Part shown: in pieces, positions 1 through 64,000 of the stretch
Position numbering within the stretch: position 1 is the first letter of the stretch
Layout: the number at the start of each line of letters is the position of its first letter
Position numbers and translations under genes: made by a program
Source: Eledone cirrhosa
Taxonomy: Eukaryota
DNA: 64,000 bases
Reading direction: 5' to 3'
Assembly (NCBI GenBank): GCA_964016885.1
Contig: OZ024745.1
Location: 112,964,001 to 113,028,000 of the forward strand
Notes under the pieces: model-generated
Database searches by the model: none
Seen by the model: the letters and a program-made list of their open reading frames with translations, nothing else
Told to the model about the DNA's origin: nothing

Positions 1-399
1 ATCCTTAATTATTTTATCGACCATGGAAGAATGAAAAGCAAGGTCTATCCCCGTGGGATGTAATTTCAGAACGTGAAGGGATTTTAAAAAATGCTACAAA
101 ACGTTTTTCTCGCCTCTCCACAATTTAGAATACTGCAAAGAATTTTGTTTGACGCTCTACCAATTCTGTCATCCACAACCATCAAACGAAGACTAGTCCA
201 GTACTTTCTCCAAATAAACCGCCAAAATATGAATAAAATATTGATTTACCGATAAAAGAATTTAGATTCACAGGTCAGAAGTAATAAAACGTTATGATAT
301 CCGAAGTGAAGAAAGTATGATTTGTCACCAGAAAATGAGATCAATTCGGGATTCACCTAATTGGTAATTGTAATTAACAGCGCTTATCAAACAGTGCTC

Positions 400-642
400 A
401 TCATTGGCATAAACATGTCCCAAGTCTAGAATACAATGAACAAAATGTAAAATATATGGAAGCTCTTCAGAACATCTGAGTCAGTGTTGTTGTATAATTT
501 AGGTACATGAACTCTGACACAAGCACTTTAGAAGAAACTAGATGGTGCATACTCTAAAATGCTTAGGTTTGTACATAACATAAACTGGCGTCAACGTATT
601 ACAAACGGAAGTTTATAAGGAAACTTGCCCAAGATACCAACT
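400..642 (+). mobile_element. Degenerate RTE-X-like LINE fragment (post-RT region)
   Basis: Translates with stops/frameshifts to KLFR..SESVLLYNLGT*TLTQAL*KKLDGAYSKMLRFVHNINWRQRITN..GNLPKI; same family as 41105-41335. Confidence 0.6.
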
Positions 643-1031
643 TGGTGAGCAGGGCATGTTGAGCTTCCAGTAACCAGGTCCTAACGCATGAGTTCTATCT
701 AGATCGACCAACTTCGCTATTGTTTATGTCCAGGACCACCAACTTACCGTCCGTGCCGAGGAAGACCATCCTTACCTCGAGGCTTAGGCCGTTCTTAAAC
801 AGCACTACCACTCCCCCTCCCATTGTTGGCCAACTAAGAGATGCAAATATCTGATAGTCGTCGAAAATGGGGGAGGGAGGGGGGGGCTTGTGCGATTGTG
901 TCGGAAATCCAAGTCTTGCTGACGACAGTGACATCCATATCTAGTGACCTGAAGTCGCTGAGCAGGTGACCCTGCTTCTATGACGATCCTAAGCTACGAA
1001 CATTAAAACATCCTACTCTTAAGATGGCCAT
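643..1031 (-). pseudogene. Tx1/L1-type LINE ORF2 N-terminus (AP endonuclease), degenerate
   Basis: ATG at 1031: MAILRVGCFNVRSLGSS*KQGHLLSDFRSLDMDV...GGGVVVLFKNGLSLEVRMVFLGTDGKLVVLDI; homologous to 34230-33900. Confidence 0.8.
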
Positions 1032-1069
1032 GCTGTTTGGTTAAACAAGAGATAAAAGGTTTATTTACA

Positions 1070-1485
1070 TCCTGGGCGACTGTGGGGATCGGGTGGTTCC
1101 ACCTATATGTTTGGCAGCAAACGGACCTTTTGATCATTGGCACGCATCCATTCCACGAAAAGCGAAAGAATAAATTCTCCAGTGCGGTCAGAGATAGACT
1201 AGGACAAAGCACGACGATCAGACGTTAGTATTGGACGTGTTCGCCATCTCTGCCCGACCTTTCAGAGACGGCTTCCTCTCAACCCATTTCTAGGTGAGAG
1301 TGCCTCCACCCCACCATCACTGCTCATTATTTCATCCCAAATTTTGTCAATTTGGAGGTCAGGACCAAATCAGACACTGAGCGATTTAACTGACCCATCC
1401 GTCCTGCACTCGGTGACGTTGTTGGACGGTATGGACTTGCCTCTCTAGATGCCGAGCCGCAGGCACATCGACATTTCCTGGTTAA
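1070..1485 (-). mobile_element. Tx1-type LINE RT C-terminal fragment
   Basis: LTALENLFFRFSWNGCVPMIKRSVCCQ and upstream GPDLQIDK-type segment are homologous to 31607-32033. Confidence 0.75.
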
Positions 1486-2456
1486 GTAATAATAGTTTTT
1501 TTATTGACCACAATACCCAGAGAAGTTGGGGATAGCAAAAAAGATGGAAAACAAACCCAGGAAAGATTTAACAGTAGTTAAATTCTTTAGGAATTCGGGG
1601 AACTGTTTCTGTTTTAATTATTTGTTGTGTTATATGTGTCTCTTCAACTCACTGTTGTGTTTCTAGCTGTCTCATGTGATTATTGCTGCAGTATTTTCTG
1701 TAGTTGTTTTTATTGTTTTTTTTTTGTATATTTGGCTTACAGGTTTATTTTTTTTTTTTTTTTATGATGTTCGTAGTAGAAGTGTGTGTGGTTAAATAAC
1801 TCTACCACACGGTTGCACCTCATGGCTTTGTTTTGTGTAGCTTCTTTTTACCTATCTTGTAGCAGGTCTTTCACTTCGAACTGGTCTCAGAATCAGAGAT
1901 GTCTGGTTTTGTTACTGTGGGTTGTAACTTTAATGTTTTAGTCAGTCTAATACTTATTTCAGTTTGGTGCATATATTAACAAATTGCTAACTTATGATTT
2001 TGACACAACATCAAGTTTAGAAGGGATAATGTAAACAGATATGAGCACAGAGATATAAATAGACACACATATACATACTACAATTCTATATAAGTATATA
2101 TAAAACCGTTATCGCATCAATTTGTTCACAAAACACTGTGCAAATAACGTTAGCTGAATGCCAACCTGCATTCACGACTCAACTCCTGATAAACCAAACA
2201 GAGAACAACCCTCCATATTCAGCAAACCGAATGCGGACCGCCAACCTTCCCAAACTCGGCAAACCGAACACAGCCTGAGGAAGAGAGATACGTTATCAAG
2301 CTGCAGCTGTCATATTACGTAGTTTTGTCTACGATGAGCTTGTCATCAGTTTCTCTCAATCAAATTTCCTTCACAAGGCAACTTTTTCTAATTGTCGTTT
2401 TCCCTCTCTCTTCTGAACACACAAACACACACACACACACACATACACATACACAT

Positions 2457-2550
<94 letters not shown>

Positions 2551-4199
2551 TCCTTCTTTTCCCTTTTACTGTGAGTAGTAAACCCTTACATGGTTCGTGA
2601 CACCATGTTTGTGACAGCTACTTCCAAAATGCTGCAGATGCGATTCGGTCGGGGATGTCCTTGAGATTCTAATGTGTTTGGATCATGAGTTCTATATCTA
2701 TCCTCGATCAGTTCACCTAACACAATCCGTGGATCTTCAGCATGGTTGAGACAGAGGCTACTAGTTACCAGAAGTTTATTTCTGACAGTACATCCATCAG
2801 CCTCACTTTCGCCACTCTTTGCTCCAGGTTCAAGGGAATTAGTACAAACTCCTCACTCTTAACTGGGTCAGTGGAATGGTACTTTGCCTTATCTTTCGGG
2901 AGGAACCTTATGTCTACCTGGACCTGCGCCAGCCAGTGCAACAACTTTTTGCACCTATTTATCTGTACAGTACCGTACATGTCTCTGTATTTACATTGTT
3001 TCTTTTAATAATTTTCTCTATATTTCTATTTTACTTTCATGAACCAAGTGAAAGCAGTTAAATCACATAAAAAAAATGGAAAACAATTCTGTAGATTCTT
3101 ACAAAAGCATAAATTGTATAGATGAAACACATTTATATTAAAAGAAGAATATTTCTTGAGACTCCCTCTCTTTTCATCTGGTGCGAACACATTTAACCAA
3201 GAATGCTAAACAAAACTCGATACGAAATTGTACAGAATTATAACCAATTCCCACAAGCATATTTATATTCTGCAGATGACAGACAGTTAGAAACCATACA
3301 ATGCATAATTTCACAAGAGAAATTGTTATGGAATTTGGTTTATAGAAATACAACCTTGAAGAGCAAAAAAATAATAACGTATTAGATAAATAATCAGAGA
3401 CAAGAAAATTGAATTAAACACAGACTTACAAACAACTGGAAGGTACATTATAGACATCTTAGCTTAATATATAAAATAGAGCTAGACTCCTAAACTAAGG
3501 TATAATCTAGGTGCCCCAATTGTTTCTACTTTTGGCGCAAAGCCAAAAATTACCCAGTGTATTACTGGTACTTTATTTTATCGAGCCAATAATAATATTC
3601 ATATTTTTCTCTTATTTTGCTAAATTAATAAGCAAGCAAGACAGAAAAACACGACGAAAAAGGAATCTAGAACATACCTCACAAAAACCAAGAGAAAAAT
3701 ATTATACTTATTTCAAACACAGGGACTAAGGGGCGTTCTGCAACTAGAAAATTATAATGAAGTATCTACTCAAGGGTTGTAAAGGTATCTCATAACGGTA
3801 TTAGAAAACTAATATAAATAGCGACAAAATACGAACAAAATAAAACAGCGCCCTGTATCCCAGGAGACCAAGAAACACAACACAGGCCGAAACAACAGAG
3901 GGGTGAAGAGAAAGGGAAAATAACAAAATTGTTAAAATAATGAAATCTGAGCTGAAATTGAAACTATACACGTGATTGCTAAAACACGAAAGATCCATAC
4001 GGAGCCAGTATCTGAAGTGTATAAACAAAAAACCCGTAAAGATGAAAGGAAAAGCTAACCTCAGCAGGATTTGAACTCAAGACGTAAAGAATCGTAACTA
4101 TACAAGAAATTCAATTCTAATTTTCTGTAGAAACAATATTAACGTATGCTAGGATGGCCGACTTGATATGTTATATTTATAATTAACAAACTAACCTGC

Positions 4200-4790
4200 A
4201 TCCCGCCCAGCTTAACTTTGTCTTTCATCCTTACGGGGGTCGATAAAATAAAGTACCAGTAATGTACTGGGTAATTGCTGGCCTTATGTCAAAAGTAGAA
4301 ATAATTATGTAAAGGCAGTATTAGTGGAGCGTTGGAGACAATGCTTCGTGGTAGAGAGTTACGTCCCTTTACGTTCTGCGTTCAAATCCCGCCGAGGTTA
4401 GCTTGCATTTCGTCCTTACGGGGGTCGATAAAATAAAGCACCAGTAATGCACTGGGGTCGATTTAATCAACTTTTCCCTCCCCTAAGCTTGCTGGCCTTG
4501 TGTCTATAGTAGAAATCATTAGTTCAAATCCCGCCGAGGTTAACTTTGCCTTTCATCCTTACGGGGTCGGGTCGATAAAATAAAGTACCAGTAATACACT
4601 GAGTATTTGCTGGCATTGTGCCAAAAGTAGAAACAATTATTACTTTATTAGTAGAGCGTTGGAGACAATGCTTCATGCTAGAGAGTTAGGTCCCTTTATG
4701 TTGTGAGTTCAAATCCCGCCGAGGTTAGCTTTGCTTTTCATCCTTACAGGTTAAAATAAAGTATCAGTAAAGCACTGGATTCGATTCCAA
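4200..4790 (+). mobile_element. Head-to-tail cluster of about 4 partial/complete tRNA-derived Meta-domain SINEs
   Basis: Repeated GTTCAAATCCCGCCGAGG (B box) + GCCTTTCATCCTTACGGGGTCGATAAAATAAAGTACCAGT core + TAGAAACAATTATT tail. Confidence 0.85.
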
Positions 4791-5199
4791 TGCATGTCAT
4801 CCTGGGCAAGTGTCATTTACCATTCCCCATGCGGGCGAAACTGAGTAGACGGAAACTGTTCGGAAGCCCATCCAGTAATTCAAAGAGCCTGTCTTGTTAC
4901 ACATAGTGTCACTTTGAATTTGTGGAATGCTCAACACGTTTATTTCGTAAGCAGGCTGTTCTGTTAATTGGAAAATTCATTAGAGAACCGCTAGAGGTCC
5001 ATATCATTCGAATTTGACAAAGAAATTGGTATCATTGGAGTATTTTATTACACCCCTATCAATTGTTTGTTGATGCCTGTTGCAATTTATCTCTACAACA
5101 ATTACATTTATAGTAATTACCAAAACACTAAAGAAAATAACAATGCGTCTGCACAGAGCATTTGATTCTTCCCTCTTTGATTCTTCCTCTGTGTCTGTG

Positions 5200-5298
5200 T
5201 ATATGTAATTAAACACATATATATATGTATATATATATATTGTATATATATTGTATGTATATACTACATCGATGTACACCTGCCCCACACAAACACAT

Positions 5299-5388
<90 letters not shown>

Positions 5389-5438
5389 ATGTGTGTGTAA
5401 TTATATATATATATACAACATATATATATATATACAAC

Positions 5439-5473
<35 letters not shown>

Positions 5474-5499
5474 CATATATATATACACATATATATACA

Positions 5500-5533
<34 letters not shown>

Positions 5534-5538
5534 CACAC

Positions 5539-5570
<32 letters not shown>

Positions 5571-5575
5571 GTGTG

Positions 5576-5622
<47 letters not shown>

Positions 5623-5736
5623 ATATATATATGTGTATATATATATATGTATATATATACACATATATATACCTTTCATTTATATATGTATATATATACA
5701 CATATATATACCTTTCATTTATATATATATATATAT
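5200..5736. repeat. Compound (TA)n/(TG)n microsatellite array
   Basis: Direct reading; source of the spurious YI-repeat ORFs. Confidence 0.97.
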
Positions 5737-5939
5737 TGGTCCGTTCATATTCATTTAATCCAGTTATAGTTATATTCTGACCTGAAATTCAGTCTCGATA
5801 GAATGTGTCAATGGAGGATAAATGTAGCTACGTACTGGGATCGATTTTATTGATTGTGCATCCAACCTACAAACATATGACCTAATTTTGAAGTTTGCAA
5901 TCCACGTCATGAAAAATTATCCAATAATTCATTTTCCTA

Positions 5940-6175
5940 TTATTGATTTCTAAATTCGGCACAATGCCAGCGAAATTTTATTATTGCGGGGCGGAGGGCA
6001 AAGTTTACTAAATCAACCTCAGTACGTGACTGGTACTTTATTTTATCTATTCCGACGGAATGATGAAAGGTAAATTTGACCTTGGCGAGATTTGAACTCA
6101 GAACGTAAAAAGCAAGAAATACTGCAATGGCATTTTATCGAACGGCCTAATATTTCTGCCAATCCATCACCCTTA
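5940..6175 (-). mobile_element. Diverged Meta-domain SINE
   Basis: Reverse complement of SINE core (ACTGGTACTTTATTTTATC...GATTTGAACTCAGAACGTAAA). Confidence 0.7.
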
Positions 6176-6227
6176 TTTTCCTTTTATTCACAAGAAAACT
6201 TGATCGTAATTTCATTTGACTCTCCAT

Positions 6228-6365
6228 AAGACTATTTTATAAATAACAAAAAGACTATTTTATAAATAACAAAAAGACTATTTTATAAATAACAAAAAGA
6301 CTATTTTATAAATAACAAAAAGACTATTTTATAAATAACAAAAAGACTATTTTATAAATAACAAA
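6228..6365. repeat. Perfect 23-bp minisatellite, 6 copies (AAGACTATTTTATAAATAACAAA)
   Basis: Units start at 6228, 6251, 6274, 6297, 6320, 6343. Confidence 0.95.
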
Positions 6366-6404
6366 GCGATTGTTTAATAGTTTAAAACGTTTGGTATATG
6401 TCAA

Positions 6405-6555
6405 GTAAGGTTGCGAATTGGCAGAGTTGTTAGAACGTCGGATAAAATGCTTTGTGGTATTCGTTTCGGAACTCTGCCCAAAATCCCGCCGTAGGTCAAC
6501 TTTGTTTTTCATCCATTTGAAGTCGATAAAATTACCAGTCAAGTACTGGGGTAGA
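6405..6555 (+). mobile_element. Diverged Meta-domain SINE
   Basis: A-box-like TGGCAGAGTTG, AAATCCCGCCG and TTTCATCC..GTCGATAAAATTACCAGT core. Confidence 0.65.
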
Positions 6556-6825
6556 TTCTTCCTCTATATCTCTTTCCCATTTATTCTCTATCTAACTCTC
6601 TATCTGCTGTATTCAGACATAGAGAGGATTAGATGTCACCAGATTTTAAAATGGCCTTAAAACGCCGTATTTCAATATGACGCTCCTACAACACCCCAGG
6701 AGTGAGACGACCATGCAATGACATATGCCAAGTTAACAATGGAGCAGTCACATATGTTTCAATGATCAGCATACTCATTTAAAAAAGAATGGATGAATAT
6801 GGTGATTACATTTGTTTTAAATATA

Positions 6826-6964
6826 ACTAGCAGAATGGCCCGGCGTTGCTCAGGATTTGCTCTAGGGTTCTTATATATTTGATATATATTTATCCTTATC
6901 GAGCCTCGTGAAATAAATACGTTTGTTTATATTTTGTTATGTGTATGCAAAAATATCTGTATAC

Positions 6965-7049
<85 letters not shown>

Positions 7050-7510
7050 TAACAGATTAAAGTTTAAGCAAAGAATCGCTGCTTTCACCTTTAACGGGAT
7101 CTTCTGAAACTAAAAAAATCAATCTGTGAACGCAGAAGTAAATATTTCGAAAAAACGTTACACACTATATATATATATATACACACACTATATATACATA
7201 TATATACACACACACACATATAACGTCATAATGTCGTAATGCAGACAGCCAGACATACAGACAGATATTATAAGGGCGCAACGTTATATCTATGTATCTA
7301 TCTAAAAAGAAAGACGAATAATTATAGAGAGAGATCACTAAATCGCCTAATGCGGTCCCTAGGGCATTGAACATTTGAAATATTTGCTCAAAACACTCAC
7401 AGGACCATAAGTATTACATGTGTGAAGTTTGAAAACAATCGGTTGGGTAGTTCTCGAGTTTTAGGGAGTCAGACAGACAGACAGACATTCTCTGTTTTAG
7501 ATATATAGAT
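6826..7510 (-). mobile_element. Non-autonomous Helentron/HINE (DINE-1-like) rolling-circle element
   Basis: 5' end ATCTATATAT..AAAAC..(GTCT)n; 3' end GC-rich hairpin ..CGCCGGGCCATTCTGCTAGT; second copy at 38730-39442. Confidence 0.65.
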
Positions 7511-7690
7511 ATGCAAGATAATAAGTATGAAATGCAAGTCAATCAATGACCCAGTTAATGTGAAGGTGAAACTCTAGAGTAATATGACTCATTATTTAGC
7601 CATAATAAATGAATATATGTATGTATACACACACACACATATATATATATAGATGGCGTAGACATTACAATACAACGGGAGGATGATAGT

Positions 7691-7732
7691 ACCACTGATG
7701 ATGCCACAGGTGTGTGATGAAAGAACTTTGAT
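7691..7732 (+). ncRNA. Degenerate minimal hammerhead-like motif in a short island between (TA)n arrays
   Basis: CTGATGA-(CACA GG TGTG stem)-GAAAGAACTT; stem I poorly paired. Confidence 0.35.
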
Positions 7733-7818
<86 letters not shown>

Positions 7819-8112
7819 TATCTATATTTTCAACCGTTGGTCAATCAATGATAAACATTGTTTGCCAGCTGAATTAACTATAGGGATATAAAATATTCAG
7901 AAGCGAAAACCAATCCAAACCAAACCAAACCAAACAGTGAGTGCATTTTATTTCTGGCAATATTATAACAATATGACCCTCCCCAAATATAACAATATAT
8001 ATACTGTATATATAGTAATAATAATAAATTTGAAGACTAAAATCCAAAGAAGACCCCATTAAGGGTAAAAGCAGTTATTCTTTGCTTAAACTTTAATTTG
8101 TTATTTTAATAA

Positions 8113-8169
<57 letters not shown>

Positions 8170-8595
8170 CATTCTTCCATAGAAGGTGAAGCATTCATTT
8201 TGCTTTCTCTAATGGCTAGAATATATGCGGCTCGCTACACATACATCCTCATAACTACATACGTTAAAACACAAAATCTCCGAAGGTGTTTATGTACGAA
8301 ATTCTACGCATTGGAGTCATTTATGTAGCTTCACAGCTATAATAAAAATATATGTCAGTTTTATTTCTCCCGGTTCTACAACTAAACCTACAAACAACCC
8401 CGCACTCACACATATACATACATGCACCCTCCACATACGTGCGCATATATATATATATATATACAGTATACATACATTTTCATGTGGGTGAGTTCATGAT
8501 GTGTATTTGTATTTGTTTGTTCGTGTGTGTGTGTAACTGAAAAAGAGAATATGAGGAAGGGGAAGAAATTGATCGAGACATAGAAAGAAAGAGTT

Positions 8596-8648
<53 letters not shown>

Positions 8649-8922
8649 TATATGCTGAAAACTGTAATGTACTTCTCTCTTTTACTGCTATTCTAGTTCA
8701 TGTAAAACTTTCATTCTTTCTACATAATTTTTCTCCGTTTTCCGAGTTTGGGATATTAGATTCGGATGTTTTTTTTATATGGAATATACTAGAATAGATC
8801 TCAATTTCTATGCCAAACTTTATGATGATGATTTGTTGAAAAATGGCAAGGTTGTCTCAAGACAAACTTTGAGTCGCGTTGTGTGTATGTGTATGTTTGT
8901 GAGTTAATGTTTCTCTCCTCAC

Positions 8923-9459
<537 letters not shown>

Positions 9460-9547
9460 GTATTTGAGCTCAGATGAAAATTCTCTGTTCTTCTTCGAGC
9501 TCATATTATTATTACTGTGAACTGCGGAATACTTTAATTCCGATCTT

Positions 9548-9633
<86 letters not shown>

Positions 9634-9702
9634 CACATATATATATATACATATACATATATATATATATACATATACACATATATATATATATATATAT
9701 AC

Positions 9703-9852
<150 letters not shown>

Positions 9853-10100
9853 ATATATATATATATACATATATGGATATATATATATACATATATGTAT
9901 TAGTTATACTATTTATGGTTATGTAAATACAAAACCTTAAGCAGTTGTAAGTATTTTACACACACCCTAAATAGTGGTAGGCAGTATTGTATTACTACCT
10001 TATTACAAGTAAGTTAAGTAGCTCAATGTAAAAACATCAGATGATTTACAGAGCAGTTATATGAAATATAAGAATCAAAGAACTGTTCAAAACATTATTG

Positions 10101-10147
10101 TGCTTACAGCTGTTTCCTCCAAACCGAGGTTTGGATTCTTCGGAGCA
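10101..10147 (-). ncRNA. Minimal type I hammerhead ribozyme motif in 3' pLTR (core variant CCGAAGA)
   Basis: TGCT-CCGAAGA-A-TCCAAAC(CTCG)GTTTGGA-G-GAAA-CAGCTG-TA-AGCA; palindromic stem III ACAGCTGT; GUA triplet. Confidence 0.75.
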
Positions 10148-11590
10148 ATTTATTAATGCATGGACAGTTATATGACCTCCTTTTCAGTCGAGAGATATAC
10201 CAATACATATTCAAACATTGATACATATTCAAACATTGTGGGTCAACATTCATTACAGAATTTAGAGTGGCAGTACACACTTCGAGATTACATTTATATT
10301 AATAGGTACAATAAAAAATAAAAAATATAGGTTAAAATACAACATGAAGATAAGCGGTTATATAGTGCAAATGTTATATGTGTGGCACGCATGTGCGTCT
10401 TGTTTATATAGTGTGGTAGAGAGATATGTGTGGTAGAGGCACTTAGGTAGGTAAATAAGAGTGTTAGGTTGGTAGATCTGGAGGCAAATTCTTTATATGA
10501 TTGATATAGTCTGTGTGTGGAGAAATATTATAAGCATTAAAGATAGTGCAAGCATTAAAAGTGTTATAAGTAATGGAGATGCACAGCGCAGGGATGACAA
10601 GTATTTCATGTACTTCGGCATTTTCATGGTCAGGGAGTGTATTTTTCGATTATATGCCCTTCACATAATCCACGACAATCCAGTTAGAGATCGTAGTCTG
10701 GTGTTCTTTAGTTCGATACAGGAGGTTGTTACGTTTCTAGAAACGCCATTGAATACCGCCCGGAAGTGTGTGTGTGGCTAAGGGGAGTTAATGCATGCGG
10801 GGAGGTAACTCTGGGGTTTCTATATCTAGCCATTAAAATGTGTCCCAATATAGACCCTAAATTCCATGGTGATGCGCATCTTCCAAGAGAGATTTTTAAA
10901 GCATAAAGTGTATTAACTATAGAGTAGTTTAATTAAGTTATGCTGAAGGTGATCATATTATTATGGTGGATTAACCCATCTTAAGGTGCCACAAATGGAT
11001 ATTATAGATGATGAGCGAGGATTCTAAATTAATGATCTCTGTGGTTGTAGTCTGCTCATATGACCAGGCGCGGTGATTGCAGGCTTGCTTCAGGACCCAA
11101 TGATCTCTGGTAAGATCTGGGTCATTGCTTGCTACATTTGATGTCGAAAGATAATTATCCCCAGGCCGGCCAAAGGTCAATCCGCAGTCCTCGCGACCCC
11201 TCTCTGACCGTCAGATCATCCATATACGTACAACCCGCACGGCAGTTGGAATGCATTCACTCACTGCGCTCAGCAGTCCGGTCCTACTGGTCAACAGCGC
11301 TACTCGATTAAATCATTTTACATCCGTCTAAGGAAGGTGTTTCCTCTGCACCACACTATCCAACCGATCAATTCATGCTCAAAATACCCTTAGAGCGGTG
11401 TAGTGCCGTTCAAGTGGGTGGATGTTGTCACACCTGCCGTAGAGGTGTAAATGGGTATTCTCCCTGCGAAGGGTTCCAGAGGGATGTCATTGTTTGTGTT
11501 ATAATGGATCAGTTAGTGTTGGGTATGTAGTATAAGGTGTGTCTCTGGTGTTTGATGCTAGATGTGGTGTTAGGTTCCAGTCCGACATTG

Positions 11591-14050
11591 CTATATATCG
11601 GGCTTAAAGTTTTGGAAGGAATGTCTGAGGCGGTGCTGGCAAGTTGCAAACACCTCAGATTTTTTGTTAAGTAGGTTACGGTTGGAGAAGATAATATTGT
11701 GTGTCTCTAGTATACAGAGGTTACAGAATTTATTAGGTGGTTTGTACGAGGTCGCGCTTCCTATCACTTCCCATTTGAGTGTGTATGGTTTATTTTTAGA
11801 TTTTAGATAGTGTATGTAGCTAGAAAGTGAGGTGGAGTTGGCTAGGCTGTGCTTTTTGAACGAGTGGATGTGCGAATTATATCTGATTTTGAAGCAGTTA
11901 GAAGTGGAGCCTACATAGGTTTCTGAAGAGTTATTAGTCGTGACGGTGCATGAGTATATGACATCCTTGGTTAGGCATTTTTTATCTAAAGGGCAGGTTC
12001 TATTAGCTCTACAGTTACAATTATCCTGTGCGTTAGTCCGCTGGTTATAATGCAATGCGGAAGTCTGTGTGGTAGATATAGGATTTTGGGTGTTCGGGTT
12101 GACAACCCTGGTGTTATTACTTATACTAGTGTTATTTCTATTGTTACTGCCGTTGCTATGGTTGCTTGCTACAGTGGTATTTAGAGGGTTTGCATCCCGT
12201 TGTGATTTTGTTTGTTGGAAGTAAGAACTAATTTTACTATTATTGCTGCTAGCTATGTGGTATGCTAAGTTAGGCGTCGTAGAGTATGAGATTTTAATGG
12301 TGTTTTTGTTTAAGAGGTTGTGGTACTTGTGTCCTAGAGGGAAGTTTTTATCTAGTAGTGAGAAGAAAGCCCTAGGTATGTTGGTGGAGACATTTAGGTT
12401 GAAAGGAGGGTTGAAAAATGTATTATTTCTTCTTCTATTTTTGCTTTTAGTGTTTGGTGTGTTGCTTCCTCCTAAGGCCCCACAGTAGTTTCCATGGTAA
12501 TGGTTACTTCCGGTGGCACCCTCCGCTTTGGTGTACTTGTGGTTGCTATTCCTATTATTAGATTTCCTCATGGACATGTTGTGCGAGATGATGTTGTAGC
12601 TATGTGTTTTCTTAGGTAGGAACTCAATTTCTATATTATGGCCGGAGCTAGCTAATGCTTGATTGTAATATTGTGAGTTTTTGCTAAATATGTTTGCGTC
12701 ATAGGACAGACTAGATATTCTATTGGACACCCCCTTAGAGATAGAGTTTAATATTGATCTAGGGTGATTAGACTTGGTATCTACGTAAATAAGTTTCTCA
12801 TTAGGCTTGTGGAAAGGTGTATATATTTTTGAGTCTAGGTATAGTGTGGCGTCTAGGAAGTTAACATTTTTAGTGTTTTTGTCCATGGTGATACTAAGGT
12901 TAAAGTTTTTGAATGTCTTATGCAGTTGTTTTATAGTTCTTTCTATATTAAATTTTTTATATTCTATAAGTAGAAGTGCATCATCGCGGTACAAACCACC
13001 GTTGAGGTAAGGGAGGTCCTTATGGATTTCGTTGAGGAGGTATAGGCCGACCAAATCTGTGACCTGCGCCGAGTCACTAGATCCCATGGTTATGTCGAAG
13101 TTGTTGTGCGTATCCTTGCGTGTCCATAGTTGGTCCTCAAAGGTGATTATGGTTTTACGGACCGCAAGGATGACATCAACCTGGGCTCTAGTCAGGTTGC
13201 TATTGGTCATGGCCATGATAAGTGCCTTATTTAATAGGATAGGGGAAATAGAGGTGTAGTACGAATTGATATCAAATTGAATAAATTTTTTGTTCTTATT
13301 ATTCTTGATATCCTTGAACCATTCAATTACTTCACCCGTATTTCCCCATTGTTTAAGGTGTATCTTGTGTTTAATTTGTGGGATGATTTTATCCAAAATC
13401 TTTTTGCCGATAATACCAATGTCGGACTTGGAAGGGCAGATAAGTCTTATCGTGGGGTTGCTGATGAAGTTCTCCTTATGGTCCTTCAGAGAGAATCTAG
13501 GGGGGTTCGGAGTGAAAGGTTGTGTATGCCTCTGTAGTCCTAGTTTAGACACTATATTATAGCCCTCTACATTAATATCTTCTAAGTTTTTCAAGGTGGT
13601 TTTTTTGTAGCTTTTATGTAGTTCATTATATATAAACTTTCTATAAGTATTATAATCTAGGCTGTATATGTTATTAGTTTTATCTGCGTGTACAATAATT
13701 TTATTACTAGTTTTGAATCCATTAATAGAAGTGTTAAGTTTGTTTAAGAAGGTGTTGCTTTTAATATGGTGCTTATTGTATTTAATGTTCTTAACTAGTT
13801 TAACTAGGTCATTTTCAAAGGAGTTAAGTAGAGTGTTATGAGGGGGGCTTTTAAAGGTTTTAAAGCCGAAGGAGTCAAAATTGTTAGTATTATTCAAGTT
13901 GTTAGATTTGTTTCTATCATAATGGAATGTCCTCCATCTCACTCTATTGATAAATGAATTTACACTGTTGATCAGCAATTTCTCATATGTATTCCTGGAT
14001 GGTATTGGTATGTTCTTGGTTGACATGGGGAGTTGGTCTTTGATTAGCAT
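11591..14050 (-). CDS. Penelope-like (Naiad-type) reverse transcriptase + C-terminal GIY-YIG endonuclease, 819 aa, intact
   Basis: N-terminal STKNIPIPS; RT motifs QFDINSYYTSI, FDITMGSSDSAQVTDLVGLY, GLYRDDAL; CNCR-x4-CPL-x3-CL knuckle; VIY...YVGST..FKIRY..H GIY-YIG; C-terminal CNLC..E...C.H. Confidence 0.95.
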   Translation of the reverse strand: MLIKDQLPMSTKNIPIPSRNTYEKLLINSVNSFINRVRWRTFHYDRNKSNNLNNTNNFDSFGFKTFKSPPHNTLLNSFENDLVKLVKNIKYNKHHIKSNTFLNKLNTSINGFKTSNKIIVHADKTNNIYSLDYNTYRKFIYNELHKSYKKTTLKNLEDINVEGYNIVSKLGLQRHTQPFTPNPPRFSLKDHKENFISNPTIRLICPSKSDIGIIGKKILDKIIPQIKHKIHLKQWGNTGEVIEWFKDIKNNKNKKFIQFDINSYYTSISPILLNKALIMAMTNSNLTRAQVDVILAVRKTIITFEDQLWTRKDTHNNFDITMGSSDSAQVTDLVGLYLLNEIHKDLPYLNGGLYRDDALLLIEYKKFNIERTIKQLHKTFKNFNLSITMDKNTKNVNFLDATLYLDSKIYTPFHKPNEKLIYVDTKSNHPRSILNSISKGVSNRISSLSYDANIFSKNSQYYNQALASSGHNIEIEFLPKKTHSYNIISHNMSMRKSNNRNSNHKYTKAEGATGSNHYHGNYCGALGGSNTPNTKSKNRRRNNTFFNPPFNLNVSTNIPRAFFSLLDKNFPLGHKYHNLLNKNTIKISYSTTPNLAYHIASSNNSKISSYFQQTKSQRDANPLNTTVASNHSNGSNNRNNTSISNNTRVVNPNTQNPISTTQTSALHYNQRTNAQDNCNCRANRTCPLDKKCLTKDVIYSCTVTTNNSSETYVGSTSNCFKIRYNSHIHSFKKHSLANSTSLSSYIHYLKSKNKPYTLKWEVIGSATSYKPPNKFCNLCILETHNIIFSNRNLLNKKSEVFATCQHRLRHSFQNFKPDI

Positions 14051-14299
14051 ATTGGCAATATTATATGTCAGCTCAACGATATGGAGCAGTTAATAGTATT
14101 AGTTATACTATTTATGGTTATGTAAATACAAAACCTTAAGCAGTTGTAAGTATTTTACACACACCCTAAATAGTGGTAGGCAGTATTGTATTACTACCTT
14201 ATTACCAGTAAGTTAAGTAGCTCAATGTAAAAACAACAGATGATTTACAGAGCAGTTATATGAAATATAAGAATCAAAGAACTGTTCAAAACATTATTG

Positions 14300-14346
14300 T
14301 GCTTACAGCTGTTTCCTCCAAACCGAGGTTTGGATTCTTCGGAGCA
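14300..14346 (-). ncRNA. Minimal hammerhead motif in 5' pLTR
   Basis: Identical to 10101-10147. Confidence 0.75.
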
Positions 14347-14421
14347 ATTTATTAATGCATGGACAGGATAATTTATTAATGCATTGACAGGATAATTTAT
14401 TAATGCATGGACAGGATAATT
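14346..14421. repeat. 3 x 24-bp chimeric junction repeat (AATTTATTAATGCATGGACAGGAT)
   Basis: Units at 14346, 14370, 14394; joins pLTR sequence to inverted ORF sequence. Confidence 0.92.
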
Positions 14422-14849
14422 GTAACTGTAGAGCTAATAGAACCTGCCCTTTAGATAAAAAATGCCTAACCAAGGATGTCATATACTCATGCACCGTCAC
14501 GACTAATAACTCTTCAGAAACCTATGTAGGCTCCACTTCTAACTGCTTCAAAATCAGATATAATTCGCACATCCACTCGTTCAAAAAGCACAGCCTAGCC
14601 AACTCCACCTCACTTTCTAGCTACATACACTATCTAAAATCTAAAAATAAACCATACACACTCAAATGGGAAGTGATAGGAAGCGCGACCTCGTACAAAC
14701 CACCTAATAAATTCTGTAACCTCTGTATACTAGAGACACACAATATTATCTTCTCCAACCGTAACCTACTTAACAAAAAATCTGAGGTGTTTGCAACTTG
14801 CCAGCACCGCCTCAGACATTCCTTCCAAGACTTTAAGCCCAATATATAG
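14411..14849 (+). pseudogene. Inverted duplicate of the GIY-YIG domain of the Naiad ORF (5'-truncated)
   Basis: Protein identical to the C-terminus of the 819-aa ORF except FQDFKPNI vs FQNFKPDI. Confidence 0.92.
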
Positions 14850-16293
14850 CAATGTCGGACTGGAACCTAACACCACATCTAGCATCAAACACCAGAGACA
14901 CACCTTATACTACATACCCAACACTAACTGATCCATTATAACACAAACAATGACATCCCTCTGGAACCCTTCGCAGGGAGAATACCCATTTACACCTCTA
15001 CGGCAGGTGTGACAACATCCACCCACTTGAACGGCACTACACCGCTCTAAGGGTATTTTGAGCATGAATTGATCGGTTGGATAGTGTGGTGCAGAGGAAA
15101 CACCTTCCTTAGACGGATGTAAAATGATTTAATCGAGTAGCGCTGTTGACCAGTAGGACCGGACTGCTGAGCGCAGTGAGTGAATGCATTCCAACTGCCG
15201 TGCGGGTTGTACGTATATGGATGATCTGACGGTCAGAGAGGGGTCGCGAGGACTGCGGATTGACCTTTGGCCGGCCTGGGGATAATTATCTTTCGACATC
15301 AAATGTAGCAAGCAATGACCCAGATCTTACCAGAGATCATTGGGTCCTGAAGCAAGCCTGCAATCACCGCGCCTGGTCATATGAGCAGACTACAACCACA
15401 GAGATCATTAATTTAGAATCCTCGCTCATCATCTATAATATCCATTTGTGGCACCTTAAGATGGGTTAATCCACCATAATAATATGATCACCTTCAGCAT
15501 AACTTAATTAAACTACTCTATAGTTAATACACTTTATGCTTTAAAAATCTCTCTTGGAAGATGCGCATCACCATGGAATTTAGGGTCTATATTGGGACAC
15601 ATTTTAATGGCTAGATATAGAAACCCCAGAGTTACCTCCCCGCATGCATTAACTCCCCTTAGCCACACACACACTTCCGGGCGGTATTCAATGGCGTTTC
15701 TAGAAACGTAACAACCTCCTGTATCGAACTAAAGAACACCAGACTACGATCTCTAACTGGATTGTCGTGGATTATGTGAAGGGCATATAATCGAAAAATA
15801 CACTCCCCTGACCATGAAAATGCCGAAGTACATGAAATACTTGTCATCCCTGCGCTGTGCATCTCCATTACTTATAACACTTTTAATGCTTGCACTATCT
15901 TTAATGCTTATAATATTTCTCCACACACAGACTATATCAATCATATAAAGAATTTGCCTCCAGATCTACCAACCTAACACTCTTATTTACCTACCTAAGT
16001 GCCTCTACCACACATATCTCTCTGCCACACTATATAAACAAGACGCACATGCGTGCCACACATATAACATTTGCACTATATAACCGCTTATCTTCATGTT
16101 GTATTTTAACCTATATTTTTTATTTTTGATTGTACCTATTAATATAAATGTAATCTCGAAGTGTGTACTGCCACTCTAAATTCTGTAATGAATGTTGACC
16201 CACAATGTTTGAATATGTATCAATGTTTGAATATGTATTGGTATGTCTCTCGACTGAAAAGGAGGTCATATAACTGTCCATGCATTAATAAAT

Positions 16294-16340
16294 TGCTCCG
16301 AAGAATCCAAACCTCGGTTTGGAGGAAACAGCTGTAAGCA
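16294..16340 (+). ncRNA. Minimal hammerhead motif in inverted copy
   Basis: Reverse complement of 10101-10147. Confidence 0.75.
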
Positions 16341-16400
16341 CAATAATGTTTTGAACAGTTCTTTGATTCTTATATTTCATACATATATGTATATATATAC

Positions 16401-16470
<70 letters not shown>

Positions 16471-16986
16471 GTATGTATATATATAAATTTACAAAAACAT
16501 TCTATATAATGACTTTTCATGCATTCACTGTTAAACAATTACATAGAAATTCTATTTCATTATTTACATGCCACAAACTTACCTCAATGCCAACTCATTG
16601 AAGTTAACGTAATCTGATCCCGTTTTACTTTCTTCTGTTTTAATTCCCATTGCTTCTTCGTCTTTCTCGTTTGTACAATTTGCAAAGATTTAATCATTTA
16701 TCGATTTTTCTTGTAACCACTCCATCTGATTGTCATTCATTTCTTCAATTTATTTTTTCCACTAGCAATAGCCAACAATGTTTCTCTGAGAATCATTATA
16801 AAGCTAGACGCATCACGGTACTCAACATATCAAATTCCAACTCAGAAATACATATAACGCCATTATTTGCTACTGAATGTTTTTTGAACGTCGACTTGAA
16901 TATTTCTTTCTTTCCTTCTTTCTTTCTTTTTTCTTTCGTTCTTTCTTTCTTTCCTCCCTGTCTTCACTTTATCTTTCTATTTCAAA

Positions 16987-17294
<308 letters not shown>

Positions 17295-17297
<3 letters not shown>

Positions 17298-17891
17298 ACC
17301 CCAGCACATAAATATAGTAACATTTTAAATAGAAATACCATTAAAATTTCTTACTCTACGACTCCTAACCTTGCACATAACATCACAGCTTCAAATTTAG
17401 CTAAACTACCTAGCCGTAGGAACACGTGCAACCCGGTAGCTAGTACTAACTGTAATTGTAGGAATCGGGTTGACTGCCCCCTATCCGGGAAATGCCTCTC
17501 TAGTAACATTGTCTACAAATGTAAGGTTGAAACACCCACGTCCCGTAGGGCCTACATAGGGTTAACCGCCAATAGATTCAAGCAGCGTCTTTACATGCAT
17601 ACCCATTCTTTTCTTAACCCTTTAAGAAGGAATATGATGTCACTTTCAGCTTATATCTGGCGTCTAAAAGACAACCACACCCAATATAAGTTACACTGGG
17701 AGATCCTAGCTAGGGCTAGATCGTATAACGGAAATAAGAGACCATGTGACCTCTGCGCCGCTGAGGCCCTGGAAATACTCTACGCCACAGACCACATCTT
17801 AAACAAAAAATCTGAAGCAATTTCGGCTTGTAAACATAAATTGCGCAAAACTTTCCTGTATTACAACCCCACATTATACCCTAACGGATAG
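17295..17891 (+). pseudogene. 5'-truncated second Naiad-type PLE (thumb end + Zn knuckle + GIY-YIG), open frame
   Basis: Frame open upstream of the listed ORF: [26 protein letters not shown]...NCNCRNRVDCPLSGKCLSSNIVYKC...AYIGLTANRFKQR...CDLCAAE...ACKHK. Confidence 0.9.
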
Positions 17892-18596
17892 TACGATCTA
17901 TACACGGATATTTTACGTCTTGATGTGGTAGCTCAGTATATTTTATGTTAATACCATTACTTATTCGTATAGGTAAGTATATATTACCTGTATGTTTTGT
18001 GAAGGTACGTATATTTTCTCGTACGTATATTTGCTTGTATATGTTATTGGCGTATATATTATATATACTGGTATATGTGCATTTGGTTATGTGATTACGG
18101 GAGTTTTGCGTCTGTGTGAGTATGCGGGTTCGTACGTATGTAGGGTGTGTGTATATGTGTACTTTGTGTTTTGGTTGACGTACGTCCGCGAACATGTGTC
18201 TTTACATATGGGTGTGTATGTGCGCGCGTTGTATACGTATTTATGTATGTATATTTATATACATTTATTTAATTATGTATACACGCGCACACACACACAC
18301 ACATGTGTATATATATATGTTTTTATTTATTTTTATGTTTATTTGGTGTATACGTTCGTATGTGTGCGGTACAGGCGTTGCGTTGGTTCTGTATGTGCGT
18401 GTGTGTGTGTGTGTGTGTGTTTTTTTTTTTAAATTTGTTGTGTACGTGCTTGTATTTGCATACCCATGGGGAGTGGTTTCGCGTATGCTTGCGTATGTAC
18501 GTATATGGATGTGTGTCTGTATATATTTAATTTCAATTACCTCTGTATTTTATTTACTTTATTCTTAACTCTGAAGCCGAGAATCATTCGGTTTCC

Positions 18597-18940
18597 TAAA
18601 TAGAATTTTAGTCTACGACTTCAGTTATACAATTTACGTGGTTTTGTCTTTGCGTGTAATTGTTTTCATTTTTCCACATAATGACGTATTATCTTCGTTT
18701 TTTCCGTTCATTGCCAGAGAACGTCTCCATGATCATCTAATAGAATATTAGTTTACGACTTCATTTATACCATAAACGTGGTTTTGTCTTCGCGTGTAAT
18801 TGTTTTCACTGGAATCAAATAATTGTTTCTACTTTTGGCATAAGGCCAGCAATTATCCCAGTGTATTACTGGAACCAAATAATGACGTATTATCTTCGTT
18901 TCTTTCCCATTCTTTGCCAGGGAACGTTTCCACGAACCAA
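18597..18940 (+). repeat. Diverged ~140-bp tandem duplication; second unit carries a 44-bp SINE 3' fragment with 16-bp TSD
   Basis: TSD ACTGGAA(T/C)CAAATAAT at 18808-18823 and 18868-18883. Confidence 0.8.
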
Positions 18941-18974
18941 AGTATCGTCTCCTTGTCTTCCTTCGGTTGCAACG

Positions 18975-19289
<315 letters not shown>

Positions 19290-19419
19290 AGAAAAAGAGA
19301 AAGAAAGAGAAATTTGTACTGGTACTTTGAAATAGCGATATATATATATGGATGTACGTATTGTATATTTAATGATATACTGTATGTTTATTTAAAAACC
19401 GATATCAATTTTGTCTTTT

Positions 19420-20370
19420 ATCCATCGATCCCACACAGCAGATCTCGCAGAACGCTATCATATGTCTTTTCAAAGACGACAAAGCAACAATATACTTCTT
19501 GGCAATACTCACGATTTCTCGAAGACCTGCTGCAGTGTGAATATTTGGTCGGCTGTAGCTCTGTCCGTGGCGAAAACCACACAGTTCATCAACTAGTTTG
19601 GACACGACAATCTTCCTGCATCTCTTTGCCAGAAACTTAGCATAGACTTTACCGGGGAAGCTTAACAAGGAGATCCCTTGCAATCTGAATTCCTTATCCA
19701 CCAAAGCGTCCCACTTTATCCTGTAGCTCGCCCTGGACCTGCCAGTTATGTGGGCTTCTTTGGCTTTAAGTAGTCTCAAATTTGTAGATAACTAGATGGT
19801 GATCAGTTGATATCACAGTCCCTCTCTTAACACGAACATTCAGTACAAAATCTAAGGTATCAGAGACAATAACAAAAACAATTATTGATCCCTGTTCCTG
19901 ATTCCTCTTATACCATCTATATTTATGGATGTCTCTGTGCTGAAAGAAGGGGTTCATAAAAGAGATTCCATTACTAGAACAGAAGTCTAATAAAGCCTCT
20001 CCATTCGTATTTAGATCGGGGTGACCATTCCTTCAAATCACTCCTTTCTATGTTAGGTTGTCAGTGACAACATGTGCATTGATGTCTCCCATCTGGATAT
20101 ATGACTCAGTCTTAACTACATCTAATGCTGCAGTGACTTCATCAAAGAAAGACCTGTATTCGGACTCCTTGTCTGATGCATAAACTTGCACTTCCCACAG
20201 CTTAAGCTTCAAGAGGCAAATCCTCCCTCTTATTGGGATCTAGTCCATAACATATTCTGACTGCCGAGGGCTTGTGAGTATTTCCACCCCACCTATGCAG
20301 TCATTTCTGGCACCTCACCTGAATAGTGGAGTTTCCAACCTCCATCCAAACTTACAGTATCAGAGCAGTT
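19420..20370 (-). pseudogene. RTE-clade LINE relic: AP endonuclease fused by internal deletion to RT N-terminal part
   Basis: VQVYA, MGDINAHV, NGEALLDFC, MNPFFQHRDIHKYRW, STDHHLV, then GISLLSFPGKVYAKFL..CGFRHG. Confidence 0.85.
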
Positions 20371-20439
20371 TCCTTATTCCATGATATTTAGCTTTATGTA
20401 TATGTTAGAAATCACATTAATCTCTCACGCTATTGATTT

Positions 20440-21330
20440 CTTCCAAGGGCTCTATCACAAAATTAATGGGGTATAATAAATTGTATCGATTTCCAAATGG
20501 TTTTATTTGATGAATCTCCGAGGAATGAAAACCAACATCAGTTACGGCGAGGTTTGAACTCAAAGGTTTGAATACAGAGGACCGGACCTAAATATCGCGA
20601 AACTGATTCTGTCATTCATTGTTTTAACATTAATATAAGGAGAATTCAAATCCCACAGAAGTGAACTTTGTTTTTCATCCTTCCAGATCAATAAAATAAA
20701 ATACCAGTCAAGTACTGGGATTGATTGAATCAATTTTACCCTTTCCCCAAAATTTGCTGGCCTTGTGCCTAAATTAGAAATCAATATAAATATGAGAACA
20801 AGAAAGTTCATTAATTCTTAGTGATCGTGTCGATTTATTTGTTTAAACGATTTATATTATCTATCCCGTAAAGATAAAAGACTAAATTGATTACAGGAAT
20901 ATTTGATCTCTGAACATAAAGGAAGGTAAATAAATGATAATTACTTTGATAGGCTCAAGGCCAGAAATTTTGAAAGGTGAGTTGAGTCGATTAAATGGAA
21001 TCTAAAAATTGACTAGTACAATATTTTATCGATCCTGTTAAGGAAGAAAGGTAAAGCTAACCTAGGAGGGATTTAAACTCTGTTACGGCTCTTTATGTTC
21101 TGAGTTCAAATCCCGCCGAGGCTAGATTTGCTATTCATCCTTGCGGTATCGATCAAATAAGACACCAGTAATCTACTGGGGTTAATTTAATCTACTTTCC
21201 CTTCCACCAAAATTGTTGACTTTGTGTCTAAATCAGAAACCATAATGTTTTATCAACTCCGGAAAAGTAGACGTTTGGGTAAATCTCGGCTGAATTTGAA
21301 CTCAGAAATACAAAAATGCGGCAACAAATA
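20440..21330. mobile_element. Cluster of about 5 old SINE copies in alternating orientation
   Basis: Degenerate B boxes and Meta cores at ~20550(-), 20645(+), 21070(-), 21103(+), 21295(-). Confidence 0.7.
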
Positions 21331-22203
21331 CTACATAAAATTGCCATCCCGAAGAATCAACGTGAAATAAAGTATCTTGCTCAAGAACACAGCGTGTCAC
21401 CCCCAACGATCGTGAGTTCAAAATCCTAACTAATAAATGCAGAGTTCGATTTTCTGTAGCGGCTGCTGTCCACATTTTTTCCCTGTCTATTTTACCCGAT
21501 TTTCTAAAGTTGTATTCATGGCTATTTTCATGCGTTCGAGGTTTTCTACCCCCTCTCTCTTTCTCTCTCTCTATCTATCTATCTCGTCCCCACTCTCTCT
21601 CTATATAGAGATATACACTTCGCTTTTGTATTTATTTTACAAAATTTCTTATCTGAAAACGTGTGTTGAAACAGATATTGTAATACTTTGGGCGGGTCAT
21701 GCGGCCAATAAAAACACACACACACACCTATTGATTTTCACTTCAATTTATTACTAATTTCGAATTGGTTGGTTTAATAACTAGATGTTATTTTGAATCC
21801 CACCTTCGTTCTGTCCTACACCATCTTGATTGAAGTGAAAACCAACATGTATTATGTATATATATGCATATATACATACACACACACACACATATATATA
21901 TATATATGTATATATATGTGTGTGTGTATGTGTGTGTGCATGTATATATATATATATATATGCGAATGTATATAACTTTGATACGCTTCGGCCAGTGTTG
22001 GCCCAAGACCATGTCTAACTTAATATATATTACACACACAGACAAACAGACACACATATATATGATAAAGTTATATCTGTATGATATACCCATATTGGAT
22101 ATGTATATATATATATTTATACAAGTTAGTGCAGTCTCGGTAACACACTTTGTATTTATACAGATATAACCTTATCATACACTTCGGGTGATAGCGCACT
22201 TCT

Positions 22204-22290
<87 letters not shown>

Positions 22291-22294
<4 letters not shown>

Positions 22295-22410
22295 GATAGA
22301 GACAGTTTTAAACAGGTTAGACCATTATTCAACAAAGTACTCGATATATGGGATAGTAGAGTGTGGGTATATTGTGTTGGAACGGCAAGATTTCAGCCAT
22401 CGGTCCCCCC
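22291..22410 (-). mobile_element. Diverged pLTR-end fragment related to the 26206/30247 family, between microsatellites
   Basis: CAGGT..GACCAT..CAAAGTACTC.ATA..GG.TAGTAGAGTG.GGGTA shared with 26231-26283. Confidence 0.55.
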
Positions 22411-22419
22411 TCTCTCTCT

Positions 22420-22531
<112 letters not shown>

Positions 22532-22871
22532 GAATGTATGTATATGAATGTATGTATAGTATATTTGGCAATATACCGGATGTTTAATTAAAAACATTTA
22601 GAAGACCATACGCTATCAGTTTTAAAGTAGTGACTATGTCACTTACTTCTTTTAGGCGAAAGAAGGGAGAGAAGCTGACAGTTTGTTTCACGCTGGTTGG
22701 CGTTCATCAGAGCCACGCACTCCCCGCTTCCGCCGAAAATTATAGAAGCTGGATTCTTATAGAATTCCAGTAATAATCAGGAGCTGATTATACAGAGCGA
22801 TTGCCGGTCCAGCAAAAATTAGGTATTAGGATTGGTGGTCTGAAATAGCGATGTATACATGAATGTATACA

Positions 22872-22935
<64 letters not shown>

Positions 22936-23029
22936 CGCGCGTGTGTGTGTGTGTGAGTGTGTGTGTGTGAGTGTGTGTGTATGTATGCATGTATGTGTGC
23001 GTGTGCTTTGCATTATTAAATACCACACG

Positions 23030-23215
23030 GTGGATTGGCAGTATCGGTAGAGGATCGGACGCCATGCTTTCCAGCATAGTTACGTCCCTTTACGATCTGA
23101 GTTCAAATCCCGCCGAGGTTGACTTTGCCTTTCATCCTTACGGGGTCGATAAAATAAAGTACCAGTAATGCACTGGGTAATTACTGGCCTTGTGCCTAAA
23201 GTAGAAACAATTATT
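23030..23215 (+). mobile_element. Full-length young tRNA-derived Meta-domain SINE with 18-bp TSD
   Basis: A box TGGCAGTATCGG, B box GAGTTCAAATCC; TSD ATTATTAAATACCACACG at 23012-23029 and 23210-23227. Confidence 0.92.
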
Positions 23216-23910
23216 AAATACCACACGAATATGATATTTCCGCCTAATGCTTGCAAAATAAAATAATTCATTAAATTAAATTTATCATTAATCTCATTGT
23301 TTTAAGTAGCCAGTTATTTCCAAAGTGATCTAATCATAGTTGACTACATTCGACATGCTGTTAAGTAATAATGTATCAATGATATATCATTAATATATAG
23401 TGCTATAGTGCTATGTTCTTTGCATGATTGTTGATGAAATTCTTGTAATAATGAATATAATTTAGTTTCCTTTGTAATCATGATACATATATCGCATAAT
23501 AATCTCCCCATGAAATTGATTGTTGAAGAAATTAGATTCCCTTCATGATCGCGAATAAATTATTAGTTTGATAGTTCTACGCTAATCAGCAGAGAAATTT
23601 TATGTCAATACAAATGTAATAAACTAATAAATTCTAAATATCATTTGGTTTTCATTGGATCAGGTTCCATAGTAACGCGAAATATTCTGCTACGCCCACC
23701 ACTCGCTCAAGTACTCCTTAAACACATGCTCACAAATACGTAACCACGCACACACAGAGATACAAACACAACCAGGCAGAGACGCAACTACACACACACA
23801 CGCCGCCTCCCTAATACATCTATCCAGATATCATCCCCACACAAACATACACATGCACACATACACACATACACAAACAAACAAACACACACACACATAT
23901 ATATATGTAC

Positions 23911-23941
<31 letters not shown>

Positions 23942-24229
23942 ATTTAATACAATAACAGAGATAGCTTTAAGCTAAACGCCGACTGGTAACCATCTCACTC
24001 AACAAACATTAGGTTATACGTTAGTATAAACCCAATTTAAGTGTTTGGGGTGCTAACTATATGTATTTTGTGGAAAGCCAGTTGTATTATTTTATATGAG
24101 ATATAATTAAAGTTAAAATATATATATGTATATATACATATATATATATATTGAATTCCGGATAAATTCTGATGCCATGGAGAGTAAGGGATGCTGACTC
24201 GTTGCCAGTTCCGCAATGCCACTATAGAA

Positions 24230-24283
24230 ATGACCATAGAAATGCACTATAGAAATGCACTATAGAAATGCACCATAGAAATA
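24230..24283. repeat. ~13-bp tandem repeat (CACTATAGAAATG) x4
   Basis: Direct reading. Confidence 0.85.
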
Positions 24284-25223
24284 TGTCGAAATTTTCGAAG
24301 GTCAGTAAATTTTTACTAGCACTGACCACTACTAGTTTAAAAATGTATCTCTAATGCCTCTAATCTGCCTCCTATTTCTGAATTTCTGAAATATAGAGTT
24401 TGCGTCAGCGTAAAGGTAATTTACCGTACCAACTTGTGCACCAGCAAAAGTCTCTTCATTAAGTATATATGTTTCTCATATATACACTTAATCTGTCGTA
24501 CAGTTTAACACAATCACCTGGCCATTAGATTTCTTTATCGGATCTACTCTGTCACAGAAATTCGAGTCAGATTTTCAATCTCAGGATAACTTTCCCTCTT
24601 CCTTTTACCAATACTGAAAATATTCATAGGCAATGTCTTTCCTCATTTGACAATGTCGTTAAAAGTAAATAGATAAAAACTTCGGAAATGCGTCCCTTCG
24701 CTACTTGCACTGCAGTGCAGGCAAAAAAACAAAAAAAAAACAAAAAAAAAAACAACAAAAAAAAACAACAGCAAAAAAAAAAAAACAAAAAAAAAACAAA
24801 AAAAAACAAAAAAAACTGCTCGCTCGCAACACAACGACAAAGTTACTGACCAACCCCAACTCTAAAGAAAATGCCAAGAAGCAAACGACGCTTCTTGTGA
24901 ATTCAAAGCTCTTCAAGCTCTTTAGGCTCGCCTAAGCAATCAATCTGCAACTCGCTCAGATGGTTTTTACTTTGCGAGATTCGTTTAATTATCACTAATC
25001 AACTAAGAAATGATTTGTAATTAGCATGCAAACGTTTGCTAATGACCAACTCCATGTTTAATATCTAATAACCATATTTAGAGGCTGGCTGGTTAAACCG
25101 CAGACATGTTAGATGTCAGAGTGAAAAATGGTTTACTATACGTATGATCGTAATTTTGTTTACAGTATTAATCTCGTTCATGTTATGTCGGTGCCGCAAT
25201 TGATTAACATTCACACACATATA

Positions 25224-25281
<58 letters not shown>

Positions 25282-25289
<8 letters not shown>

Positions 25290-25680
25290 TCTACTTTAGG
25301 CACAAGGCCAGCAATTACCCAGTGCATTACTGGTACTTTATTTTTATCGACCCCATAAGGATGAAAGGCAAAGTCAACCTCGGCGGGATTTGAACTCAGA
25401 TCGTAAAGGGACGTAACTATGCTGGAAAGCATGGCGTCCAACCCTCTACCGATACTGCCAATCAATATATATAATATATATATATAATAATTGTTTCTAC
25501 TATTGGCACAAGGCCAGCAATTACCCAGTACATTACTGGTACTTTATTTTATCGACCCCGTAAGGATGAAAGGCAAAGTTAACCTCGGCGGGATTTTAAC
25601 TCAGAATGGCAAGGATCGTAACTCTATGCGTCAAAGTATGGCGTCCGACCCTCTACCGATACTGCCAATCCACCGCCCTT
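25282..25680 (-). mobile_element. Two tandem full-length Meta-domain SINEs
   Basis: 25282-25465 and 25488-25680 are reverse complements of the 23030 copy. Confidence 0.92.
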
Positions 25681-25844
25681 ATATATATTAATATATATAT
25701 ATAATAATGCAAGGACGAATGGTTACTTCATCATTACGTTTATTGGTTGGCGACGGGCGTTTGGCTACTGATCAGCTCAATGTTTGATCTGTATCGATCT
25801 AGCCCGACTCTGGAATCAAAAGCTCGTCGGACGTCTGTGGTAGT

Positions 25845-25889
<45 letters not shown>

Positions 25890-25943
25890 GGAGATAGATA
25901 AATATACACGGGTGTGTATGATTGTGTATAGAAGATTATATTA

Positions 25944-26158
25944 ATAAAAGGAATTCCAACTTTGTCTGATTTACTCGTTTTATTTACAATCCTTTAAAAT
26001 TTATAATGGTATTAGAATGAAATAGTATGGTAGAATATAAATGTTAAGTTCAATTAACATTTAACATTTAATATTCTACCATACTATTTCATTATAATAC
26101 CATTATAAATTTTAAAGGATTGTAAATAAAACGAGTAAATCAGACAAAGCTGAAATTC

Positions 26159-26165
<7 letters not shown>
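25944..26165. repeat. Head-to-head palindrome of the Neptune-type pLTR 3' end
   Basis: ~100-bp arms match 35826-35939 and 51182-51294. Confidence 0.88.
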
Positions 26166-26205
<40 letters not shown>

Positions 26206-26207
<2 letters not shown>

Positions 26208-26383
26208 CGAAGGAAATGTGGTAAGGAACCAGGTGGACCATAACGCACCAAAGTACTCAATACTTAGGGTAGTAGAGTGGGTAATAGGAACAAGTAAGAC
26301 CCGACGGCTGAGCTCAAGCCGTTTCGACGGCTAATTAGCCGAAACGGCTTGAGCTCAGCCGTCGGGGTCTTACTTGTTCCTAT
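26206..26383 (-). mobile_element. PLE pLTR fragment with fold-back palindrome at hammerhead stem II, in (TA)n
   Basis: Palindrome 26284-26383 centred on GGCTAATTAGCC; same family as 30247-30439. Confidence 0.75.
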
Positions 26384-28268
26384 ATATATATATATATATA
26401 TATAAATATATATATATATAATTATGTATATATAATTATATAGTAAACTCTTGGCTTAATGGTTCCCAATTAAATGATTTTCCTATTTAATGGATCGAAT
26501 AATAACAATTCAGTACTACACTACCAGTTTGTTCATAGCAGAACAAACCAGGGAATTATCATACAGTTTTGTATTATGTTTATTTTGTCATTTTTCATGT
26601 CACTTGCATTAATTAAAGTATGTTTTTATGTCTCATTCCTCATCCATTAAAACACTCCCGGATTCAGTAGTGTTTTTAAAAATTTCTATTAAATTCTTGC
26701 TACCTCCTTTTTACCGCCTCTTCATTAAATAGCATTCTTTGTTCCACCTACCACTTCTGTTTCTATATTTTCATTTATTGTTTTTACTGCAGCTAAGCCT
26801 TTATATTAATTTTAGTTACTCTATTAACGCTGTGCAGTCTCCTCTCTTCATGTTCCTTCAGTCATTTGCTACCATTATTGCGACATTATTGATGTTGGTT
26901 AAAAGTCTGTTCTAAGCCGAAGGCTCATCAGGTTGGTACTTATCCCCGGATTCCTTGGTGTTAAGTGACTGAGACTACAAGACTTTCCCTGGATAGGACG
27001 CAGGTTTAACTCCCCAGATATTGCTGGTGCTTATCTCAGCTGAGTGTACTGGAGCTGAGTGTCGAGGAATCGAACAGACGATATTATGATCATACGACAA
27101 ACAGCCTAATCATTGGATCATGAGGCTTCGTTGCCACAATACTCAGCCTATATCCACAACCCCTGTTGACCTAACATCAATCCTCTTCTTCCGTCACTCC
27201 TGGCTCTCATGACTTGTTCCTTTTGCATCTGATCCATAGCGTTCGAATGGGTGCTTCACTCATTAAACGCTTTTTATTCCAAGGCATTCCTTCTTCAAAT
27301 TCGGCTCTCCTTATTCTATTCTGTTGTTGCCGTCCCTTCGGTTTAACGCCCTGTTTCTCTATCTTATTATTTAATTATGTACAGCGTTGTCTTGTTTATT
27401 TTCTCACTGCTATGTATGTTCAAGAGACTCGTTTAATTGCAGTCTTCATTCTTATTATTCATTCGTTTGTGTATATATTAACCTGATTATTTGAAACTAA
27501 TTGTGCGCACTCACACACGCACGTCTGTGAATGTGTTTGTGTGTTTGTATATGTGTGTGTTCAATATCATGATTGTAGAATTTCCTTTTTTTTCGAAGAG
27601 GTGGTAATCTATCGCATTCGTTTCTGCATTATTTCTTTCTTTACTTGCATTAGTCATTCAGTCTGCAATTCTATTAGTTCGTCCTTCCCAAGAATATCTC
27701 TTACTCTTCTGTCTGCCACTAGAAAATTCCATTACTATATGAGAGCCAAATACATCAAGTAAATGGTCTCTGTTTCACTATACACATATTGATGACAAAA
27801 GTCTTGCCTTCTATCTGTGTAGTACCCGTATAACTTAATAAATCCCGAGCATTGATAAACAAATATTAAGAGTTTGTAAGAAAATAAAAGGAACCCATTT
27901 GTTGCTATTAAGAGAATCAATATTTTAATCAGGTACAGAAATCGATTTATTTAGGCACATCGAATAGCATTAAAGATGTTTCTTCTATTTGTTATTGATC
28001 GAGGTGTCGAAGAGAAGAGAATTTTGTTGAATCTCACCGCTAGTAAAATAGAATGGAATTGCAAATAAGAGCCGAGCAATCAATACCGGTGAACGTTAAT
28101 AAAAGATGTCCCTTTAACAGACATTTGTATGACTTCAGCAGAAATGACTAACACATAGCACATTATTTACTCACAAAACACTCGCATGCACACACTAATA
28201 CCTTGAGGCACGGCTTTACAAACCCACATACAAATATACAGACACACAGACATACACAAACACACACA

Positions 28269-28343
<75 letters not shown>

Positions 28344-28515
28344 TTTAGTACAGCATTGACGAAGCTTTAGAATACGGCCAAGCTAGCGTATATGCATAAT
28401 CGGTCTGTAGCTTGAGCACTCAGATGAGGAAAGACCCCAGAGTAATAACATTACGTTCAGACAGCTTAGCAAATCAGATATAGCTGTCGGCAGTCCAGCT
28501 GCATCACTAGAGCAA

Positions 28516-28571
<56 letters not shown>

Positions 28572-28574
<3 letters not shown>

Positions 28575-28875
28575 AAAGTTTTATTTAAATTGTTGGGATA
28601 CAACAAGCAAATATTTTTATAACTGATATAAAGCACTCGACAAATATTTACTTACTCTTAACACTATGACTTACTAAAGTAAACAAATCACTATCCTGAT
28701 GGCCTCCAAAAACAACGGTTAATTTTTAAAAGGGGTACGTCAATGTCTATTTATAAAACTGTTATATATTGTATTTTGTCTGATGAAGGCATACCATAAT
28801 GTAACTTGGTATCCTTGAAATATATATAATGAAATAAATATGGTTTTATAAATATAGTTTCCATTTATTAATATC

Positions 28876-28877
<2 letters not shown>
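28572..28877 (+). mobile_element. PLE-like 3' fragment between (TA)n arrays with hammerhead-like motif at 28776-28830
   Basis: CTGATGA-AGG(C)ATACCA..TGGTATCCT-T-GAAA-TATATA; stem I degenerate. Confidence 0.55.
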
Positions 28878-28908
<31 letters not shown>

Positions 28909-28913
<5 letters not shown>

Positions 28914-28976
28914 ATTTCACCAATCTTATTTATAAATATATATATATATATATAAATAAGATTGGTGAAATTTGAA
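28909..28976. repeat. Perfect 26-bp inverted repeat around a short (TA)n
   Basis: 28909-28934 is the reverse complement of 28951-28976. Confidence 0.9.
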
Positions 28977-29004
28977 GCAATATATCGCAGTTCAGAATGA
29001 ATCT

Positions 29005-30180
<1,176 letters not shown>

Positions 30181-30186
30181 AGAATT

Positions 30187-30244
<58 letters not shown>

Positions 30245-30246
30245 AG

Positions 30247-30439
30247 AAAAATGTTCAAACCCCGACGGCAGAGCTCAAGCCGTTTCGACGGCTATTTGTG
30301 GACAGAAATAGCCGTCGAAACGGCTTGAGCTCTGCCGTCGGGGTCTTGAACATTTTTTTATTACCCATAATACTACCCTAAGTATTGAGTACTCTGGTGC
30401 GTTATGGTCCACCTGGTTCCTTACCACACTTCCTTCGTT
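30247..30439 (+). mobile_element. PLE pLTR fragment with half hammerhead (stem II-GAAA-stem III-GUC) and fold-back arm, in (TA)n
   Basis: GACGGCTATTT/AAATAGCCGTC-GAAA-CGGC(TTGAGCTCT)GCCG-TC-GGGGTC; 30247-30297 is the approximate reverse complement of 30306-30357. Confidence 0.75.
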
Positions 30440-30476
<37 letters not shown>

Positions 30477-30492
30477 CTACTACAACTACTAA

Positions 30493-30544
<52 letters not shown>

Positions 30545-30564
30545 GTAATAATAATAATAATAAT

Positions 30565-33500
30565 GCTTTCTTTATTAACCACAAGGGTTTACATAAAGTA
30601 GATATTAAGCACAGTACAGGACAATACAGGACGGCACAAATGGGCATTTCTGCGTGTAAAAAACAAAAGCAGAGGATGTAAGAAACAAAAAAAATAACAA
30701 TGAAAAATTCCTCAATAGGGGGGAGACTTCCGAGGGACATTCGTGGAGAAAGCCCATTAAAAAGCCACAGTGACCCTGACCACCAAGGCAAGTGCCCTCT
30801 CCCAGTTTTCCACCTTCAATTTACCAGCACATACTCAGAGCCATTCACTCGGGCCATTCTTGCTTCTCTCACCCATCTTTCAACAAAATGCTGGGAAGAG
30901 AGCACTTCCCTCTCTACCCTGATTTTCCTTTTCAAATGAAATTTGAAAAACTTAATCAGGGCATCACCGAAGAGGTAAGTGTTCGTCTTCAACCTTTCAA
31001 ACGCGTCCACCATACTATCTCTTTCGCCATGGCCACCAGACAGATAAAAACTGCCTGCCCTTCCCGGCTAAAGGAAGAGGGTGGGGCAATCCTCACGATG
31101 GACTCAGCTGATAGCCGGATTCGTCCTACACACGACAGCAGGTATTCGACATAAACCCACAAGTCATCAATGCTCGGACACTGGACGAGTGCGTGCAGGA
31201 CGGTTTCGTCGCTCTTCGCACATCTCGGACATGCCCGGCTGACGGCACCTCCATGCCTGTAGAGTTTATCCCGAACTGGCAAAGCTCCTCGGTAGCACTG
31301 CCAGGCCAGGGATTTCTGGAAGTTGTCCAGAGGCCCCGGCCCGAAAGTTCTCCCGAAGAGATTGGTTAGTTGATGTTCGTCGACGCCCAGAGTTTTCCCA
31401 AGTACGTCGTCACTCTTCCCCTCCACTAATCCTCTATAGAACGCCAAGGTGGAGTTTCCACCGATCGCATTTCCCGACTGGTCTAGGGCTGTGAGCGCTT
31501 GAAGACATTCCAGTCTCCAAGCGCTCCCTGTCGGTCTTCGCTTGACCCAGGACTGCAGCTCCGTCAAGGAAACGAGCTGGGGAAACACGCGTCTAGCAAA
31601 TGGCGATCATACCTGATCACTGTCTAGGAAGAGGTGGAGATGTCGTAGCCTGAGCGCATGTCTGCGCATCATGAGCCACGGCATGCCCAGCCCTCCACGT
31701 AGCGGGTGTTGACAGCAGATGGACCGTCTGACAATCGGAGCGCGTCCCTTCCACAAAAAACGAAAGAGCAAACGCTCCAGCGCAGTCAGGCGAGGCTTAG
31801 GACAAGGCACGACGGTCAGGCGGTACTAGATGACGGACGCGATGTACGTATTCGCCACCTCCGCTCGACCTTTCAGAGATAGCTTCCTCTCTGCCCATTT
31901 CTGGGCGAGAGAAGCCAACCTGCTCGTCATCTCGTCCCAGGTTTTGTCCGTCTGGAGGTCCGGACGGAACCAGAACCCCTAGCAATTTAACCGGTCTGTC
32001 CGTCCAGCGCCCGACCTCGCTGTTGGACGGCATGGACCTGCCTCTCCAGGTGCTGAGCTGCAGGCTTTTGCTGGTTGATCATTGCTCTTGTCACCGCCTC
32101 GTATTCTCTTAGTGTAGTGCCGATCGTCTCGATGTGTTTGGCGTTCGACACCAATACGGTGACATCGTCCGCATATGCTGACACGGATCTTCCGCATCCC
32201 TGTTCGTGCGGGACCCCCTCAACGTCTCCAGTTTGTGTAGCAATGGCTCGAGAGTCAATACGTACAACAGGGATGAGAGGAGACATCCTTGGCGGACCGA
32301 GCGCATGATGTTGAACGGTTCCGAAACTGACCGTTCACTCAAACCACAGAGCAGGTGTCGCTGTGCATGGCAGCGATCCAGCTTCTGAAAACGGGCCCAA
32401 AGCCAGCCGCCCTCAGGACTGCCGCCAGATAACGATGGTCGACCCTATCGAAAGCTTTCGACTCATCTAAGTTGATGAAGGACCCACCCATGCCAGATTC
32501 CCTAGCTACCCTCTCCACGATGTATCGCATGAGGGAGAGGTTGTCGTGGATGGATCCGGATGGAATGGCGCATGTCTGCGCCTCTCCTACCAGACCACCA
32601 ACGACAAGCGCCAACCTCTTTGCTAGCACCTTGGCCAAAATCTAGAACTCAGTGTTTAGCAGAGTTATGGGCCTGAAATTATCTATGTTATCCCCCTGTT
32701 CGGATCCTTTATCAGCAGCGGCACCGCCCCTCGGCTCACAGAGCTGGGAATTCTCCCGTTCTGTTGCCAGTTGCAGAAGACATCCGCCAAGATGTCTCCG
32801 AACAAGCCTGGTATGTGTACGTAAAGTTCGTAGGGCAGACCATCCAAACCAGGCGACTTACTCCTTGTGCAGCTAGTCATTGCCTCCCGTACTTCAGCGG
32901 CTGTTATCGGCTTTTCGCAACACTCCGCCTCAGTGGCCGAGAGCCGTGGCAGTCCGTCGAGGTAGGCACTAAAGTCCATCCCGTGATCCGGCCTGCCTCT
33001 TCCACCGAACAGCTGAGCGAAGTGTCGCTGAAAAGCTTCACACATTTTCCCGGGATCGCATAGCATGCGCCCGTCGTGGTCCACCAAAGACCGGGTCGTG
33101 GCTTTGTTACTACGACGCGCCTCTGTCACTCGGGCCCATTGAATGGCTTTCGTCCCCGCGTGTCTGAGAGCAAGCACCCTAGCTCTGACAACGCAGCCTT
33201 CGTGCTTTGCATTGAAGAATTGGTCGAGGGTTAATTTCGCCGCAAGTACGTCGGTCGCGATGCCTTTACTAAGCGGCTCGACTAATTTGCTAACTAGTTC
33301 TCCCTCTTCTCTATTTTTCTCTATTGCTAACGCCTTACTAAACCTAATGGACTCTATCCTAATCGCTCTTTTCAGAGCAAACCGCCATTTGTTGTTGACG
33401 ATGGCCCCCGCCAACGCCCGCTTAACTAGTTCGCTAATCCGGTCTCTGTAATCCTTGCGCGCTGTTAACGACGCGTTTAGCTTCCAGTAGCCGAGTCCCT

Positions 33501-34780
33501 GTCTATGAAGCCTATCTAAGTCAACCTCACAGATCACGAATGCGTGGTCCGTGTAGTCGACTATTTTGAATTGTGGACAGCCTATGCTAGACCTATCTAT
33601 TTCCCTACAAAATACCCTATCTAGATATGATCTGGATGACCCGATGCGGTTTGTCCATGTCCACATTGGCACATTCGGGAAATCCAGACGGTACCTGTCA
33701 GACAGTTGAAACCGTTTGAGCAGGTTTGCGAGTCTTTTACACCCTCCTCCCCTATCCGCTAATCCCACACAGTCCCAGCGTGCATCTAAAATCCCGTTCC
33801 AATCGCCCACTAACACCAAAGAGCGGGACGTTCCAAGAAAGGTCTCCAGACGCCGGAAGAAATCAGGACGCCCTGCTCTTGTCGGGGCATAGACGGCCAC
33901 TAGCCTGAAAGCTTGCCCGTCTCCGCTGGTCAGGTCCAGCACCACCAACTTACCTTTTGGGTCCAGGAAGATGGCCCGTATGGCGAGATCCAAGCCTCTC
34001 CGAAAAAGCACAGAAACTCCTCCCCCCTGATCCTGGATGACTGGGAGATGCGTATACATCGTAGCCACCGAAGATCGGTGCGAAGGCTCGTGCTTCGGAG
34101 ATTCTGGTCTCGCTGATGGCCACCACATCTATGTTTAGTGACCTGAGGTCGTTGAACAGGTGGCCCTGCTTCCGTGACGACCCCAGGTCACGCGGATTTA
34201 AGCTGCTTATTCTGAGTAAAGGAGTGGAAAAAGATGGGAAAGACCACTTACCTCACTTCTTGTTGAGGAAGGATGGTTTTTTTCCGCCCTTCTCACTTCT
34301 TGTGGCCCCCTCCGGAAGGATGTCTTTATATATCCTCCTGGAAAGTGTTTGTCGGAAGTCTTCTATGTCCTTGGGGAATTTTAATTTATTGTCGTGTATG
34401 TTTTCTGTGTAATACGAGTGATTTGTATGTGTGGGGTGGTGTGAATCTTTGTGGTGTTGTATAGTCTTTTTCTGTGATGCTGGTGTTGTGTTGGATGTAG
34501 TGTAATAATTGGTTATTCAAATTTAATGCTGTGTAGTGTGTATCGTTTTGGTTGCTTTGTTTTGTTTGCGTTTATTGTGGGTTTGTTTCTGTTTCGCTTG
34601 TTGGTGATTTTCGTGGTGTTGGTGATGGTGGTGTTGGGGTTAATGATGGTGATGGTGTTGGTGTTTGTGGTGATGGGGCTGGTGATGCTGGTATCTGTGG
34701 TGACATAGCTGTCTTAACTTTGTTGTTAGTTTGTTTGTTTGTTTCGCCCTGCATTTTGTTTTTGAAAGAAGAAACCAAGA
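30565..34780 (-). mobile_element. Near-full-length Tx1-clade LINE (ORF1 tail, frameshifted ORF2 APE-RT-CCHC, 3' UTR, (ATT)n tail)
   Basis: APE (LVLVGDWN, SYLDR, TDH), RT (KSPGLDGLPYE, DESKAFDRVDH, VRQGCLLS, AYADDVT), CPRC..ETVLHALVQC; AATAAA then ATT/AGT repeats. Confidence 0.92.
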
Positions 34781-34789
34781 ACTGTCATA

Positions 34790-35939
34790 CCATTTATAAT
34801 GACACACAATCCATGTCACCAGAATATCTTCAATACTTCCAAAGCAAACCTACCGATCATTGCTCAAAGTAATGAATTAAAAGGTTTAATCACAGACCGA
34901 GCTTTGATTCTTAGTAAAAGACAGCCGAAAAATTTGAAACAATTACTAACAAAGGCAAAGTTTGACCTTTACAACAAAGACCAATCATTCACTGTATCTA
35001 AATGCAATGATAGTCGATGTGGCACATATCAGTTCATACATACTGGTCAACATATGAACACAAAAACTGGACAAATATTCCCAAATGCAAATATGAACTG
35101 CAAAAGCAGAAATCTAATTTACTGCATTAAATGCCCGAATTGTGAATAACTATATGTCGGTCAAACTGGAAATGCATTATCGGAACGTGCACGGGTGCAC
35201 CGACAGCAAATCAGAGACTCAAATGTCCGTCAGATACCCCTGAGTAACCATCTAGCAACATGTGGTCAGAAAATATTTACAATATTTCCATTCTACAAAC
35301 TACACAGCTCAAGTGAAATCAAGAGAAAAATTAAAGAAAAGAATTTTATTGATAAATTCAAACCCAAGCTAAACGAACAATAATAATGCTCAGGGGTATT
35401 ACTTCTACTATGACTACGCCTACGACCATGTCGACTACCACCACTAACAACAACAACAACAATAATAATAATAATAAAAGTGATGTTGATGGTGATGATT
35501 ACTGAAGATTTTTTTATAAAAACCCTAGAAAACGCTATTTTTAGCATTTCTAAAAATAGAAAAACAATTGATGCTTTGGATAGGGTCAAATAGAAGTCGT
35601 TTGACATACTCAACCAGCCGTGACGCCTAAACCAATCAGCTTTAGTAATCTAGTGAAACCACACACCGATTGGTTGAAATGCAATTTGCAAAACTTAGCA
35701 TTCTGTAGTCCCTTTTTAATGTATATAAGGCACAGATTTTAGCCATCTCATTACAGTTGAAAATTGCAAACTTGACTGTCACCACTGAATATGAACCTGA
35801 AGATTGCGAAAGCATGAAAGTACTTGTTCAATTAACACTTACCATTTAATATTCTACCATAATATTTCATTATAATATCATTATAATTTTAAAGGATTGT
35901 AAATAAAACGAGTAAACCAGACAAAGTTGGAATTCCTTA
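34790..35939 (+). mobile_element. 5'-truncated Neptune-type PLE: GIY-YIG with in-frame stop, 3' UTR and pLTR
   Basis: KRQPKNLKQLL..KCNDSRCGT..NCKSRNLIYCIKCPNCE*LYVGQTG..ERARVHRQQI..E..FI..FKPKLN; ends at (TA)n. Confidence 0.88.
35792..35830 (+). ncRNA. Minimal hammerhead motif (Neptune-type pLTR)
   Basis: TGAAC-CTGAAGA-T-TGC(GAAA)GCA-T-GAAA-GTAC-TT-GTTCA; palindromic AAGTACTT. Confidence 0.75.
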
Positions 35940-35965
35940 TATATATATATATATATATATATAGT

Positions 35966-36039
<74 letters not shown>

Positions 36040-36142
36040 GTCTCTTTCAACATTAGCTGGAGAAATGAATAGTCGTGGAAATATTTTTATTTATGTTGGT
36101 ATGTTAACGTTCCAGTTTCTGGTTCGCTTATATGATATGATA

Positions 36143-36185
<43 letters not shown>

Positions 36186-36707
36186 TATATATATATATAA
36201 ATATAAATATATATAAAAATATATATATCTTCAATTCGTTACTACAATGATAAGAATGTAAGAATGTTCAGAAGCGTTAAGAAACTAAATGCGGTATATT
36301 TATATTCTGAACTGTTATGAAAAAGATATTTCCATAGAATGAACACAGTTATTTTCGTCTCGTATAGACACGAACCAGTTTGGCAGAAGAAATTTATCAC
36401 ATCGTCATGCTGATTCTGTGCATGTGTAAAGTTAAACTGAAATGTACTCATAAAAAATATTTCATATCTTAATTTGCTGATCTTTCCGTTGGGCTTCAGA
36501 CATATGACAAAGGTACTGAATTGATATTAAGTTGATAAAGTGAAAACAATAATAACTTCATTATATTATAATTCACTATGCTGGGATGCACAACGCTAGC
36601 GGTAATTATTGGAGAAGAAATATCAACTGGCATTCCTCGACGAATCTGTCTACCTTCAAACAGGAGCTTTAGGTATATATGACTATACTGAACAGCGAAA
36701 AGAATAT

Positions 36708-36888
36708 AATTGTTTCTACCTTTGGCACAAGGCCAGCAATTACCCAGTGCATTACTGGTACTTTATTTTATCGACCCCGTAAGGATGAAAGGCAAAGTTA
36801 ACCTCGGCGGGATTTGAACTCAGAATGGCAAAGGCATTTGAACTCAAATGGCGTCCGACCCTCTACCGATACTGCCAATCCACCACCT
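36708..36888 (-). mobile_element. Meta-domain SINE
   Basis: Reverse complement of consensus with small internal rearrangement. Confidence 0.88.
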
Positions 36889-38729
36889 TTTAAACAATAT
36901 AATGCATGCAAATCTGTGCTCGTGTATACCACTATGAATTGATGTAAAATGTTTGTAGTATTCATATCCCTAAATAGACTGAATTGAATATAAAATATTG
37001 ATTAGCAGATTAAGTACAAGGCACAAGAGATAACGTATTAAATCACTTGAAGGAAGCATGTCACGTTGTCCGCATTCTAATATTTGAAACCAGAATGAAA
37101 TACTACCCATTGAATAGCAACCATATAAGTCACCACTAAACAGTACTTTATGATTATTGTGCGTGCATCTGTAGATTGTCTGTCCACTGTTTTTTTATGA
37201 CATGCTATGAAGATCTTTATTGTTCAAACATGCCACCTGAAAATAACCCTCATTCTTATATTTAACTTTACTTTGCTAACTCTATCCTCCTTTCACACTC
37301 TATACTGTCCAGACTGTAATTTGTATAACTGTAAACTTCTCTTTATTCTGACAAACAATAATTAAACAGTCAGCTTTTATAGTCTCTGGCTTGTTAGAAG
37401 TTTCGTAGCGTAGGAGGAGATGCTTTGCCGTATTTAGTGCATCTTTTTGCGTTCTGAGTTCAAACCCTTCCGAAGTTCATATAGCGAAGGACTGATAGAT
37501 AGGATGGTTTGCGGTATTTCTTACAGCTCTTTGCGTTTTCAATTTACAGTCATCTGTGATCTACTTTGGGGGTCAACTTAATTAGTCATCTGGTTTGATA
37601 CCTGGCCCTTAGACATCTTTAGTGGATTCCACTCTGTTGCAAGCATTTGAGCCAGCACTGTCATTGCTCCCGATTAAATGATTAAAATCATCATATGTAA
37701 TTTCCTTTAACTCTGCACTTCTCTCAATGCCTAAGGTATAATAATTGAAACACATTCACAAACGCTTCAACTTCATTTAGTTATCTCTATTTTGAATTGT
37801 AATTTTGCTTAAAACATGTTTATGGCCGCCATCCATACATCTTTGTCAACATGAGAAACAAACGTTATGTAATATATATTATTGCATGGATATGGTATAT
37901 ACTACGTTTTGTAACGCTTGTATACTTGAAGAGAGATCAGTTTTAAAGTTTCTTTCAGGAGATATTGTATTTGACAAATAAAAAAAAAATTTTAATGGAT
38001 TTTATTTACTTTTCTTTTTGAAGTAAGCCATCAGTAGTTGACCTTTTTCGTTTATGAATTTATATTTATGTACGTTTGTATTTCAAGAACAAGATCATTG
38101 CATTGTATAGCTTGATCCTTCCTGCTTATGAATAGTTTAATAACTAAAAAAGAGCCATACGTGTGTCATTTGAAAGAGGGAACGTAGGTGATGCAAGTCT
38201 ATATTGCATAGTTACAATGAAAAAGATCTAATTGTTGTTTTTAGAATGTCGTTTGACTAACATAGGTTTGCTATGGCTTTTCTGTTTTATATGATAACAC
38301 GACATTGCTATGATTTGAGGAGGATTCGGTTGTTGTTTTTAGTAGATCGTTCTACTATCAAGAGGCTTCCCATGACTTGTTCTTTTTATCTTAATGGCCA
38401 TTGCCAGACGAAGGTTTATAGAATCGATCGACAAGATCCCAGACGTCACTCACTTACCAGCTCGTCAAATCCGACCAAGGAAACAATATTTTCCATCCCT
38501 GATATTATGTATACTATTCCTATTGCTGGTACTATGAACCGGTCGCAACTCCTGGCAGAAAGAGAAGCATGAAATAAAGTGTCTTGCTTAAGGACATAAC
38601 GCATCGCCCGGTCGACAGATCGAACTCGCAACCACACAATTGCGAAACTACTTCTCTAACCTATAAGCTACTAACCTTCAACTAAATCACACTAAATCAA
38701 ACGGAAACGTAGAACATTCTTCCAATTTT

Positions 38730-39156
38730 CAGAGAATGTCTGTCTGTCTGTCTTTCTGTCTCCATAAAACTCGATAACCACCAACCGGCTTTTTCCAAAC
38801 TTTACACATGTAATACTTATGGTCCTGTGAGTGTTTTGAGCAAAAAATATTTCGAATTTTCAATGCCCTAGGGATCGCATTAGACGATTTAGCTATCTCT
38901 CTCTATAATTCTTAGTCTTTCTTTTTAGATAGATACATAGATATAACGTTGCGCCCTTATAATATCTGTCTGTATGTCTGGCTGTCTGCATTACGACATT
39001 ATGACGCTGTGTGTGTGTGTATATATATATGTATATATGTAGTGTGTGTGTATATATGTAGTGTGAAACGTTTTTCGAAATATTCACTTCTGCGTTCACA
39101 GATTGATTTTTTAGTTGCAGAAGATCCCGTTAAAGGTGAAAGCAGCAACTCTGTTA

Positions 39157-39198
<42 letters not shown>

Positions 39199-39442
39199 TG
39201 TACAGATATTTTTGCATACACAATAACAAAATATAAACAAACGTATTTATTTCGTGATAAAGTATTGATTTTCTTCGCACAAAAAAAAACCCCTGGTAAT
39301 CTACGACGAATTTTTTTTATAAGCACAAAATGTATACACCATCCCGAGGTATTCCGTACTTCTCTGTACTGTTTCAGAAAGGAGGGATAAACATGCCAAT
39401 CTATGTTTAGAATCCCGAGCAGCGCCGGGCCATTCTGCTAGT
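38730..39442 (+). mobile_element. HINE/DINE-1-like element, second copy
   Basis: Reverse-complement homolog of 6826-7495; ends CCCGAGCAGCGCCGGGCCATTCTGCTAGT. Confidence 0.65.
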
Positions 39443-40361
39443 ATAACGTAAAATTGTAATAGGAGAAAACCTAATGTTACTTACATTTTCTTGAATGAGA
39501 ATGTGTAACAAAAAGAAAAAGGAAATGCAGTTTTGTGACAAGAGTAAAATATTCATAAGTCGTCATTAATTTTTTCTCTCTAATCCGAACTTTATGGGAT
39601 AGACAATTTTCAAGACATTCAAGGAAAACGATAGTAATTTTATTTATTTTTATTATTTATACTTTCAGCATTAATAAATATTTATATCGCTGCTACTTGC
39701 AATTCTTATTGTGTGTCATCACATATTGTAAAAATCTAAAATATTACTCATGTATATTTATCACGTGAATACAATATCACTTTCAGTTTGGAGCTTTTAA
39801 GATTCTGATATCATTCTAGCATCAAATAGTTTGCTACATTGCTACCAATGATAAAAGTGAAGCTGAAGTAGTCTTTGTCCAGTTGAATAGTAGTTATTCC
39901 TAATTGTGAGTAAAATGAATTCATTTAATAGCATTTTACACAGAAGCGAATTTTAATATCTCATCTCTGAACCACTATTCTTAAAATTAGTTCTACAATA
40001 CCTAAAGATACACTGAAGATTACACACTCATGCTTGCCAGGTAAGAGATTTTTCAAGAGGAATTGTTGCTATTCGAAATGCCAGAGAGGGTGAGATAGAA
40101 TGAGTTAAAGGTAGAGAGAGAGAGAGAGAGTGAGAGAGTGAGAGAGTGAGAGAGAGAGAGAGTGAGAGAGTGATATATATATATATATATATATATATAA
40201 GAAAAAGAAAAACGAACACAGACATATACATATATGTGTTCAAATCATAAGGGGCCGGATTCGCTAAGGTGAAAAGAATACTAATTATAGACAATTGGGT
40301 TTGCTTGGCTCAATTAAATAAATAATCAAAAAAATAAATACAAACCGGAATTGTGGTAACT

Positions 40362-40433
40362 ACCCAGACAACTTCTTGTTGTTTCGCAATGTTAATTGTG
40401 AATAGAATTACCAATTCAAGCTCATCAGTGGGT
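40362..40433 (-). ncRNA. Canonical type I hammerhead ribozyme in a ~290-bp solo pLTR-like island (40238-40524)
   Basis: ACCCA-CTGATGA-GC..AATTG..CAATT..GC-GAAA-CAAC(AAGAA)GTTG-TC-TGGGT; predicted cleavage after GUC between 40367 and 40366. Confidence 0.85.
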
Positions 40434-40522
40434 GATGAATTAGTATCCTAGACACTTCTATGTATATTAAGAAACTGAATAGTGTGCTATATATAAAAGT
40501 TGACTTCCTCAATATATACCTT

Positions 40523-40591
<69 letters not shown>

Positions 40592-41104
40592 AATAAAGTA
40601 AGGAATGCGGGACTGCGTACGGTTTATAATTTTTTTATCCCGTTTGTAAAATAAGTTGGATTACTTTGAATAGATAATGATGAATATTACATAATTTATC
40701 TACTAAATTTCGTTATTCTTGATTAAATATAAATAATTGTTTATTTTAAGATTCACTTCTTTAAAATTTTCAAATGTCAACACTTCGGGTTAGCGATTGC
40801 TTAAATAAATATTCATATATTTCCATCACTGATTTTCTCCTAATGCAGTTTATATATAATATCGTCTTTTTTTTAATGTATCATGGATTACGTTACTGAT
40901 TACATAAGACAGTGTAACACAATCTTCGTTCAATTTCTGTGTATATTGTCAATTACAATTTTATTTGATGCATATATATTTGCGTATAATATCAATATAC
41001 ACACTACACATGCTAGCAGGAAACTACCCGAAGGGTGGTTTTTCTACTAGTATATATAAGTCTCTCTGTCTGTCTTTCTTTATATATATATATATATATA
41101 TTTG

Positions 41105-41335
41105 TATCGTCTGAGAGTTGATCGATGATGGTTCGAGCAGGTCTTCCTCTACTGCATCTCCCATGAGTTGGTTCCCACAATAGTAGCTTGTGTATAACTT
41201 CCTGCTTACTTCTCCAGCAATTTCCTGTAAACTGTAACCGTCTTTAAGCAATTGTAGTTATCTTGGGCAAGTTTCTGTATAAACCTTCATTCGTAATAAA
41301 TTGACGCCAGTTTGTTTTGTACAACCGTAAGCTTA
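41105..41335 (-). mobile_element. RTE-X-like LINE C-terminal fragment
   Basis: NWRQFITNEGLYRNLPKITT..RRLQFTGNCWRSKQEVIHKLLLWEPTHGRCSRGRPARTIIDQL. Confidence 0.75.
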
Positions 41336-41900
41336 AATATAGAAAAAATATTTTTGTTCAATCTTTAGTACCCCCCCCCCCCCTCCAAAAAAAACCCCTT
41401 TAATCAATACTAAAACATATGAAAATGTTTGCGATTCTGTAATTATCATCGTGGAAAATGTACTTGAAGAAACTGCAATTAAAATCCAATATCCAAAGAA
41501 GCGTAAGCAAAACAGTCATTAATTTTGACGGCAAGGGTACATTACTGATAGTAATGCTATCCCTTTCAGAAGCACAAGCTATCGATTGAATTGATCGATA
41601 AGATCCAAGACCTTATTCCGAGTGTAGTGGAACTCGTCAAATCGGAACAAGGAAACAATATTTCCATTGGTTTTCCCACTGCTGATACTATCTACCGGTC
41701 TATGTTTTTTATTTTGAGAATATCATTTTCCCAGTATAGAGGTCAGATTAAGCAAAATCTGTCTTGGTTGTATTGTGGTATAAAAGTTGAAGTCTCTTTG
41801 CTTTTTTCTATACATGCAACAAATTATCATTTCCTCCCCCATCTGGCATCTATTTCAACTAACTACCGCCTTTAAAGTGTTTGCCTTTATGGCCTAAAAC

Positions 41901-41987
<87 letters not shown>

Positions 41988-43250
41988 ATTCATACACTGC
42001 CCGGGCGTCACTGACCTGTGGGGCTATGTAGAACGACTATTGTCGCGGGTGGGACCAATCCGGTTGACCACCGAGTCCATTGTCATGATCAAACCGCCAC
42101 CCTCCTTCAAAAACGAAGGAGAGGCGGTTTTCCTTTGTGTGATAGCTATGGCGAAAGAGGTTGTATGGTGGACAAGGTTGAAAGGGCTGAGGTCAGACAC
42201 CTTTCTCTCCGGCCAACAACTGATTCTTTTTTTCAAATACCACTTTGGAAGAAGAATCAGGATGGAGAGAGAGGTGCTGTACCCCAGCAAGTTTTATGAA
42301 AGGTGGGTGAAAGTGGCGAGAATGGCCCGAGTGAATGGGCCTTCTCTCTATATCAGCCTGTAGGTTGAGGAAAAGGAGGAGGAGAGGAAAGGAGTACAAG
42401 CTCTTCGTACTCCTGGAGATGAGGGTTGCACATTTTTTTTCGGGGGTATGTGTTACCCATATAAACTGTCTCCCTCTATTGGGGAAAATCGACTAACTTT
42501 TTAAATTCCATTTGTGATAACATTTTACACGTTTTTATTGTATGTAAACTTCCCCCTTTGTATTTGTCCCCTTCTTTTGTGCCCCTGTGGCTAATAAAGA
42601 AATATATCTATCTATCTATCTATCATTCATACACTGCCCGGGCGTCACTGACCTGTGGGGCTATGTAGAACGACTATTGTCGCGGGTGGGACCAATCCGA
42701 TTGACCACCGAGTCCATTGTCATGATCAAACCGCCACCCTCCTTCAAAAACGAAGAAGAGGCGGTTTTCCTTTGTGTGATAGCTATGGCGAAAGAGGTTC
42801 TATGGTGGACAAGGTTGAAAGGGCTGAGGTCAGACACCTTTCTCTCCGGCCAACAACTGATTCTTTTTTTCAAATACCACTTTGGAAGAAGAATCAGGAC
42901 GGAGAGAGAGGTGCTGTACCCCAGCAAGTTTTATGAAAGGTGGGTGAAAGTGGCGAGAATGGCCCGAGTGAATGGGCTTTCTCTCTATATCAGCCTGTAG
43001 GTTGAGGAAAAGGAGGAGGAGAGGAAAGGAGTACAAACTCTTCGTACTCCTGGAGATGAGGGTTTCACATTTTTCGGGGGTATGTGTTACCCATATGAAC
43101 TGTCTCCCCCTATTGGGGAAAATCGACTAATTTTTTAAATTGCATTTGTGATAACATTTTACACGTTTTTATTGTATGTAAACTTCCCCCTTTGTATTTG
43201 TCCCCTTCTTTTGTGCCCCTGTGGCTAATAAAGAAATATATCTATCTATA
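41988..43250 (+). mobile_element. Two tandem 5'-truncated Tx1 LINE 3' ends (637-bp period) in (TATC)n
   Basis: FIHCPGVTDLWGYVE..MAKEVVWWTRLKG..ERWVKVARMARVNG homologous to 30816-31200; both start CATTCATACACTGC and end AATAAAGAAATA(TATC)n. Confidence 0.92.
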
Positions 43251-43311
43251 TATGCCCCCTCTTTATCTCTCTCTCTATCGGTCTGCCAATCTTCCCCCCC
43301 CCCCTACCCCC

Positions 43312-43357
<46 letters not shown>

Positions 43358-44012
43358 GCCCCTCATTATCTCTCTCTCCCCCTTTCTCTCTTCCTCCCCC
43401 TCTCTCTCTATCTATCTATCAATCTGCCTGCCTATCTATCAACATACCTACCTTGTTATGTATGTATCTATCTATCTCCCCCTCTATTTATCAGTTTATC
43501 CATCCCCTTTGTTATCTGTCCACCTGTTTGTCTGTATCTGTCCCCTATGCTCTCCATCTATTATTTTCTCCTTCTAATTTTCTAATTCTCTCTCTGCATC
43601 TATCTTTCTTTATACTTCCTTCTTTCTACTTTCTCCTAATATCACTCTACTAGCTGCTTCAACAGATTGATACCGTGCTTTGCCATCTCTTAATAACTAT
43701 CATGAATTACCCTAATATATACAATCAATCAGAATACGCAGTGTGAGTTCTACCTGACAATGAGTTAATTTGGTGAACCACAGCGATCTAATTTATGCAG
43801 CTATTTGGATTATTGCTGATTCAACAGAATAAAACATTTTGAACAAGAAGCGTTGTAATTCACTATCCCAGCTATTGTAAATTATGAAGTACATATAAAT
43901 CACGCGGACGTCAGCTGCCAATGGATCCCCCCATGCTACATAACGCTTCAGATAATCTCATGAGGATTTCAGTAACCTATATTTCAAGAAATTTGGTCAA
44001 TGCTTTTAGCAC

Positions 44013-44092
<80 letters not shown>

Positions 44093-44149
44093 AGTCCAGG
44101 CTTCAGTTATCCAAAGTCTCTAAAATGGAAGAGTTAGGACGCCACATAC

Positions 44150-44800
44150 CTTGTCCCGCACGAACCACCTACTGCGATTAGAGGCGGGACTGTTATTTCT
44201 GCGTTGGCTTGAAAGCATCAATGCCTGTCTAATATTTGCATCATGATAAATGCGAAAGCTGACGGTGTTTATCGAAACCGGTGACCGCCCAACTGTTGCC
44301 CGGATCAAGCTGGGCATAGCAATGAAAGATGGCGCCGATGAATAGCCTCAACGGCAACGATGGCAACCAAGCCGCCGCCAATCACTGACAACACTGAACG
44401 TCTTTTCATCTGACTTATGAGTATGACATGCATTAATTCAAGAATTGCTACAGTTATTCACTCAGCCTGCGATGAGGAATAAGGACTCGACATTAGGTCA
44501 AGTTTCTGAGGCATACTCTCTTTCACCATTCGTCTTCGGTACGAATTTACATTTGCATGGTTTAAGCTTTGAAATAAGTATATGGCTGCTGGCCGGATCA
44601 GAAAGGTATCAACAACAGATTTCGAAGACCACCACCACCACCACCACCAACAACAATAACAACGACGAGGATAGGTGGCGTCTTGTCTTTCTCGCCTTTC
44701 TCTCCAACAACCACTTAGGAGGAGTAGACAGAGGCGATGGAAATGTTCAACTTCTTCCATATCAGCCATTCACTGCTGTGGCGATTATATAATCAAGCGG
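44150..44800 (-). other. Candidate host-gene first exon (5' UTR, possibly a short coding start)
   Basis: Repeat-free, CpG-richer unique sequence ending in consensus donor AAG|GTATGT at 44150/44149; ATG at 44317 is open to the donor in phase 0; no homology recognised. Confidence 0.3.
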
Positions 44801-46374
44801 TTAACGACATCGACCTTACATTTACATCTCTTGGGGTGTACACGGGAAAGCGGAACGGAGTTACTCGCCGACAGCTGCTTAATTAATGAAAGAAAGAACT
44901 CTACATTCAAGATGCATTTAGTTGTATTTTCATAACCGTTAAAAAAGTGAGTATTATGGTTCTTTGCTGCACTAATTATGAAATTCAATCGGAAAAAAAA
45001 ATCTGAAATTTGACTTTAAGAGTGAGATCGATCATGACAATTCTGGAGTTCATACAACTGCTATTAAAATATAAGAAAGTTTGAAATTCAGCTTCAGAGA
45101 AATCATTCACCTTTCACGCAGCTCTTATTTCACTCCCATTGGAAGGTCAACGATTCTTATGCTAGTAAATAAAAGCAGAACGGCTGTCTCCAATGTTATA
45201 AATATTCCAAATCGAATATTCCAAGGAGACAGTTTGTATGGTAATAGTGAATAGATAAAAGGAAAATAATAGCAAAAAAACTTTCAAATAGGACAGAAGA
45301 ATGAAACAAACCCCAACAGGACCCGACCTTCAGCTGTCTCTTTCAGACATCCACGCCCGAAACTATGTCGCAATGTAAAACAAACTATTATAATTCAGTC
45401 TGCGAGTTTTACAAAGCAATGTAAAACGTGACAAAAGGAACACACCCTGAACGGCGACACCGTGGAAAAAATATATATAGCTGAAATCATATAATCATAT
45501 ACCAACGAACGACAGAGTAGAGCGTGTTTGTGTATGTGTGGCCTACACGTATGTTTGCAAACAGATATAATTTATATTTATACTGACCAAATATTTGAGA
45601 TTTAAGATGTGAAGTATAACCGAAAGTAGATCCTTAACACTTCATTCAAAATCAAAAAGCAGTCGTTTCACAAATCCATATAACAAATGAAAGGTAAATG
45701 CCAGAAGACTAGAATTTAAGAATGCAGCAGAACTATTCAGGAATAGATCGTTGTGATGCAATATATATATTTGCAGAGATTTCTAGCGACGGAATGGTTT
45801 GTGGTGTTGAAGACGGTATTTGTTGAGGTAGTAAAAGAACAGTGGTGGCAATGGATGGCTAATTGTGTTCATGATGAAAAGTTTAAAGGGGTGGTGATGG
45901 TAATGGAAGTGTTGTAGTGATGAAAGTGTTGTGATTTTACGAAAGGTTCAACACGACAAAATTATTTTAGAGAAAGCAATCATTTATGTATTTTTAATGT
46001 AAATGTTCAAAATCTTTCTTAAACACAATTCAACGGCTTTTGTTCCATCAGACTGGAGTGTTTTATTGCTAGAAAACAAATTCTAAATCCCACGATTAAA
46101 TGTTGCTACGGTCTTGACATAATTTATCACTTTACGTATTCCTGTGAACTGGCATTAATTTGATTTAAATGTCTATGAGACCATGAGGAACCACAGGTTA
46201 TTTTATATAGTTTTATGCTATTATTATAATTATGTATAGAGCTTTGGATGGCTGAGTGATTGCAGCGTTTGATGTATTTAGCTATGTCTCTTTAGGTTCT
46301 TAGTTCAAATTGATATGAAAATCTGTGGCTTCGTACCATCATAAGTAATCATTTTCCGTATTATTGTTTCAATT

Positions 46375-46590
46375 AGGGCGGCGGATTGGCTGTATCGTTA
46401 GAGCGTCGCGTCGGACACTAATCTTTGCGGCATAGAGTTATGTCACTTTACGTTCTGAGTTCAAATCCCGTCGAGTTTAGCTTTTCCTTTCATCCTTACG
46501 GGGTAGATAAAATAAAGTACCAGTAATACACTGTGGTTGATTTAATCGACTTCCCCCTCTCCCCAGATTGCTGGCCTTGTGCCTATCATT
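46375..46590 (+). mobile_element. Meta-domain SINE (longer-tail subfamily)
   Basis: A/B boxes and core. Confidence 0.8.
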
Positions 46591-46953
46591 ATTGTTTCAG
46601 TTATCTGATAGCTTATGTGCTTCTACTGCACAATCTAGTGCAACTATGTGTGTCTTGTACACGTGCTGTGTTTTGGTTTATTTTTATTTTTGTTTTGCAT
46701 TGTATTGAATATTCTTCATCTTTGTATGCAGTAGCTGTTAGTGTTATTTCCAGTACATTGACTTGTATATGTCCTGGGGACTTGCTTATGGATTTGTTTT
46801 CATCACCTTTAATATATAATAACCCGGAATATCAGAAGTGTTTGTTGCTTGCCCCAATATTAGATGTCATGTTTGATATCCTATAGAGTGGAGAGAAAAA
46901 AAGAAAGAAAGAGAGAGAGAGAGAGCGGCAAGAATACTTAACGAGAGGCGCGT

Positions 46954-46984
<31 letters not shown>

Positions 46985-47349
46985 AACACACACAAACACA
47001 AACACATATAAACACACATACAAACACACACACACACATAAGTAATCGTCGTCTGCTGAGACAATAGCGGCGTATACTTATACTGTTTGTACAAAGTTGT
47101 TTTCCTTCCATCATTTCTTCATTATTTTCGATGAATAGAATATACACATATGAACGTATGTATGTATTTCCTCAATTCCTTTTTCATATTTTCTCAAATC
47201 ACTTCTTTCTTTTAACACTATTTGTATAGTATTTGAGTGTGAGCAGTTCTAGTGAATCTTTTTGGAATACGTAGGGAATTCACTTTACTTTTATTAATAC
47301 ATTTATACATTTTTATTGTTTTGTGTACTGTTAATCACAGGGGCAAACA

Positions 47350-47600
47350 ATGCTGCCAGAATCATCTGACTTACGACGAGTAACACTAGTATTTTATAAT
47401 ATTCAAGGAACCTATTACTATAGGGATTATTTCTGTGAAAATTCCCACATTATGTTCATCCTTATTTCTACAATTTAATATTTCTTTAATTTCTTTATTA
47501 TCTTTAGTGATACATTATAGTTTGTTTATGCATCTAATTCCATCCTGTTTAACGCTTTCCGGTTTCGACCCCAAAATATCGTTTTTGCCATTGTCTTAGT
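47350..47600 (-). mobile_element. Very old R4/Dong-like endonuclease remnant
   Basis: ..IMWEF..IIPIVIGSL resembles RIWN..VVPIVIGALG at 50369-50620. Confidence 0.35.
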
Positions 47601-47918
47601 ATGATATCTTTTTTAGCCTATTTAAAAGTTACATTTTAGTTTCTTCCCATTTTTTCTCTCCAACTATCTGTTTCATATTTCTTGTCTTTTTGTAAAACAG
47701 AAAACAGTTACTTTTGTTTCGTTGTTTATACACACAAACCCATGCTGTAATTTCCCCTTAAGATGACAGTTGGATTTCCGTTGAGTCTTTGATGAAAGAT
47801 AGAATACTGCTCTGTGCTGCGTCTTTGGTATTTTGAAAATAAACTCTACTCATATCTGTTTTAACGACGATAAAAATTCAACGAAATGTGTCTGGAAGAT
47901 GCAGTTCTTTCTTTCATT

Positions 47919-48100
47919 TGGCAGTATCGGTAGAGGGTAGGACGCCATGCTTTGCAGCAAAGAGTTACGGCCCTTTATGGTCTGAGTTCAATTCTCGCCG
48001 AGGTTAACTTTGCCTTTCATCCTTACGGGGTCGATAAAATAAAGTACTTGTAATACACTGGGATAATTGCTGGCCTTGTGGCAAAACTAGAAACAATTAA
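47919..48100 (+). mobile_element. Meta-domain SINE
   Basis: Full-length match to 23030 copy. Confidence 0.88.
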
Positions 48101-49696
48101 TTTTGCAGCTATCGATATATAACTCTGTACCCCTGTCCCACATAGTCCACAAGTGATGTAAATGCAAAGTCGTTGTAAAATATTTTTTAGTTCTACAATT
48201 AATATATTATAATACATAATTTTCTTGTATTCACGGTAAATATGATATTCTTGGGTAACATTTTGGGAAGAATATTATAAATGCAGTAGCTACGTTTTTG
48301 TTTTCTCTGTATTCTTGGTAATTTACTTATTTCTGTTTAATAATTAATCTCACACTTCTAGTTCAATAACTCATAAGTATTTTAAAGTCTGTTTTGTCTA
48401 ATTCTTTTATCTCTATATCTTCATTTAACATGGCAGCGTTTTAATTAACTTTTCCTCCATTAAAATTTGCTTGGCACAATTTTCTAACACGAATTTTAAT
48501 TAAATTCCTCTCATAAATTCGTGTAATGTCTGTAGTGGTGTTTCTAATTGTGATGGACGCCCTTGTGGCATAAATGATCCCTGATAATTTCTTCAACGTG
48601 AAATATACAGCTTGCCTTGTCAAATTTAAGTCGCGTGCTCCACTAGGACATGAAGGATTGAAAGTCAGATGGCAGAGTCGCAACTTGGCAAAACAGTTGC
48701 TGTTGGATTTTTAATTCAGCAGTACGACGTTCAATGGTTCAGGGAGACGCTTATCAAGGACCTGTAGTGGATTTTAGTGCATGCTTCTAGGGCTGTCAAG
48801 AATGTTCAGAAAAAGACGTAAAAAGCCGATAACTGCTTCTGAAATGTAGTTGAAGTGAAGTGGCTGTACAAGGCAAAAATCGCCTGGTTGGAATGGCTTG
48901 CCCTGTGAGATTTACGTGTATATATATACCAGATTTGTTCACAGACATAAAGAAATTATTGGATTCAATCAATTTTCCACTGCTTGGACATTTCCACTTA
49001 TTGGTAGAGAAGCAGTTTAAATAAATGAATAAAAATCTATAGAAATATTACGGAAGACTAGAAATTGTATTAATATAAAGAAAATATGACTGAAATAACC
49101 ACAAATTTTGTTTGTTATAGCAATAGTAATAGATTAGGAAATATTCGATCAGGCTTAGGTAGTCAATCATATCGTTATAGCAAAATATATCGCACACTGA
49201 ACACACAACTAGACATGAATTAAATGCAAATACTAAGAACATATAAGGTAGATTTAAACAAACCATTTCTTTTCTCAATAGAGTATTATTGATGTATTCA
49301 GATAATTTCATAGAGAAATCTCCACTTCTTCTAAGAAGCAATATAGTGAAAATATCACACCTAAACAAATTTTTCTATGAGGTCCATGAACGATCAAAGT
49401 ATTTGCCTCTTTTGTTAATGGAATAAGTAAGAAAAAAATAAACGAATTATATTTGGCAAACTGGTTTTCAGCCAACCTATGAAGAAATTTGGGAGTTGGT
49501 AAGATACCAATGAATCTTTATAGTCATTCATATGGTTCGCCATGTCCATGGGTTCCTAGAGATTTCTATCAGATTAATATACATTTATAAGTTCACACGA
49601 ATATTCTAAAGCGCAAACTATTATAGTTTATATAAACACACACACACATACACACACACACACACGTGTGCGCGCGCGCGTGTGTGTATGTATAAA

Positions 49697-50005
49697 GGTG
49701 CGTGTCTTAGTGGTTAGAGCGTTGAGCTCACAATCATAAGATTGTGAGTTCGAATTTCGGACCGGGCGGTGCGTTGTGTTCTTGAGCAAAACATTTTATT
49801 TTACGTTGCTCCAGTTCACTCAGTTCCAAATGAGTTGCGTCACCATTACGTCGGCCAATTGCTTTTAGATAATACCGGTGGCGTGAGGAGAGACTGGCAT
49901 GCATGGGTGACAGCTGGTCTTCCACAAAAACACCTTTCCTAGGCTTGTGCATCGGAGGAGAACTTTCTAGGCACAAAACCATGGTAATTCGTGACCGAAG
50001 GGTGT
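49697..50005 (+). mobile_element. Second tRNA-derived SINE family with CORE-like block
   Basis: TAGTGGTTAGAGCG..GAGTTCGAATT head; TTGTGTTCTTGAGCAAAACATTTTA block. Confidence 0.7.
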
Positions 50006-50067
50006 CTACGATTTGTGCGATGTCTGTGTGTGCTTGTGCCTCTGCTTTTGTATACATACATAATATA

Positions 50068-50237
50068 TAGAGTTACGGCCATTTACATCAAATCTCGCCG
50101 AGGTTAGCTTTGTCTTTCGTCAATACAGGGTCAATAAAATAAAGCACCAGTCACCAATGGGGTTGATTTAATCGACTCTCGCCTTCCACAAAATTGCAGG
50201 TCTTGTGTTTAAATTTGAAATTATTATTATTATTATT
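50068..50237 (+). mobile_element. Diverged Meta-domain SINE ending in (TTA)n
   Basis: Core and tail recognisable. Confidence 0.7.
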
Positions 50238-51020
50238 GTTCTTTGAGTCTCAGTCATTGATGTTATTTAACTGGAAAGTTTGTTGAAATGAATATCAAGC
50301 CACTACATGCAGACTCAGACATTCAGGACGTATCGGAGGGTTCTTGCTGTTCCTAGCAAGCATGCCTTTTAGAGTGTTCCAAAAAGCGGGGCTGGACTAA
50401 TCTTCTTTAACCATGCTTGGAAACTCTTTGAGATAGTACCTAGTGCGCCTATGACAATCGGGACGACCTTGATTTCATGGCAGTTCCAAATCCTTTTTAA
50501 CTTCCACTTTAAATCCTGGTATTGGTTAATTTTGTCCCTCTCCTTTTCTTGCATTCTCGTGTCGAATGGGCAGGCCACATCTACAATCAGGCACGATCTT
50601 TTTACCTTGTCCAAAACCACCAGGTCAGGCCTATAGTGTTCTAATTTTTTGTCCTAAAATCCCACAGCACCTCCACCTGATCGTTTTCTATCACCAACTC
50701 TGGTTTATGCTCATACCACTTCTCCGAATGTGGTAAATTGTTTACTTTGCATAGATGCCAGTGGATCACCCTGCCTATCACATCATGTCTCCAGCCTTTA
50801 TAGTGAGACTGGGCTAAGTGTTTACACTCGGATACAATGTGAGCCAGTCTCCTCTTTCTCTACACAGATCCTACACAGTGAGCTAGCCTCCTCCTGGTAA
50901 ATATGGTGTTTCAGCCACTTCGTTTTGAGGGCCTGCTCTTGCACAGCCATTAGAATTCCTTCTGTAGCCTTTTTAAGGTCTCCTCTTTTTAAACAGTTCC
51001 ATGTCTGTGGATCTCTAAAT
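50238..51020 (-). pseudogene. 5'-truncated R4/Dong-clade LINE (CCHC + restriction-like endonuclease) with (AAT)n tail
   Basis: WLKHHIY..CRIC..HIVSECKHLAQ..RHD..RPDLVVLDKVKRSCLIVDVACPFD..KINQYQDLKW..VVPIVIGALG. Confidence 0.88.
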
Positions 51021-51061
51021 TTCTTCTTCTTCTTCTTCTTCTTCTTCTTCTTCTTCTTCTT

Positions 51062-51092
<31 letters not shown>

Positions 51093-51123
51093 TTATTATT
51101 ATTATTATTATTATATCAGTCAA

Positions 51124-51290
51124 AAACTTGACTGTCACCACTGAATATGAACCTGAAGATTGCGAAAGCATGAAAGTACTTGTTCAATTAACATTTAATA
51201 TTCTAGCATACTATTTCATTTTAATATCATTATAATTTTAAAGGATTGTAAATGAAACGAGTAAATCAGACAAAGTTGGAATTCCTTTTA

Positions 51291-51294
<4 letters not shown>
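51124..51294 (+). mobile_element. Solo Neptune-type pLTR with hammerhead motif at 51148-51186
   Basis: Near-identical to 35768-35939; followed by (TA)n. Confidence 0.88.
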
Positions 51295-51349
<55 letters not shown>

Positions 51350-51911
51350 GAAAATAGAGAAATTAATGTAAGCAAAAAGCCGACAATAATTCAGACATAT
51401 AAGGGACTATAACATCAAGATGAACAATTTTTAACGTAAGATATGGGATAAATAATTCAATCTTAACTCAAAACAAGTCAAGACTTTGTGTAAGCTGGGG
51501 AAAAAAACCAATACAATCTTAACTCAAATATATGTGGATTACGATATATATATATATATATATAATTTTTTTTATGTGGACTGACAGTAATTGATTAAGG
51601 AACTGCAGAAACCCAAAAAGCTAGAATTTAACATCCTTCTAGCGGGTCCGGGTGAGTTTTTTACATTCATTTAATCTATTAATTTATTAACTTTTTATTT
51701 GATTGATCCGAATTTTCCTGGTCTTTTTTTCGGCTGTGCGATTGATTCTAAGCATCGTCTTTATGTGTTGGTATTTTAACGATAGTTATAGCTCTGGTTC
51801 ATCCAAACTATTGAGCCCTCTGCCACACATGTCGAAGTTTGTTTATCGTTATTTCGTGGGCCGAAATTCTGATTCTCGATTATATATATATATATATATA
51901 TATATCGTATT

Positions 51912-53700
<1,789 letters not shown>

Positions 53701-54680
53701 TTGTATATTAGTGTATACATACTTCTTGGCGCCATTGTGATCTATTGACAGTTTTGTCCATTTATGTATGCTTCTTTGGTACGTCACATCGATAATCTAA
53801 TGCAACCATGTTAAGAAAGAAGCATGCTACACCCAAACAGACATGATCGCGATACGCAATACTAGTTTATTCAATATATTTTAGTTTATAGCATTACTTC
53901 ACTTCCAGGCACTGAAATTTATTATCAGTTATTTTATTGAAGAAATATACATCACAAGGAAACATATCAATGCCAAATTAAACATTTTAAATTCACAATG
54001 TGATTGATGTATTTGAAATGCAGTTTTCTGAAAGTTCAGGGAAAACGCATTCATCAAAGTGATTAATGTTTAGTTTGTGAGGCTTCTGAAATATTTTACT
54101 TCATGTATAGCATAGACAGTATTTAGTCTTAAATAGACATTATCTTTAACACACTTGAACTGCCACAAGAAATATACGTAATGACTGTTATCTAGAAACC
54201 AGTACCTCTGAAACCAGTCTCACAGCACGTTTCCCTGGCGACCGATTTTACACTTACGCATATATAATACACATATACAAATATATAAATCCATATATGG
54301 AAAAATATGCACACATACACATTCACACACATACACACACTTACTTAGACATATGTGAAATGCTGAATCATTACAAGTTACAAGTAATAATGTCCGAATT
54401 TCTGAGAAGAATGATAAGACTAGTGTCCTTACATTGTTTAATACAACGAGTGAACAAGATAACTCAAATATAAATTTACATGTATCTAATATGTAGTCAT
54501 GTAAACATATCATGAAATATGAATTTCCCTGTAAATTAAAAATATGATAAACACCTTTAATCAAATTTTAAACCTTATTGAGTCCCCGTTAGAATGTGTG
54601 TATATCTTCCAAGCAAGCACAAGGAAACATGTATTTGATGGGCTTATATATTATATAATATATGATATCATATATCATAT

Positions 54681-54857
54681 CCTTTGGGAGCCCCTACATG
54701 GACACACTAGAAGAGGAAGACCAAGGTTAACATATGTTGATGCCCTAAGGACAGACACTGGTCTATTGGAGGCGCAGGACATGGCAGCGATAATGAGGGA
54801 CAGAGACCGCTGGAGAGAACTCGTCCATGGATCTCGGGAATTTTACCCGCCTTAGAG
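54681..54857 (+). mobile_element. 5'-truncated RTE-X-like LINE end with 11-bp TSD
   Basis: LWEPLHGHTRRGRPRLTYVDALRTDTGL..MRDRDRWRELV; TSD ATATATCATAT at 54670-54680 and 54858-54868. Confidence 0.85.
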
Positions 54858-54911
54858 ATATATCATATTTATACACACATTGAGGCAGTCTCGGTTACCC
54901 ATTCTATATGT

Positions 54912-55700
54912 ATGCAGTCGGCATGCTATAGCCAGGACGACGATTTCGAAACCCATTCCTTTCGCATGGCTTCCTGCTTCATCCAGCGTGGATATCCTCC
55001 CACCTTGATCCAAGCTGCTCTCACCCGCGCCCGTGAAACAGATAGCACCACAGCCCTCTCACCTCACCCCCACCCTCCAAACACCCGTGTTCCTTTCCTT
55101 CTCACCTACCACCCCATCACCATACCACTCCGGCGACATATCCTCCGTTCCTTCCGTATCCTCTCTTCTGACCCCGTCACTTCTCGCTTTTTTCCAAACC
55201 CACCCATTACTGCTTTTAAGCGCGCCCGAAACCTCCGCGACCTCCTGGTTCGCAGTTCTTTTTCGTCCTCTCCCACGACTCCACTCGGCTCTCATCCTTG
55301 TTCCCGTTCCCGCTGCAACACTTGTCCCTTTATTTCCACCTTCACCACACTTACAGGCCCTGACGGGTCTTTCTGTATCCGCCATTCCTTCACCTGCACA
55401 TCCACCCACGTTGTCTATGCCCTCCAGTGTTCCCTTTGCGGGTCTTTATATATCGGACAAACGGGACGCCGTACGGCGGACCGTTTTGCCGAACATTTGA
55501 GGGACATACGACTCGGTTTGGATACCCCTGTCGCCCGTCATTTCTGTTCTCCTGGTCATTTTTCCCTACATGTTTCAGTCCTGGATGTCCCTTTACATCA
55601 TGGATCACAGGTCTCGCGCACCAGGACTGAACAAAGTCTGATTCACCGTCTTGGGTTCTATTCCTCTCTTGGACTCAACTCACCTCTCCAATTTCTCTAA
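54912..55700 (+). pseudogene. 5'-truncated Neptune-type PLE ORF (thumb, CxxxxCxxC linker, GIY-YIG), frame open
   Basis: RGYP..VPFLLTYHP..AFKRARNLRDLLV..CSRSRCNTC..FTCTSTHVVYALQCSLCGSLYIGQTGR..RFAEH..PVARHF..E..LI..GLN; 3' UTR runs to ~56336, ending at (CA)n. Confidence 0.9.
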
Positions 55701-55892
55701 TACCCCGTCCATTATCACACCCCTAGATTCCTATCGCATTCTCTTGATCATTAGCAGCTTCTCTTACTACTAATACATGCCGATACACACCCTTATATTA
55801 ACATACTTTTGCTCATAGCTTCGTACTTACATGCACACACTCTTTTACTCACATATACACACACATTTCTTCTTAGCTTCGTACGGACCTAT

Positions 55893-55981
<89 letters not shown>

Positions 55982-56217
55982 CATGCTTACGCACGTGCTC
56001 AAGTATAGCTCTTTTTACAAAACGTTTTTTTCTTCCCATTTCAGGTAGACGCGCGCCATCATCCACTTTTCTAAAAAACAAATCATACACAAAACGCCAG
56101 CACCAACAGTTTTGCAAGAGATGTCAACATGAATAGACCTGTTATTTTTATCTAAAGACTTTTTTCCAATTCCATCCCGCCCGTCCCCTCAATCTATTTC
56201 ATTTCTCATTCTTTCTT

Positions 56218-56247
56218 CTGCTGAAGGACTAGCGTCCGAAACGTTAA
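56218..56247 (+). ncRNA. Degenerate minimal hammerhead motif of the 54912 PLE
   Basis: CTGCTGA-A-GGAC(TAGC)GTCC-GAAA-CGTTA; A6 position is C; palindromic AACGTT. Confidence 0.55.
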
Positions 56248-56359
56248 CACCCTCTTCCTGCTATATCAAGCGTTAGCCTAATATATACCTTCCATATACT
56301 GTACCGATTGTGTTGTTATTTCTGTTTACCTTTTACGCACACACACACGCACACACACG

Positions 56360-56424
<65 letters not shown>

Positions 56425-56425
56425 T

Positions 56426-56456
<31 letters not shown>

Positions 56457-56467
56457 TCACACACGCG

Positions 56468-56600
<133 letters not shown>

Positions 56601-57334
56601 ATATATATATAATTATAAGTTTAGAGTTCAGACAGATAAAATGTATCTAATAATAGATAAATGTTTACCGATATTCCCCTAGCCCCGACTGCTGGCAGTT
56701 TCGCTGGTGCTCTGTGGAAATGTGCAAGATCGCTGCACATGCACATTATCCATGAGGCGTCAAGCTTATCAACGGACTCCCTCAGTTAGGACCATTTTTT
56801 TACAAAGTGATCGTCGCTAGTAACACATTCAAAAGGAGCAAGGTTATCACGTGGCTAACGGTCAAGATAGAAGTGTTGTGAAGGGTAGACAGGTAACCAG
56901 TAAGTTCATTGCTAGAAGAAGCAATATATATAAATAGTAACGGCCTCCGGATCTTCGACCCGTTCTCTACTATGCTAAAATCCATTCATAAAGCACCTAC
57001 TGTCATCTGTCGCAATGTCCATTTTCTTTAGAATAAAATATGTTTGAAGGTATTTAAATATTGCATAACATAATAAAATAAAATATTTAGAATATCTAAA
57101 TACAGAAACTAATATAAAAAAATAACAGCAAAGTGAATTTTAGAAAATAACGATATATTTACAGAACTTCCATATAAACAGTTTTTTAAACTATTTTCTT
57201 TGGGGCTTACATGAAGAATTTGTGAGGTCTTCCTTGTCTGGAATAACGTAGATACAATTGATCATGTGAGAAACGCTTCTTCTAGAGGGAAACCAAACAA
57301 TCTGCAGGGTTAGCAACTTTATTTACTATTATTA

Positions 57335-57522
57335 GTGGGTTGGCAGTATCGGTAGAAGGTCGGATGCCATGCTTTGACGCATAGAGTTACGGCCCTTGCC
57401 ATTCTGAGTTCAAATCCCACCGAGGTTAACTTTGTCTTTCATACTTACGGGGTCGATAAAATAAAGTACCAGTAATGCACTGGGATAATTGCTGGCCTTG
57501 TGCCAAAAGTAGAAACAATTAT
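57335..57522 (+). mobile_element. Meta-domain SINE
   Basis: Full-length match. Confidence 0.9.
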
Positions 57523-57896
57523 TGGCGTTCAACGTACAAACAAACTTCCTTTTTATAAGTATATATATACACAATCGAGAGCCTTCTCCCCCCTGTTGGA
57601 AAGGACCTCTCCCTTGTTGACGTTGGCCTCCAACGTTTTCTGCTTGCATTTGATCATCTCAGGCGCGTAGCCATACTCACCGCATATGGTTTGTGAAGCT
57701 ATTTAACCCATAGTTGGGGTGCATGGCTGTTGACTCTGAGAATTTCCTCCATCCCTTAACAGCTCTTGGGTTTTGTGCTGCTGGGGTTCTACTTACCCTC
57801 CTCAACAGACCAGTTAACCCTGTTTAGTCGCCGACCCCGCGACCATGAAGCAGCTTGTACTGGGTTACATGAAACCAGTAGCAGACAGAAGCCTGA

Positions 57897-57992
<96 letters not shown>

Positions 57993-58026
57993 GTATAAAC
58001 ACAAATATATATGTATATATATATAT

Positions 58027-58950
58027 ACAAGGGTTATCCCAAAAGTAAAGGTACTGATTTTCCCATGTACCACATGGTAGGCACGACTTCATCAATGTAT
58101 AAAGGCTTGTTGGCTATGATCTTGGCTGCACGTGTGTATATTTGTTTCAAGATAATCGATTGAGTCATTCGTGAGTTGTTGTTCTTTATGCACAATCGTG
58201 TTTATAACCTCTGTTACGTTTTCTATGCAGGAAATACCGAATGGTACGCGATAAAATTTTCTGTTAAACTTAACAACTATGCCACTGAAACATTTAATTC
58301 TTTAACATTAGCTATGGAAATGCCACTCTATCGAGAAGTAAGATTTTTGAAGGGCACAACGTTTTCAAAGAGGGCCGAGAAAATGTTGAAGACAAACCTT
58401 GTTCTGGAAGGACAATCTCGTCAACAAATGAAAACAAATATGGAAGTAATGTGAGCGGTGATGGCGAAATATCACTGATTAAGTGTTATGATGATTGCAG
58501 AAGAAACGGGCTTGGATAAAAATGCAGTTCACAGAATTTTAACAGACTATTTGTACATGCGAAACATGTGCGAAAACTAGTTTCCAAACATCACTTTCAA
58601 TTAGATAATGTCTGACAAGGCAAAATATTCCCATTCTTCCACATTCTCCCATACAGATCAGATCTAGCTCGGTGGGATTTCTACCTCTTCCCTAATTTGA
58701 GATCGTAGCTGAAGGATCATCTTTTTGGGACTGTGGAAAATATACAAAAAGTTGTAATCGACGAGCTACGGACACTCACAGAAAATGACTTCCAGTTCTG
58801 CTACGATCAATGGAAAAATTTGGAACCACTGTGTGACTTCCGAAGGATCGTATTTTGAAGGAAATTTTGAAGGAGATATACACTTGCAGTTTCATGTACG
58901 TCTAATATACATTTAAATAAAACACCAGTATTCTTACCTTTAGGATAAAT
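58027..58950 (+). mobile_element. Internally deleted mariner element with TIRs
   Basis: Left TA-CAAGGGTTATCCCAAAAGTAAAGGTACTG; right CAGTATTCTTACCTTTAGGATAAA; YAIKFSVKL..ATETF, FKEGRENVEDKPCSGR, PHSPYRSDLARWDFYLFP. Confidence 0.85.
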
Positions 58951-59354
58951 CTAAATCTCGTAATCATCTTAACGATTAAGATATTTTATGATAAACTCAA
59001 ATGATGCATTTAGAAATCTGAAAGAAAAAAACGGACAGGAGGAAACCAACCACGCATCTGCTGTATATCAGACAACTGAACTTAACATACACACACGCAC
59101 ACACACACACACACACAAATATACACACAAATACACACACACACACATACACACAAATACACACACACATACACACACACATACACACACACATTTTATA
59201 CGTATCTCGGTTGACTGGCACTCGAGTTTCACCTATGATATCGCCGAGTACGGGTCAGTCGAGATATATTTAATAAATACGACTCTACTACATGTATAAA
59301 GGCACTCCATCAGTAAATCTTTCTTTTGTTAAATATATACAATGTAACATTATT

Positions 59355-59560
59355 AGTACCAGTAATGCACTGGGTAATTGCTGGCCTTGTGCCTAAAGTA
59401 GAAACAATTATTAATAACTAAATAGTTAACCTCGGTTCAAATCCCACTGAGGTTAACTTTGCCTTTCATCCTTACGGGGGTCGATAAAATAAAGTACCAG
59501 TAATGTACTGGGGATAATTGCTGGCCTTTTGCCAAAAGTAGAAACAATTATTAATAACTA
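59355..59560 (+). mobile_element. Two truncated Meta-domain SINE 3' ends with duplicated flank ATTATTAATAACTA
   Basis: Direct reading. Confidence 0.8.
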
Positions 59561-59664
59561 GAAACATACATACTTACATGAATACATCCATCCACACAGA
59601 CACACACATATGTATAGAGCTATGTATTCATGTATATGCACACACACACACACACGAACACACA

Positions 59665-59766
<102 letters not shown>

Positions 59767-59823
59767 CATATATATAGATATATACACATATAAATAAATA
59801 CATATATACATACATGTGTGTGA

Positions 59824-59861
<38 letters not shown>

Positions 59862-60001
59862 TCACACACATGTATGTATATATGTATTTACTTATATATG
59901 TATATATACATATATATATATATACATACTTATGTATATAAATATATATACACTTACACAGACGCACACACAAACGCACTCTCTCTCTCACACACACGCA
60001 C

Positions 60002-60046
<45 letters not shown>

Positions 60047-60145
60047 TCACACACATGTATGTATATATGTATTTACTTATATATGTATATATACATATAT
60101 ATATATATACATTCACACACATGTATGTATATATGTATTTACTTC

Positions 60146-60179
<34 letters not shown>

Positions 60180-60569
60180 CATACTTATGTATATAAATAT
60201 ATATACACTTACACAGACGCACACACAAACACACTCTCTCTCTCACACACACGCACATAATATATATATATATATACATATATATATACATGTATATGAA
60301 TACATAATAGATGAACATAATAGAAGATAAAAACTATTTTCTTCAATATATTTCATTTCTACTTGATAAATGTTTCCTGATTTATAAACAACATTAATAT
60401 GAAAAACATCAATAGTAGCTATGGTTGAAGTATTTTATATAAATATAGATCATAGTTTAGAGTCGTTCCCTCTGCAATGTTCCGCTTTATGAGAAATCAT
60501 TGTTCACATTTAACGCGTTTTATGATGGAACCCTAATACGTTTTAGTTTAGTTGTTGTTGTTGTTGTTG

Positions 60570-60628
<59 letters not shown>

Positions 60629-60630
<2 letters not shown>

Positions 60631-60988
60631 AATCAGAGTAGAGAGGGAAGTGCTCTCTTCCCAGCATTTTGTTGAAAGATGGGTGAGAGAGGCAAGAATG
60701 GCCCGAGTGAATGGGCCTACTCTGAGTATGTGTCTGTAAATTAAAGGTGGAAAACTGGGAGAGGGCACTTGCCCTGGTGGTCAGGGTCACTGTGGCTTTT
60801 TAATGGGCTTTCTCCACCAATGTCCCTCCGAAGTCTCCCCCCTATTGGGGAATTTTTCATTGTTATTTTTTTGTTACATCCTCTGTTTTTGTTTTTTACA
60901 CGCAGAAATGCCCATTTGTACCGTCCTGCATTGTCCTGCACTGTCCTTAATGTCTACTTTACGTAAACCCTTGTGGTTAATAAAGAAA

Positions 60989-60990
<2 letters not shown>
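60629..60990 (+). mobile_element. 5'-truncated Tx1 LINE (same subfamily as 30565) inside (ATT)n
   Basis: KIRVEREVLSSQHFVERWVREARMARVNG + 3' UTR highly similar to reverse complement of 30565-30925. Confidence 0.92.
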
Positions 60991-61047
<57 letters not shown>

Positions 61048-61059
61048 GTTTATATATAT

Positions 61060-61212
61060 ATGTTTCTATGTCTTTTTTTTTTCTTTTCTTATATAAATAA
61101 AATAAAAATCTTTACACGCACAAAACCCACATCGTACCGTCCTGTACCATCCTGTGCCGTCTGTAATGATTTTCTTGATGTCAGCCCTTGTGGCCAATAA
61201 ATGAAATCATTA
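61060..61212 (+). mobile_element. 3' UTR fragment of a related Tx1 subfamily with ATT tail
   Basis: TTTACACGCA..GTACCGTCCTG..CCCTTGTGG..AATAAA.GAAATCATTATT parallels 60895-60995. Confidence 0.7.
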
Positions 61213-61231
61213 TTTTTATTATTATTATTGG

Positions 61232-61414
61232 TGAGTGGATTGGCAGTATCGGTAGAGGGTCGGACGCCATGCTTTGAAGCATAGTTGCCTCCCTTTATGA
61301 TCTGAGTTCAAATCCCGCCGAGGTTAACTTTACCTTTCATCCTTACGGGGTCGATAAAATAAAGTACCAGTAATGCACTGGTTAATTGCTGGCCTTGTGC
61401 CAAAAGTAGAAACA

Positions 61415-61459
<45 letters not shown>

Positions 61460-61655
61460 GGATTTTGATTTAGGCATATGGCCATCAATTTGGATTAAAT
61501 CAACCCCAGTGCATTACTGGTATGTTATTTTATTGACCCCGTAAGGATGAAAGGCAAAGTTAACCTCGGCGGGATTTGAACTCAGATCATAAAGGGATGT
61601 AACTCTATGCTTCAAAGCATGGTGTCCGACTCTCTACCGATACTGCCAATCCACC
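61232..61655. mobile_element. Tail-to-tail inverted pair of Meta-domain SINEs (61232-61420 +, 61470-61655 -)
   Basis: Direct reading; separated by (ATT)n. Confidence 0.9.
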
Positions 61656-62154
61656 ACATATAATGGCTGCAAACTCTGCTAAGAGTATTGCAATCGCTTG
61701 TCAGATTATAGAGTTCGGCGCACTTTTAGGCTACGGCCAGCCACACGAACCTGTAACAGATCCTGAACAAGCAATGCTTGAGCTTTGATGTTTTTTTTTA
61801 GGTGGGGAAAGCCTTGCACTTGACCAATCCCACTCTGAGCATCGAAAAAACTACCCGAAAAGGAGAACTGGTCAACACCATCGGATGCTTCCGAAGCCGC
61901 AGCTTTTTTTTTTTCAGAGTTTCCCGCTCCTAGAAAGGTGTTGTGACAACAACTGGGGGCCTTTCACTCCCAGGTGAAAAGAAAAAAAAATAGTATTTGG
62001 ATGGCCGTTGACTGCTGAGTTCCTCCACCCTTTGCCGGGTCTTGTATTCATTTCGCAGGGTGTCCAAATATCACCCTCCTCACCAAACTAGCTTGGTGGG
62101 GTTGCCAGATTAGTCGCCAACGACACGACCATACACACACACACACACACACGC

Positions 62155-62196
<42 letters not shown>

Positions 62197-62222
62197 GCAC
62201 GCACGCACACACACACACACAC

Positions 62223-62340
<118 letters not shown>

Positions 62341-62668
62341 CAAAAGTAATAGTGTTTTCAAAATTAACAGATGCTCTATTGTCTAGCGACGTTACAAGTC
62401 GAGTTAATTATGGTTGTCTCCGTTCGCTCAATGAAACAAGAAACGAATTCTTGTATCAGTGTTTTCTTTTAGAATTCAGTCGAACAACAGAGTATGAACA
62501 AAGCCAATACGACAAATTAATAGTTACCAAGACGAATGTGGTTTCTTATGCATCACTATTCTACAGGGAATTACGTAATCACGTTATCAAGGGCTGGTGC
62601 ATCAATATCAGCTGGATTTGCCCTTAATTCCCAAAAGGTCTTGCCATTTTGGGTACTACTCACACACT

Positions 62669-62701
<33 letters not shown>

Positions 62702-63044
62702 TACAATCTGTGCACATTATTTATCATCTCATATGCAGGTTTATAAATATTTCTGTCTCTTTCTATGTTTCTTCATATATGTAGCATGTATTATATTTCA
62801 CTAATTCCCATTCTACCACACATTGTTTATCACTAATACACTTCCGATTCTCTTTAATGTCAAGAATTCCAGAAACATTGATATCTTTAGTTAAATGTTT
62901 TGTGGTTTAGATATTCAAATAGAGTCAACAAAACAAAATGTATTTGAAAATATATCAATGTTACGTACATCCATGCACAAACACACACACGTGCTGAACT
63001 GCACTTTATTACCACTCGTTAAAAAGAGTAGTAGAATCATTGGA

Positions 63045-63255
63045 GTAGTAGAATCATTAGAGCCCCGGAGAAAATTGTTTTGGGCCTTTAGTTAAGGTCC
63101 TTTACATTCTGAGTTCAAATCCCGCCGAGGTCAACTTTGTCTTTTATCCTTTCAGGTGTCAATAAAATAAAGTACCAATAAAGTATTGGAGTCGATTTGA
63201 TTGATTGTTCCATCCTCCAAAATTGCAGACCATGCGCCTAATTTAGAAATCATTA
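63045..63255 (+). mobile_element. Diverged Meta-domain SINE
   Basis: B box and core at 63110-63180. Confidence 0.75.
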
Positions 63256-63575
63256 TCTCTCTAGAAAGATCTACCATACTCAAAGCGCACAAATATATTA
63301 TTATCTTACCATTCAGAGTAAATGGTAGTTACAGCTGGAAAATACACCAGTATCCGATGCTCTCTACGAACTCTGAGTAGCTTGCGCCCTTAAATGAAAT
63401 TAGTTTAAGCCTATTTGCAAGATCTAAAATAACATTTCGCATCCTGTAACAATATGTTTTCGCCTATGTTTAATTCCAGCAGAAAGCGATGTAAGGAGAG
63501 CGCTGCCTCGATAACAACAATCAGTCAGAAACAATCGTCGGTAGTTTAACCAGCTTGCTTCAGCTGGAATTCGTG

Positions 63576-63692
63576 AGATGGATTTTAATACATTGAAACC
63601 GGTAATTTTTTCATACACTTTATATACTTCATATAAAAGTTAAAAAAAAAGAATTGTCCCTCTTTTTTTTAATAACAATATCTTTTCAATAA

Positions 63693-63768
<76 letters not shown>

Positions 63769-63882
63769 ATTGAAAAGATATTGTTATTAAAAAAAGAGGG
63801 ACAATTCATTTTTTAAAACTTTTATATGAAGTATATAAAGTGTATGAAAATATTACCGGTTTCAATGTATTAAAATCCATCT
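63576..63882. repeat. ~120-bp-arm inverted repeat centred on (TA)n
   Basis: 63576-63695 is the approximate reverse complement of 63763-63882, with a few mismatches. Confidence 0.92.
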
Positions 63883-64000
63883 TGTCAAATTCAGTGAAAA
63901 ATGTTAATTAAAAAGGTAGTAACAGAAAGGTTTAAAATTAAAATTAAAATCAAAAACGAATGTTTGAGCAAAATTTCTTGCATCATGCCTTTTGAAAAGT

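Follow-up and report, generated by a model that had tools for sequence, protein, structure and literature searches.

A private three-copy chimeric repeat at the inversion junction of a Penelope-like element in Eledone cirrhosa, a probable scar of iterative microhomology-primed joining of two cDNAs

The window, a stretch of 64,000 nucleotides from the 3.0-Gb genome of Eledone cirrhosa (contig OZ024745.1, 112,964,001 to 113,028,000), carries a Penelope-like element (PLE) inserted into a (TA)n microsatellite (Table 1). From left to right, the insertion consists of (TA)n, a 4.2-kb minus-strand unit, a 274-nt pLTR, a short tandem repeat, an inverted 5'-truncated arm, and (TA)n again; e-numbers denote positions along the PLE unit, counted from 14092. 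The inverted arm stops at the 'short' terminus, which precedes the 'long' terminus of the main unit by 165 nt. The 832-aa frame contains the motifs RWR (residue 51), DKT (136), YRDD, CNCRANRTC (691, the CxCx5C linker), YVGST, CNLC (789) and CQH (817). By these motifs, a single ORF would combine a reverse transcriptase (RT) with a C-terminal GIY-YIG endonuclease (EN), the organisation expected of an EN+ PLE, and the pLTR, the inverted truncated copy and the one-sided tail typical of EN+ PLEs are all present. The frame had no Pfam match at the cutoff, the RT and EN being assigned by motif. The RWK-type motif, DKT, the CxCx5C linker, and CxxC and CxH around E/N, together with the (TA)n target, suggest a Hydra-like Penelope. 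Across the family, (TA)5 or more was found within 30 nt of 83% of 119 short ends and 91% of 102 long ends. The conserved, predicted hammerhead-like motif lies directly 3' of the repeat unit in the RNA and reads CCGAAGA where the canonical core reads CUGANGA; its commonest form accounted for 171 of the 183 matches among the eight forms listed, and Rfam returned no hammerhead match for it and nothing else useful.

Table 1. Coordinates of the PLE insertion and of the repeat at its inversion junction.
Feature	Position	Strand	Basis
(TA)n target microsatellite, left flank	9550..9892	.	TRF 9550-9900, sequence
PLE main unit, 4.2 kb; 3' end is the 'long' terminus (e4200), abutting (TA)n	9893..14092	-	arm alignment, end classes
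Left portion of the repeat unit: its homologue within the 3' pLTR copy	10147..10167	+	21-nt exact match
Open frame of 832 aa (first Met: residue 14); RT and C-terminal GIY-YIG-like EN	11591..14089	-	ORF, motifs
Right portion of the repeat unit: its homologue within the main ORF	12019..12029	-	arm alignment
5' pLTR, which partially repeats the 3' end in tandem	14093..14366	-	98.9% to 9893-10167
Predicted hammerhead-like motif (CCGAAGA core, stem, GAAAC)	14312..14342, also 10113-10143	-	pattern scan
Repeat unit 1: the original end of the left arm followed by GAT of the right arm	14346..14369	+	sequence, TRF
Repeat unit 2, a re-copy carrying G>T at 14385	14370..14393	+	unit comparison
Repeat unit 3 and closing AATT (14418-14421), continuing into the right arm	14394..14421	+	sequence, arm alignment
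Inverted 5'-truncated arm, e2064-e4035 ('short' terminus)	14411..16381	+	99.7% to 12029-10060
(TA)n target microsatellite, right flank	16379..16485	.	TRF

The tandem repeat at 14346-14421 has a period of 24 and 3.2 copies (TRF). Its first 21 nt (14346-14366) match 10147-10167 exactly and over precisely that length, and from 14411 onward it follows the reverse complement of the sequence that runs down from 12029, with an exact match over 418 nt and 99.7% identity over 1971 nt. The two templates have ACAG (14363-14366) in common, and AATT forms both the start of the left piece and the end of the right piece of the 24-nt unit. TRF and the arm alignments thus bear out the initial annotation in describing a chimeric 24-bp unit, repeated three times at the inversion junction, whose templates share ACAG and AATT. 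The sources that it had given, 10147-10167 and 12029-12019, match in sequence, but they are homologues, in the main copy, of the direct donors, which are the junction's own arm ends (the pLTR copy 14093-14366 and the right arm from 14411). Likewise, the repeat is real, but its units are not all identical, a point that the initial annotation had left unmentioned: the middle one carries a G>T change that units 1 and 3 lack (G/T/G order). Units 1 and 3 largely represent the original arm ends, so that the net insert amounts to 48 nt (14367-14414), and deletion of these 48 nt restores an exact join of the left and right arms over the ACAG microhomology. The 24-nt unit is 71% AT, against 62% for the element, in a comparison of this single unit.

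A chimeric 22-mer from the repeat had three matches genome-wide, all inside the 14346-14421 block, whereas a neighbouring family 24-mer had 1884. The block is therefore not part of the family consensus, the origin that the initial annotation had named as its refutation and that is ruled out by the confinement of all three matches to the block itself. The left breakpoint (e3926) does not lie in a hotspot, with 7 breakpoints in e3920-3939 against 3-11 in the adjacent 20-nt bins.

To place this junction within its family, a non-random sample of 127 unique head-to-head junctions was drawn from 248 partly overlapping loci. Wherever both outer ends could be resolved as long (e4200) or short (e4035), one of each was paired (78 of 78 loci); another 8 junctions had a different end type, and 41 were cut off by the stretch fetched. 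At 61 of the 64 loci with enough overlap the two arms resembled one another more than they did the median other copy; at 46 of 64 they were at least as close to each other as to the nearest copy (pooled divergence 0.33% vs 1.88%), a similarity to which gene conversion between inverted arms may contribute. The window arms differ at 5 of 1953 sites, against 1.2% to the nearest other copy, and have seven rare alleles in common. The long/short pairing and the mutual closeness of the arms fit an origin as two target-primed cDNAs from one source; for a lizard PLE, the RT has been shown to start at two sites and to extend both strands (PMC11167929). Palindromic joints, with both breakpoints within 10 nt, were found at 14 of the 127 junctions (shuffle mean 1.6, maximum 9), including L034, L069, L078, L083, L114, L130, L173, L186, L207 and L208, and a fold-back or a shared RNA (5') end explains this minority of the family joints. 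A pure fold-back origin of the window junction was ruled out, as its breakpoints, e3926 and e2064, are 1.9 kb apart.

As a separate observation, about 13 of the 40 apparently single-armed copies listed carry a 6-16-nt stub of a partner arm at the 5' joint (L011, L019, L103, L108, L154, L158, L193, L218, L222, L223, L230, L232 and L235), indicating that double priming is more general than BLAST reveals.

Tabulation of other inverted copies, which the initial annotation had proposed as a check, revealed related scars. Manual reading identified re-copied segments at 21 of the 127 junctions, where 0.25 would be expected from the four private tandem duplications of at least 6 nt found away from junctions in 243,168 arm bases; this excess of about 80-fold is approximate, since events near junctions were found by eye and parser and distant ones by aligner. 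The scar count left out indels shared by the family (the 18-bp tandem near e3850-3890, a 22-nt insert at e3411 and a 9-nt one at e3526) and deletions near joints (L067, L084, L186, L224), and one homopolymer and two 5-nt duplications were removed from the background count. The other 106 junctions were simple; 7 of these 106 carry a short, ambiguous insert of at most 7 nt (e.g. L077, L116, L221), also left out of the scar count, and 56 of the 99 simple joints without an insert had at least 2 nt of microhomology, against 18% in random joins.

Nine of the 21 scars (L009, L015, L024, L045, L079, L139, L200, L214, L234) retain template from beyond the final joint. As a single join removes such template, these cannot derive from slippage of a finished join, and such scars form during joining. 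In four others (L085, L091, L117, L140), which are nearly perfect tandems, the microhomology used for the jump is found solely in untrimmed template. Formation before ligation accordingly holds for 9-13 of the 21 family scars, and the remaining eight, including that of the window, fit either timing and are formally compatible with slippage after joining, so that the window scar is not diagnostic by itself. Units mixing both arms occur in the window, at L009, probably at L015 and L079, and also at L232, which lies outside the 127, and three in-register copies were found in the window alone among the 127 junctions. Two or more re-copied pieces are present at about 5 of the 21 scarred joints. Across the 21 scars, about 3-4 mismatches were counted in some 400 re-copied bases, where arm-arm divergence would lead one to expect about 1.3; this hint of error-prone synthesis is suggestive but not significant. 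In two scars (L234:2376-2454 and L139:1572-1609), the inserts were copied from 170-700 nt away, beyond the usual range of templated insertions.

A second kind of re-copying is found where cDNA synthesis begins. At the short terminus e4035 (equivalent to 16381 in the window), the first 7-9 nt of the cDNA may be reiterated 1-4 extra times. Genome-wide, one or more extra copies are present in 396 matches, of which about 13 are internal; plain matches number 835 at (TA)-flanked termini and 1253 at internal sites. This gives a rate of up to 31% of termini against 1.0% for the same motif internally; the 31% is an upper bound, because other flanks were left out of the terminus count. Among the sampled loci, it was present at 21 of 110 termini, a sample biased against reiteration, and at 2 of the 37 sites lying internally; as many as four extra copies were seen (e.g. 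L041, L054, L081, L116). The long end is seldom reiterated: one form had 11 matches in the genome, and the sampled loci showed 2 cases among 102 such ends. The reiterated word is flanked by ATAT on both sides, and such an ATAT-bounded word resembles the alignment region of a telomerase template. The reiteration would be best read as a telomerase-like realignment of the RT at initiation, which makes a capacity of the RT for realignment plausible without proving that the RT made the junction scar.

Taken together with the junction enrichment and the single-source arms, the anatomy of the block leads us to consider the triple repeat, with a confidence slightly better than even, as a templated-insertion scar from integration, in which cDNA ends paired once at ACAG and twice at AATT, most likely during polymerase-theta-type end joining. 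The element would cut the (TA)n tract, and both DNA ends would prime cDNA on a single source RNA, one start lying at its 3' end and the other 165 nt inside. ACAG at 14363-14366, where the 5' pLTR ends, would be the left breakpoint and the first cDNA's 3' end, and the inverted arm would represent the second. The two cDNA 3' ends would meet head to head and pair over ACAG, whereupon extension would add GATAATT to the top strand and, to the bottom strand, a complement of the 17 nt on the left, producing the chimeric 24-mer on one strand. The AT-rich duplex could then melt and re-pair at AATT, so that the top strand would re-copy the 24-mer with one error, the G>T change; after a second slip the 24-mer would be copied again, and synthesis would continue through to ligation.

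Since the chimeric 24-mer is contiguous after one ACAG pairing, three units require one switch and two AATT realignments rather than five switches. Neither the chimerism nor the presence of two microhomologies is extra evidence, given that any joint-spanning tandem duplication is chimeric and that a second 4-nt repeat, of period 8-40, is available at 56% of random joins, so that AATT as a second microhomology adds nothing. The G/T/G order fits re-copying of one template with one error, whereas slippage of two units needs a later mutation; the chance of a later mutation somewhere in the 72 nt is about 9%, as estimated from arm divergence.

The initial annotation had proposed microhomology-guided jumps between two nascent cDNAs. 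The joining-time scar that this implies is most likely, given the 21 scars against 0.25 expected and the single-source arms, but repeated alternation of templates does not follow: the three alternations that had been claimed cannot be read from the sequence, as one ACAG switch with two AATT realignments yields the same product. A literal version, in which five successive switches each return to the original left or right template, finds a precedent in the family, where left-right-left-right alternation out of register occurs clearly in L009 and probably in L015 and L079. Nevertheless, the switches in the window all reuse the same two registers, as re-copying of one chimeric template predicts, more events are invoked for an identical sequence, and the second microhomology is expected by chance (0.56), which makes this version improbable. 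We regard replication slippage after insertion as only marginally less improbable. A simple ACAG join would have left AATT twice, 24 nt apart, and the later addition of one or both units from this starting point would formally suffice for the window sequence; moreover, a two-unit array is a substrate for expansion, and one family arm (L071) does have an extra copy of the family 18-bp tandem. Against this, 21 scars are seen near joints where slippage predicts 0.25, and still 8 if the slippage-compatible cases alone are counted; the insertion is young; and the 18-bp tandem gained a copy once in about 140 arms, whereas about 5 of the 21 scars have at least two re-copied pieces, which disfavours later slippage as the source of the third unit. 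An assembly or sequencing artefact is very improbable. Among 13 listed runs, the 8 that were examined gave no read or contig over the core of the block (14376-14409; 14369-14381) and no joint across it. These runs appear to come from other samples and so are no evidence either way: several of the window's private alleles are missing from them, their contigs drop rare variants, and three are reduced-representation. In addition, the inner unit differs from its neighbours, and twenty other joints display related but varied scars.

With regard to the enzyme, polymerase theta is the modest favourite, and the element's own RT is a weaker, though serious, candidate. The RT would jump from the RNA to the partner cDNA at the end of synthesis and then realign in a telomerase-like manner. 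This would agree with start reiteration at up to 31% of termini against 1.0% internally, with the 2x chimeric unit at L232, which contains the start stub, and with the jumps of hundreds of bases in L234 and L139, which exceed the reach of about 50 bp reported for Pol-theta templates. Furthermore, a purified PLE protein is described as cleaving and extending both strands from two start sites, and as a predicted dimer (PMC11167929). On the other hand, the first switch requires a DNA template, namely the partner cDNA, most scars share with Pol-theta insertions a short length, a local source and, it seems, a richness in AT, and primer slippage on the RNA suffices for the start reiteration, which could itself be made by the host. 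Slippage has been proposed for the tails of LINEs (UnaL2, PMC3747384), and host repair is reported to join truncated R2 cDNA ends (PMC13486585, which also cites McIntyre 2025 Science and Levin 2025 Genetics for host repair of retrotransposon 5' junctions). It is thus a tentative possibility, clearly second to Pol-theta-type joining, that the PLE RT, the sister of telomerase, realigns in vivo, re-copying its start and, by the same activity, knitting cDNA ends into chimeric repeats. If true, repeat-addition processivity would be shared across the PLE-TERT lineage, and the family would hold hundreds of dated genomic records of it.

The features of the window scar can be compared with those of known systems. 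Pol-theta insertions are reported (PMC7165422, PMC4032859, PMC2895639) to measure 3-30 bp, to be templated within about 30-50 bp, to form direct repeats by intermolecular synthesis, and to be AT-rich and iterative. By analogy, the scar resembles them in size, locality and position, direct-repeat form and probable iteration, and may do so in AT content. Pol-theta TINS are recognised by an insert of at least 5 bp identical to the flank within about 50 bp, and the 48-nt insert consists of two junction-spanning 24-mers; they also use microhomology at the first and later alignments, here ACAG and AATT, of which AATT alone is not above chance (0.56). TINS also feature joins at short microhomologies and inserts copied from the flanks with pieces from both sides, as in the window scar, and iterative priming, extension and dissociation at AT-rich tracts, as the window scar would on the favoured reading. 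In contrast, what is joined here is a pair of retrotransposon cDNAs, not resected chromosome ends; the copies number three and are in register; and a few family scars jump much farther.

EN+ PLE insertions, as presented in the available parts of PMC8557442, PMC3846280 and PMC11167929, likewise have a partial tandem and an inverted arm in head-to-head orientation, a one-sided tail, microhomology joints and two RT start sites. Their tails measure 30-40 nt, against 165 nt here, and their joints are palindromic or at microhomologies, re-copied inserts and reiterated starts not being described in those parts. Both starts of the present element abut (TA) matching the RNA, whereas the lizard element is reported to start without homology in vitro. 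The Hydra clade (PMC8557442) has in common with it the C-terminal EN, RW[K/R], DKT, CxCx5C, CxxC, CxH and the (TA)n target, a likeness in motifs and target; the unit is 4.2 kb here, while the clade is generally below 3 kb, and the hammerhead core is CCGAAGA here. In L1 twin priming (bioRxiv 10.1101/2024.12.14.628481), two target ends are described as priming one RNA, which results in an inversion with a microhomology join, and slippage at LINE 3' tails (UnaL2, PMC3747384) is described as leaving short repeats at the priming end. Unlike in these systems, the second start is fixed here and the overlap between the arms usually runs to hundreds or thousands of bases; unlike in LINE slippage, the word that is reiterated does not itself form a repeat in the RNA.

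In the literature searched, which took in few subscription papers, no report of re-copied PLE junctions or reiterated PLE starts was found; the supplements of PMC8557442 and PMC11167929 (Hydra alignments, insertion ends) may bear on both. Alone, the window repeat is an ordinary repair scar, a known signature in a setting for which this search returned no description. How PLEs complete their insertion is stated as an open question in PMC8557442 and PMC11167929. An answer open to testing comes from the family census: cDNAs primed at the target would arise in pairs from one source, one start always being long and the other short, and would be sealed by an error-prone microhomology joining of the cDNAs in which aborted rounds are frequent. 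The candidates that the census brings forward for this step are host repair (Pol theta) and realignment by the RT. The triple repeat is the most conspicuous example of its class, and its significance lies mainly in the family census and the reiterated start.

The window contains several further repeats and element fragments. Directly to the left of the target microsatellite lies an imperfect palindrome (9040-9463, 87%) with a 76-bp tandem pair (9210-9363). To the right of the insertion, a fragment of a second, related PLE family occupies 16987-17891 (+), with a CxCx5C and GIY-YIG-like frame at 17232-17891 preceded by an inverted repeat around a (TA)n tract (16987-17244). Two more GIY-YIG-like open frames, at 54741-55700 (+) and 34766-35149 (+), would by motif belong to other PLE types. 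LINE-like endonuclease/RT fragments are located at 30989-34128 (-) and 41863-43000 (+), the latter including two near-identical neighbouring frames (41863-42363 and 42548-43000). Finally, the 81-nt core of a dispersed SINE-like repeat (family D18) is present in ten copies, at 4197, 4382, 4524, 21106, 23103, 46461, 47988, 50088, 57410 and 61308.
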